From positions 1 through 64,000 of IMG/VR virus record IMGVR_UViG_2875882051_000001: 64,000 nt of DNA; one strand, given 5' to 3'. The DNA is from a virus. Its lineage: Duplodnaviria; Caudoviricetes. How positions within the stretch are numbered: position 1 is the first letter of the stretch; every line of letters starts with the position of its first letter. This document shows, in pieces, positions 1-64,000 of this stretch. The translations under genes were made by a program, and so were the position numbers. Below the pieces are notes generated by a model. It was not told where the DNA came from and searched no databases. It saw nothing but the letters and a program-made list of their open reading frames with translations.

Positions 1-157
1 ATCGTTTTAATGCAATTGTGATGAATTTCTTTGCTAATTTAAAAAGTGCCTTGACGTAATAGGTTAATAGAAATATTTCAGTAACATTTTCCAAATACTA
101 TAATATATTAAAGTGATATAAGAAATTATATCATCGTATATTTCTCTAGGTTTCAAA

Positions 158-194
158 AAAAGCAGTAGTTGGATTTCTCCTAGCTACTGCTTTT
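158..194. terminator. Bidirectional intrinsic terminator
   Basis: AAAAGCAGTAGTT...AGCTACTGCTTTT hairpin with A/T runs on both sides. Confidence 0.7.
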
Positions 195-282
195 AAAATT
201 AAAAACATAATTTATATTAATAATTTCCATGATATCTTATATTAATTCATATGTACATATTCGAGCTTTTATATTTGCATAT

Positions 283-334
283 CCGAGAATAAGGGAAATG
301 GGAATAACTATTTCTCTCTACTTCCCTTATTCGG
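283..334. repeat. Short inverted-repeat element (REP/MITE-like)
   Basis: GAATAAGGGAA (287-297) and TTCCCTTATTC (322-332) arms with a 24-nt interior. Confidence 0.45.
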
Positions 335-536
335 AAATGTTTAAATGAGCACCCAACTAATCCTTTTAACCCCTACAATTACATTATAATACTCTTCTAA
401 AAAATTGTAAATAAATGCTCATATGTATTTATTAACCATAATATCCTTTCATTGTAACACGTTCTCTAATCTATAATATGTTATTTATATAATAGTATAT
501 CTCCTAATTCTGTTCTTATCATTAAAGTACTGACAT

Positions 537-578
537 AAAACAGAGTGGTAGCTTATATCTACTAGCTACTACTTTGTT
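537..578 (-). terminator. Terminator after endolysin
   Basis: AACAGAGTGGTAGCT / AGCTACTACTTTGTT stem; T-run on minus strand. Confidence 0.6.
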
Positions 579-595
579 AATTAAACAAAAATATA

Positions 596-1381
596 TTATT
601 TTATATCATAAAACCAATTTCCTAACGTCTCTTTTAATTCTAAACATTTGCTCATAGGCAAGTTTTGAGTTTCAACCCAAATTCCCTTTTCATTTGAATT
701 AGCATAGATACGAATATCTTTAAAATATTCTTGCACATATTCCATATCCACTCCCACAAAACTTCCATCACCTCTATATCCGTTTGGAAGATAAGTGGTT
801 CTTACATATCCAGTAGTTTTATTTAATACACCTTCATTAAATTCATTCATATCACAATCAGTATTTATACCAGGTACCAAACCTGTTTCAGAATATTGAT
901 GTCCCACTCTATTAGTAAAAAAATTAGAATTTAATTGCCATGGAGTATTATTATAATTCGCTTCCCATAACGGATAGCTAGCGATTCTATTATCTAAATT
1001 GTTCATAAAGCTAGTGTAAGTATAAATACCAATTTGCATATTAGATAGCTCTTTAAATTTAGCAATAAATCTTAATATATAATCCATTAATCCATTAAAA
1101 TTAGTTTCTATGTCTAACATCGGAATAAGATCACTAGCTTTATCTTTTATAGCATTATAAAAACTATTGGCCTGAGTTTCTGGTAAACTAGTTCCGACTA
1201 AGAAATGATAAAATCCTGTTCTTAACCCTGCGTAATGCGCATTAGAATAATTAGTAGTTAAATAACTATCTGTAAAAGTTGTTCCTTCCGTAGCTTTAAT
1301 GTAAACAGCTTCTATTCCCACTGCTTTTACCTGGTTAAAATTTATATTTCCATCGTAATTACTTACATCTATGCCTTTCAT
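596..1381 (-). CDS. Endolysin, GH25 muramidase
   Basis: GIDVS...YIKATEG...MLDIET...DMN GH25 motifs; last gene of lysis cassette. Confidence 0.92.
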   Translation of the reverse strand: MKGIDVSNYDGNINFNQVKAVGIEAVYIKATEGTTFTDSYLTTNYSNAHYAGLRTGFYHFLVGTSLPETQANSFYNAIKDKASDLIPMLDIETNFNGLMDYILRFIAKFKELSNMQIGIYTYTSFMNNLDNRIASYPLWEANYNNTPWQLNSNFFTNRVGHQYSETGLVPGINTDCDMNEFNEGVLNKTTGYVRTTYLPNGYRGDGSFVGVDMEYVQEYFKDIRIYANSNEKGIWVETQNLPMSKCLELKETLGNWFYDIK

Positions 1382-1441
1382 TTATATCATCCTTTCTATA
1401 ATAAAAAAAATAAGAGCAACCTATAAAGGCTACTCTAAAAA

Positions 1442-1906
1442 CTAGGCTATTGTTTGTGCTGCATCTGGTGTTACATATTGTGGTTGTTGGTCTTCTGCTG
1501 GTGCAATAACTAAAGCTTGTACTTTACTTAATTGCTCTGTTACTGCTGCTAATTCAGCTTTTAAATTAGTATTATCATCTTGTAACTGTTTAAGTAAAGT
1601 AGAATTATCTACAACTGCTGATTTAGTTTGATTTACTTCTCCTGCTATTGCTTGTCTTATTTCTGCAATATCATCTGTGCTCAACTCCGGAAACTTAGTT
1701 AATAACAGTTTATCGAACATCTCTGCTTTACTTGCAAGTTTTTCTTCTACAGTCTTTGAAATTCTGAAATGTTCATCTACTATATTCCAGACAGCCTTTC
1801 CCACAGTTATATAATTTTTATTCTTTAGGATCTGCTCTTCAACTCCACTTTTAATTAATTTGCTTTCTAATACCTTAATTATTAATTTCAATGCTGTTCT
1901 TATCAT
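1442..1906 (-). CDS. Lysis-cassette coiled-coil protein (unknown function)
   Basis: Between holin and endolysin; paralogue at 50177-50614; RBS GGAGG before MIRT. Confidence 0.6.
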   Translation of the reverse strand: MIRTALKLIIKVLESKLIKSGVEEQILKNKNYITVGKAVWNIVDEHFRISKTVEEKLASKAEMFDKLLLTKFPELSTDDIAEIRQAIAGEVNQTKSAVVDNSTLLKQLQDDNTNLKAELAAVTEQLSKVQALVIAPAEDQQPQYVTPDAAQTIA

Positions 1907-1921
1907 TTTACATACCTCCAA

Positions 1922-2158
1922 TTATTTATTAAATATTCCTGTTTGAACTGCATAAAAAAAGAAGCTAATTAAAGCTCCTCCCATTGCAGTTATAAACCAC
2001 TTCATCATACTGGTTAAGTTTTTAAGATTTTCACATAAGTTCTTAAGCTCTGTTTTTAATTCTCTTCCATCCTGTTCAAGCTTATCTAATCTATCTCCAT
2101 GATTATTAAGCCTTTTATCATGTGTTTCTATTTTATCTCTTATTAATTCTTCATTCAT
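1922..2158 (-). CDS. Holin, XhlA/hemolysin-like
   Basis: N-terminal coiled coil plus one C-terminal TM helix (WFITAMGGALISFFFYAV). Confidence 0.75.
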   Translation of the reverse strand: MNEELIRDKIETHDKRLNNHGDRLDKLEQDGRELKTELKNLCENLKNLTSMMKWFITAMGGALISFFFYAVQTGIFNK

Positions 2159-2193
2159 ATTACACCTCTTCTATTAATTATTTTTTATATAAC

Positions 2194-2224
2194 AAAGGCA
2201 CCTACATCTCTGTAAGTGCCTTTT
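2194..2224. terminator. Bidirectional terminator
   Basis: AAAGGCAC...GTGCCTTTT. Confidence 0.65.
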
Positions 2225-2278
2225 GGTTCATTTACTGTTATAAATAGATATTATTTAGTATTTCTAAAATATTTAATT

Positions 2279-3292
2279 TTATCTTACTTCAAACCAATCT
2301 ATTTTATCATGTACTACATAATCTGTGTAATTACCCTTTTTGAATTTATATACTGGTAATTGTGAATCATCTAAATCCCTGTTTTTATACCAATTTATAA
2401 AGTTAGTTACTTCTTGACTTGAAACGTCATAGCTTTTTATATTTCCATCCACTAATTCTATAAATAACGTTCCATCACCTGTAGGATCTTGAGGTTCAGT
2501 TGGCTCAGTAGATTTTGGAATTACATTTACTGTACATGTTGCACTTGCATTACTTCCATCATTTATTGTTGCTGTTATTGTTACTTGTCCTTCTTTTACA
2601 CCTGTAACATTTCCATTTTCATCGACTGTTGCAACTGATTCATCACTTGATTTCCAAGTCACTTGTACTCCTGCTGGAGTCGTTGTTTCTGTAAGCTGTT
2701 TTGATTCTCCAACATTCAAACTTATAGATGATTCATTTAATGTTACTGAGTGTTTTGAATCTATTAAATACCCATTATCGTCAATATCTAAACAGTCTAG
2801 CGCAAAGTATTTTCCATTATCCTCCGGAATATCGATATACACACAATGTACCTTTTCTGTTAATCCAGTTTTTTCATAAATTAAGCATGGGGCAACTCCA
2901 GTTGTTATACCTGATGATGCAGGGTAAGCTGAAATGTTTTCTGCTTCGTTACTATCAATGTATATCTTTGCACCTTGTTTTCTATTTGGTGCAATTGAAT
3001 CATAAAGTCTTAATTCAGTTCCATAAAAGTAAAATTTAATACTTGAGGCAACATTGATATTATGTTTCGCAGTACCATCATAGAAAATAGATAATGGATA
3101 ATTAAAAAAGTCACTTCCATATATTATCTTACCGTCCGTATCATCATACCTTTTCCAACCACTTTCAGGTTGAGTTAATTGTTGTCCAATTGTAGCCGCA
3201 TTAACTTGAGTTGCTTTTTCTATCGCTCCAACACCTATTATGGCTAACAACATAATAAATATTATACTAAACTTCTTAAAGTATTTATCCAT
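2279..3292 (-). CDS. Secreted Ig-like (Big_2) domain protein, moron
   Basis: Signal peptide; VTWKSSDESVATVDENGNVTGVKEG Big_2 motif. Confidence 0.8.
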   Translation of the reverse strand: MDKYFKKFSIIFIMLLAIIGVGAIEKATQVNAATIGQQLTQPESGWKRYDDTDGKIIYGSDFFNYPLSIFYDGTAKHNINVASSIKFYFYGTELRLYDSIAPNRKQGAKIYIDSNEAENISAYPASSGITTGVAPCLIYEKTGLTEKVHCVYIDIPEDNGKYFALDCLDIDDNGYLIDSKHSVTLNESSISLNVGESKQLTETTTPAGVQVTWKSSDESVATVDENGNVTGVKEGQVTITATINDGSNASATCTVNVIPKSTEPTEPQDPTGDGTLFIELVDGNIKSYDVSSQEVTNFINWYKNRDLDDSQLPVYKFKKGNYTDYVVHDKIDWFEVR

Positions 3293-3338
3293 TTACTATT
3301 CCTCCCTTATTTTATCTTTCTTCTAATAAGTCATATAT

Positions 3339-4532
3339 TTAAAGAATTACAGTTGCAGGTATTTTTATTGTAACTGTCCCTAAAGGTGGAATATCACCAA
3401 CATTAACTATAATGTTTTTAGATGTAGAACTTGGATCAATTTTACCTTGAGTACTTGTTACACCATTAACTAAAAAATCAATATGATTAGGAGCAGGATC
3501 ATTTACTACTACTGCTTTAGCTGTCTTTGTACCAGTATTAGTTACTACTATAGTATACGTAAAATTATCTCCTACCCATACGTCCTTTACATCTGCTGTT
3601 TTTATCACACTCAATGTAGTATCAGCTGATCCATGAAATATAATTGTAACATCTCCGCCAGCATTATTAGTGTTATCACCTTTTGCATGAGCAATATTAA
3701 CTATATTATCTGTTCCTGTTGGTTCTGTAGGTTGAGGAACATCTTTTTTAGTTACATTTATAATACATGATGCACTCAAATTACTTCCATCTGCTGTAGT
3801 TGCTGTTATAGTGCTAGTTCCTTCTTTCAGTGCATTTACTTTTGTGATTTTACCATTGGTAGGATCTACCTCTATAGTTGCTATTGAAGGGTCGCTTGAC
3901 TTCCATGTTACTCCTACTGCTTCTGGAGTTGTTGTAGCTGTTAATTGTGATGAATCTCCTTCTATTAAATTCATGGTTGATTTATCTAATGACATCGATT
4001 CAACTTGTTCATTATATGGTAATAAATATCCTTCTTTATCTATATCTATAGCATCAAAATACAAAGAGTTATTTGATTGATTCTCAATTAAAACAGTATG
4101 TTTACCAAAACCTAAACCTGTTATCTCATATGATAAACGTTTAGTCATATTGCTATTATTATAAGATGTAAACGCATCATATATAGTTCCGTCTATAGTA
4201 ATTTTTACATTCTTGCTACCATTTGGATCAGCATATGTTATAATTCTTAATTTTGATCCATAGAAATCAAAATTAAGTTTTGCTGAAGAACCAGTAATAC
4301 TGCCAGATGCTCCATATGGGGATGTATTATGAATATCACCTACATACCAAGTACCTGTATAATTTATTTCACTATTTGAATCTTCATATCGTCTCCAACC
4401 AGTTTCTGGTTCTAATAATTGTTGTCCAATTGTAGCAGCATTAGCCATAATTCCGTCTTTAAATATTCCAACACCCACAATAGCTAATATCATAATAAAC
4501 ATTATACTAAAGTTTTTGAAGTAATTTTTCAT
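3339..4532 (-). CDS. Secreted Big_2 + DUF11-like domain protein, moron
   Basis: Signal peptide; VTWKSSDPSIATI; C-terminal VIKTADVKDVWVGDNFTYTIVVTNTG. Confidence 0.8.
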   Translation of the reverse strand: MKNYFKNFSIMFIMILAIVGVGIFKDGIMANAATIGQQLLEPETGWRRYEDSNSEINYTGTWYVGDIHNTSPYGASGSITGSSAKLNFDFYGSKLRIITYADPNGSKNVKITIDGTIYDAFTSYNNSNMTKRLSYEITGLGFGKHTVLIENQSNNSLYFDAIDIDKEGYLLPYNEQVESMSLDKSTMNLIEGDSSQLTATTTPEAVGVTWKSSDPSIATIEVDPTNGKITKVNALKEGTSTITATTADGSNLSASCIINVTKKDVPQPTEPTGTDNIVNIAHAKGDNTNNAGGDVTIIFHGSADTTLSVIKTADVKDVWVGDNFTYTIVVTNTGTKTAKAVVVNDPAPNHIDFLVNGVTSTQGKIDPSSTSKNIIVNVGDIPPLGTVTIKIPATVIL

Positions 4533-4781
4533 TTATCATTTCTCCCTTAAATTATCATTTGTGACGCGTCCATTAATCATTTTAATTCCTATGCTGGTAA
4601 ATTCCAACAACAACCGTAATACAAATTCTTTTATATATTCAAAATCAAGTAATTTTTTACATATATAAATATAATCTTTCTAAAGTCAATACTTTTATAT
4701 AAGCAATAAAAAAACACCTCATTGGTGCTGATCTATTGCTTATATCCTTTTATTTACTACTTCCTATTCTCCTATTGTGCA

Positions 4782-5231
4782 TTACTTATTAATAAATAAG
4801 TCTTTATAATATTGTAATAAGCCACTTGTTTTCTGCTCTTCAAATAGCTTGCATCTTAAATAATCATCTGTAAATATTGCTAATGGCATTAATAAGAACC
4901 ATAAAAAAGCATATGGTAAACATATTTGACCATACACATTTCCAAATTCATTACTATAATCCCAAATATTTAGCCCTAACCAAACATTTAAGATCATTCC
5001 ACTTATGAACTCTATACAAAGAGTGATTAAAGTACCAGTTAAGCATTGTTCCCACATTTTTCTTTCGAAAAATACTGGATGTTCATTAAGCCTACCAACT
5101 AAAAATCCACATAAACCTCCTGCAAACATCATTGATATATCTGTATGACCTCGCCAAAGAATTTCTATTCCCATGTACATGACACCCATTATAAATATAA
5201 GTATTAAATCTTTTATTATTTTACTTCCCAC
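4782..5231 (-). CDS. Membrane protein (putative ABC-permease-like family common in phage tail regions)
   Basis: Four TM segments; IEFISGMILNVWLGLNIWDYS...GQICL motif. Confidence 0.65.
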   Translation of the reverse strand: MGSKIIKDLILIFIMGVMYMGIEILWRGHTDISMMFAGGLCGFLVGRLNEHPVFFERKMWEQCLTGTLITLCIEFISGMILNVWLGLNIWDYSNEFGNVYGQICLPYAFLWFLLMPLAIFTDDYLRCKLFEEQKTSGLLQYYKDLFINK

Positions 5232-5243
5232 TTAAATCACTTC

Positions 5244-5885
5244 CTATATTAAAATGCTCTCCCATGTAATTTTATCAATATCATCTTTAGTAACGCAAGC
5301 AAGAACCTTTGGTTTTAACACATCTTTATACTTTACAATATTAGTAGTTTTCCAATTTTCTCCGTCTTGTGCTAATTTTAAAAACTGTTCTGCTGTATAA
5401 TCATGGCAAGTTTCACCTTTAGCATAGTAAGATATGTTACCTATAGTTTGTCCCGTTAATTTAGCTATTTGAATTTGATATGCTTTAGTACTTAAATTAA
5501 CTTGATTTTCTAATTCAAAATCATATAATTTTTTAGTCCCATCAGCATTAGAATAAAATCCATTAGTTATAGTTTCATTACATCTTTGACTTAATTCATT
5601 TATTTTATTTTGTTTTAATAAATCCAAATTTACTTTTTCACTCTCTGTACGTTCAATAACTTTACCATCAACTAATTTGTAATTATACTTACCCTTGTTA
5701 TCTAACAAGCTCTTATCTAAATAATTCCCCTGAGCATGAGAATATTTATCTCCATTGCCTTCATCTATTTGTGTCCATCCCTCAATACTTATCCCTGACC
5801 TAGAACTTTCTATGTCACTAAGTATATCGGTAATAATACTAGTACTATCTAATTTTACATAAACCTTATATTTAATCTCATCCAT
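5244..5885 (-). CDS. Tail fibre-associated protein (DUF4376-like)
   Basis: IDEGNGDKYSHAQGNYLDKSL motif; follows tail fibre. Confidence 0.6.
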   Translation of the reverse strand: MDEIKYKVYVKLDSTSIITDILSDIESSRSGISIEGWTQIDEGNGDKYSHAQGNYLDKSLLDNKGKYNYKLVDGKVIERTESEKVNLDLLKQNKINELSQRCNETITNGFYSNADGTKKLYDFELENQVNLSTKAYQIQIAKLTGQTIGNISYYAKGETCHDYTAEQFLKLAQDGENWKTTNIVKYKDVLKPKVLACVTKDDIDKITWESILI

Positions 5886-5897
5886 TTGTCATACCTC

Positions 5898-6926
5898 CTA
5901 ATATATTTCTGCATCTGCTATCCAATTTCTTATATCAACATGCCCAATAGGTATTGCTAAATTCCAATCAGTAAATTCTATAGAACTTATTGCTGATGGA
6001 TTTAAAATAATTTCGTTTCCATCATTTATAGAATATTTAGCAGTCAAAGTTGGTGTTATTCTTTTTTCAACCGCAAAAATAATCGGACTCCCTAAACTTC
6101 CAATAACACTAGATCCGCTGGAACTATTAGTATAGCGGTGTACTATCCCACTGCTTTTTTCATAGTATCTTTTACACAATGCTAATTCTTCTCCATAAAG
6201 CCTCGGTACAAAAGGTGTTGCTATAGAACCTAGTTCGAGTTTTGCCCAATTTACATTAACCTCTCCGACTTTACTATCACTTCCAAGCTGAACCATGACT
6301 AAAAATTTTGTAGCACTTGATGAAAGAGTAAATGTAAAGGAATATGTTGAGTTATTAGCATTACTTGGAATTGTTTTTACTTGCCAATTTGAACCATCAT
6401 TTATTGCTAACTGTAATTCTGATGTCATATTGCAATTTACTGAAAAAGTCATTGTTTTTCCTTTTAATTTGTTTAATATAGCATTTTCAAATTCTTGTGC
6501 TATGTTAGTAACACTATTATCTGCAACAGTTTTTTTCATTTTAGGACTTCCGTCTGTGTTTTGCGTAATGGAACTACCATTTCCAACCCAGAGTCTCCAT
6601 CTGTCAGCAGAATAACCTGCTGTAGCAAAACTCGTTCCTCTTTGCCAAACCTGAAAATCCCCATTAATTAATAAGTTTGGATTACTTAATAGTGCGATTT
6701 TATTCGCACTATCTGACAATGATGTAGCATTAGCATCTGTTGAAGCTTTGACTTCATTTATCGCCCCCTTGATTGTTTGGTCTGTAGTTGCTAGTGTTGC
6801 TGTTCCAAGAAATAATGCTTTGAGTTTTGCCCACGTAGTATTCCTCGTATTTCCATCCTGTTCTATTAAAACTAGGTCTGTATCTTTTGGATCTACTGTT
6901 GGTTTATCGCTTATTTTCCATCCCAT
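5898..6926 (-). CDS. Tail fibre / receptor-binding protein
   Basis: NPNLLINGDFQVWQRGT...ADRW...WAKLELGSIATPF...ELALCKRYY. Confidence 0.75.
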   Translation of the reverse strand: MGWKISDKPTVDPKDTDLVLIEQDGNTRNTTWAKLKALFLGTATLATTDQTIKGAINEVKASTDANATSLSDSANKIALLSNPNLLINGDFQVWQRGTSFATAGYSADRWRLWVGNGSSITQNTDGSPKMKKTVADNSVTNIAQEFENAILNKLKGKTMTFSVNCNMTSELQLAINDGSNWQVKTIPSNANNSTYSFTFTLSSSATKFLVMVQLGSDSKVGEVNVNWAKLELGSIATPFVPRLYGEELALCKRYYEKSSGIVHRYTNSSSGSSVIGSLGSPIIFAVEKRITPTLTAKYSINDGNEIILNPSAISSIEFTDWNLAIPIGHVDIRNWIADAEIY

Positions 6927-6938
6927 TTAAATCATCTC

Positions 6939-7757
6939 CTATCCTATGAATTCAAGATTATTTTCGTCCACCAAATAGTCTCCATTTTCATCTTCGAGAT
7001 TACTTATAGACATTTTATTTATTAGAAAAAACATTTGCTGTATTATCTGCCAGTTAGCATTATTCTGTAACTGAGCTATAACATTTTTACCATCTGATAT
7101 TGTAATAGTTAGATTATTATATAATGCTGTCCCACTAGCTATATCTGCTTTTAATGCTACATCTAGAGCATTTCCAGCAATTATATCATCTTCTACCCTT
7201 TCTGCTACGCTTGTACCTGTTGCTATATCAGTTTCAAGCCTATTTGCAAGAGTTGCTCCTGTATTATTTAAATTGGTTAATGTACTTTCATGTTGCAAAG
7301 CTAATTGATTTTGCAATGCTAAATTATCAGCATTATCATTGTAGTTATCTATAAGCTTTTGAATCTGCTGCAAGGTTTCTATCTGGTCACTAGATTTAAT
7401 AACAATATTGGTACTTGGATTTGGTTTTACTTCAAATGTAAAAGTATTGGTTATGTTGGTACCATTAGAATCTGATATCTCAACAATTCCCTCAACATCA
7501 CCAATCGCAAGAGTTGCCTGCACATCAAAATTAACTATGAATTGATTCCCTGTTACACTTTGAACTATCTTTTCAACACTATATCCATCCGGTTTTTGTA
7601 GCACTATATGCATTTTCTGTCCTGTTAAATCAAGGCTTGCAGACCCTTGAAATATTTTTATAGTCATAGCTAATGTATCCCCCTTACGTATATTCTCATA
7701 AAGGCATTCACCATTAGCATTTGTTGTGTCTATAGATAACTTTATAGGCTTTTGCAT
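6939..7757 (-). CDS. BppU-family upper baseplate protein
   Basis: GDTLAMTIKIFQGSASLDLTG...QKPDG N-terminal motif. Confidence 0.7.
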   Translation of the reverse strand: MQKPIKLSIDTTNANGECLYENIRKGDTLAMTIKIFQGSASLDLTGQKMHIVLQKPDGYSVEKIVQSVTGNQFIVNFDVQATLAIGDVEGIVEISDSNGTNITNTFTFEVKPNPSTNIVIKSSDQIETLQQIQKLIDNYNDNADNLALQNQLALQHESTLTNLNNTGATLANRLETDIATGTSVAERVEDDIIAGNALDVALKADIASGTALYNNLTITISDGKNVIAQLQNNANWQIIQQMFFLINKMSISNLEDENGDYLVDENNLEFIG

Positions 7758-7828
7758 GTTATCCCTCCTTCCTTTTTGGGTAAAATAAAAAGAACCTATG
7801 ATTTAACATAAGTTCTTGATTTATATAA

Positions 7829-8233
7829 TTATTTAATCCAAACTCCATCAGATCCTATCTTGTATCCGTCCGGTGTAGTTCCATCATGCATCATTGTTCC
7901 ATCTGAATTTAAGTAGTACCATTTGCCATCTTTACCCTCTAACCAGCCAGTTTGCATTACACCTACTTTATCTAAATAATACCATTGATTGTTTAGGTTC
8001 AACCAACCTTTTTGTATTTCTCCATCAACATTAGCATAAAACCAATTCCCATTATCACTTAACCAACCTGTTATAACTTCACCGTTTTTTAAGAAATAAT
8101 CGTGTTGTGTATCTTTATCGTACCACCATCCATTAATTTTATCTTTCTTCATTACCTCTCTATTCAATGCATTTGCCCCAAAAGATGTTATGACTATTAA
8201 ACTTACTAAAATTGATAAAATTCTAATTTTCAT
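7829..8233 (-). CDS. Secreted choline/cell-wall-binding repeat protein, moron
   Basis: Signal peptide and repeated GW..WYY motifs ending TPDGYKIGSDGVWIK. Confidence 0.85.
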   Translation of the reverse strand: MKIRILSILVSLIVITSFGANALNREVMKKDKINGWWYDKDTQHDYFLKNGEVITGWLSDNGNWFYANVDGEIQKGWLNLNNQWYYLDKVGVMQTGWLEGKDGKWYYLNSDGTMMHDGTTPDGYKIGSDGVWIK

Positions 8234-8261
8234 TTGACATTACCTCTTTCTTTTTAATTAG

Positions 8262-8291
8262 ATTATATATATTTTTTGAAGTATTTGTCAA
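8262..8291 (-). promoter_or_regulatory. sigmaA-type promoter for the cell-wall-binding moron
   Basis: TTGACA (8291-8286), 18 bp, TATAAT (8267-8262) on minus strand. Confidence 0.7.
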
Positions 8292-8298
8292 TTTCTAG

Positions 8299-10044
8299 TT
8301 AAATCAAACCTTGGTCTTTTAATATATGTTTAACAGCTCCTGTAAAAGTATATTCACTTTCTCCCATGCTAATCTTAAATTTAGAATCACCTATTGAAAA
8401 TTCACTTAAAACTTCTAAACTTTTAAGTAAAACCTTCTCCATATTCATCAAAGAATAATAAAAATAACTACCTTTCTCTAATGCTGTATCATCAAGCTGT
8501 AGATCTTTTAATTTTACATATCCATCATCACCTAACCATAAAACTATAACACCACTTGCGTTTTTTATTTTAAATCCGCCATTTTGCACAGTTAAGCCCC
8601 CAGCATCAAACGTACATGTATGAGAGCCTGTTGCATCTTGTATTGCTTCAACTACACTGTCATAATTTTGCTCTATATAAGAACCGAATTCCCCTTTACT
8701 TACTTTAGACTGTATTTTATCTCCTAATACTTCAATCGAAGCTTCTGTATCTTCCTTTAGGTTAGTTACGCTTAATTCTATCGAATCTGCTCTTTCTTCC
8801 ATAGTAACTTGAAACTCTTTTGAATCTTTCTTTACCTTTTTTATATCCTTGGTATTTTTATCTGACTTAGTGTTTGCTGTATTTGCTTTTGTTGATATTG
8901 ATGAAATAGTCTTTGCTATATTCGTTTTCTTATTTCCTATTTCAATTTCTGCAATTTTACCTTCCCCATCATTTGCTAAAGCATTATATTTTATTTTTGT
9001 AACTCTGCCTGTAGCTGTTATGTTAGCTTTATAATAATTTATATTTACGCTATTACCTAATTCGCATTTTTCTAACATTGAAATATTCTTATATTCTTCA
9101 GTATTTTTTAAAAGTATAAAATTAATTGTATTATTTATTGGTAACTTGTCTATACCTTCATTAAATTTCTTTTGAGCTCTTTCTCTAAGTTGATCATAAA
9201 CAATATTTAATGCTTCTTGAGTATCATCTACTAAAGAAACATCATCACAAACAATCTTTTTATAATATTTACCTAGTGTAGCAGCATTAGGAGAATATAT
9301 TATCTCATTATTAGGAAGATAAACTCCATCATTGGAGCACATTATTAGAGCCGTAGCAAAGTTATCTAAGTCTAAATCACTTATTTCCTGCTCTAATTCT
9401 TGTAGATTTTTATTACTACTTATTTCAAAAGTATTATCCGAACCTCTTTCATCTACAAAATTAATTTCCTTATTGTTATAAATTATTTCTCCGCCATATG
9501 CTGCTTGTACGCTTTGACTATTCCCAAGCAATCCTTCTAATGGAGATACATAAGAAACATCTAAATAATTAATGATCTTGCCTGTCTCTTCTTCTAATCC
9601 TAAATTTATCGATGTATTTGTATTGGTGTCTAAATTGCCAACATGATAATCTTTGTGTTCAACACAATTTGAAAGTATAATACCAACAGCTTCTTTTCTA
9701 TTCTTTCCTGCTGGTACTTCAACACCTAAAATAAAATCTTTCATTAAATCAGCTCTTGCAATAGCCTGGGCATAGATGGTTACTTCATTATTTCTGGTAT
9801 TTGGTTTTCTAGTCCTTATCCTAAAAAGCTGTTCTCCCCTTGTATCAGTCTCACTTATAGGGCATTTTATAATGTTTCCTATAACTAGATATTGTGATAA
9901 TTGTTTTCTATCATTCAAAGTATAAACTAAATCTAAATCAAAGATTCCATCTACACTCTCAGTTACTATTGCACTTTTACATTCACTTAAAACCCACATA
10001 TTATGCTCAAAGTTAGTTTCATTTTTATCAAATAATCTTATCAT
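8299..10044 (-). CDS. Tail spike / Tal-like protein
   Basis: After Dit; TAATG overlap with the Dit stop; N-terminal prophage tail endopeptidase-like region. Confidence 0.75.
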   Translation of the reverse strand: MIRLFDKNETNFEHNMWVLSECKSAIVTESVDGIFDLDLVYTLNDRKQLSQYLVIGNIIKCPISETDTRGEQLFRIRTRKPNTRNNEVTIYAQAIARADLMKDFILGVEVPAGKNRKEAVGIILSNCVEHKDYHVGNLDTNTNTSINLGLEEETGKIINYLDVSYVSPLEGLLGNSQSVQAAYGGEIIYNNKEINFVDERGSDNTFEISSNKNLQELEQEISDLDLDNFATALIMCSNDGVYLPNNEIIYSPNAATLGKYYKKIVCDDVSLVDDTQEALNIVYDQLRERAQKKFNEGIDKLPINNTINFILLKNTEEYKNISMLEKCELGNSVNINYYKANITATGRVTKIKYNALANDGEGKIAEIEIGNKKTNIAKTISSISTKANTANTKSDKNTKDIKKVKKDSKEFQVTMEERADSIELSVTNLKEDTEASIEVLGDKIQSKVSKGEFGSYIEQNYDSVVEAIQDATGSHTCTFDAGGLTVQNGGFKIKNASGVIVLWLGDDGYVKLKDLQLDDTALEKGSYFYYSLMNMEKVLLKSLEVLSEFSIGDSKFKISMGESEYTFTGAVKHILKDQGLI

Positions 10045-10727
10045 TATAAACACCTCCAATTTGGAATTATATCTACCTTAGTTACTCCTGTTCCTGTCCA
10101 ACTCACATTATTCTCTCCTATATCTAAAAATGGGAATTTCCCTGTCATATATTGGCCTTTATTTTCTAGAACACCTCGTAAATCACTATCTATAGTTATG
10201 TTTCCACCTACTATATTTGTAATATTAAAGGTCCTATTATTTATAGTGAAAGCGCATGATCCTGTACCATATATAATTATTTTAGGTAAACTAATATAAC
10301 TTGCCTTACTATTATTTAAAGTTGTGCCACTGGTTAATGTTATTGGCTCTTTCCCTTCAAGCAAATATCCGAACGGCTGACAGTAAAACTGTATCAAAAG
10401 GTTATACATTTGGTTTTCTATTACTTGGCTTATAGGTACAACATTATTAATTCTTGCTTTGTAATATCTATCTGGAATATTACCAAATATAACTTCGCCT
10501 GAACCCTGTAACCAGCTAGCGACATTTAAAGGATTGTTCCCTATATAATCAGCTTCAACTTGTTTTGTATCAGCTGTATATTTCTTGAATTCCGTAAGTG
10601 TTCCATCTCTATCTTCAATATCTACATCATTTACTACAGGTGTACTTAATTGAATAGGGGGAAGAGAAATAATTTTTAATCCTTCATTCTCAGCAACTCT
10701 ACCATTCCAAATTAATGTTTTTTTCAC
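10044..10727 (-). CDS. Distal tail protein (Dit)
   Basis: Between tape measure and Tal; ends GENNVSWTGTGVTKVDIIPNWRCL. Confidence 0.8.
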   Translation of the reverse strand: MKKTLIWNGRVAENEGLKIISLPPIQLSTPVVNDVDIEDRDGTLTEFKKYTADTKQVEADYIGNNPLNVASWLQGSGEVIFGNIPDRYYKARINNVVPISQVIENQMYNLLIQFYCQPFGYLLEGKEPITLTSGTTLNNSKASYISLPKIIIYGTGSCAFTINNRTFNITNIVGGNITIDSDLRGVLENKGQYMTGKFPFLDIGENNVSWTGTGVTKVDIIPNWRCL

Positions 10728-10738
10728 TCTATCCCCTC

Positions 10739-13700
10739 CTAATACTTTTGATTCTTTTTATAGTAAAACCCTACTTCATTCATCCATTGTTCTGTACTTT
10801 GCCCTGTATACAAATTTAAGTTTTGAATAGGCATATTAAGTGACCTATCATTATGGACTACTGAGTTACCCCCATTACTCCTTGCCATATTACTCATAAG
10901 CAATGATTGCATTTGAGCTTGTTCAGCCATTACAGCAGCTCTCATAGCTGCTACTTGACTAGCTATTTCCGACTTTATAAACTGCTCTGTTTGCATGTGA
11001 TTTTTAATTGCTGCACCTTGGCTTACATATGCTACATCGCCTTTAGTGGCCATTTCTGGTGCTATTTCATTTGTATAATATAGCCCAGCTTTATGATTTG
11101 AACTAGTTCCGGTTGCGTAATGTCCTATCTTTGTGCTTTGACTAGCTGTATCATAATAAGTATAAGTTCCAGAATTAGAGTCTGAACCATATTCTGCACC
11201 GCTTCTTATATGAATTAATTCTCCCACTGCTTCTTGAATGGTTTGCTTATTAGAATTTAGTCCAGTTAATAGTGAATCTGATAAGCTTTGACCTGCATTT
11301 TGCCATTGTGGATTATAGGAATTTAATAAATCAACTAACTCTTGGTTATTGCCATTTAACAATATATATCTAGCTTGTGCATTCACTGAGTCGGTTTCTT
11401 GAAGCTTAGAATAATAATCTTTGGTATCTTTTAATTGTTTCTCTAATGTATCCTTTTGTTTGTTGTATTCTTCTTCTAATGCTTTCTTTTTATCATCTGT
11501 ATTCCATTCATCCTGTTGTTTTGACAATTCTTTTTGCAAGTCTTTAATTTGCAACGCATAAGCTTGTTTATCTGCATAGCTAGCAGTGTTGTTCATTTTA
11601 GCTTTTAAGACTGCTATCTTGTTATTATAATCCTGTTCGGTATCACTTCGGCTTGTCTCTGTGCTTTCTTTTTCCAATGCAGCTAATTTTTTATTATAAT
11701 TACTTTCTAGTTTAGTTAATTTAGAATTTATTGAGTTTTCAGCTGCGGTTTCTTCAGCTTTTAATTCATTCTCTATCGCTGTAGTTACAGCTTCGGCTAT
11801 TTTTGTAAGCTTATCTTTCTTTTCCTCTGCAATTTTAACTTGCTGGTCAGCTGAATCCTTAGCATTTTGAATTTCATTTTCAGCAACCATTTTAGCAAGG
11901 TCCATTTCTTTTTCCACACTATCTTGTTTTGCCTTTAGAACCTTTTTTTGAGCTTCTAGTTGCTTCTTGGTGCTTTCATCTGTTGTATTATCTATAGTTG
12001 TATCTAAATCGTCTATATCAGCTTTTATACTGTCAACTTGACTTTTCAATGAAGCGTAATTAGCATCATCTTCAACTTTCATTTTGCTAGCTTTATCTTT
12101 TGAGATATTAGCCATATCTAATTCGTTGTTTAGGCTTGAGAAACTTGAATTACCAGAACTTGAATTAAATGCGTCAACTAAACCATTTGCTAATTTCTCA
12201 TTTAGCTGTATACCATTTTTAGCGCTTTCTTTTGTATTGCTAGAGATATTACCTAATAAGTTATTTTGGGCACTCATAGCACTAAGTAATTTGTTAATAA
12301 CAACACCAAAACGACTATCTACAGCATTAGAAACATCTTTCTTCATTGCATTAACACTAGAGCCATGATCTAATATTCCAGTTCCGCCGCCTAAGTAGTA
12401 TAGTTCGTTTTCACCTGTAGACATTTCCCAGCCATGTTCATGCAAAGTTGTTAGCCCTTCATCTCCGCCACTAGTACCAGTATAATTTGAATCTATTACA
12501 CTTTTAGCAACATTTACGGCAGCATTTACACTTTTCCCTGAAAGTTGCCTAAAAAAGTCACTTATACTTTCTAATATGGATAACGAATTACCAGCATCAA
12601 CATGCACTGATGTATTAGCTTCTTTCCCATTTAAGTCTTCTATCTTTCGATTGGTAGTGTCTATATTTGCATTTGCTTGTTCATTATTAGCTGACGTTTC
12701 CACTGTTGGGGTTTTAGATCCTAATTCATCAGCTTTATCTTCTGTTTCTTTAAATTTTTCTAAAGCGTCTTTATTATTAACATCAATATCCACTTTCGCT
12801 GGACTGCTTGCTAAATGGTCAACTACTGCTTTTTTTACATCATCTGCATTTGCAATAGTTCCATCTTTATTAAATTCAATCTTGACTTGTTCTCCATTTA
12901 TATTTGCTATAGCTACTTTCATTCCATTAGCTTTTTCAATAATAGTCTGCATTTTAGAAACTGTCTCACCAGTATCTATTTTTATGATGCTGTTCCCGTC
13001 AAGTTTTAAATTGCTCATACCGTACTGAACATTAGATGCTAATTGTTGCATTTCCTTAGAAACTTTTTCACCTGTTGCTTTTGCATCATTAGCAAATTTC
13101 TCGCTATATCCGCCAAACTTCCCTGTAAAAGTATCATAAGCACTTGTAATATTTCCTGTAGCTTGATCTACTGTAACATAAATATCATGCCACTTACCTG
13201 TGCTATCTTGTACTCTTTTCATTCCACTTTCGGTAGCATCAGCTATTTCAGAATATTGTTGTTTTAATTTATATAAATCGCCTTGTGTATTCCTATCAGC
13301 TGGCGAAAACATTGTTCCATCAACTTCATTTAAATTACCTTCTAATGATGGATTTTTCTCATAAAGCATATTGAGATATTCTCTACGTTTGGACTTCTCA
13401 ACATTAATTAGATCATCATATTCTTTTTTCTTATCTTCAATTTGCTTCTTATAACTTTCAGCTCTTGCGGTCTCACCAGCTTTTTCGGCTTGTTTTTCCA
13501 TATTGGCAAGTTCATCTAAACCAGTTTTATAAGTTGCACGAGCATCAGCAAAACTTTTTGAAAGATCTTGGGACGCTGATTGGTATTCCTTGGTCGCATC
13601 CTCAGCACTAATTCCTTTTAATCTTTCGCCAAATTGGTTTTTAGTAAAATCTGATTCAGCTGTATTCTTAGCTTCAACCTCAGCTTGAATTTGTTTTACT

Positions 13701-15319
13701 TGTTGTAAGTAGCTTTCAATAGTCTCTACATCTTCTTGACTTAGCTTTCCATGTTCTTGAATCGCCCTTTGCCATCTATCTGTGATTTTATTTTGAATAT
13801 CTTCTACTTGCTTTAATTTTTCGTCGCTTGCTTTTCCGGCTTCATCTAAAACGCCTTGCTCATCTGCATCTATTCCGCCTTTTTCATTGAACATTTTAGA
13901 AAGTTCGTTTTGTAGTTCGCCTTTTCTTTTATTGATTGTAGATTTAGCACCATCAATCATTTCATTTATCTTGCTTTGTATTTTGTCTTGGTTTTCCTTA
14001 CTCATTTTATCATCTGAATTCCCACCAGTAAGAACCATTTCAAAATCATGATATTGCTTTGTAGCTTTTTCAATTCCATCTTTGAAAGAATCTGAAACGC
14101 CTTCCCCGAAGTCTTTGTAAATAAGTTTAGCCTTTTGTAATTCTGCCTTTGACTTAACTACTCCGCCAGTACATGCATTAACTGCTCTTTCCCAGCCATT
14201 CAAATCATCTGTACTAGTATCTACTGATTTGCTTAATAATTCGTGATATGTTACCGCTCCAGCTACTCCAACTATCAACGCACTAGCTGCTCCAGCTGCT
14301 AACCCTCCTGCTACACTAAAACCAGCAAGTGCTGCTTCTCCAGCTTCTGCTCCTGTTCCAATTAGTCCTAACCCTTTTCCTAAAGTTCCACCTAATTTAA
14401 TTAATCCACCTATACTGTTTGTCACTGTTCCGATAGTTTTGGTAACTGGTCCGATAGCCGCTGCAAATAAAGCAGTTTTAATAATGCTTTCTTGCATTGG
14501 TTCTGGTAAATCAGCAAATCTATTCGCCATATCTTGAACTTCATTTGCTATTTTCGTTATTGCTGGTGCTGCTGCTTCTTCTAGTTTAATAGCTGCTGTT
14601 TCAATACTACCTGTCATTTGTTCTATAGCAGATTTAGCATTATCTTGCATAGTTGTTGCCATGTCTTTAGCTGCACCATCAGAATTTTTATAAGACTCTG
14701 TTAAATCATCTAAGCTTTTTTTACCACCTTGCATTAAAACAAGCATTCCACTCATAGCTTCTTGACCGAAAATAGTAGCTGTTAAGTCTTGCTTTTGTTG
14801 TTCTGTTTTACCTTCTAAAGCTTTTGAATATTCTCCAACTATTGTACTTAAAGATTTTAATTTTCCTTGAGAGTCAAAAGCATTAAAACCAATTGATGCC
14901 ATTGCTCCGGCTGCTTCATTACTAGGACTTGCTAATCTAGTCAATGCACTTCTTAAAGTAGTTCCGGCTTGACTTCCTTTGATGCCGCTATTAGCCATTT
15001 CCCCAATAGCTGCTGTAACTTCTTCTAAAGATAATCCCATTGAATGTGCAACAGGCGCTATGTACTTCATCGCTTCGCCCGTATCTGCTACAGCCGCATT
15101 TGTTGCATTGGCATTCTTTGCTAATACGTCAGCCACATGTCCAGCTTGATTAGCTTCTAATCCGAATCCTCTTAATGTACTAGCTGCAATATCAGAACTT
15201 GTTGCAAGACTTTCACCACTTGCTGCTGCTAAATCTAATAATCCTGGCATTGCCGCCATAGTTTCTTGTGTATTAAATCCGGCTGCTGCTAAATTTTCCA
15301 TACCTTCTGCTGCTTGCTT
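10739..15319 (-). CDS. Tape measure protein, exon 2
   Basis: KQAAEGMENLAAAGF...SGIKGSQAGTTLRS TP901-type core; joins exon 1 in frame after splicing. Confidence 0.9.
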   Translation of the reverse strand, partial: KQAAEGMENLAAAGFNTQETMAAMPGLLDLAAASGESLATSSDIAASTLRGFGLEANQAGHVADVLAKNANATNAAVADTGEAMKYIAPVAHSMGLSLEEVTAAIGEMANSGIKGSQAGTTLRSALTRLASPSNEAAGAMASIGFNAFDSQGKLKSLSTIVGEYSKALEGKTEQQKQDLTATIFGQEAMSGMLVLMQGGKKSLDDLTESYKNSDGAAKDMATTMQDNAKSAIEQMTGSIETAAIKLEEAAAPAITKIANEVQDMANRFADLPEPMQESIIKTALFAAAIGPVTKTIGTVTNSIGGLIKLGGTLGKGLGLIGTGAEAGEAALAGFSVAGGLAAGAASALIVGVAGAVTYHELLSKSVDTSTDDLNGWERAVNACTGGVVKSKAELQKAKLIYKDFGEGVSDSFKDGIEKATKQYHDFEMVLTGGNSDDKMSKENQDKIQSKINEMIDGAKSTINKRKGELQNELSKMFNEKGGIDADEQGVLDEAGKASDEKLKQVEDIQNKITDRWQRAIQEHGKLSQEDVETIESYLQQVKQIQAEVEAKNTAESDFTKNQFGERLKGISAEDATKEYQSASQDLSKSFADARATYKTGLDELANMEKQAEKAGETARAESYKKQIEDKKKEYDDLINVEKSKRREYLNMLYEKNPSLEGNLNEVDGTMFSPADRNTQGDLYKLKQQYSEIADATESGMKRVQDSTGKWHDIYVTVDQATGNITSAYDTFTGKFGGYSEKFANDAKATGEKVSKEMQQLASNVQYGMSNLKLDGNSIIKIDTGETVSKMQTIIEKANGMKVAIANINGEQVKIEFNKDGTIANADDVKKAVVDHLASSPAKVDIDVNNKDALEKFKETEDKADELGSKTPTVETSANNEQANANIDTTNRKIEDLNGKEANTSVHVDAGNSLSILESISDFFRQLSGKSVNAAVNVAKSVIDSNYTGTSGGDEGLTTLHEHGWEMSTGENELYYLGGGTGILDHGSSVNAMKKDVSNAVDSRFGVVINKLLSAMSAQNNLLGNISSNTKESAKNGIQLNEKLANGLVDAFNSSSGNSSFSSLNNELDMANISKDKASKMKVEDDANYASLKSQVDSIKADIDDLDTTIDNTTDESTKKQLEAQKKVLKAKQDSVEKEMDLAKMVAENEIQNAKDSADQQVKIAEEKKDKLTKIAEAVTTAIENELKAEETAAENSINSKLTKLESNYNKKLAALEKESTETSRSDTEQDYNNKIAVLKAKMNNTASYADKQAYALQIKDLQKELSKQQDEWNTDDKKKALEEEYNKQKDTLEKQLKDTKDYYSKLQETDSVNAQARYILLNGNNQELVDLLNSYNPQWQNAGQSLSDSLLTGLNSNKQTIQEAVGELIHIRSGAEYGSDSNSGTYTYYDTASQSTKIGHYATGTSSNHKAGLYYTNEIAPEMATKGDVAYVSQGAAIKNHMQTEQFIKSEIASQVAAMRAAVMAEQAQMQSLLMSNMARSNGGNSVVHNDRSLNMPIQNLNLYTGQSTEQWMNEVGFYYKKNQKY

Positions 15320-15588
15320 CAATTGTTATGTATAGATGTTTATTCTATACTCTCCGCATTTCTTACGGAGTATCGGAGTACATTTTCACCTTCGGCATTA
15401 TCCGCTAAGGTGGCAACCACTCTTGGGAACATTATATTTATTCAGTTCCTACTCTCTACGGTGGGTTATAGCCTTTCGCAATCTATAACCTTACCTCGGT
15501 ATTACCATATTAATATATAACTTAGGTTTCACCGATTTTGGTCGCTTATTTATGCTGCTAATTTCTTAACAGTGTGCCAAGTATGTCT
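15320..15588 (-). ncRNA. Group I self-splicing intron (IA-like), 269 nt, no ORF
   Basis: 5' exon ends in U, intron ends in G; P1/P10 guide, P2, P3, P4, P6, P7 (GAGAGUA/UACUCC), P7.1, P8, P9 pair by eye; removal restores DTAFSA|KQAAEG. Confidence 0.92.
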
Positions 15589-16353
15589 AGCACTGAAAGC
15601 AGTATCTTTCCCTAATTGTAAAGCTTGATCGTGTAGTTGTTTGAATTCTTCCCCTGTTGCTCCTGAGATAGCCTTAACTCTCGACATTTGTGCATCAAAG
15701 TCAGCACCAGTTTTTAATGCTACTGCCCCCATTAATGTAAGTGGAGCTGTTACATTTCTTGTGAAAGAATCTCCTACATTGGAAAGTAATTTCCCTGTTT
15801 TACTTATACTTTCAGCTACAGAAAAGTTCTTAAAGCTCTTTTCCGCTTCTTCTACCTTTTTCTTTATATTGTCAATAGATTTAGTTGCAGACATACTGGC
15901 ACTAGAAAAATTGCCATCCAAACCGTTAATGGCATCCTTAGCAGAATCTAAGCTTATCTTTTTATTATTTAAGCTATTTAGTTTAGTTTCCAACTTAGTA
16001 ATACTAGCTTCAGCTTTTTCCATCTGACTAGCTATTTTATTTTGATCTTTTACATTTGTAGCATTCTCATAAGCTTTCTTTAAATTTTCTAGTTTTTCTT
16101 TCTGCTTATCTAATTGAGTGCTAGTTTTTTCTATACTTTTAGAAACATTCTCTAACTGCTTAGGAATTTTGCTAAAATCAATATTCTTGGCTGCTTTACC
16201 AACGTTATTAATAGAACTTTCGGCTTGCTTCATTGCCTTATCAACGCCTTTTCCAAGTCCATCAGCAACCTTTTTACTGGCAGTATCAACATCCTTTTCA
16301 AATCCACTGGTATCAAGCTTAGTATCAATAATTATCTTTCCGTCATTTGCCAT
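15589..16353 (-). CDS. Tape measure protein, exon 1
   Basis: MANDGKIIIDTK start with GGAGGTG RBS; ...FDAQMSRVKAISGATG...GKDTAFSA; spliced product about 1781 aa. Confidence 0.9.
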
Positions 16354-16394
16354 ACAAGTAACACCTCCTTCCAACTAAAAAAGAGCAACCTAAG

Positions 16395-16985
16395 TTACTC
16401 TTGTAGTTCTGATAAATCTCCACCCCTTTTAAGAATTGAAGCCAACTGTTTATTGTGTTTAACTTCACTTTCAGGACGTGGAATTGCATATATTTTTTTT
16501 AATTTTGTATAGTGATCTTTCATATTTTTATCTTGAGTTTTATTTAAATCTATAGCTCGTATAGACATTATTTTCGATATCTCATTATCTTCTTTTAAGG
16601 AATTAAACATAGCTTTAAATTTCCACCAATGAAGATTTGTTTCTTGTAGATCTACTCCATATTGGTCTAAAAATGCACTATAAATTTTATCTCCATCATA
16701 GTCAAAATTATAAATATCTTCTTTATTAGAATTTGCTTTTTTCTTTTTGCTTTCTTCTTTACCACACCTATAAAACCAAATCAGTTTTTCTATCGCTTGA
16801 TTTATATTTAATGGAATGTTAGGGTAATAAATCTCTAATGCTCTAGTAAATATTTCTTGATCATCTAATGATTTGTCATTAAATAATTGCTCAAACTTAA
16901 TAGAAAAACGGAAGTCAGTATTTATTTTAACTTCCGCTCCATCTATTAAAACATATTCGGGCAATTTTTCTAGTAAAATACTCAT
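16395..16985 (-). CDS. Gp15-family tail assembly protein
   Basis: INTDFRFSIKFE...IYSAFLDQYGVDL...LHWWKFKAMF. Confidence 0.85.
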   Translation of the reverse strand: MSILLEKLPEYVLIDGAEVKINTDFRFSIKFEQLFNDKSLDDQEIFTRALEIYYPNIPLNINQAIEKLIWFYRCGKEESKKKKANSNKEDIYNFDYDGDKIYSAFLDQYGVDLQETNLHWWKFKAMFNSLKEDNEISKIMSIRAIDLNKTQDKNMKDHYTKLKKIYAIPRPESEVKHNKQLASILKRGGDLSELQE

Positions 16986-17003
16986 ATCATTGCCCCTTTC
17001 TTA

Positions 17004-17801
17004 CTATGCTTTAGCTGTTACTGTAGCAATACCTGCTTTTTTAGCTTTTAGACTTGAATCAACTTCAACTATGCAAATTCTATTACCTGTAACTGCGGTT
17101 ATATCCGCGCTTCCATTCCATACTTGATATCCTGAACAATCATCATTTAACGCTGGCGCCGTTACTGTACTTGCTGTCTTATACATATAGAAATTACCGC
17201 TTGTTAGTGGTTCAGTTATTGTAATTTTAGTTGTTCCGGTAGCTGAACCTGCAGCTGATGTAACTGTTAATGTTCCAAGAGTTTCTAAATACTCCCCTTC
17301 ATGGAATTCTTTTTCTTGAATATCGAAATATCCGAAGACAGGATCACCAACACAGTTTAAATTTCCTGATCCAGTCATTGTTTCTCCACCAGCACCTTGG
17401 CTGTTTGTAACCTCAACAGCAACCTTAAATTTTCTAGCTTTAAAGTATCTAGTTGAACCTGGTAGCGCAGGCAGGAATAACTCTACTCTTACATATTCTC
17501 TTTCTGCATCAGCTCCAACTGCGTGATTTCTTCCTATAAAATATAATTCTTCAACAGCTTCGATTTCTGCTGCTTCTTCATCATCTGCATCGTTATACAT
17601 TAAATCTAAATCATATGCAAATTTTGTTTTATACCCTTTAATTGTAGTTGATTCATTTTTGTCAGGTATATAAGTTTTACTCTCAACTTGAGCTCCAACA
17701 TCTTCATTAAGAGTATTGAAACCAGTACCCATAAATGCAAATTTCTCTGAAGATTTAATTAATAAATAATCAGCTATATCACTTCTTACTATTTTCTTCA
17801 T
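17004..17801 (-). CDS. Major tail protein
   Basis: MGTGFNTLNEDVGAQVESKTYI motif; C-terminal accessory domain. Confidence 0.8.
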   Translation of the reverse strand: MKKIVRSDIADYLLIKSSEKFAFMGTGFNTLNEDVGAQVESKTYIPDKNESTTIKGYKTKFAYDLDLMYNDADDEEAAEIEAVEELYFIGRNHAVGADAEREYVRVELFLPALPGSTRYFKARKFKVAVEVTNSQGAGGETMTGSGNLNCVGDPVFGYFDIQEKEFHEGEYLETLGTLTVTSAAGSATGTTKITITEPLTSGNFYMYKTASTVTAPALNDDCSGYQVWNGSADITAVTGNRICIVEVDSSLKAKKAGIATVTAKA

Positions 17802-17827
17802 TTATTCATCATCCTTCTTTCATAAAT

Positions 17828-18262
17828 TTATTTTCTCTTTTTTAAGTATTTAAGCCTTAATTCAATTTGATATCTAGCCTTATCCGTAGCTACTTGAAAT
17901 GCGTAACCAGGACTTGTAACCTTTATTTCTTCACTTCTACACTTTCCTTCAAGAGTTGGATAGTTCCCAAGCGAGTTTTGCTCTTCAATCCAATTTGCAA
18001 AGTCCTCATAAAAATCTGAGTTAGCTAGATTTTGCATAATATCAGAACCATAGGGCTCTCTGCTACAAAATATAAATTGAAACTGTCTTTCAGAATCTCC
18101 ATTTATATAGGTATTAAGGACCGGATCACATGGAATCTCCTCTATAGAATAAACTGTAGAATCCTCGCCTAGATAATTTACATTTAATCTAATTCCTCCA
18201 TCGCTTGATTCATTAAGAAAAGGACATGTTAGAATGAATTTTCTTATACTATCAATTATCAT
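17828..18262 (-). CDS. Tail terminator / minor capsid-type protein
   Basis: Position before tail tube; RQFQFIFCSREPY...ARYQIELRLKY. Confidence 0.7.
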   Translation of the reverse strand: MIIDSIRKFILTCPFLNESSDGGIRLNVNYLGEDSTVYSIEEIPCDPVLNTYINGDSERQFQFIFCSREPYGSDIMQNLANSDFYEDFANWIEEQNSLGNYPTLEGKCRSEEIKVTSPGYAFQVATDKARYQIELRLKYLKKRK

Positions 18263-18609
18263 TCAGCATGCCCTCCTACAGAATTTGCTACATTTTTTAA
18301 TATTTGATTACCTTGTTGTTGCCACATTCTTTTATCCCACAGCTTTCCTCTTAATCCACCAGCGCTTTCTCCTTGCGTTCCGTTACCTTCGTTAGTATAG
18401 TATTGTTTAGCTGCATATGGAGCATTATAGGCAACAAAATCAACTCCTAACTCAACACTCATATCCTTTAATCTACCAGTAAGAAAAGGGACATAATTAT
18501 TCATGGCTTTAGCACATTCCTTAGTAAATAAAATCTGTGATGAACCATCTTTATTAAGTCCTCTTTTTCTTAGAATTTCCTGCGTATTTATTTCAATTTT
18601 AAATCCCAT
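18259..18609 (-). CDS. Minor capsid / neck protein
   Basis: NYVPFLTGRLK...YNAPYAAKQYY...RGKLWDKRM. Confidence 0.7.
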   Translation of the reverse strand: MGFKIEINTQEILRKRGLNKDGSSQILFTKECAKAMNNYVPFLTGRLKDMSVELGVDFVAYNAPYAAKQYYTNEGNGTQGESAGGLRGKLWDKRMWQQQGNQILKNVANSVGGHAE

Positions 18610-19013
18610 TACTCAGCTTCCACCTCCCAGTGTCTAGATAATGGTTTTGCCGCTGTAACTGTAACTACATCATCATAATTTTTATCAAGATCTGCTATCT
18701 TAGTAACCTCGAAATTAATATTTCCTTTTACGATTTTATCTCCAAGGCCAAAAGTAAAATAATTAATCCTATCAGCATCAGATAAATTTTTGAATTGTTT
18801 TGGTTGAATATAATTATCTAATTTATCAATTATTATTAGTGTTACATCAGTTACAGTAGCTCCTTTATCTCCGACAGTTTTACCTATAACTAACTTGGTT
18901 TTAGAACTCCAATTTACTCCTTCTATAACAGTTCTTTGATATTTATCTAAGCCAGAACTTTTATCAAAATATTTATTGTAAATTGTTATATCTGAATTAG
19001 GGAATAGAACCAT
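18609..19013 (-). CDS. Head-tail adaptor / closure protein
   Basis: Synteny; MVLFPNSDITIYNKY...HWEV. Confidence 0.65.
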   Translation of the reverse strand: MVLFPNSDITIYNKYFDKSSGLDKYQRTVIEGVNWSSKTKLVIGKTVGDKGATVTDVTLIIIDKLDNYIQPKQFKNLSDADRINYFTFGLGDKIVKGNINFEVTKIADLDKNYDDVVTVTAAKPLSRHWEVEAE

Positions 19014-19017
19014 AAAA

Positions 19018-19305
19018 TCACCCCATTAGTTTCGCATAAGGCGTTGGAAGTAAAGCTTCAATTCCTGGAGTAATAGCCCATGCTTCAACTCCGTTTTGGA
19101 AACTCATGGACTGATTACTTTCTGACATTGAAGAAACACCAATAATTTTAACTGATTTTATCTTACTGGCATTCTCAATCAATTCATCTATAGCTAAGTC
19201 ATAGTTAGTTAGAATATAATCATCAGTAAACTTAGGATTATCTACAACATTCAAATATTTCTTTATAGCAAATATTGCTTTCTTTTGATCTATACTAAGG
19301 TCCAT
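19018..19305 (-). CDS. Head-tail connector protein
   Basis: Synteny after capsid; SMSESNQSMSF. Confidence 0.6.
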   Translation of the reverse strand: MDLSIDQKKAIFAIKKYLNVVDNPKFTDDYILTNYDLAIDELIENASKIKSVKIIGVSSMSESNQSMSFQNGVEAWAITPGIEALLPTPYAKLMG

Positions 19306-19338
19306 ACTATCCCTCCTAAAATAAATGAGGGTAGATAT

Positions 19339-19623
19339 CTACCCCTTTATGTTTTCTTTTATAAATGTAATTAAATCATCCTTATTTAAATTGCTATATC
19401 CCTCTAGGTTCTTTTCCTTACATATAGCCTTAAGTTGATCTACAGTCATACTGCTATAGTCAACTTCCCCATCATTATTTTCCCCCTGTCCGTTATCTTC
19501 TAAGCTTGGATCAGCTATTAATCCATTCTGTATTTGTTCATCTATACAATTTGACTCATGTATATTGAATATTTCAGGGTTATGAATTTCATAGCCACAA
19601 TGTTTACACTTCAATATGATCAC
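19339..19623 (-). CDS. Rho-N/HeH-domain small protein
   Basis: DYSSMTVDQLKAICKEKNLEGYSNLNKDDLI. Confidence 0.75.
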   Translation of the reverse strand: MIILKCKHCGYEIHNPEIFNIHESNCIDEQIQNGLIADPSLEDNGQGENNDGEVDYSSMTVDQLKAICKEKNLEGYSNLNKDDLITFIKENIKG

Positions 19624-19645
19624 TCCATTCTCTAATTTTTAATCT

Positions 19646-20755
19646 CTAGCCAAGTACTCTTGAAGCTAGTTCAGGATAGATACTCTTAACACCATAAAGC
19701 ATATCAACAGAAATGATATTCTTTTTAGTGTCCATGTTATATCCCATTGTTACTCTTAAGCTTAAACCATTAGGTGCAGTAGCAACATAGCTATCAGCTC
19801 CACCCATTGGTGGTTCCATTGGTCTTGTAGCTAAACATAATGCATTCTTATGGAATGCTAATGATGCAACGTGTGATTTAGCAAATGTTACTGCTTGAGC
19901 TGTAAATGTATCTTTAACCGCTGGATATACATTTACAGTTAATACACCTGATACAGCATTTGGAGTATCTGAAGTAGCAACAAATTGTTGTCCATTTACT
20001 GTAAATATATCACCTTTCTTTAATTGAGCAGTAGAACTTCCTGCAGCACTTGTTAATGTTACAGTTAATTGTCCAGCTGTTCCAGCACCTTTAACATCAG
20101 TTAATGCACTATAAGCACCTGCTACATGAGTTTTAATGTTTTGGTCCATATAATTATCAAATCCCATAATTCTACCCATTGAAGCTTCTCTTAACGCGGC
20201 ATTAGTTCCCGATGCATCTACTCTAGCTATTGCATCAATTGTAACCAAATTTGCTTGAGCATAAGGATCCCATACAGCACATCTATTTTGAGTAGGTACT
20301 CTATTCTTATTTAATACTAGCATTGCATTAGATATATCTTTAAGTGCACTTGGAGTTGTTCCACCTATACCACTGTAATATGGAATATCTGCATATAAAC
20401 CGCATAAATCTTGGTCAACCTTTTCTGCTATAGCTAAAGTTGCACCATCTAAAATTTGAGTTCCGAAGTTTTCAATATTAAGTGATAATTCTTTTGAAGA
20501 TACTTCAACTGATACGTCAGCAATCTTGTCTAATTTAACAAGAACATTTGATTCACCAACATCTTGAAGATTAATAGTACCTCCAAACTCATCAGCTATA
20601 AATGTTGCTGGTTTTCTTACCTGAATAGTATCTCCTTGTTGCTTAAATTCGCTAGAATAGTCTGTATGAACTAATCCTGCCATTACAAAATTAGATTGAA
20701 GTCTTAATAATGCTTCCCTCGCTATTTGTTGAGATGTTAAAAAAGTATTTGCCAT
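19646..20755 (-). CDS. Major capsid protein (P22 coat family)
   Basis: MANTFLT..IAREAL..L...GDTIQVRKPATF...DMLYGVK. Confidence 0.9.
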   Translation of the reverse strand: MANTFLTSQQIAREALLRLQSNFVMAGLVHTDYSSEFKQQGDTIQVRKPATFIADEFGGTINLQDVGESNVLVKLDKIADVSVEVSSKELSLNIENFGTQILDGATLAIAEKVDQDLCGLYADIPYYSGIGGTTPSALKDISNAMLVLNKNRVPTQNRCAVWDPYAQANLVTIDAIARVDASGTNAALREASMGRIMGFDNYMDQNIKTHVAGAYSALTDVKGAGTAGQLTVTLTSAAGSSTAQLKKGDIFTVNGQQFVATSDTPNAVSGVLTVNVYPAVKDTFTAQAVTFAKSHVASLAFHKNALCLATRPMEPPMGGADSYVATAPNGLSLRVTMGYNMDTKKNIISVDMLYGVKSIYPELASRVLG

Positions 20756-20780
20756 AATTAAATTCACTCCTTAATTTTTA

Positions 20781-21383
20781 TTATTTTTCTTGATGTGCTG
20801 CAAACCACTCAGCATCACTCATTTTCGATTCGTCTACTATTTCTGGGCTTTCATTTGGTGGCTTGTACCCAGATTTTAATTTTTCTTCTATTGCTTGAGT
20901 TAAACTTTGATTGTAAACCTGATTGAATGTCTCAAAGTTTTTAACTGTTGATTCCTCATCCTCACCTAAGAAATAATCTACAAGGTTTAATGGTATTTTC
21001 TTTTCATTTGCTATTTGTATAGCTCTGTTCTTAAGATCTTTTCTTGCACTTTCAGCTTTCATATTATCAAGCTCTTTCTTTAAGTTTTCCAATGCTAGTT
21101 CTTTTTCATCTTTCTTTGGATATCTTTTTAAAATTTCATCATCAATAACCTTTTGCAAGTTATTTTTCTGCCAGTTTTTTATTCCATCTGTAACTCTTGT
21201 ATCTCCATAAGATTGTAAATATTTCTTGCCATCTTCACTACTATCCAAAAAGTTTTTAACATCATCTATAGTTAAACCCTTCTCAAATAATTTAGCTAAT
21301 GCACCATTTCCTTTTACAACATCATCTATATCTGCATCCTCTGCTAGGTCCTTTAATAATTCATTTATTTCATTCTTTTTCAT
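20781..21383 (-). CDS. Capsid scaffolding protein (DUF4355)
   Basis: SYGDTRVTDGIKNW...LKSGYKPP; precedes capsid. Confidence 0.8.
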   Translation of the reverse strand: MKKNEINELLKDLAEDADIDDVVKGNGALAKLFEKGLTIDDVKNFLDSSEDGKKYLQSYGDTRVTDGIKNWQKNNLQKVIDDEILKRYPKKDEKELALENLKKELDNMKAESARKDLKNRAIQIANEKKIPLNLVDYFLGEDEESTVKNFETFNQVYNQSLTQAIEEKLKSGYKPPNESPEIVDESKMSDAEWFAAHQEK

Positions 21384-21501
21384 TGTTAAACTCCTTCCCT
21401 ATCCAGTTTTATTACTAACCCTGTATAGTTAACTCATTATTTATTTCTAGCCTTTTCACACCATGCTGAGGGCAAAATAAAAAGCCTTAAACTCTTAAGA
21501 C

Positions 21502-21966
21502 TTATTTAATACCTTTGTATGCTGTTTGCAATAAGAACCCCAAGTGATTCCATACTTGATTTTTAATTCTTTCCTTACATATCTCAGCTCCTATTTCCTC
21601 ATTATAATTTTTAGGATCAACACATGCTGAACTTTCAACAATTGTAAATCCATTTACTAATGTTGCAACAACAATAGTGATTTTATCTTTCTTAGTAAAC
21701 ACTTCATAATCAACAATAAAGCTATCAACCATTTGTGCCCCTACTGAAACACCGCTAGGTAAGTTGGGATTATCATCAACCTTCAAATATGACTTTTCAA
21801 ATACATCCTTAGGCGACCATGAAATATAATCATCTGAATACTTAATCATATATCCTTCTGTTTGGGGATTTTCATTTTCTGGAATCGTCCAACCTTTGAA
21901 TCTATTATAATCTCCTAAATTCATTTCCTTAGCTTCTATTAATTTTGTTCCAATATACTTATTCAT
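21502..21966 (-). CDS. Two-domain protein: YIGTK..SWSPKDVFE domain + Gp49/Sf6-gp66-like domain; candidate nucleotide-signal sponge
   Basis: C-half LVNGFTIVESSACVDPKNYNEEIGAEIC..RIKNQVWNHLGFLLQ resembles Phage_gp49_66; adjacent to Tad1. Confidence 0.7.
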   Translation of the reverse strand: MNKYIGTKLIEAKEMNLGDYNRFKGWTIPENENPQTEGYMIKYSDDYISWSPKDVFEKSYLKVDDNPNLPSGVSVGAQMVDSFIVDYEVFTKKDKITIVVATLVNGFTIVESSACVDPKNYNEEIGAEICKERIKNQVWNHLGFLLQTAYKGIK

Positions 21967-22340
21967 TATTTTTCATTCCTCCCCAATACATTTCTTTCAA
22001 TTCTATCTTCAACTCTTCTATTCATCCACATAAGAGCTTCTTCAATATGAGTTAAGGCACATGCATTCTCTCTTGATGAAAACGGTCCTGCTTGAAATGC
22101 TTTTAATCTATCTCTTACTATTTCCAACAGATCAGTGTCAATTACACCATGTATTGAATCTTTTTCTTTCCTAGAGCCTTTTTGTAATTGAATGACTACT
22201 ACATCATTAGCAACATCTTTTTCGTTACCATTATTAATAACTATATGGTATTCATGATGCGCACCTCCTGGGCCTATTTCATCAGCTGCAAAAACTTGAT
22301 TTAACTTTTCTCTCTTTTGGATTGTACTTAATTCTTTCAT
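21966..22340 (-). CDS. tad1: Thoeris anti-defence Tad1-family sponge (124 aa from its own RBS)
   Basis: [14 protein letters not shown]...[50 protein letters not shown] matches recalled C. botulinum prophage Tad1; GGAGG RBS. Confidence 0.82.
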
Positions 22341-22541
22341 ATTCTTGATCCCTCCTATACTATTTTCTTTTTTTATTTCCACTGTTCCTTCTAAGTCTAC
22401 TTTCGTATCAATCTTCATTGTGACTTCTGCAATACCTTGCTTTTCTGGTTTATAATGTACATTCATATCAAGAATTGTATCTACTCTTTTACCATTAAGC
22501 TCGACACAACCTTGATTAACTTTAATGTAAGGGAATTCCAT
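22341..22541 (-). CDS. Small hypothetical ORF read in frame into Tad1
   Basis: Own RBS (AGGAGG) and ATG at 22541; no stop before the Tad1 ATG. Confidence 0.55.
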
Positions 22542-22613
22542 TTATACATTCCTCCTAAAATAGAAATAAGCCTTTAACGCTGGCTTTGCGAGATATTGGA
22601 TCACCTTGCCTTT

Positions 22614-22730
22614 CTAAATTTTAATTTTTCTCTTTAAAAAGCAAAAACACAATCCAAATAAATTAATTTGAAACCATGCTTCAGCATACCAAGTCCCATT
22701 CTCTGCATATTTTGTAATGTAATGATGCAT
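22614..22730 (-). CDS. Small phage protein MHHYITKYAENGTWYAEAWFQINLFGLCFCFLKRKIKI (38 aa)
   Basis: Translated by hand; abuts upstream stop; RBS AAGGAAG. Confidence 0.6.
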   Translation of the reverse strand: MHHYITKYAENGTWYAEAWFQINLFGLCFCFLKRKIKI

Positions 22731-22892
22731 TTATTTCACTTCCTTATTATCCAAAATCACTTTATATCCATCATGCTCAATTAGTTCCTTATCACTTATT
22801 ACCGCAATCACTTCATCATCCTTGGTTATAATAATTTTTTTGAATTCATTTTCTCCAATTTTCATAATATATTCCTCATTGATTTTAGGCAT
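22731..22892 (-). CDS. Small hypothetical protein (53 aa)
   Basis: Translated by hand: MPKINEEYIMKIGENEFKKIIITKDDEVIAVISD... Confidence 0.5.
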   Translation of the reverse strand: MPKINEEYIMKIGENEFKKIIITKDDEVIAVISDKELIEHDGYKVILDNKEVK

Positions 22893-22929
22893 AATAAAAG
22901 CACCTACCTATTAACTTAAGTAAGTGCTT

Positions 22930-23100
22930 TTAGCCTTCTTTTAATTTCTTTCTCTTTTCTAGGTGTTTTAAATATTTCTCAAAGCTTTTTTTAGCTTCTT
23001 CCGGTGCTTTATCAGTTAATACAAATTGATGTGTTTCTTCATCAATATCCCACCATTCATTATTCTCTTTCCATATAAACAAATCACCTGGTGCTCTCAT
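22930..23100 (-). CDS. Putative immunity protein for the MuF extension (56 aa)
   Basis: MRAPGDLFIWKENNEWWDIDEETHQFVLTDKAPEEAKKSFEKYLK...; RBS AAAGGAG directly after MuF stop. Confidence 0.6.
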   Translation of the reverse strand: MRAPGDLFIWKENNEWWDIDEETHQFVLTDKAPEEAKKSFEKYLKHLEKRKKLKEG

Positions 23101-23113
23101 ATGAATCACTCCT

Positions 23114-24502
23114 TTATTTTAGTTTATCAAGTTTTTCCATAAATTTCAATGAAAATTCTCTTGGTTTTCTTGAATCATAGAATTCTGCAAATACTTCAGA
23201 TAAAATTTCAGAACCATCAGAAAAATCACTTGAATATCTTGACAATTTGCTTTCTAATAATTCAAATAATTCCTTATTATCTTTAATTCCTAGAATATCT
23301 TTTCCAATGGAAATCGTATTAATGTTATAAGTATCGTGTACCACATGACCCATTTCATGTTTTACAATAGCTCTATATGACGTATTTGGTGTGAACCATC
23401 CATCCTCAGATAATTTTGAATACTCATTTTCCAATAACTCTTTATTCCTAAATGCTTTTCCGTTTATATCAAGGATATGACCTCTAGCTTGTGCAAAATC
23501 TTCATCTTCCATATAATAATTAGGTCTTAGTGTAAGCTTATTACTTCCGTTGGATATCTTAGGATATTTACTAACGATCTCAGACATATCATCAATAGCT
23601 TGTTTAACAAGATCAATGTCTCCATCGAAGTTTTTGAACTCTGATAATGCTATTCCTTTATCCTTTGCATAATTCTTCAAATCTTTTAATTCTTCTTTTG
23701 ATATTTTAGCTCCCTTGGCTGGCCATATTGTGCTATTGGTAACTCCACTCATATTATCTTTCTTTTCATCATTAGCAATAGTGTTAAATCCCCTGCATAA
23801 TGGATGTACAACTCCAGGAGCTTTATCTAAATCGAATGGTTTTCCATCTAATGCAGCACATCTAGTACAAGTTTTAGCATCAAGTACCTCATTACGAATG
23901 ACCTTTTTAACTCCAGTTTCCTTACAGAACTTTCTAAATGCTTCATCTTCGCATCTATTTACTTCTGTTTCAACCAGTCTTCTAACTTCATAAGCATTAT
24001 TATCGTAAGTATCATGAATTAACTTCTTAATTTGATTCACATTAACCTTACCTTTTAAAAAATCTTGAGTTTGGCTGTGAAGTAACTCTGCTACAGCCTG
24101 TTCATTATCCCAAACTCTACTAGAAAAGTGTTTCCCCTTATAATTGTTATCAATAATCTCTTTAACATCTTTATGATTAGCATTATAACTATAAAATTTA
24201 TAAGTGTTACTAACTGTATTATTCAGAATATCCGTTGTTGTCTTATTTGTAATAGTACCTTGGACTTTTGCATATCCAGTGATCAAATTTAGAAACTTAC
24301 TACTTAGTTTATCCTGTTCATCCTTGCTAAGATTCATCACCGTGTCAGCTACTGTATAAGTAAGCATTACATTTGCTATTTCTTTTAATAAGTTATCTCT
24401 ATTTTGTTGCTGCTCCTTATAAACTTCCTTTAGTTGATCATTTGCATTATCATAAAGACCTTCAATGAAATTAGCTTCATCATCTTTACTATAGTGATCC
24501 AT
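23114..24502 (-). CDS. MuF (SPP1 gp7-like) minor head protein with C-terminal HEXXH domain
   Basis: FSSRVW...RRLVETEVNR...TCTRCAALDG...HPLCR then about 200-aa extension with VKHEMGH. Confidence 0.85.
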   Translation of the reverse strand: MDHYSKDDEANFIEGLYDNANDQLKEVYKEQQQNRDNLLKEIANVMLTYTVADTVMNLSKDEQDKLSSKFLNLITGYAKVQGTITNKTTTDILNNTVSNTYKFYSYNANHKDVKEIIDNNYKGKHFSSRVWDNEQAVAELLHSQTQDFLKGKVNVNQIKKLIHDTYDNNAYEVRRLVETEVNRCEDEAFRKFCKETGVKKVIRNEVLDAKTCTRCAALDGKPFDLDKAPGVVHPLCRGFNTIANDEKKDNMSGVTNSTIWPAKGAKISKEELKDLKNYAKDKGIALSEFKNFDGDIDLVKQAIDDMSEIVSKYPKISNGSNKLTLRPNYYMEDEDFAQARGHILDINGKAFRNKELLENEYSKLSEDGWFTPNTSYRAIVKHEMGHVVHDTYNINTISIGKDILGIKDNKELFELLESKLSRYSSDFSDGSEILSEVFAEFYDSRKPREFSLKFMEKLDKLK

Positions 24503-24503
24503 A

Positions 24504-25772
24504 CTATTCACCTGCAGCTTCATCTAAATTAATTTTTGTCTTATTTAATTCAGATTCTTTCTTTATCTTTTCGATTTCATTTTGAGGATTTTCTATAAAT
24601 GATAATTGAGCTAAACCAGTTTCAGTAGATAGCTTGTCTCCAAGTTTTTGAATTATATCAGCAGTGCTGGTATCATCTTGCGGAATATTAGGTGTAAACT
24701 TAATTTTAATATCTCTATAATCATAAGTTTTGTTTTGGGTTAGATTTAAGTATATAAAGAGAAATTTTAATCTACTTTTAATGCAATCAGCTAAAGCTCT
24801 TTGATTTAATTTGCACTTTTCTTCTAAAGAAATCAATCTAGATCTTAAAGCAACTCCCGAAAGATTACTTTGCATTTTCTCATTATGATTTATATGCGAC
24901 GTCAGCTGGTACATCTTATCTTCTTGAGTAGAAAGAGTATTTTGAATAAAACTATCATTTATATTCTTTATTAACCATTCAGCTCTTCCTTTATCCGAAG
25001 GGACCTGTATAATTCCTTTCTCCTTCATTTCATCTACATCTTCATCCTCTATCTGAAATCCAAAAAGACTTAAATATGCATTCCTAAAATCACTTATTTC
25101 ATTGCTTATATCTGAAAGGTTAGTCTCATACGCATCTTGCAACCCTTTAATATCTTTATAGATTGTGTCATCTTCTTTTTCAATACTGACCTGTGCTATT
25201 GATACAGGCACTTTACCGAATCCATGAGATTCACCTTCATCATCAGTAAAGCCATTTTTATAGTGATACACCGAAGAATCATCATAAACGTCAATATAAA
25301 CATTTGAATCGAATCTTTTATGATATATGCGCATAAAAAAAAGTATGTTCCCGAAATCATCTACGTGAGCATACCCTTCTCTTGGAGTTATTATTTTAGA
25401 GCTAAATTGTGCTTCATCATCAGTATAGTATAATTCATATGCAAATCCATAAGTAAGCATTCTTTTCATAAGATCACTATCATGTTGTTCACTCCAGTGT
25501 TCTAAATAGTAATCTATATCATTGACTATATCTGCATTTCCTGATTTAGAAATATAGGTTACATCATTTCCAACTGAATAACTTACTTCTTCCTTAATGA
25601 ATTTTTTTAGGAAATTTACAGGAGTTTTATTATTACTTCTTTCAGTGACCATTTTATAATTTTTCATTGCATCCGAATCACCTTTATAATAACTATACAT
25701 ATTATCATAAAGTGGTTTTTTAGCTTTATAGTAGCTATAAACTTTTTCAAGTAATTGTATATCTATATCCAA
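24504..25772 (-). CDS. Portal protein (SPP1 type)
   Basis: FIKEEVSYSVGNDVTY...DAYETNLSDISNEISDFRNAYL...KFTPNIP. Confidence 0.92.
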   Translation of the reverse strand: MDIDIQLLEKVYSYYKAKKPLYDNMYSYYKGDSDAMKNYKMVTERSNNKTPVNFLKKFIKEEVSYSVGNDVTYISKSGNADIVNDIDYYLEHWSEQHDSDLMKRMLTYGFAYELYYTDDEAQFSSKIITPREGYAHVDDFGNILFFMRIYHKRFDSNVYIDVYDDSSVYHYKNGFTDDEGESHGFGKVPVSIAQVSIEKEDDTIYKDIKGLQDAYETNLSDISNEISDFRNAYLSLFGFQIEDEDVDEMKEKGIIQVPSDKGRAEWLIKNINDSFIQNTLSTQEDKMYQLTSHINHNEKMQSNLSGVALRSRLISLEEKCKLNQRALADCIKSRLKFLFIYLNLTQNKTYDYRDIKIKFTPNIPQDDTSTADIIQKLGDKLSTETGLAQLSFIENPQNEIEKIKKESELNKTKINLDEAAGE

Positions 25773-25788
25773 AGTCTCAACTCCTTTC

Positions 25789-27615
25789 TTAGATTCCTAG
25801 CTTTCTTCTACTTATAAATGTTGCTATTGGAATAACTTTTATTTCTTTCAAAGCATTTTCGCCCTCTGAAATCATATCTATAAAATCATCATGCGTAGTG
25901 TATTTTTGCCCTTGGAATTCAAGTACCTGTTTTACTGCTGCAGAGCTATCTTCACAATCAGAATTTATAATTATCTGTCCATTATTTATTGGATCCATAA
26001 CAGTGCTTATCTTTTCATCCTTGTTTGTTTTCTGCATTTTATTAATAAATTCAAGGCGTCTACTCTTTAATTTAGGTTCTTTATCGATCAATTCTTGTAT
26101 TTTAAGAACATCAGCACCCATGAATGTATTTTTCTCAATAACAACATGAGTAATATCTTCATGTCTTCTAATAAAATCAATGACCTTTTCGCAATAGTCA
26201 TTATATCCAAGTCTTTTCATTAGCAAATCCCGAACATAAGTAAAGTCATTTGTCGCTTTACTCATTACACCCATAGCGGTATAGTCATTTTTCTTACTTG
26301 TGCTTGCTGCTGGATCTATAACTAAAACTGTTTTGATAAATTTGTGGTTTTCTATCTCCTCACTAGTTCTAGTAGCAACAGATTTAAACCACTTTTCGCC
26401 TATAGCTGTAGCATCGTTCATGAGCTCAGACATAAATGCAGCTCTATTTTCCCAATACTTTACCGCTAAATCATTAAAGCAATTCCATTTCTCAGGCCAC
26501 CAGGTTTCAAATTGCATTTCCTTTTTATGGTCATCGTAGAATTGCTTTGCTTTCTCTTTTCTTTCATCTTTATTTAATTTTTCATCAAAATAAATATCGT
26601 GGCATTGCAACCATAAACCGGGTTTGTATTCATCTCCAATGGTTTCTCCATATTCAAAAATATCTTCAATAGTTTGCCCATCTTGAAGTATTATTGCACG
26701 TCTTAAGATGGTATAATAATCTCCATTTCGGCTTAATCTACTCATAAGACAATCAATATGCAATACTGTTCCAATAGCAATTATTTTAGTAGCCGCTTTA
26801 ATCTTCTTACCATTTCTATATACTGCTTTATCTCCAACTTCTTCAACTTCCTTAGTCCATTTATTATACTGCTTTTCCCTAGCAGCATCAGTTAAAATGT
26901 TCTTTTCATCCTGGAAGTCATCACCAATAAATACAGTCGGTCTAATTCCTCCCCAGTTCGCACCTCTTACAGATGTTCCTGAACCAACAGTCCTGATGTA
27001 AGTTCCATTAGTGAACTCAACCTCGTTTGCATTAACTGTATATCTTTCTCCATTTGACTTTAAGGATTTAATATCAATTAATTTACCAAAGCATTTAATG
27101 ATTTTTTGGTTTTCATTAAACACTTTCTTAATGGAATCAAGGAACTGTGTTGCGTCAGTATCAGTTTTTGCACCTAATAAAGTAAATAATGATTTTTTAT
27201 AACAGTGCAGATATACGCTAACAGCTTCATCGAATATAGTTGTCTTTGCATATCCTCTAGGCTCAATTATTGCAGCCTTATCTCTTTTATCCTCTACAAA
27301 TATTTCATTTGCAATATCCCATAATTCATAGTGACCTTTAGATAATGTTCTAGCTGCATTAGGCTTATGATCTAAAGGAACGCTTTCATCGTCATTTAAC
27401 CCTTTAGGTACAAATATATCGCTCATAAAGTACAGGCAGAAAAACTCAATATCTTTTTCACCTAATGCTTTAGCAAGTTTATTCAAATCCCTACTATTCG
27501 CTCTAAGTAGCTTATCTGAAATCTCTTTGTCATAATGTTTGCCGAGGTACTTATTTAACAGATATACCTCATATTTAAGCTCTGTATCAAATTTTAAGTT
27601 GTCAAAGTATATCAT
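25789..27615 (-). CDS. terL: Terminase large subunit
   Basis: IIEPRGYAKTT Walker A, FIGDDFQDE Walker B, IDPAAS nuclease, HDDFID. Confidence 0.9.
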   Translation of the reverse strand: MIYFDNLKFDTELKYEVYLLNKYLGKHYDKEISDKLLRANSRDLNKLAKALGEKDIEFFCLYFMSDIFVPKGLNDDESVPLDHKPNAARTLSKGHYELWDIANEIFVEDKRDKAAIIEPRGYAKTTIFDEAVSVYLHCYKKSLFTLLGAKTDTDATQFLDSIKKVFNENQKIIKCFGKLIDIKSLKSNGERYTVNANEVEFTNGTYIRTVGSGTSVRGANWGGIRPTVFIGDDFQDEKNILTDAAREKQYNKWTKEVEEVGDKAVYRNGKKIKAATKIIAIGTVLHIDCLMSRLSRNGDYYTILRRAIILQDGQTIEDIFEYGETIGDEYKPGLWLQCHDIYFDEKLNKDERKEKAKQFYDDHKKEMQFETWWPEKWNCFNDLAVKYWENRAAFMSELMNDATAIGEKWFKSVATRTSEEIENHKFIKTVLVIDPAASTSKKNDYTAMGVMSKATNDFTYVRDLLMKRLGYNDYCEKVIDFIRRHEDITHVVIEKNTFMGADVLKIQELIDKEPKLKSRRLEFINKMQKTNKDEKISTVMDPINNGQIIINSDCEDSSAAVKQVLEFQGQKYTTHDDFIDMISEGENALKEIKVIPIATFISRRKLGI

Positions 27616-27662
27616 GTTATTCCTCCTTTTGGGCATAATAAAAGAACCCTATTTCTAGAGTT

Positions 27663-28346
27663 CTATAAATTCATATCATTCGCATATTCCTCTGTCTTGA
27701 GTTCTAACCCTATCCATGCTAAAGTTAAATCAATTAAATTTTTTAAATCAGTTATATCTTTGTTTTCCCACTTTTTAACGTAATGTGTTTCATCATTTCC
27801 TAACCAAGTGGCTCCTTTAGCCATTTTTTTAATATTAACATTGTCAATCATTTCAATGCATTTTCCCAACAAATTTTTTTCTATTTCCTCTTTTTCATTA
27901 GGCTTTCTATATTTTAAATAATCTTTAATCAAAAATTCAAGAGCCTTCCTATATCCAATCCCTGCTATTTGATCTAAGTTATTATCTTCTGCAGATAATG
28001 ATTGATTATAAATAATAAGAAACATATTTGATATTTCAGATATTTTTTGATATATCTCAATTGTTTTTGATTTCTTAGGAAATATTGAAATAAATTCACC
28101 TTTATATCCTGCATAATAACTACGATTATAATCTTTTCTATATTTTGCAATAAAAAGTTCTTTGCAATCCGGACATTGAAGCAGCACATATAAATGCCCA
28201 GCATTTATTTCACCTAACATGTTTGGTGATATTCTCAAATTACATATAGGACATTCAGTAATTTTTTCTACTTCTAATTTATTACAATAATCTGAATAAT
28301 CTTTATAGCAATTACTCATATCTTCCATTACATTTATTTCAGCCAT
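27663..28346 (-). CDS. DUF4145 (HEPN-like) protein with Zn-finger N-terminus, moron
   Basis: CPIC...CPDC; AGIGYRKALEFLIKDY; WLGNDETH. Confidence 0.75.
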   Translation of the reverse strand: MAEINVMEDMSNCYKDYSDYCNKLEVEKITECPICNLRISPNMLGEINAGHLYVLLQCPDCKELFIAKYRKDYNRSYYAGYKGEFISIFPKKSKTIEIYQKISEISNMFLIIYNQSLSAEDNNLDQIAGIGYRKALEFLIKDYLKYRKPNEKEEIEKNLLGKCIEMIDNVNIKKMAKGATWLGNDETHYVKKWENKDITDLKNLIDLTLAWIGLELKTEEYANDMNL

Positions 28347-28404
28347 AATCTCCCACCTTTCACATAATATAATTATATAAAAGTTGCTATATTCCTTCTA
28401 AAAA

Positions 28405-28776
28405 TTACAATTCACCACCATATTTTTCTTTTAATTCAGCTTTAGTAACTTTTATTTCTTCTTGCAGTTTATCCATATTAAAAGCAGTTTCATCAACTAA
28501 TATTGCAAGTTTCTTTAATTCTTCTTTACTCATTCCATCAATTACAATATCTAAAGCTTTCTTGTGCTGCTCTGACCATTTATTTAACTTGATTACTTTT
28601 TCTCTAAGCTCACGATCTGTAACATCAACCAAGTATTTAGTTCCACAGGCCTTACATCTAAAGAATCTAATTTGTATTCCATTATTTAAATGTTTAGTTT
28701 CGATTAAATTCTTAGTTTGTTTAATTTCAGCATTACATTCATCACAATATATTGTATTTTTGCCTTGCTTTATCAC
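28405..28776 (-). CDS. Hypothetical Zn-ribbon + coiled-coil protein
   Basis: CDEC...CKAC. Confidence 0.55.
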   Translation of the reverse strand: MIKQGKNTIYCDECNAEIKQTKNLIETKHLNNGIQIRFFRCKACGTKYLVDVTDRELREKVIKLNKWSEQHKKALDIVIDGMSKEELKKLAILVDETAFNMDKLQEEIKVTKAELKEKYGGEL

Positions 28777-29145
28777 TTAATCAACCCCTTTGCTTTATTT
28801 TAAGGTTCAAGTTTAAAAATTATAGCAAAATTTTATGGAGCTTGCCGACCGTATTTTTTGATTTTTCATTTTAGAAGGTACCCCCTTCCATAGGTTTATG
28901 CTATAATATCAATATAATCACGCTATAAATATCGGGAAATAATAATTAATTTTTATTCAATAAAACATGTATATTCCCTGCCTTATGCACTGATTATTCA
29001 CTGATTTTATGCATTTCTTTATTCATAAAACGCGAAATCTATTCTGTGTCAGTAGGCAAGCCATTCTTTAAAATTCCAGTTTATGCAATTATTTCGCTAA
29101 ATGATGACTTTGCGAAATAACTTTGAATATTTCAGCCTTTCGTAA

Positions 29146-29580
29146 TTATTTAGCTTGGGAAATATCTATCACATTGTTATCACTTTTAATCTCATTAACT
29201 AACTGATCTATATCCACATCGGTATTCTTTTCATTATCATTAGTGCTAGTCTCTATCTTAGTGGTTGTGTTGCCTAGATTCCTATCGATAATGTATTTAT
29301 TAGTTTCAAAGAACTTAGGATTGCTCTTATCGCTCATTATCTCAGCCAGATTACTAATAGCTAAGGGCATTAACCCTAGTATTTGCCTCCTGCTCTCCTC
29401 TGTTTGCTGAGAATTTAATTCATCTGTACGTTTCTGAAGCTCAGCCTTGAAATCCTTATTATCCAACCAATTATAGATAGTCTTTTCTGATACTCCTACT
29501 GTTTTAGCAATGTTAGCATTTGTAAGGTTCCCCATCAACATTAGATTGATTGCTTGTATATGTTTCTCCGCTATTATCAT
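29146..29580 (-). CDS. Terminase small subunit-like HTH protein
   Basis: NIAKTVGVSEKTIYNWLDNKDFKAEL; upstream of terL. Confidence 0.7.
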   Translation of the reverse strand: MIIAEKHIQAINLMLMGNLTNANIAKTVGVSEKTIYNWLDNKDFKAELQKRTDELNSQQTEESRRQILGLMPLAISNLAEIMSDKSNPKFFETNKYIIDRNLGNTTTKIETSTNDNEKNTDVDIDQLVNEIKSDNNVIDISQAK

Positions 29581-29821
29581 AAATATCACCTCGTTTTATC
29601 TACTTACATATTTACAGTTTTATTTATACAAATTACATGCTAATATTACATAATTATATGCACCTCACGCTTTCATATTTAAACTTAATTAGCTTACTTG
29701 ATTACTTATTCATTTAAAATCAAATCCTCTTATATGGTCTAATAACCGCATTTAAATAGACACTATTATTTACTCACTCAAGGGGTACGGTCACTAGGAT
29801 ATATATATTAATATATATGTA

Positions 29822-30475
29822 CTACTCATCGTACCCCCTGATTAAATTCATCGTGTCAATATAAAGTTTATTATCTTTGTTAACTTTATACTTCTTAACC
29901 TTGTAATAATACTTATTCTCTATGGTTTTAATTATTACGTCCAGTTCTCCTTTAGCTAGCTGCAATTCAGCAAGAGTTATTTCACTCCGTGTATATTTAT
30001 CTTGGAGTTTCTTAAATGCATTCACATACGCTTTATTCTTCCAAAATGATTTGTATTCTTCAATCGTTACTTGAGCCAGTTCTCCTAGCGCTTTATCCAA
30101 TTTAAAGTAATAATAACCATCCTTTGAAATTATCTTTTTATCCTGGAGCGTATTATCCCACTTAATAACAGTGTTTTTATTTATCTTTACCTTGCTGGCT
30201 ATATCGTCTATTGTGTCGGGTTCTTCGGCTGTTCTTATATTGAAATAATTAATAAAGCAATCAGTTTTGCTAATATTATAGAGCTTATTAATTATCTGCT
30301 TATCTCTGCTTATTCCCAACTCGTATATTGTCTTTTTATTCTCAATGGATTTATCCAGCAATATATAACCTCTTTCCAATAACCTTTTTTCTAATGTATT
30401 GCGCCTTTCAATTTGCTTTAGAGCATTAAGATTAATATTGAGCAAATCTTTTAGTTCATTCCTGCAAACTTTCAT
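29822..30475 (-). CDS. Hypothetical protein
   Basis: 217-aa ORF, possible internal HTH (TIDDIASKVKINKNTVIKW). Confidence 0.6.
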   Translation of the reverse strand: MKVCRNELKDLLNINLNALKQIERRNTLEKRLLERGYILLDKSIENKKTIYELGISRDKQIINKLYNISKTDCFINYFNIRTAEEPDTIDDIASKVKINKNTVIKWDNTLQDKKIISKDGYYYFKLDKALGELAQVTIEEYKSFWKNKAYVNAFKKLQDKYTRSEITLAELQLAKGELDVIIKTIENKYYYKVKKYKVNKDNKLYIDTMNLIRGYDE

Positions 30476-30654
30476 CTTCTTTTTTCATTATTTTTAAAGC
30501 ATTCCATTAGGTCTCTATTATTGAATGGATAATAATAAAAGTCCATCTTCTCACATTCTTTTTCGCAATCTTTGCATTCATCCGGAGACTTAGCGCATAT
30601 TATTTTTCCTTCTTTAAATCTAACATTCAATTTAACTTTCTTTCTTTTAGCCAT
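30472..30654 (-). CDS. Small Cys-rich hypothetical protein
   Basis: ICAKSPDECKDCEKEC; RBS AAGGAG. Confidence 0.55.
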   Translation of the reverse strand: MAKRKKVKLNVRFKEGKIICAKSPDECKDCEKECEKMDFYYYPFNNRDLMECFKNNEKRR

Positions 30655-30852
30655 GTTCTAAATCTCCTTTCGTTGAATCTAAGATCACATTATTTACCAC
30701 GCAAAAAAGGCACCCAACTTAATGAATGCCTTCTAAAAGGGCTTTAATGAAATTCTTGACAATATTATTATATCTCACTTTTCCAGTATTTTTTACAGAC
30801 TTTCTACTGTTTTCCTTCTGTTTTTCTACTGTTTTTCTATAATCAATAAATT

Positions 30853-31266
30853 TTAGGGTATATATTTCTTCATTTTCCTTATTGCCTCATATTCCATTTG
30901 CTTGATCCTGGAGTAACTTAAATTTAATTTTTGTTCAACTCTCCAGTATTTCTTGCGTTCTATTAGCACAATCTGGATTATTTCCTTTTCTTCATCAGTC
31001 AGCATTGTAAGTGCATTGTCAATTCGCCTTAATTCTCTCTTTTTAACTGCCTGTTGTCTATATAATTCTTCTTTCTTTTCCATTAACGCTTCCGCTTGTT
31101 GCTCAACACTAGAAGTTATCTTGTAGGTCTTTCCTGTTCTTTCCTCTGTACCTTGTCCACTTACTCCTAATATTTCTTCCTCAAGTTCTTGGACTTTTAT
31201 ATCAATCTCTTGTATGTCTGCTTTAAGCTCTTTATATTTCCGTATCCTATATACTGTGTTATCCAT
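30853..31266 (-). CDS. Late transcription activator (ArpU/RinA-like)
   Basis: C-terminal sigma-region-4-like helix; end of early operon. Confidence 0.7.
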   Translation of the reverse strand: MDNTVYRIRKYKELKADIQEIDIKVQELEEEILGVSGQGTEERTGKTYKITSSVEQQAEALMEKKEELYRQQAVKKRELRRIDNALTMLTDEEKEIIQIVLIERKKYWRVEQKLNLSYSRIKQMEYEAIRKMKKYIP

Positions 31267-31297
31267 TTACTCACCTAACCTTCAAACTATGTTTCTT

Positions 31298-31966
31298 TTA
31301 TAGCGCTGATTCTTCCAAAAACAAATCTGTATCTTCTATAAATCCTTTATGAACTAATACATTTCTCACTTCATATCTCAGAGTGTTATATATTTCGCAT
31401 CCTATAAATTCCTTATCTATTGGCCTTATTTGAGTATTAAACTCACTTTGTAGGCCTTTAAGCCTTTTGTATAATCTATCTGGCTCATATTGTGATCTAT
31501 AACTAGATGAATCTCTTATATTTATATCAAAATTTTTATCCTCTAAAAAAATGAAGAACTTTATATTGTATTTATTCAGGGTGGCAAATTCGTATTTTAG
31601 CCTGTTATAATCAGTCTTAAGAACCTTTTCCAGATACTTTTCTCCAAGCAACTCGATTATTTCTTTTTTTATCTCATTGATATTAGTCTTATTATCTTTT
31701 AAATTCATTGCCAACTCATCAATACAAAACTTTCTTTCAATCACTATTTCATCAGTGAAATAAATATCCCTTGTTTGTCCCTTAAAGCTTCCTATTGGTA
31801 ACATACATGAATAATCTCCATAGTCAAGTTTTTGTGTCTTAAAAGGCTTTTTCCTCTTATTTAACCATTGAATTACATGCTGATTTGCTTGCTCTCTTGT
31901 ATCTACTAATACAACCATTTTATCCAATAATTCTTTTATTTCTTTTTCTGTAAACTTATATCTCAT
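31298..31966 (-). CDS. ERCC4-domain nuclease
   Basis: VLVDTREQ...LDYGDYS...IVIERK. Confidence 0.85.
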   Translation of the reverse strand: MRYKFTEKEIKELLDKMVVLVDTREQANQHVIQWLNKRKKPFKTQKLDYGDYSCMLPIGSFKGQTRDIYFTDEIVIERKFCIDELAMNLKDNKTNINEIKKEIIELLGEKYLEKVLKTDYNRLKYEFATLNKYNIKFFIFLEDKNFDINIRDSSSYRSQYEPDRLYKRLKGLQSEFNTQIRPIDKEFIGCEIYNTLRYEVRNVLVHKGFIEDTDLFLEESAL

Positions 31967-31977
31967 TAGCAGCCCTC

Positions 31978-32685
31978 CTATGCTATTTTCTTTACACATT
32001 TATAATAAAATGCTGTTCTTTTACCTTCCCAATCTACATTTATTGTTTCACCATTGTTATAAACTCTTACTACCTTACCCGTTCCTTTGATTCCTTTGTA
32101 TTCAATTTCAACAAGATCATCAATTTCAAATTCTGTGATGTTTGTATGCTTTTTTGTAACTTTATCAGCCAAATCTGTGATTTCTTTAGTCATTTCTGTA
32201 ACAAAAAGCTCATTTTCGTGATATTTAGGCTTTTGTTCATATTCAATGACCCATCCTTTATAATTTATAACAACCGTTTTTTCTCCAGGTATTATGATGT
32301 TGGAATCACCTTTACGTTTAATGTATTGTGTCACCTTCATATCATTTAATTTTTTAAGCTGTAGATCATTGAGTTCTTTATCTTTATTGACGAATAGTAT
32401 TTCATCAGCTGGCATTAAACCAACATTTGCGCCTAAATCAAATTCATGCACACCTTGTCCATCAAAATACTTTGTCTTATCTTCTAATTCAACAAGTAAT
32501 GCTCCTGAAACAGTTTTTATGATTCTATTACAGCTCTCTTTATAAAGGTTTATTATCTTCTGGAAGTGATCTTCCTTCGTCTCTTGTTTATCAACTATAA
32601 CTTTTTCTTTAGGCTTGATAATAGGTTCTTGAATTGGCATATTAAATAAATCAATTTGCCCTTCTAACACAATTATTTTTTTCAA
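31978..32685 (-). CDS. Hypothetical phage protein
   Basis: VLEGQIDLF N-terminus; SH3-like C-terminus. Confidence 0.6.
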   Translation of the reverse strand: MKKIIVLEGQIDLFNMPIQEPIIKPKEKVIVDKQETKEDHFQKIINLYKESCNRIIKTVSGALLVELEDKTKYFDGQGVHEFDLGANVGLMPADEILFVNKDKELNDLQLKKLNDMKVTQYIKRKGDSNIIIPGEKTVVINYKGWVIEYEQKPKYHENELFVTEMTKEITDLADKVTKKHTNITEFEIDDLVEIEYKGIKGTGKVVRVYNNGETINVDWEGKRTAFYYKCVKKIA

Positions 32686-32765
32686 ATTATCTCACCTTCT
32701 TTTTCACTTGATTTTCATATGATAATGAAGCTTTATAATTATAGTGTTATTTACCATATTATTAG

Positions 32766-33773
32766 TTACACAACCAATCTTCTATATTCATTTTTAAGGT
32801 TTTCTTGAGATAGTTGCGCATATATTTGAGTTGTACTTGGGGTAGTATGTCCAAGAATGCCCTGCACACCTTCAATTCTCATTCCTGAATTTAATAACCT
32901 AGTTGCTTGGGTACGTCTAAATTTATGGCAATGTACCCTTTCACCTACTCCAGCTCTATCCTTTATCTTTGCTATTATTAATTGTAATGCTCTTACTTTT
33001 ATATGATTATGTGAACCTCTCTCTGATATAAATAAGTATTCTGATTCTCCTTCTCTTGATTTTAAATAGCCCTGCATGTGTAACTTAGCTCTTGTAGAAA
33101 AGAAAACTATTCTCTCCTTACTTCCTTTTCCAAATACTTTTATACTTCTCTCCTGCCAATTTATATCTTTTAATTTGATATTATCTAGTTCCGATATTCT
33201 GCACGCAGTACTGTCTAAAAGTTCAAATAGAGCTTTTTCTCTTTCAGTTATACACGCTTCTCTTAACCTCTCCAAATTTTCTGGTTGATAAGGTTGTAAT
33301 ATCACACGTGGTACTTTAGTTTGTTTCAATTTAAATGCAGGATTTTTAATTATATATTCTTCTGCTTGCAACCATCCGAAAAAGCCTTTAAGCATTGTTA
33401 TATATCCGTTAACTGTGGTAGCTTGTTTTTCTTTTCCCATAAAGGCCAAGAACATTCTCAAATCCATAGTAGATATAGTAGAACATGGTTTTGTAAAAAA
33501 TCGCTCTAATTTATTTAGAAATAATCTATAATTATCTAATGTCTTTTGGCTTAAACCTTCTAACTTTTTACAAGCTAAATATATAGCTGATTTTTCTTCT
33601 ATATCGCTTGCCACTAGATCAGTACATTTCGATGAAACTTCATAATCATATAAAGTTTCATCAATTGTCTTTTTAACCTCTAATTGCAAACTCAAATTTT
33701 GTTCTAAAACTGGTAATAACAAAGTTAATTTTCCTAACAATCTTATACTGGCTTCTTCATTTAGGTTGCTCAT
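32766..33773 (-). CDS. Second tyrosine recombinase (XerC/D-like)
   Basis: TACRISE, HKFRRT, ILGH, TQIYA catalytic residues. Confidence 0.88.
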   Translation of the reverse strand: MSNLNEEASIRLLGKLTLLLPVLEQNLSLQLEVKKTIDETLYDYEVSSKCTDLVASDIEEKSAIYLACKKLEGLSQKTLDNYRLFLNKLERFFTKPCSTISTMDLRMFLAFMGKEKQATTVNGYITMLKGFFGWLQAEEYIIKNPAFKLKQTKVPRVILQPYQPENLERLREACITEREKALFELLDSTACRISELDNIKLKDINWQERSIKVFGKGSKERIVFFSTRAKLHMQGYLKSREGESEYLFISERGSHNHIKVRALQLIIAKIKDRAGVGERVHCHKFRRTQATRLLNSGMRIEGVQGILGHTTPSTTQIYAQLSQENLKNEYRRLVV

Positions 33774-33820
33774 ATTATCAAATCCTTTCTTTAGTTTTTT
33801 GTAATCTTAATAAAATCATC

Positions 33821-33855
33821 TGAATACTTGTTTTAAAATTGTACATAATATAATT
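33821..33855 (+). promoter_or_regulatory. 35-bp repeat copy 1 with sigmaG-like promoter
   Basis: GAATA-17 bp-CATAATA; 34/35 identical to 33951-33985. Confidence 0.6.
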
Positions 33856-33890
33856 AGTTGTTGATTATATTATTATTTATAGAATCCATT

Positions 33891-33917
33891 ATGTGCCCTT
33901 TAATTAGGGCATATTTT
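33891..33917 (+). terminator. Terminator hairpin, array unit 1
   Basis: TGCCCT-TTAATT-AGGGCA then TATTTT. Confidence 0.6.
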
Positions 33918-33950
33918 GCGTTTAATTTTAGCATTGTGAATTAAATTATT

Positions 33951-33985
33951 TGAATACTTATTTTAAAATTGTACATAATATAATT
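33951..33985 (+). promoter_or_regulatory. 35-bp repeat copy 2 with sigmaG-like promoter
   Basis: GAATA-17 bp-CATAATA; 130 bp downstream of copy 1. Confidence 0.6.
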
Positions 33986-34048
33986 GACATTAGTTATGTT
34001 ATTGTTTATAGAATCCATTAATATTACTATTTATAGAAATCCATTTTT

Positions 34049-34071
34049 GACTCCTTAATTGGAGTCTTTTT
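34049..34071 (+). terminator. Terminator hairpin, array unit 2
   Basis: GACTCC-TTAATT-GGAGTC-TTTTT. Confidence 0.7.
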
Positions 34072-34206
34072 ATATAAATAATTATAGTTGTTAGAATTAT
34101 TTGTACTTATCCTTCATATAATGAAAGGAAACCTCTTGATTATTATTTTTTATCTTATAGTTACTCTCTTTTTGTAGATCTTTATACTTTTGTCCATTCA
34201 CTTTTG

Positions 34207-34231
34207 AGCTCCTTAAATTTAAGGAGCTTTT
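34207..34231 (+). terminator. Terminator hairpin, array unit 3
   Basis: AGCTCCTT-AAATTT-AAGGAGCT-TTT. Confidence 0.7.
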
Positions 34232-34414
34232 ATTATTCTTATCATGAATAATTTCATAAAATACTCATAAGCTAAGGATGTCTTCATAATCAGATCAGTA
34301 CTCCATTTTCAATCCATTTAATGTGGGAATATGATATTTTAATTACGTATTATTTAAGATATATTAACGTATAATATAAATACCCCACATATATTAATTA
34401 TCACATACATATAC

Positions 34415-34437
34415 GCCCCTTTATTGGGGCATTTTTT
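34415..34437 (+). terminator. Terminator hairpin, array unit 4
   Basis: GCCCC-TTTATT-GGGGC-ATTTTTT. Confidence 0.7.
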
Positions 34438-34462
34438 GTACTCATTTTCTACAGATTGAACA

Positions 34463-34654
34463 TTACTTATATATTATTGGTTCATTATCTTTCTTAGGAT
34501 ATTGTTGCAATATAATAGACTTCACATAACTGTAATTTATATGTCTATTTACATATTGCATATGGTCCACGTTGTTTTTTATAGTATAAGTTGTTTTACT
34601 CCCATCATTGCATTCTACAAATAACTTTTTCATAACCTTATTCCTTTTCCTCAT
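34463..34654 (-). CDS. Hypothetical protein
   Basis: ORF in early operon, coupled to upstream gene. Confidence 0.5.
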   Translation of the reverse strand: MRKRNKVMKKLFVECNDGSKTTYTIKNNVDHMQYVNRHINYSYVKSIILQQYPKKDNEPIIYK

Positions 34655-34889
34655 TTTTATTAATTTCTTCTAGATCTGTACCTTCAAACTCAACTTCTCC
34701 ACTTTCGTCCTTATCAAATTCAAGTATTTTCACATTGTTATCGCTTAAATATCCCTCAATATCATCTGGATGCATACCGTCTCTTTCCAAAACATCTAAC
34801 GCATACTCTACTTCAACATCTGAGTCAGCTTCAACTGTTAAAGTATGTCTGTAAACTACTTTTTCTTCTAATTCGATTTTAAATTTCAT
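34638..34889 (-). CDS. Acidic hypothetical protein
   Basis: ORF in early operon with RBS GGGTGGGG. Confidence 0.55.
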   Translation of the reverse strand: MKFKIELEEKVVYRHTLTVEADSDVEVEYALDVLERDGMHPDDIEGYLSDNNVKILEFDKDESGEVEFEGTDLEEINKNEEKE

Positions 34890-35535
34890 ATTTCCCCACC
34901 CTTTCAAATTCAATTACCCATACCCAAGGATTTTCATGCCACATATATTTGACTTGAGATTTATTTAGAGTGCTATTCCATAAATCTTCAAAAGCTGATA
35001 TATATTCACTTGCAGTAAATGAGTCAGTAATTTCAAAATCTAGCTTTATTCCTTCCTTTTTACATTCACCTGCTTCAATCATTTTTAATCTTTCAGGATA
35101 AATCTTTTTTATTTTTAGAAATATCCTTGCTGCTTCTTTCGGCATAAATAATGACGGCTGCCACTTTTCTTGATCTGCAAATTTATAGAATTTATTAAAT
35201 CTCTCTTTTGTAAAAGATATACAATCATTAACCTCACTATCTGCCTTATATTTAAAAGCTAGTGTATTAACTCCTCTTGAATGCGCCAACCATGTTTCTC
35301 TAACATAAAGTATGTCTCCAATTTCAAACTTGGGTTTGCACCAATTAATAGCACTGTATATTGTTCCAGCAACTGCATTAGATCTATATCCAAATTTGTA
35401 ATATTCGCCTTCATGTTCTAGTAGTTCTCTATTCCCAACATTCTTTATAATTCTTCTCGTGGTTGTTTTTCTTCCTTCAAGAATTGCCTTAACCATATCT
35501 GTATTAAATAAAATTGGTTTTTCCAATATTCTCAC
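34879..35535 (-). CDS. Conserved phage protein (ASCH/PUA-like)
   Basis: KPILFNTDMVKAILEGRKTTTRR...WQPSLFMPKEAARIFL...NPWVWVIEF. Confidence 0.7.
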   Translation of the reverse strand: MRILEKPILFNTDMVKAILEGRKTTTRRIIKNVGNRELLEHEGEYYKFGYRSNAVAGTIYSAINWCKPKFEIGDILYVRETWLAHSRGVNTLAFKYKADSEVNDCISFTKERFNKFYKFADQEKWQPSLFMPKEAARIFLKIKKIYPERLKMIEAGECKKEGIKLDFEITDSFTASEYISAFEDLWNSTLNKSQVKYMWHENPWVWVIEFERVGKYEI

Positions 35536-35642
35536 CTCAATTTATTATGTTGAGGGGAATAATCCCCTCTTAATTTGCAGTAACCTTAACATTAGCAATT
35601 GTAATCCCTGCTGCTAACACTCCTAGTCCTGCAAGAACTCAC

Positions 35643-36068
35643 TTACCCTCTGTTCTTATTTATATCCATGAAATTCATTTGAGGATTTATTAGTGGTTGC
35701 ACTACATATTTTCCATTTATATCATCCCATACAACTTCTTTATTCTCGTCATAGCAACCTTTTGAATTATATTGCTTCTTTAAAGTTGATGTTATCTTGT
35801 GTTCAAAAGTAGGTTTTTTATATTCATATTTATCATTTATTATATTCCCGTAATCATCTGTTGCAGGTATTTCCTTATAAGCATCTCTTATTTTTAAATC
35901 CAATTTTAAAGATATTTCCCCACTTGCAAATTCACCATTATATACACTTTTTATAACTCTTTGTATTTCCTCATTTAAATCAGTTAACATTGCATTAAAT
36001 ACAGGACTATCAATATCTATACTTAATACTCTCTTACTTAAATCCACTAATTCACTTGTTTTACCCAT
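35643..36068 (-). CDS. Hypothetical phage protein
   Basis: 141-aa ORF coupled to RusA. Confidence 0.55.
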   Translation of the reverse strand: MGKTSELVDLSKRVLSIDIDSPVFNAMLTDLNEEIQRVIKSVYNGEFASGEISLKLDLKIRDAYKEIPATDDYGNIINDKYEYKKPTFEHKITSTLKKQYNSKGCYDENKEVVWDDINGKYVVQPLINPQMNFMDINKNRG

Positions 36069-36463
36069 TATCTTATTACCTCCAATTCAAATTCGACTCT
36101 TTCTAATTCTTCAGTAAATACTTTCTTAACAATCAATTCTGTGATCTGGCTATCGTCCTTATAGGCAATTTTATTTAAACTATCCAAAATAACCTTAGCT
36201 ACATTATCAATATCAGGTTTCTTCTGTGGACGCTCTATCCCCGCCCTTATCGCTTCTAACCTTTTCTTTGAATAACTCTTAGGTATTTTGTAGTAAGCTA
36301 TAATTGTTGCCTTTATAGAACCTTCTAAATACCTTCTATCCTGCTGCTGATAACAAATTCTTACCCAATTTTCATAAGTCACTGTATCTCCAGGAGTTGT
36401 TGCATGTCCATTAAAAAATCTAGGCCGTCCTTTACCTTTTATTGTTCCTTCAACTACTACCAT
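36068..36463 (-). CDS. rusA: RusA Holliday junction resolvase
   Basis: KGKGRPRF...KKPDIDNVAKVILDSLNKIAYKDDSQI. Confidence 0.9.
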   Translation of the reverse strand: MVVVEGTIKGKGRPRFFNGHATTPGDTVTYENWVRICYQQQDRRYLEGSIKATIIAYYKIPKSYSKKRLEAIRAGIERPQKKPDIDNVAKVILDSLNKIAYKDDSQITELIVKKVFTEELERVEFELEVIR

Positions 36464-36474
36464 TTATTTCTCCT

Positions 36475-37788
36475 TTACCTTAAACAATCTATATTTGCGA
36501 TCTTTTGGAGCTTATCCAAGTAATAGAATTTAAGTGTTCCAACTGCTCCATCTCTTTGCTTCGCTATTATCCATTCAATAATATTTCTGTCTTCTGTTTC
36601 TTTGTTGTAATATTCATCACGATACAAGAACATTATCAAGTCTGCATCTTGTTCAATATTCCCAGATTCTCTTAAATCCGCCAATGTTGGTCTCTTATCT
36701 GCCCTCTCTTCAACTTTTCTAGATAATTGTGATAATACGATTACTGTTACTTCTAATTCTTTAGCCATCATCTTTAATTGTCTTGTAACTTCACCAATAT
36801 CTGACGATCTATTTCCAGTGTTAGGTATGTCCATTAACGTTAAGTGATCTACAATTACCACATCTAAACCATGAGTTTGTTTTACTGCTTTAGTCTTAGC
36901 TTTTATAGTTAATGTGTTTTGGTAGCTGCTGCAATCTGTAAATATTCCATTTCTCTTAGATAATTTGTTAGCTGCCATAAGTATTCTTTCAAACTCTTCT
37001 GCATTAAGTTTTCCTGTTTTTAATTTCTGTGCTTCAACATTTGAATTGAAAGCCAATCTCCTATTTCCCAATGCTGTTTCTACCATTTCCATTTCAAATA
37101 CAAGCACATTATTACCGTTTTTCGCTAGTCCGTCAGCTATGTTTAAAGCAGTAACTGTTTTTCCCATTGATGGACGAGCACCGATTACAAATAAGTCTCC
37201 TTTATTCATTCCATTTGTTGCTCTATCAAAGTCATGAAATCCTGTTTTCATGCCTGGAATATCTCCACCATTAGCATATCTTTCTTCTATCTTTGATATT
37301 GTGGCATTAAGTAACTGCGTATCATTTAGTATTTGGCTTTTGTCTTCTGTTTGGCTTAATTCATTTGACATTTTACTAATTGAAACATCTGGTTTAATTT
37401 TATCGTCATACAATGCATTCATAGCTGAATTTAATGATTTTATCGCCTTTCTTCTGAAGGACTTATCTTTTATAATGTCCACGTATTGTTTTACATTTAA
37501 TTTAAACCCACCTGTCATTAGTTCTGTGAGGTATGAAACCCCTCCGACGTATACTAGACTGTCTTTTCCTAAAACCTCTATAATGGGCGTTATTCCTATT
37601 TCTTTCCCGTCTGCAAATAATGCACACATTGCGTTAAATATTAATTGATGGCTTGATCTATAAAAATCATTTGTTTTCAACTCATTTACTGCTTGTACTA
37701 TTATCTTAGGGTTATAAAATATACCTGATAAGAGTTCTTGTTCAGCTCTTATATTTTGCGGTAGTATTTGTAACTGTTCTGTATCCAT
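36475..37788 (-). CDS. dnaB: Replicative DNA helicase
   Basis: GARPSMGKT, VIVDHLTLM, LSQLSR, LRESGNIEQDAD. Confidence 0.93.
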   Translation of the reverse strand: MDTEQLQILPQNIRAEQELLSGIFYNPKIIVQAVNELKTNDFYRSSHQLIFNAMCALFADGKEIGITPIIEVLGKDSLVYVGGVSYLTELMTGGFKLNVKQYVDIIKDKSFRRKAIKSLNSAMNALYDDKIKPDVSISKMSNELSQTEDKSQILNDTQLLNATISKIEERYANGGDIPGMKTGFHDFDRATNGMNKGDLFVIGARPSMGKTVTALNIADGLAKNGNNVLVFEMEMVETALGNRRLAFNSNVEAQKLKTGKLNAEEFERILMAANKLSKRNGIFTDCSSYQNTLTIKAKTKAVKQTHGLDVVIVDHLTLMDIPNTGNRSSDIGEVTRQLKMMAKELEVTVIVLSQLSRKVEERADKRPTLADLRESGNIEQDADLIMFLYRDEYYNKETEDRNIIEWIIAKQRDGAVGTLKFYYLDKLQKIANIDCLR

Positions 37789-37806
37789 CTAATCACCTCT
37801 ATTTAG

Positions 37807-38601
37807 CTATTCATCAAATTGAAATGCATCATATTGTTTTTTATTGTTAGATATAGTTGTCTGGTTCTTATGGTCTTCTTTAAGTTCGAATATGCCTTGC
37901 CAACAATGCTCTATGCTATTTTCTAAAATTTTAATTTGTATTTCTTCATTTTCCGATAAGCCCTTTAGCTTCTTAAGCATTATCTGTAAAGCTCTATCCG
38001 TCATAGGTTTTTTAATTGACTTTCTCATTTTTATAAAATCAACTAAAGTATTTCTCAATTCTTCATTACTGGTATAGTTGTTAATTAAAGAATCAATCGA
38101 AGTTATTTTTCTTTTTTTAGTTTTTTTATTTATATCTATATCTTTCTCTATCTCTTTCTCTATCTCTATCTCTGTGTAACAAAAAGTAACAGGTGGTAAC
38201 TCTTCGGTAACATTGTTACCACTTTCTATTAATTTTTTATTCTTAAAGCGTTTATTTCTCATTAGTTGAGCCTTATCTGTCTCTTTTCCTATTGACGTTG
38301 GAACCTCATTCAAAAGTAACTCTGAATCTGAAATTTCTTTCAGTAATCCGCACTTTTTTAGATACATTAATACAAAACTTACATTGTCTGAATCTTCATC
38401 TAGTTCTAAGGCTAATTCTTCCGCAAATGTTTCTTCTATTCCATCAAAATACAGCTTTCCTTCATCCTTAAGACTAAGTAATTGAAGCTTCAAATATATT
38501 ATTGTGTAAGTATCTCCACCAGCTATTTTCCTTAGTTTCTTAATTTCTTTACCTTTGAAAAAATCCTTATTTAATTTAAGCCAATAGTACACTTTAGCCA
38601 T
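37807..38601 (-). CDS. Phage replisome organizer / replication initiator
   Basis: YYWLKLNKDFF...IKKLRKIAGGDTYTIIYLKL N-terminus. Confidence 0.85.
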   Translation of the reverse strand: MAKVYYWLKLNKDFFKGKEIKKLRKIAGGDTYTIIYLKLQLLSLKDEGKLYFDGIEETFAEELALELDEDSDNVSFVLMYLKKCGLLKEISDSELLLNEVPTSIGKETDKAQLMRNKRFKNKKLIESGNNVTEELPPVTFCYTEIEIEKEIEKDIDINKKTKKRKITSIDSLINNYTSNEELRNTLVDFIKMRKSIKKPMTDRALQIMLKKLKGLSENEEIQIKILENSIEHCWQGIFELKEDHKNQTTISNNKKQYDAFQFDE

Positions 38602-38609
38602 TCAATCAC

Positions 38610-39383
38610 CTACAATTCTTCTATTGTTAAAATTTGAGTTACCTTATTATTAGCTCTGCAATAATCACATAAACCACACGCAATTGGATTTTCTTCTCCA
38701 CTTTTAACTTTTATAATGCGCCCGATGTTGTACTCAATTTCCTCAAGCTTTGGTGTGGTGTACCTTTCATCTACTTTAATTATTGCTTTAAGCGGATTAT
38801 CATTCTTTTCTATTGCAACAATGTATGGAATTAAGTCTTTGCCAAATTGTTGTTTAATTAACTCTCTATAAATTGCCATTTGTTCAACGTATCCATAATG
38901 TTCAATGAAAGTTAATCCACCATATTTTTTATGGATCCCTTGAGTTGTTTTTAAATCTGTAAAGAATCCTTTTTCTAAGTTCAGTACATCCACCATTCCA
39001 CGCCACTTGATACCAAATAGCTCACCTTGAATAATCACTTCTTTTTTACCTTGTAAAAATTTCATACAATTTGAATCATCTTCTAATGACTTAACCATTG
39101 TTTCAGCTACTTTGAAAGTTGATTTTAATTCCCCTTTAGTTTTGCCTTGAGTTGAATATAAGCTTGGATTTTCTTTTTTAAAATCATCTAAAGTTCCTTC
39201 ACTCCATGAATGAATATATTTGCCTAATAGGAATGCATCACTTTCACTCTGTTTATATTCCCCTTTTAGCTTTGCCATAGCCATTAATTCACATTGTTTA
39301 AATAATTTGTACTGTGATACTGACATAGTGCTTAAATCGGCTTCTAGGCTGTAATAATTCTCTTTAGTTATCACCATATTCAT
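38610..39383 (-). CDS. PD-(D/E)XK exonuclease (RecE-like)
   Basis: SVSQYK...WRGMVD...TDLKTT...QMAIY; next to RecT. Confidence 0.8.
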   Translation of the reverse strand: MNMVITKENYYSLEADLSTMSVSQYKLFKQCELMAMAKLKGEYKQSESDAFLLGKYIHSWSEGTLDDFKKENPSLYSTQGKTKGELKSTFKVAETMVKSLEDDSNCMKFLQGKKEVIIQGELFGIKWRGMVDVLNLEKGFFTDLKTTQGIHKKYGGLTFIEHYGYVEQMAIYRELIKQQFGKDLIPYIVAIEKNDNPLKAIIKVDERYTTPKLEEIEYNIGRIIKVKSGEENPIACGLCDYCRANNKVTQILTIEEL

Positions 39384-40197
39384 TAACCTCCTCAAATGGA
39401 GTATCTACAAAATCAGTTTGTTTAACAATGTCCTCATTCTCCTCTAATTCTTTTTCAAGATCACTTTTTTCTGTAGCAGCTTCTTTGGGTTTTTCATTTT
39501 CAAATTCCATATCTGAACCTTCTTCCCATGCTTCAAGCTGCTTAATGTTATCAAAGTCAATATTTATATGCTTGCAAAGTCTTCTCAAAACAGTCTTTTT
39601 AGCCATTTCACCAAAGCTCTTTACCCATGCAGCAGAAAACTTCCCATACTTATCCTTTTTGCTCCAATTGTCTCGAATATATTCAACCTCTTCCTTAGAC
39701 ATGGTTTCGTATTCCATTGCACCATCTTCGTAATAAACAACTGCAAAAACTCCTGTAATATCATCATTATTAAATGGTTTTGGCTTAAAGTTTACATATG
39801 GCTTACCATGGTCAACACCTTCTTCAAACTCATCACCATAACGAACTAGCTTTGCATAAATATCTTTAATTTTTTTAGAACTAAACTTCCTAACAAGCTT
39901 GGTTTCGCCTTTGTAATCTGTCATAAATTCCGGTTTGCCCTTGTAGGTAATTACATAGCATTCATTGTTAGCAAAATCTAAATCCAGATATGCTCCACGC
40001 ATTATACATTTAGCAAGGTTAAACTCCTGCCCTTTCATATTTTCTAAGTTAACAGTATTTAAAACCCTTAGAACATTTTGCTTAAACCTAAGTCCATTAA
40101 AACCTTCTGGGAGTGCCTTCTTTTCTATTTCTAACATACTAGTTAATTTCTCATTTAATGCACCTATCACATATGCTTGTATCTGATTATTTGCCAA
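39364..40197 (-). CDS. recT: RecT-family single-strand annealing protein
   Basis: CYVITY...F..DYKGE...WVKSFGEMAKKTVLRRLCK. Confidence 0.88.
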   Translation of the reverse strand: MANNQIQAYVIGALNEKLTSMLEIEKKALPEGFNGLRFKQNVLRVLNTVNLENMKGQEFNLAKCIMRGAYLDLDFANNECYVITYKGKPEFMTDYKGETKLVRKFSSKKIKDIYAKLVRYGDEFEEGVDHGKPYVNFKPKPFNNDDITGVFAVVYYEDGAMEYETMSKEEVEYIRDNWSKKDKYGKFSAAWVKSFGEMAKKTVLRRLCKHINIDFDNIKQLEAWEEGSDMEFENEKPKEAATEKSDLEKELEENEDIVKQTDFVDTPFEEVNEYGDN

Positions 40198-40408
40198 TTA
40201 CATCAGCCTCCTTATTAAAATCTTTAGAGTCAACTTCTCTACCTTCTTTACACATCCAAAAGGAATCATATTTATAACTGTCGCATTTTAATCCTTCAAG
40301 TTCCTCATTATCTTCTTCATAGTCAAAGCTCTTAAGTTCTATCGCAGGAGCTTTACACATTCCATCCTTGTAATTAATGCAAGTTTTCCACTGACATCTA
40401 ACTAACAC
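40187..40408 (-). CDS. Small Cys-containing protein (DUF1540-like)
   Basis: VRCQWKTCINYKDGMCKA..I. Confidence 0.5.
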   Translation of the reverse strand: MLVRCQWKTCINYKDGMCKAPAIELKSFDYEEDNEELEGLKCDSYKYDSFWMCKEGREVDSKDFNKEADVIGK

Positions 40409-40602
40409 TTGAATTCCTCCCTTCTTGTGTTATAATGTTCCTGAGAATATTTATACAATCCATTCGCGCTATCTTGGAATACTTTGGTCGGTTTCCTTGA
40501 TAGCTTTTTTGTTTTTACTGCCACATTGTCCATAGTCATCAGTTGCAATAATAAATTCAGTAATAACAATTTTAGGTTCATCCTTAATGCAGACATAATC
40601 AC
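40402..40602 (-). CDS. Hypothetical protein
   Basis: ORF with RBS AAGGTG in early operon. Confidence 0.45.
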   Translation of the reverse strand: MIMSALRMNLKLLLLNLLLQLMTMDNVAVKTKKLSRKPTKVFQDSANGLYKYSQEHYNTRREEFKC

Positions 40603-40644
40603 CTTCGCCTATATATGTGCATTCATCACAATCTTCACATTTTT

Positions 40645-41085
40645 TCATAGCCTAGACCTCATTTCTACAACAATCAATTCATCCAGTTGCTGACTTATTT
40701 TAATAGTTGTGTCAGACTGTGGTCCATTTACTGAAATACTAATATGCATCCTTTCCCTTAGTTCATCGATAGCTTGTTCAATTAATGATTTGCTTAAATC
40801 ACAAGCTTTGAACTTAACCATAATTCCTTCCCTTTTGACATCTTCTAGCTCCTCAATTTCCAATGTTTCAGCTCTTCTGTAATAAGGTCCATTATTTGCT
40901 TTTATTGATTTTACCTGTACACCTTGCGCCTCTAATCTTTGCTTTAAATCCAATGCACTTGTAATATCCTCTTTTTCAATTTTAGTGAGTAATGCATCAA
41001 CTTCTTTTTCATTTAAGTTTGCTTCAATATCAATGAAGTTTAATCTGTTTACTGTCTCATCAACGTGTAATCTGTATTTTGGCAT
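40645..41085 (-). CDS. Hypothetical domain fused to Spo0E-like aspartyl-phosphate phosphatase domain
   Basis: C-terminal IDELRERM...ISQQLDELI (SQxLD signature); internal RBS+ATG at 40821. Confidence 0.65.
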   Translation of the reverse strand: MPKYRLHVDETVNRLNFIDIEANLNEKEVDALLTKIEKEDITSALDLKQRLEAQGVQVKSIKANNGPYYRRAETLEIEELEDVKREGIMVKFKACDLSKSLIEQAIDELRERMHISISVNGPQSDTTIKISQQLDELIVVEMRSRL

Positions 41086-41104
41086 TTTATAATTCCTCCT
41101 CAAC

Positions 41105-41506
41105 CTATGAATTTTCAACTTCTTTAAATGATACTTGCCCTGAAAGCTCGTCTCTTCTTCTTTGAACTTTTTTCTTAGAAATATTAAGACCTTTATATTT
41201 TTTATTTAACTGGATTTCAATGTTTTTTAATGCTTTTAAATCAGTTGTAGTTTCGATATTAAAATATTTTGAATTTCCGCTATCATCCTTGCAGCTAAAA
41301 CAAGTTCTAACACCTTTATTATCACGGTATGTTGCCATTAAGTTATTGGCTGTCCTTCTTAACGCTTGTTCCCTAAGCTTACGGATATTAAATATATAGT
41401 GTGGTCTTAATAGCTCTACAACGTCATCTGTAGTTATTTCTCCGCCAAGCTCGTCCATCTGTTCTAGTATCTTTTCTTTGGCCTTTTTTTCTAATGCTTC
41501 ACTCAT
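41105..41506 (-). CDS. Hypothetical protein
   Basis: 133-aa ORF coupled to ParB-like gene. Confidence 0.55.
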   Translation of the reverse strand: MSEALEKKAKEKILEQMDELGGEITTDDVVELLRPHYIFNIRKLREQALRRTANNLMATYRDNKGVRTCFSCKDDSGNSKYFNIETTTDLKALKNIEIQLNKKYKGLNISKKKVQRRRDELSGQVSFKEVENS

Positions 41507-41507
41507 A

Positions 41508-42590
41508 TTACTTGCCTCCTTTAAAATAGTTCTGTATCTTAATTAAATTTTGGATAGCTGAATTAATATCTTGTAGCTCTATTTCTACAATATCTGGAGT
41601 ATTGGCTATTGCTCCCCATGCCATTAATGCCTCTATATCTGTACTTAATAATGCAACTTTACTAATTGCATCACGATATTTTTTAGAATGCTTTATACAA
41701 TCATTAAATTGATCCATTGTTAGGTTATTGAAGTCTTCAATTCCAAAAATATGAGCTTCTTTTGGTTTCCTGAATTTATCTAATACAACTGCATTTTCTG
41801 GAAGGTTCTTTTGAATTTCTTCTAACTTCTTCTTTTCTTCATTCTCTTGCTGTTCTTTTTCCAACTGCTCCTGGTACTCTTTTTCATATTCAGCATTCTT
41901 TTTGTCTGCCTCTATAGCTGACTTAGTAAGAACATAAGCACTATTAATTGTTATGTCTCCCTTTTTCACCTGCTGCTTAATTTCTTCTGGAGCTTTTTCT
42001 TCGATAACTTCAACCTTATGAATTGTATCCTCTGAAACTCCTGCTATTTTTGCTATTTCTTTTCTAGTATTTATTGGAGTTATTTCTTTTTCTTTAAGGT
42101 TTGATGATTTCAGCAAACCTTTTTCAAAGTTTTCGTCACTCATTTTTAAATTTTCTTCATTATTCGTTTTTGATGGTTTCATCAAAATGGTATTTTGATG
42201 AAGGTTAGACAATGTTGACATACCTTTTTCAGGTCTACCTTCTGATAATTTTTGATTTTCCTTAGCTCTAGCTTCTATTACTGGCTTAAACTTCAGTGCT
42301 ATTTGTGCTAACTCATATTTAGTTAAATTCCTTCTATTCTTTTGATTCATCCAAATCCATTCCATAGCCTCGAGCCTGTCCTTAAATTCCATTTCAACTA
42401 TATCGAATTGAATATTATTTCTTGTACATATCTCATGTCTGTGATGACCATCTATTAAAATGTTCTTCCATACAGTTAGTGAATTTATGCAACCATTTTT
42501 AATTATGTCTTTTTCAAGCTCTTCTTTTTGTTCCTCCGATAATGGAGGTAGTAAGTCTTTAAACTCATTGTCAATAATTAAACCATTCAT
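41508..42590 (-). CDS. ParB-N domain protein
   Basis: LLPPLSEE..EELEKDI..NG...LIDGHHRHEIC; later HTH (IAKIAGVSEDTIHK). Confidence 0.8.
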   Translation of the reverse strand: MNGLIIDNEFKDLLPPLSEEQKEELEKDIIKNGCINSLTVWKNILIDGHHRHEICTRNNIQFDIVEMEFKDRLEAMEWIWMNQKNRRNLTKYELAQIALKFKPVIEARAKENQKLSEGRPEKGMSTLSNLHQNTILMKPSKTNNEENLKMSDENFEKGLLKSSNLKEKEITPINTRKEIAKIAGVSEDTIHKVEVIEEKAPEEIKQQVKKGDITINSAYVLTKSAIEADKKNAEYEKEYQEQLEKEQQENEEKKKLEEIQKNLPENAVVLDKFRKPKEAHIFGIEDFNNLTMDQFNDCIKHSKKYRDAISKVALLSTDIEALMAWGAIANTPDIVEIELQDINSAIQNLIKIQNYFKGGK

Positions 42591-42706
42591 TTTTATAATT
42601 TCCTCACTTCCTTCTATACTTGAATTTAATATTTACTCTTCGCAGAAAATTACTGGATGTAATTGCTTTGAGTTGTGAGATATGATAAATAAGATTTATT
42701 ATGTTA

Positions 42707-42946
42707 TTAAATTGTTCTATGTTCTTCTGTTATTTTTTCAAGCCATCTATCTAGAGCTCTTTTGTCAATCGCTGTTCTTGTACCAATTTTAAAATAAGGA
42801 AAATCTGTATTTTTCTTATCAACAAGTTCCCTGACTTTTTCATGGCCAATTCCCATATACAAAGCAGCATCTTGAATTGAAAAAGTTATTTTTTTAGGTC
42901 TTTCAGATTTTAAAGTCTCTAATATTTCTCTTAACAATTCTTCCAT
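42707..42946 (-). CDS. Excisionase-like HTH protein
   Basis: FSIQDAALYMGIGHEKVRELV...FPYFKIG...IDKRALDRW. Confidence 0.8.
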   Translation of the reverse strand: MEELLREILETLKSERPKKITFSIQDAALYMGIGHEKVRELVDKKNTDFPYFKIGTRTAIDKRALDRWLEKITEEHRTI

Positions 42947-42985
42947 TTAGTTGTTTCCTCCGAATTTTGCTGCATGATATTCTAT

Positions 42986-43216
42986 TTACTTCTTAATCCT
43001 TTCTTTATCAAGTTCTTCAGATTTTTTCATTAATTCTGACAGCGGTATTCCAAGTCCATTTGCAATCTTTTCTAATGTATCAATAGTTGGATTAGTTTTT
43101 TTTTCATTTACTATTTCGCCTAGAGTGGTTTGAGAAATATTACTCTCTTTAGAGATTCTATATCTAGTTAATCTTTTCTCTTTTGCAAATGCCGCAATTG
43201 CTTGACCTATCGACAT
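42986..43216 (-). CDS. Cro-like XRE repressor
   Basis: HTH ...NPTIDTLEKIANGLG; divergent from CI. Confidence 0.8.
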   Translation of the reverse strand: MSIGQAIAAFAKEKRLTRYRISKESNISQTTLGEIVNEKKTNPTIDTLEKIANGLGIPLSELMKKSEELDKERIKK

Positions 43217-43235
43217 TTTTTTCACTTCCCTTCTT

Positions 43236-43401
43236 CGCATTACTGCGTTGAATAAATATTATTATTTTATCGCAGTAATTTCAAGCGCATTACTGCGATA
43301 AAATTTACCATTATATGAAAATAGCTGTCGCTTTCTGCTTTTTTCTCTAAATATCTTGACATATCTAAGTATTTTAAATATACTAAATTATATCGCAGTA
43401 A
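43236..43401. promoter_or_regulatory. Lysis/lysogeny switch operators and cI promoter
   Basis: 15-bp inverted repeat TTTTATCGCAGTAAT/ATTACTGCGATAAAA (43265-43303), half-sites at 43236-43247 and 43391-43401; TTGACA-17-TATACT at 43356-43384. Confidence 0.8.
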
Positions 43402-43417
43402 AAAGGAGTGATATAAT

Positions 43418-43846
43418 ATGTTTAGTAAAGATAAATTACTTTATGAAATAAATAAAAAAGGTTGGAGCAGGTATAGGCTTTCAAAGGAATCTGGAGTTGC
43501 ACAAACTACATTACGAGATATTTTTGGCGAAAAGCAAGTTACGCCTAGTACTCGAACATTGGAAAAAATAGCATCTGCTTTAGGAATACCTATAAGTCTG
43601 CTTTTTGATGATGAGCCAATCGAGGAAATAAAAAAAGAAAGAGATTATTCTCTTTCAATCAAAGAACAGGAAAATATTGATGATGAAGCAAAAAAAATTA
43701 TTGAGGATCTATCAATTTCATTTTCTAAAGATAAAGATTCTTTGAGCGAAGAAGATTATTTTGCTGTTGAAAACGCCATTAGAACCACATTAGAAGCTAT
43801 AAAAATAAAAAACAAAAAGAAATTTACACCGAAAAAATATAGATAG
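43418..43846 (+). CDS. CI/ImmR-like repressor
   Basis: N-terminal XRE HTH (PSTRTLEKIASALG); upstream of ImmA. Confidence 0.85.
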   Translation: MFSKDKLLYEINKKGWSRYRLSKESGVAQTTLRDIFGEKQVTPSTRTLEKIASALGIPISLLFDDEPIEEIKKERDYSLSIKEQENIDDEAKKIIEDLSISFSKDKDSLSEEDYFAVENAIRTTLEAIKIKNKKKFTPKKYR

Positions 43847-43865
43847 CTTAATTTTTTTTAATTTA

Positions 43866-44306
43866 ATGGTTATGGGGGTGAGCACTTTGAGTATGATTTC
43901 ATACATAAAAGGTGTTGCAGATGGGGTAATTAATGAAAATGATGATCTAGATCCTATTCGCATAGTTAAAAGTTTAAAAAGAGTTGAGTACAATACTCAA
44001 CCGTTGACAAAAAATATAAATGGTTTTTATAAGTATATATCTCCAAACAGACAAATGATTGTTGTCAATGAGAATTTAAGTGTTGAGGATTCATATATGA
44101 CACTATTCCACGAACTATCTCATTACTTTTTGGAACACAAAAACAATCTTCTTTTGAATTCAAGACTAACCATGCATTTAAAAGAGGAATATGAAGCTGA
44201 TTTATGTGCAACCTGTTTATATTTAGCATATATAAAAAAACATAGATGTTGTGATGATATTGTATATCCTAAAAGAGTTTGTGAATTAATACGATATTTG
44301 AAATAG
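43866..44306 (+). CDS. ImmA/IrrE-family metallopeptidase anti-repressor
   Basis: LFHELSHY HEXXH; EYEADLCA. Confidence 0.85.
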   Translation: MVMGVSTLSMISYIKGVADGVINENDDLDPIRIVKSLKRVEYNTQPLTKNINGFYKYISPNRQMIVVNENLSVEDSYMTLFHELSHYFLEHKNNLLLNSRLTMHLKEEYEADLCATCLYLAYIKKHRCCDDIVYPKRVCELIRYLK

Positions 44307-44364
44307 CAAATATCGTATTTTTTTAAATATAAAAAGAACATATATTCGAAGAAAGGGCGATTTT

Positions 44365-45537
44365 ATGGCAAGTAAAACCAATTATACTATGAATGGGAAA
44401 GAATACTTTAGAATTTCTGCAAGTTTTGGCAGAGATGCAAATGGAAAATTAATAAGAAAATATTTTTATGGTAAAAATGAAAAAGATGCTAAAAAAAAGG
44501 TTGAGGAGTACAAAGATAACTTAAAACAAGGGTTAATTGTAGATAAAAACGCTTATTTAAGCCTTACAATGGATACATGGTTGTTTGAGGTAGTAAATAT
44601 ATCTAACAAAGTTAAGCCAACTACATTTGAACGATATGAGGGTATATTCAGAAATTATATTAAAAACTCTTCTATTGCTCCATTACAACTAAAGGATATA
44701 AAATCCTTACAAATTCAAAAATATTATAATGATCTATATGAAAAAGGTAAAACTACAAGTCAAATTTTTAATCTAAATAAATTATTAAAACACTTTTTTA
44801 ATTATGCAGTAAATGAAGGCTATTTATTAAAAAATCCTTGTATAGGTCAAATTGTTATTCCAGGAGAAGTAGAACATAAAGAAAGTGAGGTTGAAGTATT
44901 TACTGATGATGAATTAAAAGCTATTTTAAGTTACCCTAAAGAATCACAAATAAAAGATATAGCAACTATATGTCTTGCTACTGGAATGCGACGTGGTGAA
45001 TGCCTAGCTCTAAAATGGAAGGATTTAAATACTAATACTATGGAAATCTCTATAGACGAAACTGTCTCTACTGTTGCCATTATAAGTAAAGATAGTTCTA
45101 GAGAAAATAAAACCATAATTCAAATTCCTAAAACAAAAGGATCCATAAGAACTATTCCTCTCCCAATAACATTAAAACCTATATTTGATAAAATTAAAAT
45201 CAAACAGAATGAAAATAAATTAAAAATTGGAGAAAGTTATAATAAAGAAAATGAAGGTTATATATTCCTGACTGAAAATGGTAACTTAATCAATAGCAGT
45301 AACTTAAGCAGAAGCTGGAAAAGATATTTGAAGAAAGTCGGTGTAAGATATATAAAACTCCATGCATTAAGACACACATATGCAACTCGTCAGTTTGAAG
45401 CTGGTTTAAAATTAAAAACCGTATCAGTTTTATTAGGTCATAGCAGCACAGAGATAACCTCAAATACTTATACCCATGTGTTAAAGAAAGAAAAAGAAAA
45501 AAGCATTGATATTCTTAATGTGTTAAAAATGTGTTAA
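44365..45537 (+). CDS. int: Prophage 1 tyrosine integrase
   Basis: TGMRRGE, LHALRHTYAT, LLGHS, NTYTHV; adjacent to tRNA fragment. Confidence 0.93.
   Translation: MASKTNYTMNGKEYFRISASFGRDANGKLIRKYFYGKNEKDAKKKVEEYKDNLKQGLIVDKNAYLSLTMDTWLFEVVNISNKVKPTTFERYEGIFRNYIKNSSIAPLQLKDIKSLQIQKYYNDLYEKGKTTSQIFNLNKLLKHFFNYAVNEGYLLKNPCIGQIVIPGEVEHKESEVEVFTDDELKAILSYPKESQIKDIATICLATGMRRGECLALKWKDLNTNTMEISIDETVSTVAIISKDSSRENKTIIQIPKTKGSIRTIPLPITLKPIFDKIKIKQNENKLKIGESYNKENEGYIFLTENGNLINSSNLSRSWKRYLKKVGVRYIKLHALRHTYATRQFEAGLKLKTVSVLLGHSSTEITSNTYTHVLKKEKEKSIDILNVLKMC
45517..45537 (+). repeat. Arm-type direct repeat (prophage 1 side)
   Basis: AATGTGTTAA x2 at 45517 and 45528 (11-bp period). Confidence 0.55.
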
Positions 45538-45591
45538 TACAGCTAAATATTAATTCAAACATTTATACAACTCCAGTAGTATCAACGCTTA

Positions 45592-45631
45592 TGGTGCACT
45601 TGGTGAGATTCGAACTCACGACTTCTGGATT
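45592..45631 (-). tRNA. 3' half of a tRNA (Arg-like, identity uncertain): att site, not a functional tRNA
   Basis: Minus strand AATCCAG-AAGTC-GTGAG-TTCGAAT-CTCAC-CAAGTGC-A-CCA; 5' half absent. Confidence 0.85.
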
Positions 45632-45735
45632 AGTTTTTTTATAATTTATTACGCTTTATATTGGTTTACATTGTTTACAGATCTAGATTCTTAACTTATA
45701 TAATATCTTCTCATATTACATAAATTTATAACTTT

Positions 45736-45754
45736 TGTGGGAAAAGTGTGGGAA
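45736..45754 (+). repeat. Arm-type direct repeat (prophage 2 side)
   Basis: TGTGGGAA x2 at 45736 and 45747 (11-bp period). Confidence 0.55.
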
Positions 45755-45781
45755 CGATAAAATCTATATGTCAAATCCAAT

Positions 45782-46015
45782 CTATATTTTCATTTTTCTA
45801 TAAGGAGCTAATTCTTTTTGTTCTTCTAAGCGTAATTCATCTAATACTTTTCCTAATTCTGCATCAAGTATATTTCTTTCGTCAATAAATGCTTTATGTG
45901 CTAAATTCCAATACTTCCATCTTATTTCTCTTACTTCATTATTTTCAATTCTGCTTATTTCTTCTTGATTTAGTATATCCTTAAATTGATCTTCATAACT
46001 CAAATATTTTTTCAT
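45782..46015 (-). CDS. Hypothetical protein
   Basis: 77-aa ORF with RBS GGAGG. Confidence 0.6.
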   Translation of the reverse strand: MKKYLSYEDQFKDILNQEEISRIENNEVREIRWKYWNLAHKAFIDERNILDAELGKVLDELRLEEQKELAPYRKMKI

Positions 46016-46207
46016 TCATTCTAATTCCTCCATAAATATAATTTTACTATTAACCTTTATGTATCTATCTTTTTAAGAATTTGAAGTTTTATTAAATAAA
46101 TGTTAGTAAAATCTATTTTTATAGTTATAAGTTAGTTATACAAATACTCATATAAATATTAAACTAGCCTAATATTATTTAGAGAATTTACATATACTCT
46201 AGAACTT

Positions 46208-47794
46208 CTATTTACCATACTCTAAATAATCATATATTCTTATCAATCTTCTATAGGCGCTCGCAGTTGATAAATATTTTTTTTCTTCAAATATATCAGG
46301 TATATCGTTTAAAACTTTTTTAAGAAAAATATGCAATTCTTCTTTGTCTATTTCTTCCTCCTTAAGATAGCTTATTTTTAAAATTGCCATTTGAGTATTA
46401 TTATTTTTAATTATTTCACTTATTGATCTTTCATTTAAGTAGCCACTTTTTTGTTTTTCTCTTATATTGTAATTTAATAAATCAGAATATTTTTTAATTT
46501 TTTTATCATTTATCTTACTTGATAATACTCCATCATATTGATTTATGTATTTATAAATTGGCATTTTAGAATTACTTCTAAAAATTTGAGGTAATGCTTT
46601 TTCCACCATGTTTTTTATTATAAAATTCCTATCATCAAATACTATGTCTAAATAAACTTCGTTTGCGTTTAACCCCTCATATCCTGTTTCTGATAATTTG
46701 TCCATTATTCCTACACCAATTAATGCTTCTACCTCATTTAATCTATCATCATCAATATCCATTAATACATTGATTGATTTAGATGGTTTAGATTCTAATA
46801 CAACTTTGTAAATATCATCTTTTAAATTTCTTAATACTCTAGGATTGTATTTTACTCTATTGCTTAAAAGAGCTTCATATACTATCGAAAAATCTTTAAC
46901 TAAAACTCTTGTCATTACTATACTTCTGTCCATTTTATCTATGGAGTAATTCTCAGTATATATCGCATCTTCAAGTCCTTTATTATTCCACTCAATAAAT
47001 ATAAACCTATCTCTTAATTTCTCTAAATTTTTTTTAGATAGACATTTGGTTATCGAAAGCAATATTTCTTTTATATTTGCATCTCCTAAATTATATCCCA
47101 TAAATACAATAGGATGTTCTAAAAATATTGTCATTAGTTTTGCCGCTAAATAAGCATTTTTTTCACTAAATTTATTATAATCCTTATCATTAATAACTAT
47201 GCTGTTAGGGTTTGTACAACATCCATGAATTTTGTATATTTCACTAATTCCTGTTATTGGCGCAAATAGTAATTCTTCTTGACCAATAAATACATTATAC
47301 TTATACTTTTCAAGTATTTTCTCTATAACACAATCATAATTTGTTGTTATGATACCAGCAATGCTTCTATTTCCAACCTTTTCAAGTAACTTAATTTCTT
47401 CAATCATTTCTTCTGAGAATTGATTTTTACTAGCATTGAAGAAATATTCTGAGATTTCAATCTTTAACGGTTCTCCTCCATTTTTAATTAAATCTTCATA
47501 CTTTTTACGACTATCCTCAAATTGTGGCGAATTAAACCAAATTGGTATTAAATCGTTCTGTATTAGTTCAGCTATTTTAGGTTCTACACCATTTTTTAAT
47601 TCATATGTTCTTGCTGTATTTAAATACATCTCATAAGCTAAATCATTTTTGTTACAAATTGCAGCAAAATGTTTTAATAAGCCAATCCAAGTAGGTGATT
47701 TTATATACCTTTGAGATATCCCAGATCCAATAAATAAAAATGGGAGTGATGGTGTTTTCTTTAATTTTTTTTCAATCTCCTCTTTTATGTTCAT
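46208..47794 (-). CDS. Stand-alone SIR2-family protein, putative anti-phage NADase
   Basis: FLFIGSGIS, IITTNYD, IYKIHG, VFMGYNLGDANI. Confidence 0.85.
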   Translation of the reverse strand: MNIKEEIEKKLKKTPSLPFLFIGSGISQRYIKSPTWIGLLKHFAAICNKNDLAYEMYLNTARTYELKNGVEPKIAELIQNDLIPIWFNSPQFEDSRKKYEDLIKNGGEPLKIEISEYFFNASKNQFSEEMIEEIKLLEKVGNRSIAGIITTNYDCVIEKILEKYKYNVFIGQEELLFAPITGISEIYKIHGCCTNPNSIVINDKDYNKFSEKNAYLAAKLMTIFLEHPIVFMGYNLGDANIKEILLSITKCLSKKNLEKLRDRFIFIEWNNKGLEDAIYTENYSIDKMDRSIVMTRVLVKDFSIVYEALLSNRVKYNPRVLRNLKDDIYKVVLESKPSKSINVLMDIDDDRLNEVEALIGVGIMDKLSETGYEGLNANEVYLDIVFDDRNFIIKNMVEKALPQIFRSNSKMPIYKYINQYDGVLSSKINDKKIKKYSDLLNYNIREKQKSGYLNERSISEIIKNNNTQMAILKISYLKEEEIDKEELHIFLKKVLNDIPDIFEEKKYLSTASAYRRLIRIYDYLEYGK

Positions 47795-47939
47795 ATTAAT
47801 CCCTCCACCGGAATCCATTTAATAACAATTAGACTATTTTAATGCTATTATAATATAAACATATCCATTTTCCAACAAATAAAATATTATATGGATTATA
47901 TTATATTTTTAAAAATATAAGTACGCTTCTAGTACGTTT

Positions 47940-48485
47940 TTATTTTTTTAAGCTTTGATTTAATCCAAAACTCTCCAGTGCATCTTTTATTCCATCTATT
48001 TTCATGTCATCAAACTTACACTTAGCTAGATCATCACCTTTAGCAAGTGCTGTAGCGTAATTCATGTCCACTGCATTACCACTCTTATCTTTCCCTGGTC
48101 CTTTAGCTTCAAAGAAAAATTCATTGCCTTGAACTAATGATGCGTCTGATAAAACCTGACTAATCTGTTCTATTTCTTCTAATATATTCTTTTCATAATA
48201 ACTATCACTTGCAACTTCTCTTACTTTAAAATCTATTGTATAATAATTATCTCCACTTTTCGATATATTAATTATTTTTACTTTTTTGTCACTCAACTTG
48301 GATTCTATATAATCCTTAGTTATTCTTGCATCTACTTCTTTTTTGGGTTCTTCAGTTTTAGCAGTTTCTTGTTTAATACTTTCCTTTGTTTCTGATTTAG
48401 TAGCTTTATTACTATTGCTACACCCAATCAAACTACTTAACGCAAAGAAAGAAACTAATAAAATAGCTATTGTACTCTTTTTCAT
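47940..48485 (-). CDS. Lipoprotein
   Basis: Lipobox LIGC after signal peptide. Confidence 0.8.
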   Translation of the reverse strand: MKKSTIAILLVSFFALSSLIGCSNSNKATKSETKESIKQETAKTEEPKKEVDARITKDYIESKLSDKKVKIINISKSGDNYYTIDFKVREVASDSYYEKNILEEIEQISQVLSDASLVQGNEFFFEAKGPGKDKSGNAVDMNYATALAKGDDLAKCKFDDMKIDGIKDALESFGLNQSLKK

Positions 48486-48521
48486 TAATATTCCCCCTAT
48501 TTTGTAATTTATATTTTTATA

Positions 48522-48740
48522 TTAATAGAAAATATCTTCTATATTATTATTTTGATCTAAATTTATCTGATTCTTAGTTTTGCAGTTTGTACATTCGATT
48601 AATTCTTCTTTCAATATATATATCTTAGTTTTATTTATAAATCCACATTTTGCACAATTCCACTCTTTTAATTCATTATCTGGTGTCTCATTTAATTCCG
48701 CTTGCTTTTTCAAGAAATATTTATCTATATAATCACTCAC
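48522..48740 (-). CDS. Small Zn-finger protein
   Basis: WNCAKCG...IECTNCK. Confidence 0.5.
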   Translation of the reverse strand: MSDYIDKYFLKKQAELNETPDNELKEWNCAKCGFINKTKIYILKEELIECTNCKTKNQINLDQNNNIEDIFY

Positions 48741-48942
48741 TGTTTTTCTTCACTCCATTTCAAATAAATTATCTTTTAGGACTATCTTCGTCATCATACC
48801 TTACCCTAATAAAAGCATTTGATTAATAATCATTTTTACTTCATATATTACTATATTTTTCTATATATTTCTATATTTCTCTAAGAAAAAAGGGCAATAT
48901 AGAAAACTTAATCCCCATACTGCCCTTTATCTTAAACCTATT

Positions 48943-49225
48943 CTATTGTATCCATGCTCCTGATTCATCAACTTTATATCCATCTGGTGTTGTACAATTA
49001 GCATACATAGCACCATCTGATCTAAAAGAATAACATTCTCCATCTATCCACGCCCATCTATTGTAAACCATAGAACAATCAGAGGTTAAGTAATACCATT
49101 TATCTTTGTATTTAGTCCATAAATTGATAGTAAGCATTAGTAACATCTATCTCATTTAAAATATCTTCAGCACATCCATCTGCACCAGTTCTTTGATGTC
49201 CTCTTCTTATTGCATATTTACTCAT
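48943..49225 (-). pseudogene. Internally deleted amidase endolysin with choline-binding tail
   Basis: RBS + MSKYAIRRGHQRTGADGCAEDILNEID (Amidase_3-like start) joined out of frame to WYYL...TPDGYKVDESGAWIQ. Confidence 0.75.
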
Positions 49226-49323
49226 TTACGCTACATCCTTTCTTAAAAGGTAGACTAAGTATATCTACATAATCTACCTTTACAACAGAGTATATGCAAT
49301 TTAGCAATACTCAGTATATCATA

Positions 49324-50112
49324 TTACTTTATATCATAAAACCAGCTTCCTAAAGTCTCTTTTAATTCTAGACATTTGCTAATAGGTAAGTTTTGAGTTT
49401 CAATCCAAATTCCTTTTTCATCTGAATTAGCATAAATACGAATATATTTAAAATATTCTTGTACATACTCCATATCCACTCCTACAAAGCTTCCATCGCC
49501 TCTATATCCATTTGGAAGATAAGTAGTTATTACATATCCAGTTGTTTTATTTAATACTCCTTCATTAAACTCATTCACATCACAATCAGTATTTATACCA
49601 GGTACAGACCCTGTTTCACTATATTGATGCCCTACTCTATTAGTAAAGAAATTAGAATTTAATTTCCATGGATTATTATTATAGTTTGCTTCCCATAATG
49701 GATAATCAGCGATTCTGTTATCTAGGTTATCCATGAAACTAGTGTAAGTATAAATACCTATAGACATATTAGATATCTCTTTAAATTTAGTAATGAATCT
49801 TAAAACGTAATCCATTAGTCCATCAAAATTAGTCTCTATATCTAGCATCGGAATGAGGTCACTGGTTTTATCTTTTATGGCATTATAAAAACTATTGGCC
49901 TGAGTTTCTGGCTCAGTAGTTCCAACTAAGAAATGATAGAACCCTGTTTTTAATCCTGCGTAATGTGCGTTAGAATAATTTGTATCTAAATAGCTATCTT
50001 TAAACGTTGTTCCTTCTGTAGCTTTAATATAAACAGCTTCTACTCCTGCTGTTTTTACCTGGTTAAAATTTATATTCCCGTTATGATTACTTATATCTAT
50101 ACCTTTAAACAT
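49324..50112 (-). CDS. Endolysin, GH25 muramidase (prophage 2)
   Basis: About 89% identical by manual alignment to 596-1381. Confidence 0.92.
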   Translation of the reverse strand: MFKGIDISNHNGNINFNQVKTAGVEAVYIKATEGTTFKDSYLDTNYSNAHYAGLKTGFYHFLVGTTEPETQANSFYNAIKDKTSDLIPMLDIETNFDGLMDYVLRFITKFKEISNMSIGIYTYTSFMDNLDNRIADYPLWEANYNNNPWKLNSNFFTNRVGHQYSETGSVPGINTDCDVNEFNEGVLNKTTGYVITTYLPNGYRGDGSFVGVDMEYVQEYFKYIRIYANSDEKGIWIETQNLPISKCLELKETLGSWFYDIK

Positions 50113-50176
50113 TTAGTATCATCCTTTCTTACTTTAAATAAAAAAATAAGAGTACCCTATAAAGACTACTCTAAAA

Positions 50177-50614
50177 TCACGCTTGTACTGTTTGATACTC
50201 ATCTGCTGGCTTTACAACCAAAGCTTGAACTTTGCTTAATTGATCTGTTAATGCTGCTAATTCAGCTTTTAAATTCGTGTTATAATCTTGCAACTGTTTA
50301 AGTAAAGTAGAATTATCTACAACTGCAGCTTTCCCTTGATTTATTTCTCCTGCTATTGCTTGCCTGATTTCTGCCACGTCATCTTGGCTTAGTTCTGGAA
50401 ACCTAGCTAATAGTAATTTATCAAACTGATCCGCTTTAGATAGCACCTTTTCCTCTACAGTTTTACTTATTCTAAAGCTTTCATCTACGATATTCCAAAT
50501 AGCCTTACCTACAGTAATATAATTTTTATTCTTTAGGATTTGCTCTTCAACTCCACTTTTAACTAATTTACTTTCTAATACCTTAATTATTAACTTTAAT
50601 GCTGTTTTTATCAT
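50177..50614 (-). CDS. Lysis-cassette coiled-coil protein
   Basis: Paralogue of 1442-1906. Confidence 0.6.
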   Translation of the reverse strand: MIKTALKLIIKVLESKLVKSGVEEQILKNKNYITVGKAIWNIVDESFRISKTVEEKVLSKADQFDKLLLARFPELSQDDVAEIRQAIAGEINQGKAAVVDNSTLLKQLQDYNTNLKAELAALTDQLSKVQALVVKPADEYQTVQA

Positions 50615-50631
50615 TTTACATACCACCTTTT

Positions 50632-50880
50632 CTAAATTAATTTTTCAATGGAATAAATAAAGAATCCAAGTAACGTTGTTACCCAGATTCCTATAAACCA
50701 CTTCATTACACTTGTAAGAGCTTTTAAGTTATCGCATAAACTTCTTAATTCAGCTTTGAAGCTAGCATTATCCTGTTCTAGACTATCCAGCTTTTCACCG
50801 TGAGCATTAAGTCTCTTTTCATGTGTCTCTAACTTCTCTTCTAGTCTTTTGTGCTTTTCTAAGCATAATTCCTCATTCAT
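50632..50880 (-). CDS. Holin, XhlA-like
   Basis: Coiled coil + TM helix; similar to 1922-2158. Confidence 0.75.
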   Translation of the reverse strand: MNEELCLEKHKRLEEKLETHEKRLNAHGEKLDSLEQDNASFKAELRSLCDNLKALTSVMKWFIGIWVTTLLGFFIYSIEKLI

Positions 50881-51059
50881 GTGTCACCTTCCTTACTTCA
50901 GATTTTGTATAAATGATCAACAAAAAAGAACTCCTAAAGAGCTCTTACAGTTGCTTTGATTTTTTATTCATTTTGCTACGTCATTTTTCCCTATGCTTTT
51001 ACTTCATATTTTTTAGTAATATAGAACGATTCTAATTTCCTAAACTCTTAAAAATTTAA

Positions 51060-51908
51060 TTATTCTTTTATCCAAATTCCTAAATCATAGTTCATTCCAG
51101 TCTTTGCCTTTATATTAGCTAAAGCTATAGCTATCCCTACACTTGTAAGAGTTGAATTGCGCATTTTTGAATTCCCCCACATATCAGACATAAGTGATAA
51201 TTCCATGTTTCCATTAATTATACTCTTAGCTTCTTCAAGACTTTTTATCTGTGGAAATTTATTCTCTATAATTGAAGCATAATCAATACTTCCAATACTA
51301 ACATTCAGACATGATGCATATTCAAGATGTTGAAATATACTATTATTATTTTTATCAATTTGAATATTAGACCTTATAATTTTACTTAAATTACTATAAG
51401 CATCTATTGGATATTCCACTAAATAATTAAGATATCTATTGATAAATATTAATGTTAAAATAACTATCTGCCTATGTGTAATTTTAGGTATTATTTCTAA
51501 CGCCTCATTTAAAACCAATTCCTGAATAGAATTTCCTTGTACAATAGTTCTATTAACTAAAGTTTCAACTAATAATTTTTCGGTAAACTTTTCTCCTCGC
51601 CTAGCATAATTCTTTTGAGCTTCATAAATAACATATCTAATATCAGGGTCCTGTGTATTATTTATACATTCAGGATTTTTAGAACATAACTTTTCTAAAT
51701 AATCGTCAAGTATCTTTTCAGCACGCTCTTGAACTATCTTTTCAGCTTTTTCCCCTAAATCATAAAAATTACTTTTAAACACGCTCATAGCTATGTCTTT
51801 AACCTCAAAATATGATAATCCTGGATTATTCTGAATTACCTTAACTTTTTTCCCCTGAATGTTAGTAGAATTATCCCCACTATCTATTGTTTGACCATTA
51901 AACACCAT
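51060..51908 (-). CDS. LPO_1073/Vpar_1526-like protein, moron
   Basis: GLSYFEVKDIA..VFKSNF..L...A...ERAE...DPDIRY.IYEAQKNYARRG. Confidence 0.7.
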   Translation of the reverse strand: MVFNGQTIDSGDNSTNIQGKKVKVIQNNPGLSYFEVKDIAMSVFKSNFYDLGEKAEKIVQERAEKILDDYLEKLCSKNPECINNTQDPDIRYVIYEAQKNYARRGEKFTEKLLVETLVNRTIVQGNSIQELVLNEALEIIPKITHRQIVILTLIFINRYLNYLVEYPIDAYSNLSKIIRSNIQIDKNNNSIFQHLEYASCLNVSIGSIDYASIIENKFPQIKSLEEAKSIINGNMELSLMSDMWGNSKMRNSTLTSVGIAIALANIKAKTGMNYDLGIWIKE

Positions 51909-52095
51909 CTTTCCCTCCAATATTCACATTTACGTTTTTGCCACCTTGAATATTGGTAGAATTATTTCCCGAATTAATAGTTTGTACATTTTTACTATCT
52001 AATTTTTTCTTAAAAAATAATCCTCCAATTATTAATATTATAGTAACGCCTATGCCACTAAATATCCAATCAGCATTCTCAATGATCCATTTCAA
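51898..52095 (-). CDS. Small membrane protein coupled to the previous gene
   Basis: WIFSGIGVTIILIIGGLFF TM; shares QTIxSGxNSTNIQG motif. Confidence 0.7.
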   Translation of the reverse strand: MKWIIENADWIFSGIGVTIILIIGGLFFKKKLDSKNVQTINSGNNSTNIQGGKNVNVNIGGKDGV

Positions 52096-52186
52096 TTACA
52101 ACACCCCTTTTATGTAAATATTATACTTTACATTTTAAGAAATATTACGATATTTGTCAAAATTTATATATTAATATATAGCTTTT

Positions 52187-52368
52187 TATCTAATTATCAT
52201 ATGTTTATTATTTAATAATTTTTCTTCCCACAATTTAATACACATGTGATTAAATTTGGTTAGATTTTATGGCCATTGATTTTCCCTTATAGTCATAATT
52301 TCTCCTTCATTACAACAATCGCATATATACTTTACTCCAACTGGTTTTACAGTAAATTCTTTTTCCAT
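52187..52368 (-). pseudogene. Degenerate Zn-finger gene
   Basis: MEKEFTVKPVGVKYICDCCNEGE... stops after 33 codons; decayed second Cys/His half follows. Confidence 0.4.
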
Positions 52369-52477
52369 ATGTTTTTTCCTTTTTAATAATTTCAAGCAAT
52401 AAAAAAGACCTATTACAGTCGATATTATTGTTATATTTATTAAATTATTTTATATTTGCTATCTACATCCTATTTTC

Positions 52478-52651
52478 CTATGATGCAGTACTTTCTGTGG
52501 TTGTATCTTCCATAGCTCCCATATCTACAAGGACTAATTTTACCTGTTCTTGTAAATCCAAAAGATTAGGAACATCCTTATATTCGTAAGTGCCTCCTAC
52601 GATTAATGTAACCCATACTTTTACACATCCACTGTTTTTATTAAATTGCAT
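52478..52651 (-). CDS. Small tail-region protein (XkdX/CD1375-like)
   Basis: VWVTLIVGGTYEYKDVPNL..LQEQVK. Confidence 0.6.
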   Translation of the reverse strand: MQFNKNSGCVKVWVTLIVGGTYEYKDVPNLLDLQEQVKLVLVDMGAMEDTTTESTAS

Positions 52652-52685
52652 TCTAAACACTCTCCTTAAAATTAGATTTATTATG

Positions 52686-52964
52686 TTAAACATTGGTTTT
52701 TCCCATTGCTACTATACTTGTTAACTCTGCATTTGCTTGTGTTAAATCTTCTACTTTTTCTTTTAAAAGCTCTAATTCCGATTTAGGTATATCTTCATAT
52801 ACAGGCTCATGCGGTGTTTTAGTAGTATCTATTTTAGATACCATTTTCCCTTCTGGAATTTCGGTTTCTAAATACTGAATACCTCCCTGTGGAACTGAAT
52901 AAGTACCAGATATTTCCCTATAAATGTAACCAATATCATCATAAATTATTAATGTTTTATTCAT
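52686..52964 (-). CDS. Tail fibre assembly-type protein
   Basis: Follows tail fibre. Confidence 0.55.
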   Translation of the reverse strand: MNKTLIIYDDIGYIYREISGTYSVPQGGIQYLETEIPEGKMVSKIDTTKTPHEPVYEDIPKSELELLKEKVEDLTQANAELTSIVAMGKTNV

Positions 52965-52996
52965 TAATTATCAATCCTTTCTTCAACTAATCATTT

Positions 52997-54391
52997 CTAT
53001 GCCCATGCAAAGTAGTAAGTTGGCCCACTATATGCGGATGTAACTATAATTGTATTGGTGTTTTCAGTATGAGAATAACCACTTACTGCACTTCTATCAC
53101 TAAGATAATAAAAAGTCGTACTACTTGTTTGATTACTATTGCTTATCCAATAAGCTGCCTTTTGTGCTCCTGCACTAAATCCTATTATTATTACTGATGG
53201 AATAAATGGTAATGTAATAGTATCTGTAGTGTTTGCAGTATGATTTACTACTCCACTAGTATATTGTCTTCCACCTAAACTTTCTATTGTTGCATTGCCA
53301 GTAATTTTATTGCCATTCACATATGCAGTTTTACCATTTATGATGTCAGCTGCGACTGCGGTTGCATCTGACGTAAATGTGCCAAGTATCCCCCCCACAG
53401 TCGTACCAGCTTTTATAACTGAAGCTGCTAAATTTGTTATTATGGCCTTAATTTTTCCTAATCCATTATGAAATCCTGCTGGTATTATATATTCCTGATT
53501 ATTATTTGTTAAAGTAAATGAAACAGCTCCATTATTAGGCATTGTCCCAGTTAACCCTGTATCATTATCATTACTGAATTTTTTAGTTGCTAGTACATGA
53601 GAAACATCAGCGTCACCCTCTGCACTAGCTTTGATAAAAAAACAATCACCTATTGAGTTATACCAAACCGTATACGCCTTTCCTGATATTAGGTTGGGTG
53701 ATGTTGTTGTTCCTGGTTTATATAATTTTTTCCCATTTATAGTGGTTGCTGCTCCGCCATTGTTTGCACTTGCTATAAAAGTTATTGGATATCCATTTAC
53801 TAACGTTCCTTTGATTGCAAGTGTTATCGCTGTAGCAGATCCACCTGCTATCTGATACACCATATCTGACAATTGAGTATTAATATTATTAATGCTCACA
53901 CTTAATTGGTCTACCCTAGTACTCACTTCATCAACATCTTTTTTCTTAGCAAAAAGTATTGTTGGATCTATTTTAAGCGTAATGCTTGATGTATTAGATA
54001 CTGCTATTATCATTTTCATGTTTATTTCTTTTGTACTTCCATCTGCTGGCAAGGGCTTATATGTCTCCGCACATTTTGCTACAGCTAACATATTGTTATT
54101 TGCATCAAATATTCCATATTCACGAATAAAAAAACCACCTACATCTGGCGGAATCAGAACTTCTATATTAATCCAATTAGAATTATTTTCATCTACTGCT
54201 ACATGACCTATAGCCCCTTCCCATACTGTATGAACTAGATCTGTTTGACTTTCAGTTGGATTATAATAGCTTCCATTACCATCTCCAACCTTCATTTTGA
54301 CAAAATCAATTTTATTTCCTAAGCCAATAGCATTAGCTATTTGGGCTTTTCCTACATTAGTTAAAATAGAATAATAACTTTCTGCCATCAA
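52997..54391 (-). CDS. Tail fibre protein (P2 gpH-like N-terminus)
   Basis: YYSILTNVGKAQIANA...GGFFIREYGIFD...AVAKCAETYKP. Confidence 0.88.
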   Translation of the reverse strand: MMAESYYSILTNVGKAQIANAIGLGNKIDFVKMKVGDGNGSYYNPTESQTDLVHTVWEGAIGHVAVDENNSNWINIEVLIPPDVGGFFIREYGIFDANNNMLAVAKCAETYKPLPADGSTKEINMKMIIAVSNTSSITLKIDPTILFAKKKDVDEVSTRVDQLSVSINNINTQLSDMVYQIAGGSATAITLAIKGTLVNGYPITFIASANNGGAATTINGKKLYKPGTTTSPNLISGKAYTVWYNSIGDCFFIKASAEGDADVSHVLATKKFSNDNDTGLTGTMPNNGAVSFTLTNNNQEYIIPAGFHNGLGKIKAIITNLAASVIKAGTTVGGILGTFTSDATAVAADIINGKTAYVNGNKITGNATIESLGGRQYTSGVVNHTANTTDTITLPFIPSVIIIGFSAGAQKAAYWISNSNQTSSTTFYYLSDRSAVSGYSHTENTNTIIVTSAYSGPTYYFAWA

Positions 54392-55047
54392 ATCGCCTCC
54401 TTCGGATATGTTGTTATAGTTTCATTACCTGCACTCTGTGCTAAAGGAATTGTATAGTTTATCACTGAATTAATATCTTTTGGTGACCATGGATAAACTG
54501 CTATTTCCTCTGCATCTATTGCAATAGCGCCAATACTTAAAGTGCCTATTGTTGTTAGAAATATATTAAGTATTTCAAGCCAGGAACGCTTATTTTTATA
54601 TGCATTTATTAAAGTATCTAATTTTCTCAATTGTTCTGGTGACGCTCCCGTTTCCGTAACATCAACATCTAAGCTAAAATAAAATGGTTCAGAGTTATAC
54701 TCAAACCATTCTTTTAATTTTGTCCTTCCAAACACTGTTGTTGACGCATCTATTACAGCTTGTGGAGTCCCCTTTATTCTGTGTAATCTTATTGCACTTT
54801 TAACTAGTTGTCGCTTTTTCTCTAGTGTTAAAGTATAATCATAAAAATCAACATGAAATTGCCATGCTAGCGAATCAATAGTATCTTCGTCTAATTTATC
54901 AACTCTTCCATAAATATATGTTAATATAGTGGCTTCATCTAATATTTTTATATAAGGCTCAAGAGCCTTACATAGAGCTTTCACAAAGGAATCTTGTTGC
55001 ATATAGGAAGTTTGTAAACTCAACAAATCAATATTATTAAGTTCCAT
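54388..55047 (-). CDS. Tail protein I (P2 gpI-like)
   Basis: IDSLAWQFHVDFYD...KRQLVKSAIRLHRIKGT. Confidence 0.88.
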   Translation of the reverse strand: MELNNIDLLSLQTSYMQQDSFVKALCKALEPYIKILDEATILTYIYGRVDKLDEDTIDSLAWQFHVDFYDYTLTLEKKRQLVKSAIRLHRIKGTPQAVIDASTTVFGRTKLKEWFEYNSEPFYFSLDVDVTETGASPEQLRKLDTLINAYKNKRSWLEILNIFLTTIGTLSIGAIAIDAEEIAVYPWSPKDINSVINYTIPLAQSAGNETITTYPKEAI

Positions 55048-56198
55048 TACTCCATCCCTCCATATGTTACAGTTATGCTTCCAACCTTTGCAATTTCATT
55101 TTCTCCAATTGTCTTATGGATCGGTGATGTTAATTCAATCCTTCTTACTCCTGAGATTTTTCTATTATCAACTTCATATGCTGCAACATCTTGAATTTGA
55201 TATTTTAATTCATCTGGATTTACTGACTTACCAATTTCACTTTGCTGCCATTTAATAAATTCTCTTATAGCTCCATCAGCAAAATCTAAGTTCTCTCCTT
55301 CAATGGCTTTTCTCCATTTGCCCTCATTAGTTGGAAAATTTTTATCTAAATAATATGTCAATTCAATATTGTAACTACTAACTGTCGGTGAACCTGTTTC
55401 AACTTTATCTGTAAGTGGCCGCACATCTCTTGGTGAACATTTGTTATACACCTTATCTAAAATTTCCTGTGATGGAATTTCTCCACCATCTACTACAACA
55501 AATATTTTTACTACTCCTGGTGATGGTGATGTTATTTTAACACCTGATATAGAATTATCAGCTGAATATGCGAAATATTCATAAGCTCCATCTGGTCCTG
55601 CTGTGCTTTTACTTTCCATTGCTAACCTAGCTCTTTCTCTGTAAGATTTATCATCTTCAATATCTGATCCAGATTTAGATATTTCAGTATTAACTATTTC
55701 CGATACAAATGGTATAGGATCAACAATATAATTAATTTTACCTGGATCAAATCCATTGTATTTAGTTCCAGTTGATGCTGCTATAAGAACAAGATCACAT
55801 TCTAAGCTACCTTTAGGAATAACAGCATCCTCTCTAACTTTAAACATTACTATTCCATCTGGTGTTACTTTAGTTCCGGCTTTTATTGGTATATCCTGTT
55901 TTTGAATTGCAGATAGCTTTGCTTTTCCCTTGCAAAAAGAATATGTTGATTGCAATCTACTTGTACTATGATAATCCGTAGCAATTGCATCAAGCTTCTC
56001 ATCCCTTGCATTTTCTAATAAATTTTGGTTTGCAGTATCATTTATTTTATTTGCTATTCCAACAAATATTGGCATTAATGATTTTATAAAAAGTTTTCTT
56101 TCATCACCTTCATGCAATTCTTCATCCAATTCTGTTTGAACAGTATTTACTATGTCTGAAAAGATTGTTTCTGGATTAATTTCTACAAATTTAATCAA
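55047..56198 (-). CDS. Baseplate J-like protein
   Basis: EDDKSYRERAR...STAGPDGAYEY...RPLTDKV. Confidence 0.9.
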   Translation of the reverse strand: MIKFVEINPETIFSDIVNTVQTELDEELHEGDERKLFIKSLMPIFVGIANKINDTANQNLLENARDEKLDAIATDYHSTSRLQSTYSFCKGKAKLSAIQKQDIPIKAGTKVTPDGIVMFKVREDAVIPKGSLECDLVLIAASTGTKYNGFDPGKINYIVDPIPFVSEIVNTEISKSGSDIEDDKSYRERARLAMESKSTAGPDGAYEYFAYSADNSISGVKITSPSPGVVKIFVVVDGGEIPSQEILDKVYNKCSPRDVRPLTDKVETGSPTVSSYNIELTYYLDKNFPTNEGKWRKAIEGENLDFADGAIREFIKWQQSEIGKSVNPDELKYQIQDVAAYEVDNRKISGVRRIELTSPIHKTIGENEIAKVGSITVTYGGME

Positions 56199-56511
56199 TG
56201 GAGATCACCACCTTTATTACTGGAATTTTTATATTTTTGTTATCCTCACTTTCTTTATACTCAATTGTTACGCTTTTAACTGTTGCCCTTGTTTCATAAT
56301 CGTTTATTAAATCATAAGTCTCTTCAATAAGTACTGCTTTATTTTTTTCAAAATCACCATCCAAGTTTTTAGGATTTCTTCCCATTAATCTGTCGTATGG
56401 AACTTCATATTGCATTGTATTTAAAATATTATTTACATTTTGGAGTATTCTAGCATTTCCTTTAGCATTCCAGTCTATTAATCTTTGATCTGAACTTATT
56501 GTATAATCCAT
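56191..56511 (-). CDS. Baseplate wedge (gp25/W-like)
   Basis: ILQNVNNILNT..YEVPYDRLMG...YETR. Confidence 0.75.
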   Translation of the reverse strand: MDYTISSDQRLIDWNAKGNARILQNVNNILNTMQYEVPYDRLMGRNPKNLDGDFEKNKAVLIEETYDLINDYETRATVKSVTIEYKESEDNKNIKIPVIKVVISID

Positions 56512-56513
56512 AA

Positions 56514-57068
56514 TTACTCTTCTCCAAACACACTATCTTCTAAAGCTGTCACTCTTGCATTATCTTCATCTGACATAGAATCAGCAGATGAAGAACTTTT
56601 TTTCTTCTGGGATGTTTTCTTACTTGCAGCTTTTTTAGCTTCGCTTGACGTTCCTTCTTCTTTTTTTACACCAGCTCTTACATATTCTTTAAATGTCAAC
56701 TTTAATGTACTTTTAACTTGATCCCCTTTAATTGAGTAATTATTATCACTTAAACTAACACCAGTTAATAGATATTTATTATTTGAGACAGGATTATTAC
56801 CAATGAATAACATATAAGGAGTAGCAGCTTCACAAATACTTTTCCAATCATTAATTTCTGTTTCAACATTAATGCTACTAGATTGAATTAATTTAATATT
56901 GAAGCTTATTTGTTCAAGATTTGTGCCTTTTATATAAGTTGAAGGTTTATCCCCATCAACTTCTTGATCCTCTACATTAAGTGCAATTTCCCTTGAATAT
57001 TCATCAAATGTATATATCTTGTTTTGACTTACTTCAAAAGTCTTACTGCTAAAACTTCCTAAGGACAT
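56514..57068 (-). CDS. Tail protein (P2 gpU-like)
   Basis: LGSFSSKTFEVS...LTFKEY. Confidence 0.7.
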   Translation of the reverse strand: MSLGSFSSKTFEVSQNKIYTFDEYSREIALNVEDQEVDGDKPSTYIKGTNLEQISFNIKLIQSSSINVETEINDWKSICEAATPYMLFIGNNPVSNNKYLLTGVSLSDNNYSIKGDQVKSTLKLTFKEYVRAGVKKEEGTSSEAKKAASKKTSQKKKSSSSADSMSDEDNARVTALEDSVFGEE

Positions 57069-57072
57069 TTAA

Positions 57073-57273
57073 TCACCTCATTCTAGCCATAATTATTCCG
57101 CTATCTAAATTCTTATTATAAAAACATACTAATACTTCTTCTCCTACAATAAAATTTTCCATACTTACATGATCTGCTATCTGTAATTCATAAGAAACAC
57201 TATCATCTAACTCGGGGAACTTTACCCTTGCTGTATTTGTTCCTATAGTTGAGATAACTCCCTTCATATTCAT
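57073..57273 (-). CDS. Short baseplate spike (gpV-like OB fold)
   Basis: ARVKFPELDDSVSYELQ...VGEEVLVCF. Confidence 0.6.
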   Translation of the reverse strand: MNMKGVISTIGTNTARVKFPELDDSVSYELQIADHVSMENFIVGEEVLVCFYNKNLDSGIIMARMR

Positions 57274-57275
57274 TT

Positions 57276-58187
57276 CTATCCCTCCAGTATTTTTCTAACT
57301 GTCACCTTAGATTTACTCAAAATCGAATCATGCATAATATTTTCAATAATATACCTTCCATTAAAACTATCTAGATTTTCAATTCTAAGCACATTACCTG
57401 CTGCAATTGAAGTATTTTTATTTATTGTAAATACTCCTGAGATTTCACCTTTATTTAAATACATTAAAATATTCTTTGCAAATCTATTAGCTTCCCCTAT
57501 TGAACTAATCGGAATATCCGCTATTCTTATTATGTCTCCATTTAATTTATCAGAGATATAACTGCTTCTTATAAATGTTTTAGAGTTTGAAATTATCTCA
57601 CAACCACCATATATATGATTTGAAGTACATTTAAAATTATATTTTCCTACAAATGATGATGGTTCTAATGTTAAAACTTCATTTTGATTTTTCAGAAATT
57701 CTTCTGAAATAACTAATGCCTTCCCATTGCTTATTTTCAAATTATAGCCTTCAAGCATGCATCTATAATTTAAAAACTCAATATTATTCTTTTGAATTTG
57801 GTCAACTCTTAAATATTGAAAATTATTAACTCCGTAAGTTTCTAATTTCAACTCAAGATCCTCAAGAAGATCTTGAGCTAAATCTAAAAATTTTACGTTT
57901 TCCCAGGTGCGTGTTCTTTTTGTTTTGAAACTCTTTTTTATTGAAAGTGCTTCTACAGTATAAGAACCACTACTACAACAAAAGCCATCTACATACATAA
58001 CTCCAGTACTAAACGGCTCTTTTATAATCTCTATCGTATGCCCTTTTATAAAATCCCATTTTCTACATTCTTTTTTTATGTCCGCAAATGAAATAGTTAG
58101 GCTATCAGCCTTCCCTCCCATATTATCGTTAATTCTACAATCAGATACTTCAAGATTAACCTCGGAACCTTCATAAATTACTTTCAT
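57276..58187 (-). CDS. Baseplate hub (late control D-like)
   Basis: DNMGGKADSLTISF; synteny. Confidence 0.75.
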   Translation of the reverse strand: MKVIYEGSEVNLEVSDCRINDNMGGKADSLTISFADIKKECRKWDFIKGHTIEIIKEPFSTGVMYVDGFCCSSGSYTVEALSIKKSFKTKRTRTWENVKFLDLAQDLLEDLELKLETYGVNNFQYLRVDQIQKNNIEFLNYRCMLEGYNLKISNGKALVISEEFLKNQNEVLTLEPSSFVGKYNFKCTSNHIYGGCEIISNSKTFIRSSYISDKLNGDIIRIADIPISSIGEANRFAKNILMYLNKGEISGVFTINKNTSIAAGNVLRIENLDSFNGRYIIENIMHDSILSKSKVTVRKILEG

Positions 58188-58195
58188 AAAGCACC

Positions 58196-58408
58196 TCACT
58201 TTTTCCATGGTGGAAGTGTGGATGTATTTTTAATATTTATATCTGGAATTATAAGGCTTACTCCATAATCAAATATTATAGTATCAATGTACTTTGGATT
58301 AAGCTGAATAATAAAAATAGAATATTTTTCTTCTCCATAAAATTCAAGGGCAATACTATCAAATGTATCCCCCTGTTGAGTTAAATATTTATAACACTGT
58401 CTCTCCAA
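58196..58408 (-). CDS. Tail protein X (LysM-like)
   Basis: TQQGDTFDSIALEFYG...LPPWK. Confidence 0.85.
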   Translation of the reverse strand: MERQCYKYLTQQGDTFDSIALEFYGEEKYSIFIIQLNPKYIDTIIFDYGVSLIIPDINIKNTSTLPPWKK

Positions 58409-60470
58409 AACTTATCCTCTCCTCATCATCTAAAGCAGACATTACCATGGCTTTGAAATCTTCAAATTGTTGCTTTAATAAACTTAATGTTTGTGCATCT
58501 ACATTTCCTGATATTTGAGGTGCAAATATAAATGTTGGAGAATCACCGCTTTTATTTCCTTCATATCCAATAGCAGATGCTGTTTTTTCTAATAAAGAAA
58601 TACTTCTAGGATTATTTCGCTTAAGTGGTATAGCTGCTTCTGGACCAGCCTCTCCAAAAATAGAGGGAACATTTGTAAATCCCCCATATTTAAACTGTGG
58701 AATAGTTGGTATATTAATTCCAAAGTGCTGACCACCAAATTCTGGTACCCAATCAGGAATATCTAAACTTATTGAATTTATTCCTCCAATAACAGCATTA
58801 ATCATTCCAATAATTGCATTAAGCGGTGCTGTCATATATGTTTCGATACCACCTACTATTCCTGAAAATATCTCAACAATACCTTGCCATGCCAATCCCC
58901 AATTTCCTGCAAATACACCACTAATAAAGTCTGTAATGCCTTGAAATACTAATTTAATAGCATCCCAATACCCTCCAATAATAAAGAAAAAACTATTTAA
59001 AATTGATCCTAGTGCACCAAATGTGGTGGTCCAATCTGTAGCCATTGCAGTAGTAATCCAAAGATCAAATGCTTGTATTCCTGCTTGTATATTGGTCCAC
59101 ATATTTATAAAGAAGTTTCTAAACCCCTCACAATTATTCCATAGCCAAACAATTCCTGCTACTAAAGCAGCAATTCCAATAATAACCAAAGCTATAGGAT
59201 TTGCACTCATTGCTGCATTTAATGCCCATTGTGCCGCCGTCTGTGCTCCAGTTGCTACTGTAGAAATTCCCTTTACCACTGCATCTTTAGCATAAAGAGC
59301 TTGTAAATATCCTGTTGTTGCTAAATCTTTTAATTTTACCGCACTTAATGCTAAGTATCCTGACTTTAATAACATTAATGAACTATATACTCCATGTATA
59401 GCTTGAATACCAGATGATATCCCAGATATAGCTCTCCATACTAGAAATGCTTTGCCAATAAAGCTTGCTATTTGTAATATTTGTGGCCCATTATCTTGAA
59501 TATAACTAAATAGATTACTAACTTTAGGGGTTATATAATCAATTCCATTTATGATATTCTGAACGAATCCAGTAAATTTATCTGCTATTGAATCAATAGT
59601 ACCATCTGATTGCATTTGTGTTAATTTATCAGCTAATGACGAAACCTTTTGTTTTACTAAATCAAACGCTGAACCGTCTATAATGTCTCCTTTTGAAGAT
59701 ATTCCAGCTATCTGAGCAAGTCCGTTTTTAGTAACTCCTGTTATTGTTGACATTAATCCATTAAAACTTTTGGATTGAATATCCATTGAGCCTGCATATC
59801 TTTCCTTCATAAGAGAAAACATTGAAGCATTAAAGGCTTTTTGATTTGTAATTTGACCTTTATTGTTAACAAGTTCTATACCTGCTAATGTCTTTGCACC
59901 TTGTGCAACAATCATATCTTTTGTAATACCAAATTCTTTTAATCTTTCCAACTCTCCAGTTTGTGCATCAGCCACAGCTTCCACAGCTTGGTCAATTGAT
60001 TTTCCCATTGCTGCTGCCATATCACCAGTAAGTGGAAGTACTTTTTTTGCCTCAAGTCCATAAGATGTCAATTTAACAGTAGCATCAACTATTTCTCCAG
60101 TTTCAAATGGAGTTTTATTTGCATAGTCATTCGCCCACGCAAATGTTTCTGCTGCTTTTGTATTATCTTTCATAACAACATTTAAAGTATTTCTATACTG
60201 CTCTAAACTTGCTGCTTGGCTTAACATTGATTTGCCAACCATAGCTCCTGATGTTGCAATTGTACCTGTTACTAATGCTGCTTTAATTTTCCCTGAAATA
60301 CCCTGCACCTGAGTACCTGCATTTTGTGCAAGTGCTATGCTTCTTGAATTTACTTGGGATATAGAGCTTGATGCTCTGCTAGCAAATTGGGCTACACTTG
60401 CAAATGCTTTCTGAAGACTTGGATTTAATTTCCCCCCAATAGCGATACTTGTTTGTAATATCTTTGACAT
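58389..60470 (-). CDS. Tape measure protein (prophage 2)
   Basis: YANKTPFETGEIV...AVEAVADAQTGELERLKEFG; TM-rich C-half. Confidence 0.88.
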   Translation of the reverse strand: MSKILQTSIAIGGKLNPSLQKAFASVAQFASRASSSISQVNSRSIALAQNAGTQVQGISGKIKAALVTGTIATSGAMVGKSMLSQAASLEQYRNTLNVVMKDNTKAAETFAWANDYANKTPFETGEIVDATVKLTSYGLEAKKVLPLTGDMAAAMGKSIDQAVEAVADAQTGELERLKEFGITKDMIVAQGAKTLAGIELVNNKGQITNQKAFNASMFSLMKERYAGSMDIQSKSFNGLMSTITGVTKNGLAQIAGISSKGDIIDGSAFDLVKQKVSSLADKLTQMQSDGTIDSIADKFTGFVQNIINGIDYITPKVSNLFSYIQDNGPQILQIASFIGKAFLVWRAISGISSGIQAIHGVYSSLMLLKSGYLALSAVKLKDLATTGYLQALYAKDAVVKGISTVATGAQTAAQWALNAAMSANPIALVIIGIAALVAGIVWLWNNCEGFRNFFINMWTNIQAGIQAFDLWITTAMATDWTTTFGALGSILNSFFFIIGGYWDAIKLVFQGITDFISGVFAGNWGLAWQGIVEIFSGIVGGIETYMTAPLNAIIGMINAVIGGINSISLDIPDWVPEFGGQHFGINIPTIPQFKYGGFTNVPSIFGEAGPEAAIPLKRNNPRSISLLEKTASAIGYEGNKSGDSPTFIFAPQISGNVDAQTLSLLKQQFEDFKAMVMSALDDEERISFGETVL

Positions 60471-60474
60471 AGTA

Positions 60475-60681
60475 TCACCTCTTCTCTTTATTCATTAACT
60501 TCTTATATTCTGAATTTCTTCTATCTGCTTCATCTACTAAAGCGTCATAATATTCAAATAAATTAAGCAAACTCATTTCATAACAATCTTTTCTGGAATT
60601 TGAAGTCTCAAGAGTTATTTGGGCTACTATTTCTTTTAACTGTTTTCTTCTTGGTCTCCAACCAAGCCTTGCATAAAAAAA
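60475..60681 (-). other. Programmed -1 frameshift site and extension ORF of tail chaperone
   Basis: T TTT TTT heptamer at 60681-60675; -1 frame open for 69 codons to TGA at 60477-60475, just before the tape measure ATG. Confidence 0.75.
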
Positions 60682-61256
60682 TCCCTAGCACATGATGCCG
60701 CCTTTGCATAATCTGCTAGCGATAGCCTTTTTATATCTATATATTCCATATTGGCTGATTCAGCAAACATTCTAGCACCTATAATAGGATCTAATTCATA
60801 GCTAGATGAAACAACATATTTACTTCTTGTTGCTTCATTAAAAACTTTTTCTATGCTGTTTCCACTTAAGTTATCAAAGTCGTAATTGATTTCTTTAATT
60901 TCTTCTCCTTTAACTAATATCGGCTTGCTTAATATTAATGCATTTTCTTTTTCACTCTCCTCATCTGATAGTTTTTTAAAGAAATATTCTCTTCCAAGTG
61001 ATGCAGCTTTAGAATAATCAGCTAATCCAAATCTTTGTACATCCATGTATGCATTATTACTAGCCTCTGCAAACATCATAGCTCCTATGACTGGATCTAA
61101 TTCATAATTTGCTGAAATTATATGTCCACTCTTTATTGCTTCCTTAAATGCTTCTTCAAGATTCTCTCCAATTAAACTTTCAAAATCATAAGAAATTTCT
61201 TTAGCTTCTTCTCCGTCTATCATTATTGGTTTTTTCAATATTAATTTATTTTCCAT
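60636..61256 (-). CDS. Tail assembly chaperone with tandemly duplicated domain
   Basis: Two roughly 100-aa copies: LILxKPI...YDF...YELDPxIGAxMFAE...LADYxKAAS. Confidence 0.8.
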   Translation of the reverse strand: MENKLILKKPIMIDGEEAKEISYDFESLIGENLEEAFKEAIKSGHIISANYELDPVIGAMMFAEASNNAYMDVQRFGLADYSKAASLGREYFFKKLSDEESEKENALILSKPILVKGEEIKEINYDFDNLSGNSIEKVFNEATRSKYVVSSSYELDPIIGARMFAESANMEYIDIKRLSLADYAKAASCARDFFMQGLVGDQEENS

Positions 61257-61325
61257 GATTGTTTTCCTCCCAAATTAATAAGCTAGGATAATTTAATAAT
61301 CCTAGCTTGATTTCTATTCTATTTA

Positions 61326-61844
61326 TTAAAGGTTTGAAGATACGCTCTCCAATAAATTCACACCATTAATTGCATATATACCATTTAACTTATCCACATT
61401 TAATATCTCATTTCCATTAATAATTCTCTTGTATGCTAATACTTCATATGTTACTTTACCATCTTGTGCGGCTCCTGATTCAAGTTTTCCTTCTTCATGC
61501 TTCTTTGGTATTACTTTTAGGAATGCTTTGTGAGAAACAGTAGATACTTTTCCTGTTGAAGGATCAAGAACGTCTGTTACCCATCTATATTCAAGCTCAT
61601 TAGCTGAAACTAGAGTGCCATATTTTTCATTACTAACTCTAATAGCAATTTCTGTTTCCATTGAACCTATTTGCCCAAGTGTTGGAACATCTATTTCACC
61701 AGATATTCCAGAACCTTTTATAGTATCTGTAAGCATCTCTATACTTGGAAGTGTTACTGATGTTGTATCTCCCATTTTAGTAGCTTTTCCATTGTCTCTT
61801 ACATAAACACTATAGTCTATTACTTTATTTGATACTCCATCCAT
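61326..61844 (-). CDS. Tail tube protein (P2 FII-like)
   Basis: VTLPSIEMLTDTIKGSGISGEID...EILNVDKLNGIYAING. Confidence 0.9.
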   Translation of the reverse strand: MDGVSNKVIDYSVYVRDNGKATKMGDTTSVTLPSIEMLTDTIKGSGISGEIDVPTLGQIGSMETEIAIRVSNEKYGTLVSANELEYRWVTDVLDPSTGKVSTVSHKAFLKVIPKKHEEGKLESGAAQDGKVTYEVLAYKRIINGNEILNVDKLNGIYAINGVNLLESVSSNL

Positions 61845-63283
61845 TATTCTTCTTCACCTCCATATAAGTTATCTATTCCAGCTGATGTATACTGAACTTT
61901 GTTAGTAATCGACTTAGCTAGTGGTGTATTCGTAACTAATGTATTAAATGCAAAATCACCATTGATTATATCTGATGTTGCATTATTCTCCCTATTAAAA
62001 ACTATTTTCCCTAATAGCATCTTTCCACCACTTACTAATGCATCTAATCTCATTTGTTCTGAATTTACAAGAGCATCAATTTCATTTCTTGTCATTGCCT
62101 GATCTATTAAGTCCCCATTTCTAGATTGAAAATCATTTAATAAGTATTTATTTACCATTATGTTTACGTCAAAAATCTCATCTGGCTTATCTGTAACTCC
62201 AAATTCATAATTAGCCATATGTGGACCCCATAAAACATACTTACCACCAGAATATATTGCTGTAGTGATTCCTTTTTCATTAAGTTCATTCGCTCTTGAC
62301 TGACTTATTTTTATTTTATTTCCATTTACAATTAAACCACTTATATCAATTTGCTTATTTGATGGACTCTCACATGGAATATTATCATTTTTAACATCAG
62401 TTTGTAACTTAGCAACAATAGCACAAATTGATAGCCACATTTCCTTTCCCGCAATAACTCCTTTAGGCCAACATACTTTTTCAGAATTTGAATTATAATT
62501 GTTGTTTTTCTTCCACTCAATAGCTTTCTCTATTGTATTAGTAGCTGAACTGCAATCTAAGTCTGTAAAACATATTGCTTCCCACTTATCAGATATTTTA
62601 CTTGTTATAGCTACAAGTGCTTGTTCAACCTTTGGAATATGATTAAAACCTGGAGCACTTGTGATAGATGGAATTAAATTTAATTCTTCATATACATCTG
62701 CTATAGCTTTTATTCCTGTTCTTTCATCACTTTCGGCAATATAACTTCCTACAATATCTGTATCTGTTACTTTGCTCGGATCAATTTTTCTACATGAAAC
62801 TGTTATTGTATCACCAAGACCATCTGTTGAAACATCTGTTATCTTTAAATATCCTTCATTTGTATAATCTAATTTATAATCAACACCTTCATGCTTATCA
62901 GCTATAGCTATTGAATCAATGCAAACATGTTCTTTTATTAATCCAACTTTATTAATAATTTGAACCGTTTCTGTTATAGCTTCACCATGTTTTGATGGAT
63001 CTAATGTATTAATAATTACAATCGGTCCAATTGGTTTTATTTTATTTTGAAAATGTGCATATATTGCAGCTGAAAGTGTAAATTCTTTATAATCATCATC
63101 TTCTTTGTAACCAGTTTTAATTTCAGCTTCTTGTAAGCTTCTGATTAACTGAGGTTTATTAATAATTGCATCTCTTACTCTATGAATTGGAGCTGTTCCA
63201 ATATAGATGGGTACATTCTTACAATTTGTTATTGTTTCCGTGCTGGCTACTATTTCGCCATATATACCATGTTTATATCCCAT
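61844..63283 (-). CDS. Tail sheath protein (P2 FI-like)
   Basis: MGYKHGIY...IYIGTAPIH...ESPSNK...ANELNEKGITT...WG. Confidence 0.9.
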   Translation of the reverse strand: MGYKHGIYGEIVASTETITNCKNVPIYIGTAPIHRVRDAIINKPQLIRSLQEAEIKTGYKEDDDYKEFTLSAAIYAHFQNKIKPIGPIVIINTLDPSKHGEAITETVQIINKVGLIKEHVCIDSIAIADKHEGVDYKLDYTNEGYLKITDVSTDGLGDTITVSCRKIDPSKVTDTDIVGSYIAESDERTGIKAIADVYEELNLIPSITSAPGFNHIPKVEQALVAITSKISDKWEAICFTDLDCSSATNTIEKAIEWKKNNNYNSNSEKVCWPKGVIAGKEMWLSICAIVAKLQTDVKNDNIPCESPSNKQIDISGLIVNGNKIKISQSRANELNEKGITTAIYSGGKYVLWGPHMANYEFGVTDKPDEIFDVNIMVNKYLLNDFQSRNGDLIDQAMTRNEIDALVNSEQMRLDALVSGGKMLLGKIVFNRENNATSDIINGDFAFNTLVTNTPLAKSITNKVQYTSAGIDNLYGGEEE

Positions 63284-63295
63284 TTTTTCATCTCC

Positions 63296-63820
63296 TTATA
63301 AGAAATCATCTTTTATATTAAATGGTAATGAAGCTATAGAAACAGTAAAGCTTATATTAGCTGTCCAATATGGATAACTTTGTTGACTGTCCATGCTCCA
63401 TTTAATGGGTTTGTTTATATTAACTTTTTCTAGAATAATTGGATTTTTAGCAAACTCCAATCTTATTTTTGTTATTAGATTTAGTAAATCCATATAACCT
63501 TTTCCATTTAAATTAACTATTCCATCCTCTTGTGTTTCTCCTGGATCAAAAGTAACGATTTTAAGGCGCATACTAAGATTTGAGTCACTATTATCATCCA
63601 CTCCTTCATCAATCATTACTACAATAGATGGTATAGAATACTCATATTCGTTTAAACTTCCTAATGGCATCCAACCTTTATATACTGAAGGATTGACCAA
63701 TTCATAACTTCCACACTTATTAATGGCCCCTTTTTCAGGTGGTTTTTCTAATTTAATCTCGTTAGCAATATTATTTTTTATAAATATAGATAATCCATTT
63801 AGCACTTCAATATCCGTCAT
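63296..63820 (-). CDS. Tail completion / terminator protein
   Basis: Synteny upstream of sheath. Confidence 0.6.
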   Translation of the reverse strand: MTDIEVLNGLSIFIKNNIANEIKLEKPPEKGAINKCGSYELVNPSVYKGWMPLGSLNEYEYSIPSIVVMIDEGVDDNSDSNLSMRLKIVTFDPGETQEDGIVNLNGKGYMDLLNLITKIRLEFAKNPIILEKVNINKPIKWSMDSQQSYPYWTANISFTVSIASLPFNIKDDFL

Positions 63821-63829
63821 ATACCTCTC

Positions 63830-64000
63830 CTACTTTGATAATTTATCTAGTCTGTATTCAACTTCGTGTCCAATTCTCTTTTGCAATTGCTCTCCAGCAT
63901 TTTTCATAACTTTTTCGCTTATTTCTGTATTACTTATCATTTGAGGTATTGATAATGTTCTTAATACTTCAATTGGATATGATTTTGAAGTTTTTCTTTT
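63830..64000 (-). CDS. Minor tail protein (gpZ-like), 3' end only
   Basis: YPIEVLRTLSIPQMI...LQKRIGHEVEYRL*; start outside window. Confidence 0.6.
   Translation of the reverse strand, partial: KRKTSKSYPIEVLRTLSIPQMISNTEISEKVMKNAGEQLQKRIGHEVEYRLDKLSK

Follow-up and report, generated by a model that had tools for sequence, protein, structure and literature searches.

The tail module of this prophage raises a simple question: why does a tape measure gene that is continuous in nearly all of its relatives appear here as two open reading frames? Our window, the whole 64,000-nt stretch analyzed (positions 1 to 64,000 of the 85-kb IMG/VR record IMGVR_UViG_2875882051_000001, which is rated 100% complete), carries on its minus strand a 274-codon ORF (16374..15550) and a 1527-codon ORF (15322..10739) with a frame break between them. 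An initial annotation made from the letters alone had proposed that a group I intron interrupts the tape measure gene, and this proposal is now backed by an Rfam match, 113 empty alleles, the continuity of the Pfam and PHROG profiles across the junction, and covariation among homologous introns. We are confident that the insert at 15588..15320 is a 269-nt, ORF-less group I intron, judging from its sequence and predicted fold, and that it lies in the part of a Clostridium siphovirus-type prophage tape measure gene that encodes the N-terminal PhageMin_Tail domain. The coordinates of the exons, the intron and its helices are collected in Table 1.

Table 1. Exons of the interrupted tape measure gene and predicted elements of the insert, in window coordinates
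Feature	Position	Strand	Remarks
Tape measure exon 1	15589..16353	minus	255 codons; ends ...DTAFSA, AGT GCT
Tape measure exon 2	10739..15319	minus	1526 codons + stop; starts AAG CAA = KQAAEGMENLA
Group I intron, no ORF	15320..15588	minus	269 nt; IA-like (P7.1 present); intron nt n = window 15589 - n
P1	15574..15593	minus	Exon GUGCU + intron AG with guide UUGGCAC; U.G wobble at 5′ splice site (15589); from sequence and MFE fold
P10 guide CUU	15581..15579	minus	Pairs with 3′ exon AAG (15319..15317)
P2 hairpin	15555..15572	minus	GAAA tetraloop; in-frame UAA next, 15552..15550
P3	15413..15545	minus	15545..15539 with 15419..15413; encloses P4-P5-P5a-P6-P6a (15535..15460), P7 5′ strand and P7.1
P7	15375..15456	minus	GAGAGUA 15456..15450 with UACUCC 15380..15375; A15455 bulged; pseudoknot with P3
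P7.1	15449..15426	minus	Enclosed by P7
P8	15412..15387	minus	Enclosed by P7
P9	15370..15352	minus	MFE fold
P9.1	15350..15330	minus	GUAUAGA/UCUAUAC; MFE fold; then 3′ tail and terminal G (15320)

The interrupted gene and its intron-less relatives

The gene is of the TP901 type. Profile positions 4-292 of phrog_1533 (tail length tape measure protein) fall in exon 1 and positions 293-794 follow from residue 1 of exon 2, while Pfam PF10145 (PhageMin_Tail) enters at profile position 16 at exon 2 residue 2. The start codon is the ATG at 16353, found 8 nt 3′ of an AGGAGG Shine-Dalgarno sequence, rather than the TTG at 16374 where the ORF caller places it. The neighbouring genes fit a tail module, with a tail completion protein encoded upstream and Dit and a tail protein downstream. 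Immediately preceding the tape measure gene are two genes (16395-17801, minus strand) for proteins of 196 aa (phrog_706) and 265 aa (phrog_3099) that match PHROGs of unknown function only; from their position we would expect a tail chaperone and a major tail protein.

Relatives of the tape measure gene were taken from 80 loci in IMG/VR and 38 loci in species genomes, nearly all from Clostridium or other Clostridia. Uninterrupted alleles with the exon ends 0 nt apart accounted for 77 of the 80 viral loci and 36 of the 37 genomic loci that could be scored, and about 96% of the close relatives retrieved are without the intron. A survey of intron-less alleles had been suggested as a check in the initial annotation, and the exact abutment of the exons in these 113 alleles confirms the boundaries given there, a 269-nt intron ending in G after AGT GCT. 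One intron-less allele, L003, matches the first 120 residues of exon 2 at 99% identity and reads straight through as LGKDTAFSAKQAAEGMENLAAAGF. When phage records were considered more widely, the junction region was covered in one place in 1080 of the 1092 records having a match.

The intron begins with AGACAUACUUGGCAC and ends with AAUUG, flanked by GCT (15589) and AAG (15319). With the 5′ site fixed, the reading frame and stop codons leave G15320 as the only possible 3′ end. Joining the two exons gives 255 + 1526 = 1781 aa and the junction ...GKDTAFSA-KQAAEGMENLA..., as had been predicted, and the same peptide is found in the uninterrupted allele L003. The unspliced message had been said to stop after 7 intron codons, which is incorrect; from ...GKDTAFSA the frame continues through 12 intron codons (RHTWHTVKKLAA) before reaching the UAA at 15552..15550. 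The longest open stretch on the sense strand inside the intron is 33 codons.

Rfam match and predicted structure

Searching the whole window against Rfam at gathering thresholds gave no match; the threshold for RF00028 is 50 bits, and a permissive search is needed to see the intron. The RF00028 search proposed for this locus returned a significant match covering the full model (positions 1-253 at 15605..15352, E 2.7e-8 in a 601-nt search), but the score of 38.4 bits is under the gathering score, so membership in group I rests on structural features and routine annotation misses the intron. Across the whole 85-kb record, the permissive search gave this match as its sole hit (E 9.2e-10).

The minimum free energy (MFE) of 15600..15310 is -82 kcal/mol versus -54.8 +/- 4.5 in shuffles (z -6.1), with none of 200 shuffles as stable. 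The MFE fold recovers P1, P2, P3, P4-P5-P5a, P6-P6a, P7.1, P8, P9, and P9.1; P7 is absent from this nested fold because it crosses P3. The helix list of the initial annotation held for P1, P2, P3, P6a, P7 (with one bulged A), P7.1, P8, and P9, but the first pair it gave for P4 sets A with G and is no pair. Corrected, P4 is UCGGU(G)/(U)ACCGA, and P5/P5a, P6, and P9.1 were missing from that list yet are present. The P5 loop is about 12 nt.

P7 had been read as a compensated variant of GACUA/UAGUC, a reading in line with the Rfam alignment; in its middle pair, G-C replaces the C-G of the RF00028 consensus. We presume that G15454-C15376, adjoining the bulged A15455, is the guanosine-binding pair, and we take it to be the counterpart of G264-C311 in the Tetrahymena intron. 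Typical IA2 introns have both P7.1 and P7.2 between P7 and the 3′ strand of P3. Here a single hairpin, P7.1, is in that position, and no second hairpin was found there in the fold or in an alignment of seven sequences (see below), so we describe the intron as IA-like, short of choosing between IA1 and IA2.

Homologous introns at the same site

Introns were identified at the same site in L009 (269 nt; 93.5% identical by BLAST, 93% globally), in L005 (580 nt), in L100 from Clostridium polyendosporum (284 nt, 72% identical), and in three gut-metagenome contigs, L139 (306 nt), L170 (1278 nt), and L141 (1303 nt). Two further copies at the tape measure site, L146 and L147, are truncated by contig ends and, like L170 and L141, are HNH-bearing relatives. 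These four share the insertion site after ..FSA and the guide, and their P1-P8 core can be aligned with that of the window despite extra P9 hairpins; the tape measure exons of the HNH-bearing relatives are only about 37-47% identical (protein) to the window's. A pattern scan of metagenomes produced 44 loci, just 5 of which are true relatives. Scanning viral contigs for the P8-J8/7-P7 motif added four loci that are neither tape measure genes nor close intron relatives; L088 alone among them gave a match, a short one of 49 nt.

The window and its six full-length homologues (seven sequences) were aligned with loop insertions removed, and 62 pairs in P1-P4, P6, P6a, P7, P7.1, P8, and P9.1 were scored; P5, P8a, and P9, which shift between clades, were omitted. 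Standard pairs fill 98.2% of the cells in this core set, and compensatory changes affect 29 of the pairs. Column shuffles gave means of 85% and 12, and 0 of 1000 reached either figure, though the seven sequences are related and represent 3-4 lineages, so this count overstates independence and is not a probability. Sliding the 3′ partners by 1-3 columns lowered pairing to 33-40%. Compensatory changes were seen at 5 of 7 pairs in P2 (100% of cells paired), 4 of 7 in P3, 5 of 8 in P6a, and 1 of 6 in P4, the last three helices being 95-100% paired, as well as at 5 of 5 in P7.1 and 4 of 7 in P9.1. P7, which likewise has several compensatory pairs, is 100% paired, with an A-U changed to C-G in five relatives and the G-C beside the bulge invariant in all seven sequences. 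Also invariant across the seven are P1 (GUGCU/GGCAC, with U15589 opposite G) and the terminal G. P10 covaries with the first codon of exon 2, being AAG/CUU in the window and L005, AAA/UUU in L009, and AGU/AUU in L139, and the differences between the window and L009 are either in loops or compensated in stems. Taken as comparative evidence, the covariation is the pattern that a functional ribozyme fold predicts.

The 14-nt loop of P7.1 (UGAAUAAAUAUAAU, 15444-15431) is almost invariant in the seven homologues, its sole change being U to C in L009. The CAAGAG that comes after P7.1 (15425-15420) is invariant in all seven, whereas all five P7.1 stem pairs vary. Conservation of the loop together with CAAGAG suggests that they may make a tertiary contact.

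The endonuclease gene and its decay

In L170 and L141, the terminal loop of P5a (the P5 loop) accommodates a zinc-finger/HNH ORF of 301 aa, whose product has several CxxC motifs and carries an HNH domain (PF01844, above cut-off) at its C-terminal end. In L005 the P5 loop holds an insert of about 300 nt (L005:1332-1625) that has no intact ORF and is a frameshifted, internally deleted remnant of an HNH gene, although the rest of the L005 intron is intact. It matches the L170-type protein in two frames (tblastn E 6e-11, residues 71-125), and residues 232-278, which hold the HNH domain, are missing from the tblastn matches. With blastn the L005 insert matched nothing among phages, and the homology is visible at the protein level only. 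The window, L009, L100, and L139 have merely a short loop at this position, and neither an HNH domain nor a relative of the L170 endonuclease was found in the 85-kb record. With HNH-bearing relatives at the same site, one decayed remnant, and no HNH in the record, the earlier statement that the intron has no homing endonuclease and is either immobile or mobilized in trans is a reasonable one.

The homing-intron cycle runs from an endonuclease-bearing intron through decay of the gene to an ORF-less intron and then an empty site (PMC3984707). Judged by its same-site relatives, the window copy represents the ORF-less end state of this usual cycle, its endonuclease gene having disappeared altogether. 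A single tape measure site thus displays the natural life cycle as a series, from an intact HNH gene through a decayed gene and ORF-less copies to empty sites.

Predicted splicing and other readings of the insert

The gene would be transcribed as one pre-mRNA, on which a ribosome would read the 12 intron codons and halt at the UAA just past P2; this stop probably serves to stall the ribosome. In the folded RNA, P1 would offer the U.G pair at the 5′ splice site, and a guanosine bound by the G-C pair of P7 would attack there. P10 (CUU with AAG) would position the 3′ exon, the terminal G would then occupy the guanosine site, and the exons would be ligated in frame, restoring ...DTAFSA-KQAAEGM... 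and the 1781-aa tape measure protein. We infer catalytic activity, and with it splicing, from the sequence features described above. If splicing failed, the 274-aa fragment would be the only product, so tail assembly would depend on splicing.

That splicing might be regulated and act as a gate on late-gene or tail expression had been raised in the initial annotation, but we found no support for such a control point and the same speculation could be applied to any phage intron. Splicing necessarily precedes synthesis of the tape measure protein, and beyond this nothing specific points to regulation. No ligand-sensing or extra regulatory domain is present, and both the distribution of the intron and the series of endonuclease gene decay fit a selfish element. 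Since about 96% of close relatives do without it, the intron is dispensable, and we consider a regulatory role improbable.

We also weighed whether the insert is a group I descendant that no longer splices, in which case the tape measure gene would be a pseudogene and the prophage could not build tails. Decay is frequent in prophages, and an intron with no endonuclease gene and a sub-threshold Rfam score would be in keeping with it. However, the catalytic landmarks are all intact (the U.G pair, the terminal G, and the bulged-A/G-C site in P7), substitutions relative to both L009 and the distant homologues keep pairing, and the two exons are open over 1781 codons in a record rated complete. A dead intron is therefore very improbable.

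Another reading needs no splicing at all: the gene could be split into 274-aa and 1527-aa proteins, the second starting from the TTG at 15322, with the structured RNA an intergenic element. The ORF caller does list the TTG-initiated 1527-aa ORF, but this TTG coincides with the final 3 nt of the intron, no Shine-Dalgarno sequence precedes it, and the break lies inside a Pfam domain, between profile positions 15 and 16; on these grounds we rejected separate initiation of exon 2 at the TTG. Furthermore, 113 relatives are continuous at exactly this point and the insert's match to the group I model is full-length, which makes a split gene extremely unlikely. Lastly, an antisense 68-aa ORF (15314..15520, plus strand) is in the ORF caller list, and four homologues have open antisense stretches of 57-69 codons, but 16% of mononucleotide shuffles are open for at least as long, the open frames of L100 and L139 differ and encode unrelated peptides, and with no peptide conserved in homologues we rejected the ORF as chance and see next to no prospect of its being a real gene.

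Lateral movement and the wider intron family

Reading the insert as a group I intron, we compared its divergence with that of the surrounding gene. The window and L009 introns are 93% identical versus mostly 58-76% for the surrounding exon DNA. Two stretches depart from this: the 30 nt past the junction, whose conservation extends to intron-less alleles, and a patch of 91% identity lying 300-600 nt upstream, which the intron-less L007 has as well. A 93%-identical copy amid divergent flanks suggests lateral transfer.

The 5′ exon sequence GTGCT, needed for P1, is present in all intron-bearing alleles versus 26 of the 113 intron-less ones, and the exon hexamer AGTGCT is found in every intron-bearing allele. 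In the closest intron-less allele, TCA GCA stands in place of the window's AGT GCT and encodes the same Ser-Ala. This switch fits either a short flanking tract co-acquired with the intron or selection for P1 pairing; a clean co-conversion tract relative to L003 could not be demonstrated, as the genes differ throughout (~90% identity).

How the intron spreads we infer as well. It is possible, and we suggest it only tentatively, that this endonuclease-less intron is still spreading among divergent tape measure genes, either by means of an endonuclease acting in trans or by recombination through the short conserved flanks. Collaborative or trans homing of this kind would draw on an endonuclease supplied by a co-infecting phage or prophage. 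If this suggestion is right, the N-terminal PhageMin_Tail segment would be a hot spot, with one intron lineage hopping among sites and phages.

Relatives of the intron core were detectable in 16 of a sample of 397 Clostridiaceae species genomes, four of them in tape measure genes. One of these four is at the window's site and the other three are at two sites 10-12 codons downstream (between ..EYMA and MAGW.., and between ..YMAMA and GW..). The downstream-site introns (L177:60-1640, L182:1260-1720, and L173, reverse strand, about 570-1730) have cores 75-84% identical to that of the window, both of their sites are preceded by the exon hexamer ATGGCT, and the HNH ORF of L177 is 35% identical to that of L170.

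Weaker core matches occur in Clostridium, Clostridioides, crAss-like and other phages. Two intron-core hits with identical statistics, L175 and L187, lie ~68 kb apart, at about 1.95 and 2.02 Mb on contig 1 of one Clostridiaceae genome (G186), and outside tape measure genes. In another genome (G316, contig 93, 18017-19232; L172/L188), an intron relative has a ~1-kb insertion between its P2-P5 and P5-P8 parts. This insertion is presumably an endonuclease gene, and the host gene does not encode the window's tape measure protein.

Comparison with known introns

Phage IA2 ribozymes such as T4 td and Twort orf142-I2 have P2, P7.1, and P9.1, with GAAA loops capping P2 and P9, and an in-frame stop lies close to their 5′ end. 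Set against this general architecture, the window intron shares P2, P7.1, P9.1, the GAAA loops, and the early stop, but has no P7.2. At the sequence level, its P4-P7 core (intron nt 85-171) shares 80-87% identity with introns found in Staphylococcus phages ROSA, IME1365_01, Rosita, vB_SepS_BE20/BE28, and PG-2021_93/_90, with a weaker likeness to Staphylococcus phage SA2 (69.9% over nt 42-174). The Staphylococcus phage introns differ from that of the window in P1, P2, and P9, and they lie in or adjoin annotations of the terminase large subunit, HNH, and dUTPase. The ROSA intron has been linked to the B. cereus term-IVS2 intron (PMC2504315).

The initial annotation had mentioned group I introns in the tape measure genes of Firmicute phages, and the literature confirms this. 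Tourasse and Kolsto (2008) described TMP-IVS1, IVS2, and IVS3a/b at three tape measure sites in B. cereus-group prophages (PMC2504315). Those introns mostly have no endonuclease genes, are classed as IA1 or IA2, and reach an in-frame stop early, 'within 27 nt' (PMC2504315). In the B. cereus group, similar introns were found at different sites and near-identical ones in different phages, and related introns take neighbouring sites by altering P1 (PMC2504315). The window intron resembles the B. cereus TMP introns in being IA-like, in residing in a Firmicute prophage tape measure gene, in having an early in-frame stop and no endonuclease gene, and in having relatives at neighbouring sites and a close copy in another phage. 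It differs in that its host genus is Clostridium, in belonging to another sequence lineage, and in stopping slightly later, after 12 codons (39 nt). By description, the tape measure intron of Lactobacillus delbrueckii phage JCL1032 (Table 3 of PMC2504315) is alike as well, being a group I intron in a siphovirus tape measure gene with a low-GC Gram-positive host.

Group I introns in prophage tape measure genes have thus been known since 2008, and the window copy adds no new mechanism. Annotation that overlooks the intron wrongly splits the tape measure gene into two ORFs, both here and in at least six related phage or prophage contigs. The puzzle of 2008, how introns that have no endonuclease reach different phages, recurs here in the Clostridium lineage.

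Follow-up and report, generated by a model that had tools for sequence, protein, structure and literature searches.

The product of a small gene in the head module of a Clostridium-type prophage combines an Acb4-type sponge domain with a 64-residue N-terminal module (the N-domain). To judge from sequence homology, phages have joined this module to at least five unrelated sponge folds: Tad2, Acb4, Sequestin, Tad1-like and RyR-Tad. The module is small and unstudied; the Acb4-family C-domain and the Tad1 gene to which the gene is coupled are of known kind. By analogy with a characterised homologue, the N-domain is perhaps best seen as a generic dimerising or assembly accessory of sponges, a reading that we favour over an independent sponge and to which we give a probability of about 0.45. 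The gene lies within the stretch of 64,000 nucleotides that was analysed (the window), which is part of an 85-kb provirus record.

The motifs listed in an earlier, sequence-only reading of this DNA were found in the translation of the 154-residue open reading frame (Table 1). The gene is real and conserved, since it has 562 homologues, mostly of 154 residues and named 'Gp49 family protein'; phrog_9467 matches the protein from end to end (E 2e-66). Its N-domain aside, it is an ordinary member of the Acb4 family. An identity as an NADH pyrophosphatase was rejected, the matches (PDB, E about 0.9; NCBIfam, E 0.013 against a 158-bit cut-off) being of the kind expected by chance. The start of the gene had been described as overlapping the Tad1 stop, and the two codons, ATG (21966-21964) and TAA (21968-21966), do have base 21966 in common. 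The same TAATG overlap recurs in a 248-kb viral contig (L010), in Clostridium phage CP51 and between gp48 and gp49 of phage N4. The GGAGG near the end of the Tad1 coding sequence may work as the ribosome-binding site for the second gene. Beyond the cassette stop, the 118-nt spacer to the scaffold gene (21384-21501) is AT-rich; on the minus strand a run of T comes after a weak CTTAA/TTAAG hairpin there, which the terminator scan did not call.

Table 1. Positions in the window of the Tad1 and N-domain-Acb4 genes, their parts and the surrounding head genes
Feature	Position	Strand	Basis or setting
Terminase	25789-27636		head module
SPP1-type portal	24504-25772		head module
Minor head protein	23114-24523		head module
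Three small ORFs (38, 53 and 59 aa) between minor head protein and Tad1	22614-23109	-	orphans
5' extension of 67 codons in frame with Tad1; separate AGGAGG (9-nt spacer) and ATG	22341..22541	-	sequence
Tad1 gene, counted from M68 (124 aa) and including the stop codon	21966..22340	-	phmmer, PF24729
GGAGG, Shine-Dalgarno-like, within the Tad1 coding sequence, 11 nt upstream of the ATG	21978..21982	-	sequence
TAATG stop/start overlap of Tad1 and the 154-aa gene	21964..21968	-	sequence
154-aa gene (N-domain, linker, Acb4-type domain, stop codon)	21502..21966	-	ORF list
N-domain, residues 1-64, conserved sponge-associated module	21775..21966	-
Linker, residues 65-76, conserved in clostridial relatives	21739..21774	-	alignment
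Acb4-type (PF13876) domain, residues 77-154, alpha-beta-beta-beta-alpha, dsRBD-like	21505..21738	-
Scaffold	20781-21383		head module
P22-type coat protein	19646-20767		head module

The upstream gene is called as an ORF of 191 residues, of which residues 67-191 match the Clostridium botulinum Tad1 structures 7UAV and 8KBE (phmmer E about 2e-51); the ORF also matches PF24729 (E 3e-8). It is thus a member of the Tad1 family by full-length homology to a structurally and functionally defined Tad1. Two candidate starts, M1 (22541) and M68 (22340), each have AGGAGG at 9 nt, the motif ahead of the M68 ATG reading AGGAGGG, and M68 is the most likely start. The Tad1 relative in L010 does not have the extension and shares the sequence MKELSTIQ, with which the solved CbTad1 chains begin, so that the conserved unit is the 124-residue protein. 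The 67-residue extension had no homologue of near its length in 80 related loci or in a set of 5.8 billion proteins, and gave only a weak match to phrog_12216 (E 0.002); it is either an orphan N-terminal domain on Tad1 or an untranslated open stretch. The window Tad1 is a close homologue of CbTad1, which it matches end to end over 124 residues, and both are borne on prophages of clostridia. It differs from CbTad1 in the possible orphan extension and in its coupling to an Acb4-type gene.

The cassette sits in the head module of the provirus. The three small ORFs that separate it from the minor head protein gene have no Pfam match, the one of 38 residues matching phrog_10400, a family of unknown function, and they may be further anti-defence morons at the same insertion spot. 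Between the coat gene and the head-tail genes, a protein of 94 residues (19339-19623, minus strand) carries a C-terminal Rho_N/SAP-like motif (Pfam E 6e-9).

The pair of genes is found elsewhere. In L010 (3588-4971), Tad1 and the N-domain-Acb4 gene lie between nrdD and nrdG with an identical one-base overlap, and their presence together in an unrelated viral contig implies that the pair moves as a unit. Start/stop overlaps flank the 154-residue gene on both sides in that contig. CP51 has a homologous 154-residue gene in the matching position of its head module, with a 68-residue Tad2-like gene coupled in front of it, whilst in N4 the Acb4 gene gp48 is followed by the start/stop-coupled gp49, which encodes an N-domain and Tad2. 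A further, separate sponge ORF lies within 1.5 kb in nine of the best 80 IMG/VR loci. The proposal that the pair forms a multi-signal cassette is supported to this extent, that Tad1 and the 154-residue gene make up a conserved two-gene anti-signalling cassette, which recurs in L010. In a related phage (locus L004), a MuF-type minor head protein (1505-2746) with Pfam hits to ADP-ribosyltransferase toxin families (PF03496 and, faintly, PF01129) is encoded just upstream of an equivalent cassette, whose N-domain-Acb4 gene has a frameshift.

It is plausible that the cassette is expressed from a structural operon, given that late structural proteins set off several signalling systems; three RNA runs from the same species gave no reads on the provirus and are thus neutral on this point. 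The position in the head module also suggested a signal for packaging into the virion, an idea that was rejected as the main one because the cassette occurs in non-structural regions too and sponges are expected to act stoichiometrically.

The C-domain had been described as Gp49-like and its family as overlapping the Acb4 cGAMP sponges. Residues 75-149 match PF13876 with 91.3 bits against a cut-off of 27 bits (E 5.8e-26), and PF13876 is indeed the Acb4 family (bioRxiv 10.1101/2024.12.30.630793). The full-length AlphaFold2 model (pLDDT 95.4) places in this part of the chain a helix (77-83), three strands (84-92, 96-103 and 108-114) and a long helix (123-151). Structural similarity to Acb4, put forward earlier as a check, is clear: the Acb4 protein of phage SPO1 (PDB 9E4W) is the top Foldseek match (probability 1.0, TM 0.64-0.69) and also the top VIA-align match (Z 7.7, rmsd 2.4 Å over 73 residues), 2.3 Z units above the next. 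The VIA-align matches that follow are dsRBD proteins with Z of at most 5.4, as expected for the Acb4 fold.

Identity to SPO1 Acb4 is only about 19%, and the window protein adds the 64-residue N-domain and a structured linker. An ungapped phmmer alignment, read against the published SPO1 Acb4 contacts (K81 lies outside it), shows five nucleobase-pocket residues kept or conservatively replaced, K36, F48, F62, N63 and I66 corresponding to K95, F107, Y121, N122 and I125; an Acb4-like pocket architecture thus seems plausible from the alignment. The contacts E49, V56, Y57 and T70 are changed (to T108, C115, V116 and I129), and the ligand specificity is uncertain because of the replacements of E49, Y57 and T70. 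The C-domain is closer to N4 gp48 (45% identity over 51 residues), a tested Acb4 that bound c-di-AMP at 111 nM (bioRxiv 10.64898/2026.08.10.743972). Chang et al. found binding of 3'3'-cGAMP by all eight of the Acb4 homologues that they tested and remarked that some homologues have 'additional extensions' (bioRxiv 10.1101/2024.12.30.630793). Homology thus gives good support to the reading of the C-domain as an Acb4 sponge that takes up the cyclic dinucleotides of CBASS and is expressed along with Tad1.

The N-domain is matched by no Pfam or NCBIfam model, even at permissive thresholds. A full HMMER scan of 1.84 billion cluster representatives gave 2213 relatives with E no higher than 1e-3, and 466 when the limit is 1e-10. 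Across phages of Bacillota, Pseudomonadota and Bacteroidota the identity is 45-75%. Y20, G38 and W50 are invariant, and 90% or more of the sequences retain G6, K8, A12, G18, N21, W26, P29, E32, P34, Y39, Y43, S49, P52 and F56. A GW..P..E.P motif on a conserved loop is nearly invariant across the phyla. The linker stays with the N-domain when the partner changes and is also present in Tad1-fused relatives, and the mean pairwise identity is 60% for the N-domain, 66% for the linker and 63% for the sponge domain. Among 63 close two-domain relatives, about eight (some 13%) have lost the conserved loop and kept the core.

The N-domain is modelled with high confidence (pLDDT 95.3) as mainly beta, with a strand (11-14), a helix (17-24), a hairpin (38-52) and a second helix (53-59). 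This model had no fold match in the PDB by Foldseek (best E 1.4), and the best hit of a wide VIA-align search, a Tudor-like domain of the Mfd/CarD type at Z 3.5, is at the level of noise. Foldseek against BFVD returned viral homologues only, amongst them a Yersinia phage protein with an RyR domain, and the ESM Atlas, with the known partner families excluded, gave one match at 0.86 and no lead. Comparison of the N-domain profile with those of Tad2, Acb4, Sequestin and Tad1 by hhalign gave a probability below 1% in each case. A relationship to Tad2, for which a PF11195 search had been suggested, was not borne out: PF11195 gave no match at E up to 10, hhalign gave 0.3%, and SPO1 Tad2 was retrieved by Foldseek at E 3.1 with a TM of 0.39. 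Nor is the N-domain a Sequestin (PF21825), to which it had no Pfam match and an hhalign probability of 0.7%, its model being mainly beta and the Sequestin fold helical. Tad3, a dimer that binds ThsB and works by means of its N-terminal helices, was likewise rejected as an identity.

Partners of the N-domain were surveyed in the best 149 of the 2213 representatives and in the best 80 IMG/VR loci. The frequent fusion to Tad2/DUF2829 that the sequence-only reading had mentioned is evident in both sets. By Pfam, the partners in the 149 representatives are Tad2-like in 39, PF13876 in 27 and PF21825 (Sequestin) in 22, with one Acb2/Tad1-hairpin and one OmpA-family domain, the last in P0250. In 77 of the 80 loci a sponge lies in the open frame of the N-domain (Tad2 in 47, Acb4 in 18 and Sequestin in 12), the other three showing nothing recognisable. 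Custom HMMs gave a similar picture with about eight Tad1-type fusions, a number to be read with caution, because sequence of the shared clostridial linker may have entered the Tad1 profile; the presence of this linker in the Tad1-fused relatives led to cross-labelling between families. Longer chains also occur (Acb4-N-domain-Sequestin, N-domain-Acb4-Tad2 and N-domain-Tad2-Tad2). Of the apparently stand-alone N-domains, that of L004 is due to the frameshift and that of L005 is an ORF followed at once by a separate Acb4 ORF, whilst at least one, in L006, looks truly free-standing.

The closest relatives of the window's N-domain are fused to other sponges, Tad1 (79% identity) and Tad2 (78%), and the nearest other cluster representative fused to Acb4 is only 63% identical. 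On a poorly resolved tree of N-domains the partner label changes 32 times, against 42.6 +/- 2.2 for shuffled labels and a minimum of 4. The neighbours and the label changes together indicate that the N-domain and linker form a constant front end, behind which the sponge is exchangeable.

Other phages illustrate this exchange. N4 gp49, annotated as a DUF2829 protein, resembles the window protein in its N-terminal N-domain and in its start/stop coupling to a preceding sponge gene, but has Tad2 in place of Acb4, and the gene ahead of it encodes Acb4 (gp48) rather than Tad1. CrAssphage gp41, whose annotation is that of a PF13876-family protein, likewise has the N-domain at its N-terminus, where it gives a tblastn match. 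The genomic neighbourhoods of both differ from that of the window. A homologue in phage Huey is annotated 'anti-CRISPR protein', a label that probably stems from the partner domain if this is DUF2829, AcrIIA7 being DUF2829-like. In the sponge-sponge fusions of phage Pm86 (Acb4-Tad2) and phage Ab09 (Acb4-Sequestin, gp59), small oligomeric anti-signalling domains are likewise combined in one polypeptide, but both halves of those fusions are proven sponges, whereas the N-domain has no known ligand. Sequestin, to which the N-domain is unrelated, was found by Tal et al. through Pfam families fused to Tad2 or Acb4 (bioRxiv 10.1101/2025.07.12.664507); since that search was based on Pfam and the N-domain has no Pfam model, the N-domain was invisible to it.

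The sole direct mention of the N-domain that was found in the literature is made in passing and regards gp68 of Pectobacterium phage vB_PatP_CB1, which is called 'RyR Tad' (bioRxiv 10.64898/2026.06.04.730250). Residues 1-70 of gp68 are homologous to the N-domain (BLASTP E 5e-9, 33% identity; hhalign 97.6%, E 4.8e-12), which makes RyR-Tad the fifth sponge fold found with it. The order of domains, N-domain first and sponge second, is the same in both proteins, but the C-domain of gp68 is an RyR Repeat12-like gcADPR sponge instead of Acb4, and its N-domain does not have W26 of the loop motif. Both the crystal and solution data show the N-domain of gp68 as a domain-swapped dimer, beta1 of one protomer being lodged in the other in the crystal; on their own, residues 1-86 were inactive against Thoeris I, and this type of domain is described as 'often a single ORF' (bioRxiv 10.64898/2026.06.04.730250).

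We propose that the two-domain anti-defence protein and Tad1 would be made from one late transcript of the prophage. The C-domain would, by homology, form a tetramer that sequesters CBASS cyclic dinucleotides of the 3'3'-cGAMP kind in pockets between protomers, and Tad1 would take up gcADPR and some cyclic oligonucleotides, so that the cassette could blunt both Thoeris and CBASS. The N-domain would most likely be a domain-swapped dimer like that in the RyR-Tad crystal structure, and would act outside the pocket of any particular sponge as a generic accessory that assembles or stabilises sponge oligomers. This role is suggested by the facts that the N-domain is almost always fused, that it is indifferent to its partner, that the tested homologue is an inactive domain-swapped dimer and that the loop is lost in some 13% of close relatives. 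Other observations count against it. All five partner families self-oligomerise and have no evident need of an added dimerising domain. The N-domain equals the sponge domain in its degree of conservation and its loop is nearly invariant, which is more like a binding site than a scaffold. Finally, some N-domains are free-standing, as in L006 and in the published description of gp68-type domains.

The sequence-only reading suggested that the N-domain may be an uncharacterised sponge in its own right. It would then be a small homodimer that binds a signal not covered by its partner, such as His-ADPR, N7-cADPR, cyclic mononucleotides or cyclic tri- to hexa-adenylates; every fusion would be of dual specificity, and the Tad1 cassette would span three signal classes. 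Sequestin was discovered by just such guilt by association, known sponges fuse with each other in the same way, and the recognised partners of the N-domain are, but for the one OmpA fusion, all sponges (Tad2, Acb4, Sequestin, Tad1/Acb2-hairpin and RyR-Tad). The domain is small and, by homology, probably homo-oligomeric; it is conserved to the same degree as the sponge domain, is independent of its partner, and may stand first, last or mid-chain in multi-sponge proteins and sometimes alone. Its nearly invariant loop contains many aromatic, acidic and basic side chains (Y20, W26, P29, E32, P34, K8). However, the domain resembles no sponge in sequence or fold, is free-standing in only three of the best 80 loci, unlike Sequestin, Tad2 and Acb4, and has a conserved surface that is near-neutral or acidic by sequence where a basic pocket would be looked for; the loss of the loop in some close relatives points the same way. 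The N-domain of gp68 was inactive against Thoeris I, although it is a divergent homologue that lacks W26, and for full-length gp68 sub-micromolar binding is named only for ADPR-derived signals, the full panel not being in the text. Similarity to known sponges thus gives the original claim no support; a sponge function for the N-domain seems less likely than an accessory one, yet is a serious rival to it.

A second activity of another kind would be the binding of a conserved protein of the host or of a defence system, for example a sensor or effector, a guard like Panoptes/PanDA, a chaperone or a protease, either as a non-sponge function or to protect or localise the sponge. Conservation across three phyla at 45-75% identity is unusually high, the conserved loop is exposed, the constant front with its variable cargo is reminiscent of polymorphic effector systems, and direct protein inhibitors of Thoeris exist (Tad3-8). 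No candidate target is known, though, and the fold matches to Tudor-like domains of the CarD/Mfd type do not rise above noise (Z 3.5 or below). N4 has an N-domain in gp49, yet PanDA restricts N4 through its Acb4 (bioRxiv 10.64898/2026.08.10.743972), which speaks against guard evasion, at least in trans. We regard protein binding as unlikely.

That the 154-residue protein is not anti-defence at all, its dsRBD-like C-domain binding RNA, or the protein serving in head assembly, and the adjacency of Tad1 being incidental, is very improbable. In favour of this are the location of the gene among head genes, with the minor head protein on one side and the scaffold on the other, and the resemblance of the Acb4 fold to dsRBDs. 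However, the pair also occurs between nrdD and nrdG in L010, and near replication or lysis genes in N4 and P22-like phages, which shows that it has no fixed link to head assembly. The genes beside it and the domains fused to it are sponges, and every one of the eight Acb4 homologues tested bound cGAMP.

A generic accessory to sponge oligomers is the reading that we favour for the N-domain, and its distribution gives it a wider interest. Several N-domain fusions (P0229/P0274, P0255/P0273, P0205, P0217, P0230, P0239, P0282, P0294, P0296 and P0303) have partner regions of 59-172 residues that match none of Acb4, Tad2, Sequestin, Tad1 and RyR-Tad, and in the six that were scanned against Pfam (P0205, P0239, P0255, P0294, P0296 and P0303) no family was found. 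These regions are candidates for new anti-defence domains.

Sponges are one of the chief means of phage escape from CBASS and Thoeris, and the fusion partners of sponges have already yielded one new family, Sequestin. The N-domain spans five sponge folds and the phages of three bacterial phyla, including N4 (gp49) and crAssphage (gp41), and its role would be either that of a new signal-binding family or that of a general requirement of sponges for assembly, stability or localisation. We put forward only tentatively that it makes up a sixth family of immune-signal binders, so far overlooked, or else an obligatory co-factor common to all sponges. If this is true, the N-domain would serve as a hook with which to search for sponges, and its unmatched fusion partners, which form a ready candidate list, would be new anti-defence domains.

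Follow-up and report, generated by a model that had tools for sequence, protein, structure and literature searches.

Candidate small-RNA units shared between a Clostridium prophage and the chromosomes of its host clade

The window analysed in this work is a 64-kb stretch of DNA and represents the first part of an 85-kb IMG/VR provirus with approximately 30% G+C, in which nearly all genes lie on the minus strand. It contains a gap of 0.69 kb (33774-34462) between a gene for an Xer-like tyrosine recombinase (32766-33773, minus strand) and a gene for a 63-aa phage protein (34463-34654, minus strand). A preliminary description of this DNA had reported an ORF-poor stretch here, and we likewise find no open reading frame (ORF) of 40 aa or longer between the two flanking ORFs. 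Upstream of the gap, in the direction of transcription, lie replication genes that encode a DnaB-like helicase and a RusA-like resolvase, and downstream, on the recombinase side, lie phrog_15215, a gene for an ERCC4-type nuclease and a gene for a small sigma-like regulator. The gap therefore marks the point where replication genes give way to late-regulatory ones.

The same description had proposed that this gap holds a modular array, antisense to the phage operon, of elements that each consist of a promoter, a short body and a terminator. This architecture is recovered here as four to five apparently non-coding units, U1, U2, U3, U4a and U4b, whose strand (+) is opposite to that of all neighbouring phage genes. 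The start codon of the recombinase gene is located 48 nt from the -35 element of U1, and the two are divergently transcribed. The features of the locus are as follows.

32766..33773, minus strand: flanking gene, Xer-like tyrosine recombinase (NF040815, 220.6 bits against a cut-off of 220)
33806..33925, plus strand: unit U1, comprising a conserved upstream block, putative promoter, short body and terminator
33822-33826 (-35-like GAATA) and 33844-33850 (-10-like CATAATA), plus strand: U1 promoter, by sequence match
approximately 33857-33918, plus strand: U1 predicted RNA of about 60 nt, an AU-rich single strand holding TTTATAGAATCCATT (33876-33890)
33891-33914, then a T-run, plus strand: U1 terminator hairpin, by hairpin search
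33926..34075, plus strand: unit U2, a variant of U1 with the same type of promoter block
33952-33956 (GAATA) and 33974-33980 (CATAATA), plus strand: U2 promoter, by sequence match
34049-34066, then a T-run, plus strand: U2 terminator (GACTCC/GGAGTC), unlike that of U1, by hairpin search
34068..34240, plus strand: unit U3, with 14 homologues
34092-34122, plus strand: U3 promoter block, TAGAATTATTT...CATATAAT, conserved in homologues
TCCATTCAC at 34193, plus strand: part of the U3 predicted RNA, which is U-rich and about 105 nt long
34206-34229, then a T-run, plus strand: U3 terminator, by hairpin search
34241..34337, plus strand: unit U4a, whose body holds CTCCATTTT and ATCCATTTAA
34246-34250 (GAATA), 17 nt, then 34268-34274 (TAAGCTA), plus strand: U4a promoter-like boxes
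34338..34440, plus strand: unit U4b, comprising promoter-like boxes, short body and terminator
34347-34351 (GTATT), 18 nt, then 34370-34376 (TATAATA; CATGATA in the copies of the L052 type), plus strand: U4b promoter-like boxes
start near ACCCCAC, plus strand: U4b predicted RNA of about 55 nt
34415-34430, then T6, plus strand: U4b terminator, by hairpin search
34463..34654, minus strand: flanking gene for the 63-aa phage protein (phrog_32497), which converges with the array at the array's 3' end

All of the individual signals described earlier were found again. A direct repeat of 60 nt occupies 33796-33855 and 33926-33985 (period 130, 85% identity), and its core of 34-35 nt, with 1-2 mismatches, corresponds to the 35-bp repeat that had been noted. 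The pattern GAATA-N17-CATAATA occurs in the 64-kb window only at 33822 and 33952, against 0.34 occurrences expected; since both copies come from one duplication, they are counted as one independent event. The motif TTTATAGAA(A)TCCATT is present at 33876, 34005 and 34030, as claimed, and the latter two copies result from an internal duplication of 25 nt in the body of U2. Between 33885 and 34318 (434 nt), TCCATT itself occurs six times on the plus strand, where about 0.24 copies are expected from its rate in the surrounding 3.7 kb. This excess arises because (A)ATCCATT, placed just upstream of the hairpin, is common to U1, U2 and U3, and because U4a contains two similar copies.

The four plus-strand hairpins followed by T-runs that had been pointed out, at 33891, 34049, 34206 and 34415, are terminator-like, compared with 0.3 +/- 0.7 such hairpins in shuffled sequences, and the same search found none on the minus strand of the gap. 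It had also been observed that the 5' arm of each hairpin resembles an anti-Shine-Dalgarno sequence and has CAT upstream of it; this is real, but it was overstated, as it results largely from hairpins built of G/C runs together with the shared TCCATT module. U4a has no terminator of its own, and therefore any transcript of this unit would continue into U4b. In addition, its -10-like box, TAAGCTA, is weaker here than in the L052-type copies, which have CAAACTA at this point. Note that an inverted repeat in U4 (34321-34341 / 34370-34390) is absent from the L052-type copies, and hence is not counted as structure.

As judged from their sequences, the units are non-coding and have no conserved reading frame. 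Indels of 1, 2 and 4 nt, i.e. not multiples of three, are found throughout the aligned bodies, and nearly all of the differences between copies would change amino acids. The mini-ORFs of both strands vary in length among homologues, from 0 to 35 aa, and two copies of U1 lack the ATG. Thus the minus-strand mini-ORFs with a Shine-Dalgarno (SD) sequence and ATG that were listed in the preliminary description do exist in the window, but they are not conserved in homologues.

The array units are not specific to phages; they are also present in host chromosomes. In four Clostridium genomes of approximately 6 Mb each (G007, G008, G025 and G121), each part of the array is present in 3-6 copies per genome. 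These copies sit in ordinary intergenic DNA, with neighbours that include a MatE transporter gene, a DUF6143 gene together with a GNAT acetyltransferase gene, AraC-family genes, and a nitroreductase gene together with a dicarboxylate symporter gene. At the DUF6143 locus, three species (L052, L060 and L061) have retained the order U1'-U3-U4, with about 80% identity to the window, and U2 of the window is the counterpart of the first unit of these arrays, which has the same terminator and one copy of the motif. The combination U3-U4 is found at two further loci (L051 and L053; L054), and U4 of the window, including U4a, is 98% identical to the chromosomal locus L051.

Units also occur singly. U3 stands alone beside the MatE gene in four species (L067, L068, L070 and L071), U4b stands alone directly upstream of a secreted-protein gene at L062 and L063 (90-91% identity), and U1 stands alone at L065, while L078 contains three copies of U1, one of which (L078b) is visibly decayed. 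Homologues of the whole U1 unit, at 79-91% identity, are found in a phage (L004), at the chromosomal loci L065 and L078, and in proviruses. Homology begins where the promoter block starts and ceases where the terminator T-run ends. An origin of replication or a packaging site was also considered as an identity for this DNA, and is ruled out since the units recur in ordinary chromosomal intergenic DNA.

Among phages, the distribution of the array is patchy. Among the 34 IMG/VR loci that have a related recombinase, L004 is the only one to have DNA in common with the array; its recombinase is 96% identical to that of the window, and it carries a single copy of U1 at the same place. In most related phages, only 25-230 nt separate the recombinase gene from the preceding gene, and some have other inserts there. 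Moreover, one contig from an RNA run joins 33800 to 34448 without the array, and thus represents a sister form. Because the array is missing from nearly all related phages and from this sister form, we regard it as accessory cargo in a variable spot. U1 is also found, at 79-88% identity, in at least eight other proviruses (L105, L106, L109, L110, L113, L114, L115 and L118), which have no recombinase related in the sense of the 34 loci; several of them also have U1'-U3-U3 arrays. A DNA search of an annotated phage collection with the array yielded no match, and neither did an Rfam covariance-model scan of 33000-35200 at E-values up to 5.

A recurrence of the same scaffold elsewhere had been suggested as a check on the array, and the scaffold does recur in chromosomes and proviruses, with variable bodies and covarying terminator stems. 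In the alignment of 14 U3 sequences, the terminator is the sole conserved structure, with seven pairs of which two show compensatory changes. Around a conserved TTAATT loop, the copies of U1 have stems of four or more kinds, all of which are still paired. When folded, the predicted RNAs of the window each consist of a long AU-rich single strand followed by a hairpin, with z-scores from -2.1 to -3.8, and no conserved structure outside the terminators was found either in the U3 alignment or in this folding. The orthologous arrays of three species are 91-93% identical, which is not above the third codon positions of the flanking genes, these species being too close to each other for the comparison to serve as a test.

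The U1-type promoter block is also joined to the bodies of U3 (L051 and L053), U4a (L064) and U4b (L082), and its conservation in U1 extends well past the two hexamers. In 1.5 Mb of strand searched, the pattern G[ACT]ATA-N17/18-CAT.[ACT]TA has 54 matches, most of which precede either a U1-type unit or a secreted-protein gene, in the latter case by 45-50 nt as counted from the ribosome-binding site. The earlier assignment of GAATA-N17/18-CATAATA as a promoter type therefore holds in the sense that it is a real, recurrent class that also precedes neighbouring protein genes. A weight matrix trained only on the promoters of the secreted-protein genes ranks the U1 and U2 promoters second and third in the 85-kb provirus, and the U3, U4a and U4b promoters fall outside the top 25 in the same scan. 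By this sequence measure, only U1 and U2 strongly share the promoter class of the secreted-protein genes.

The secreted-protein family itself consists of proteins of about 105 aa with signal peptides and 23-54% mutual identity. Its members match no Pfam, PHROG or NCBIfam entry, and are annotated as hypothetical in C. beijerinckii, C. diolis, C. saccharobutylicum, C. saccharoperbutylacetonicum and C. butyricum. Their genes directly adjoin array units in both chromosomes and prophages; for example, at L109 and L075 the U1' promoter overlaps the stop codon of a secreted-protein gene. No member of the family was found in the provirus of the window.

CATA-type -10 elements are a hallmark of the mother-cell sigma factors (sigmaE/K) as well as of sigmaG. 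The sigmaG consensus, which we write as a -35 of GnATA, a spacer of 17-18 nt and a -10 of CATnnTA on the basis of general knowledge and PMC3789822, is matched exactly by U1, U2 and many of their homologues, and only loosely by U3, U4a and U4b. According to PMC3789822, the sequence CATATAAT, with which the U3 promoter block ends, is a sigmaK -10 box. For U1, the reading TTGAAT-18-CATAAT scores 9/12 as a sigma-70-type promoter and is a passable sigmaA site. As forespore controls, we examined the regions upstream of ten SASP genes, gpr, spoVAC and spoIIR in G007, and found no clean GAATA-N17-CATAATA. We lean towards a sporulation sigma factor because the C of CATAATA is near-invariant at a position where T would improve a sigmaA box. 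The chances that the U1 and U2 promoters are read by some sporulation sigma factor appear about evenly balanced, and that the factor is sigmaG in particular is doubtful. The promoter sequences nevertheless suggest a link to sporulation as a reasonable lead.

The available RNA data give no usable signal in either direction. In RNA-run contigs, the depth over the array is even and equal to that of the recombinase gene. In two raw-read RNA runs that bear the same species label and do not contain this prophage, 12-19 reads per run fall on an L051-like paralogue of U4; these reads come from both strands, and about half of them extend past the terminator, so they could be background or DNA. The idea that the RNAs silence translation starts in trans gained nothing from target searches. 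Using RNAduplex, a crude measure here in that it ignores accessibility, the five predicted RNAs pair with 120 phage translation start regions no better than shuffled sequences do, and the complement of the U1 motif, with up to three mismatches, has 11 matches in G007 against 10 for the reversed control.

Taken together, we consider it somewhat probable that the gap contains candidate small-RNA genes that are carried by the phage as cargo ('morons') and shared with the host. Each of the four to five independent units would comprise a promoter, an AU-rich or U-rich body of 55-150 nt and an intrinsic terminator, and the units are members of small paralogous families that also occur in chromosomes of the host clade and in further Clostridium prophages. 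As accessory cargo of the phage, they occupy a hypervariable spot that separates the replication genes from the Xer-like recombinase. Transcription would yield small RNAs that end at the terminator, each with a long single-stranded part followed by a hairpin, and the UCCAUU or C-rich stretch before the hairpin could pair with regions that contain a Shine-Dalgarno sequence and a start codon. Because of the opposite orientation of the array, its RNAs would be fully complementary to any minus-strand transcript that starts in the replication genes and continues into the genes for the recombinase and the late regulators. The array may thus also damp such read-through, by antisense pairing or by transcriptional collision.

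A more elaborate version of this proposal is that the units form a mobile toolkit of sporulation-timed small RNAs, in which a shared promoter-terminator scaffold carries interchangeable single-stranded bodies (U1, U3, U4a and U4b) as variable seeds. The cassettes would be swapped between Clostridium chromosomes and prophages together with the secreted-protein family under the same sigma factor, and by means of the prophage copy the phage would either disturb gene expression while the spore develops or shut down its own early-to-late read-through there. We regard this version as unlikely and speculative.

The cargo reading has to be weighed against several others. The units could instead be debris of decayed morons, i.e. 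leftover promoters, UTRs and terminators whose genes for secreted proteins of about 105 aa were lost or were never captured, and which are without function in the phage. Such an origin would fit the finding that units adjoin secreted-protein genes with the same promoter type, or follow immediately on their stop codons (L109, L110, L115, L105, L106, L075, L053, L062, L063 and L078), as well as the lack of any such gene in the provirus of the window. The degraded -10-like box of U4a, the decayed copy L078b, the conservation of orthologous arrays no better than that of synonymous sites, and the RNA runs with no usable expression signal (flat contig depth; 12-19 paralogue reads) point in the same direction. 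However, three to four species have retained arrays that contain no gene but still have intact promoter blocks and terminators, at the same loci of their chromosomes (L052, L060 and L061; L067, L068, L070 and L071), and the terminator stems stay paired through compensatory changes. In addition, two phages retain U1 beside the recombinase gene, the window has this unit in duplicate, and the limits of the units run from promoter start to terminator end, as expected if the whole unit is retained. We therefore consider decay possible, but on the whole rather unlikely. A DNA-level element of the Xer-like recombinase, such as recombination sites, arm-type binding sites or integron-like cassette ends, is improbable. 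It is true that the array abuts the start of the recombinase gene, that similarity to a second recombinase copy in this record breaks off sharply at 33803, that the sister form lacks exactly this stretch, and that nearly every relative has different DNA upstream of the recombinase gene, other relatives having an 8-7-8 inverted repeat (AGGTGTT-N7-AACACCT type) there. That inverted repeat, however, is absent near the gene of the window, and the units are also found in prophages without this recombinase and at sites in host chromosomes that lie far from any recombinase. Furthermore, the four hairpins are four different sequences with no shared core, and are short perfect stems with one-sided T-runs, like terminators. 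An integron cassette array in the strict sense is rejected: there is no integron-type integrase (the TIGR02249 integron integrase model gives 72.8 bits against a cut-off of 265), no shared hairpin core resembling attC, and units are found far from recombinases.

The two remaining readings concern the minus strand or translation. If the units were a set of short peptides or type I toxin-antitoxin systems, the mini-ORFs on one strand or the other would be translated under the control of an antisense RNA. Three hairpins do have minus-strand SD-like sequences 5-8 nt before ATG or GTG, and hydrophobic mini-ORFs occur on the plus strand; one of the hydrophobic ones, in U4b, has 18 aa, the same length as in L052. 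On the other hand, the SD-like G-runs are the 3' arms of the terminator stems, and the hydrophobicity results from the T-richness of the sequence. The frame-breaking indels, together with ORFs that vary in length and start or are lost among homologues, lead us to reject both the micropeptide array suggested earlier and the toxin-antitoxin reading as very improbable. The other suggestion was that a minus-strand transcript acts as a decoy RNA that titrates CsrA. The minus strand of the 617 nt concerned contains nine ANGGA sites, where composition shuffles give 1.7 and none of 2000 reaches nine. The reported excess is accordingly real at about 5-fold over local composition, but only about 2-fold when the minus-strand rate of the window itself, the coding strand of the phage, is taken as the reference (4.7 expected). 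Most of these sites are complements of hairpin arms or of the conserved TCCATT module, and in the chromosomes a minus-strand transcript of the copies would arise only as antisense RNA to adjacent genes. The decoy reading fails mainly because of strand: nine ANGGA sites are on the minus strand and three on the plus strand, and the promoter blocks and terminators, all on the plus strand, mark the site-rich strand as the untranscribed one. We consider it extremely improbable.

If the candidate small-RNA genes are transcribed, they would constitute three to four new small-RNA families, absent from Rfam, of the solvent-producing C. beijerinckii group, an industrially used clade whose post-transcriptional control is little known, and the prophage would be an example of one that borrows regulatory RNA genes from its host. 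The shared promoter class ties the units to an uncharacterised family of secreted proteins, and in this way defines a concrete, testable regulon that is possibly specific to sporulation. Even as silent debris, the locus would still mark a recombination hot spot beside the Xer-like recombinase, at which phage and host exchange intergenic DNA.

The preliminary description stated that no described system has this layout. This is too strong, since both tandem small-RNA families and phage-borne small-RNA morons are generally known; the candidate families are new in that they have no Rfam match, and their kind is not. Among prophage elements, type I toxin-antitoxin systems, such as BsrG/SR4 of SPbeta in Bacillus subtilis and the prophage modules of C. 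difficile, are likewise small units with promoters and terminators that lie in accessory regions, have several copies distributed over chromosome and phages, and make use of antisense RNA. Unlike them, the units of the window have no conserved toxin ORF. A tandem, multi-copy small-RNA family is known in the Firmicutes from Listeria monocytogenes, namely LhrC1-5. The resemblance lies in short small-RNA genes that are arranged head to tail and have individual promoters and terminators, in paralogues elsewhere in the genome, and in C/U-rich stretches near or within the terminator that could pair with Shine-Dalgarno regions. The window differs in that its motif is UCCAUU rather than UCCC, that three to four unrelated bodies stand under related promoters, that the array is located in a prophage, and that it has no Rfam match.

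Small-RNA morons are represented by DicF of the Qin prophage and by AgvB/AsxR/StxS of the Shiga-toxin prophages in E. coli. Like these, the units described here are self-contained from promoter to terminator, lie between phage genes, and are non-coding, dispensable and absent from close relatives. They differ in having close paralogues in host chromosomes, in standing four to five in a row antisense to an operon, in lacking similarity to Rfam entries, and in being known here from sequence alone. Finally, CsfG of Bacillus subtilis is a forespore small RNA that depends on sigmaF/sigmaG and is encoded by a single conserved chromosomal gene. The units of the window would similarly be small non-coding RNAs expressed from a forespore-type promoter in an endospore former. 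No homology with CsfG was detected, and in place of a single conserved gene the units form a modular, multi-copy family that is shared with prophages.

In one RNA sequencing run (X4), a single contig joins the region upstream of the recombinase gene, which encodes a Xer-like tyrosine recombinase (32766-33773, minus strand), to the 63-aa gene that flanks the array on its other side (34463-34654, minus strand). The junction lies at 33800/34448, possibly with about 48 other letters in between, and the 647-nt array is absent. The X4 sample therefore contained a sister form of the prophage that lacks the array.

Another arrangement upstream of the recombinase is found in a separate branch of relatives (L025, L027, L031, L043 and L030), in which the recombinase start is immediately preceded by a roughly 60-nt hairpin, GCAACCTAAGTTA...TAACTTAGGTTGC, with a T-run after it on the antisense strand. 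Beyond this hairpin is a gene of 65-71 aa in the opposite orientation (3519-3734 in L025), whose product, judged by eye, looks like an XRE-type helix-turn-helix regulator.

The same provirus record (G000:C1) carries, beyond the window at about 73672-74761, a second Xer-like recombinase gene similar to that of the window (loci L002, L085 and L090). An inverted repeat, AGGTGTTC-N4-GAACAC(C/T), occurs on either side of this second gene, with a third copy at 65109 of the record, and the same 8-7-8-type repeat is located directly upstream of recombinase genes in L007, L017, L034 and L040; the window's own recombinase copy is without it. The repeat may serve as a site of recombination or represent a family of terminators.

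The promoter class of unit U1 (GAATA-N17-CATAATA) also precedes genes of a secreted-protein family, examples of which are as follows.

L109, 3807-5219: secreted-protein family of about 105 aa
L078, 519-833: same family
L053, 1101-1430: same family
L062, 1690-2007: same family
Other loci: same family

These proteins consist of a signal peptide and a domain of about 80 aa, have no match in Pfam, PHROG or NCBIfam, and, within the C. beijerinckii group, are multi-copy in genomes as well as prophages. A promoter-like site, G[AC]ATA-N17/18-CACATAATA, lies upstream of every gene of the family. When a weight matrix trained on these promoters is applied to the whole provirus, the top match is AAATATTTCAGTAACATTTTCCAAATACTA, at the extreme left end of the record (71-100, plus strand). 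The window also encodes a sigma-like protein.

30853-31266, minus strand: 137-aa protein, whose only matches are sigma-70 factor region 4 and phrog_36 (transcriptional regulator)

This protein probably activates the late genes of the phage.

In G007, a host-clade Clostridium genome of about 6 Mb, ten SASP genes (L092-L101) have in common a strongly conserved upstream block, TTTTTATAGATTATATTTTGTGATAGTGGTTAATATATTA. Within it, GATTA-N17-TAATATA resembles GATTA-N17-AATGATA upstream of spoVAC (L128). The motif is unlike the U1-type promoter and may be the forespore promoter in its local form.
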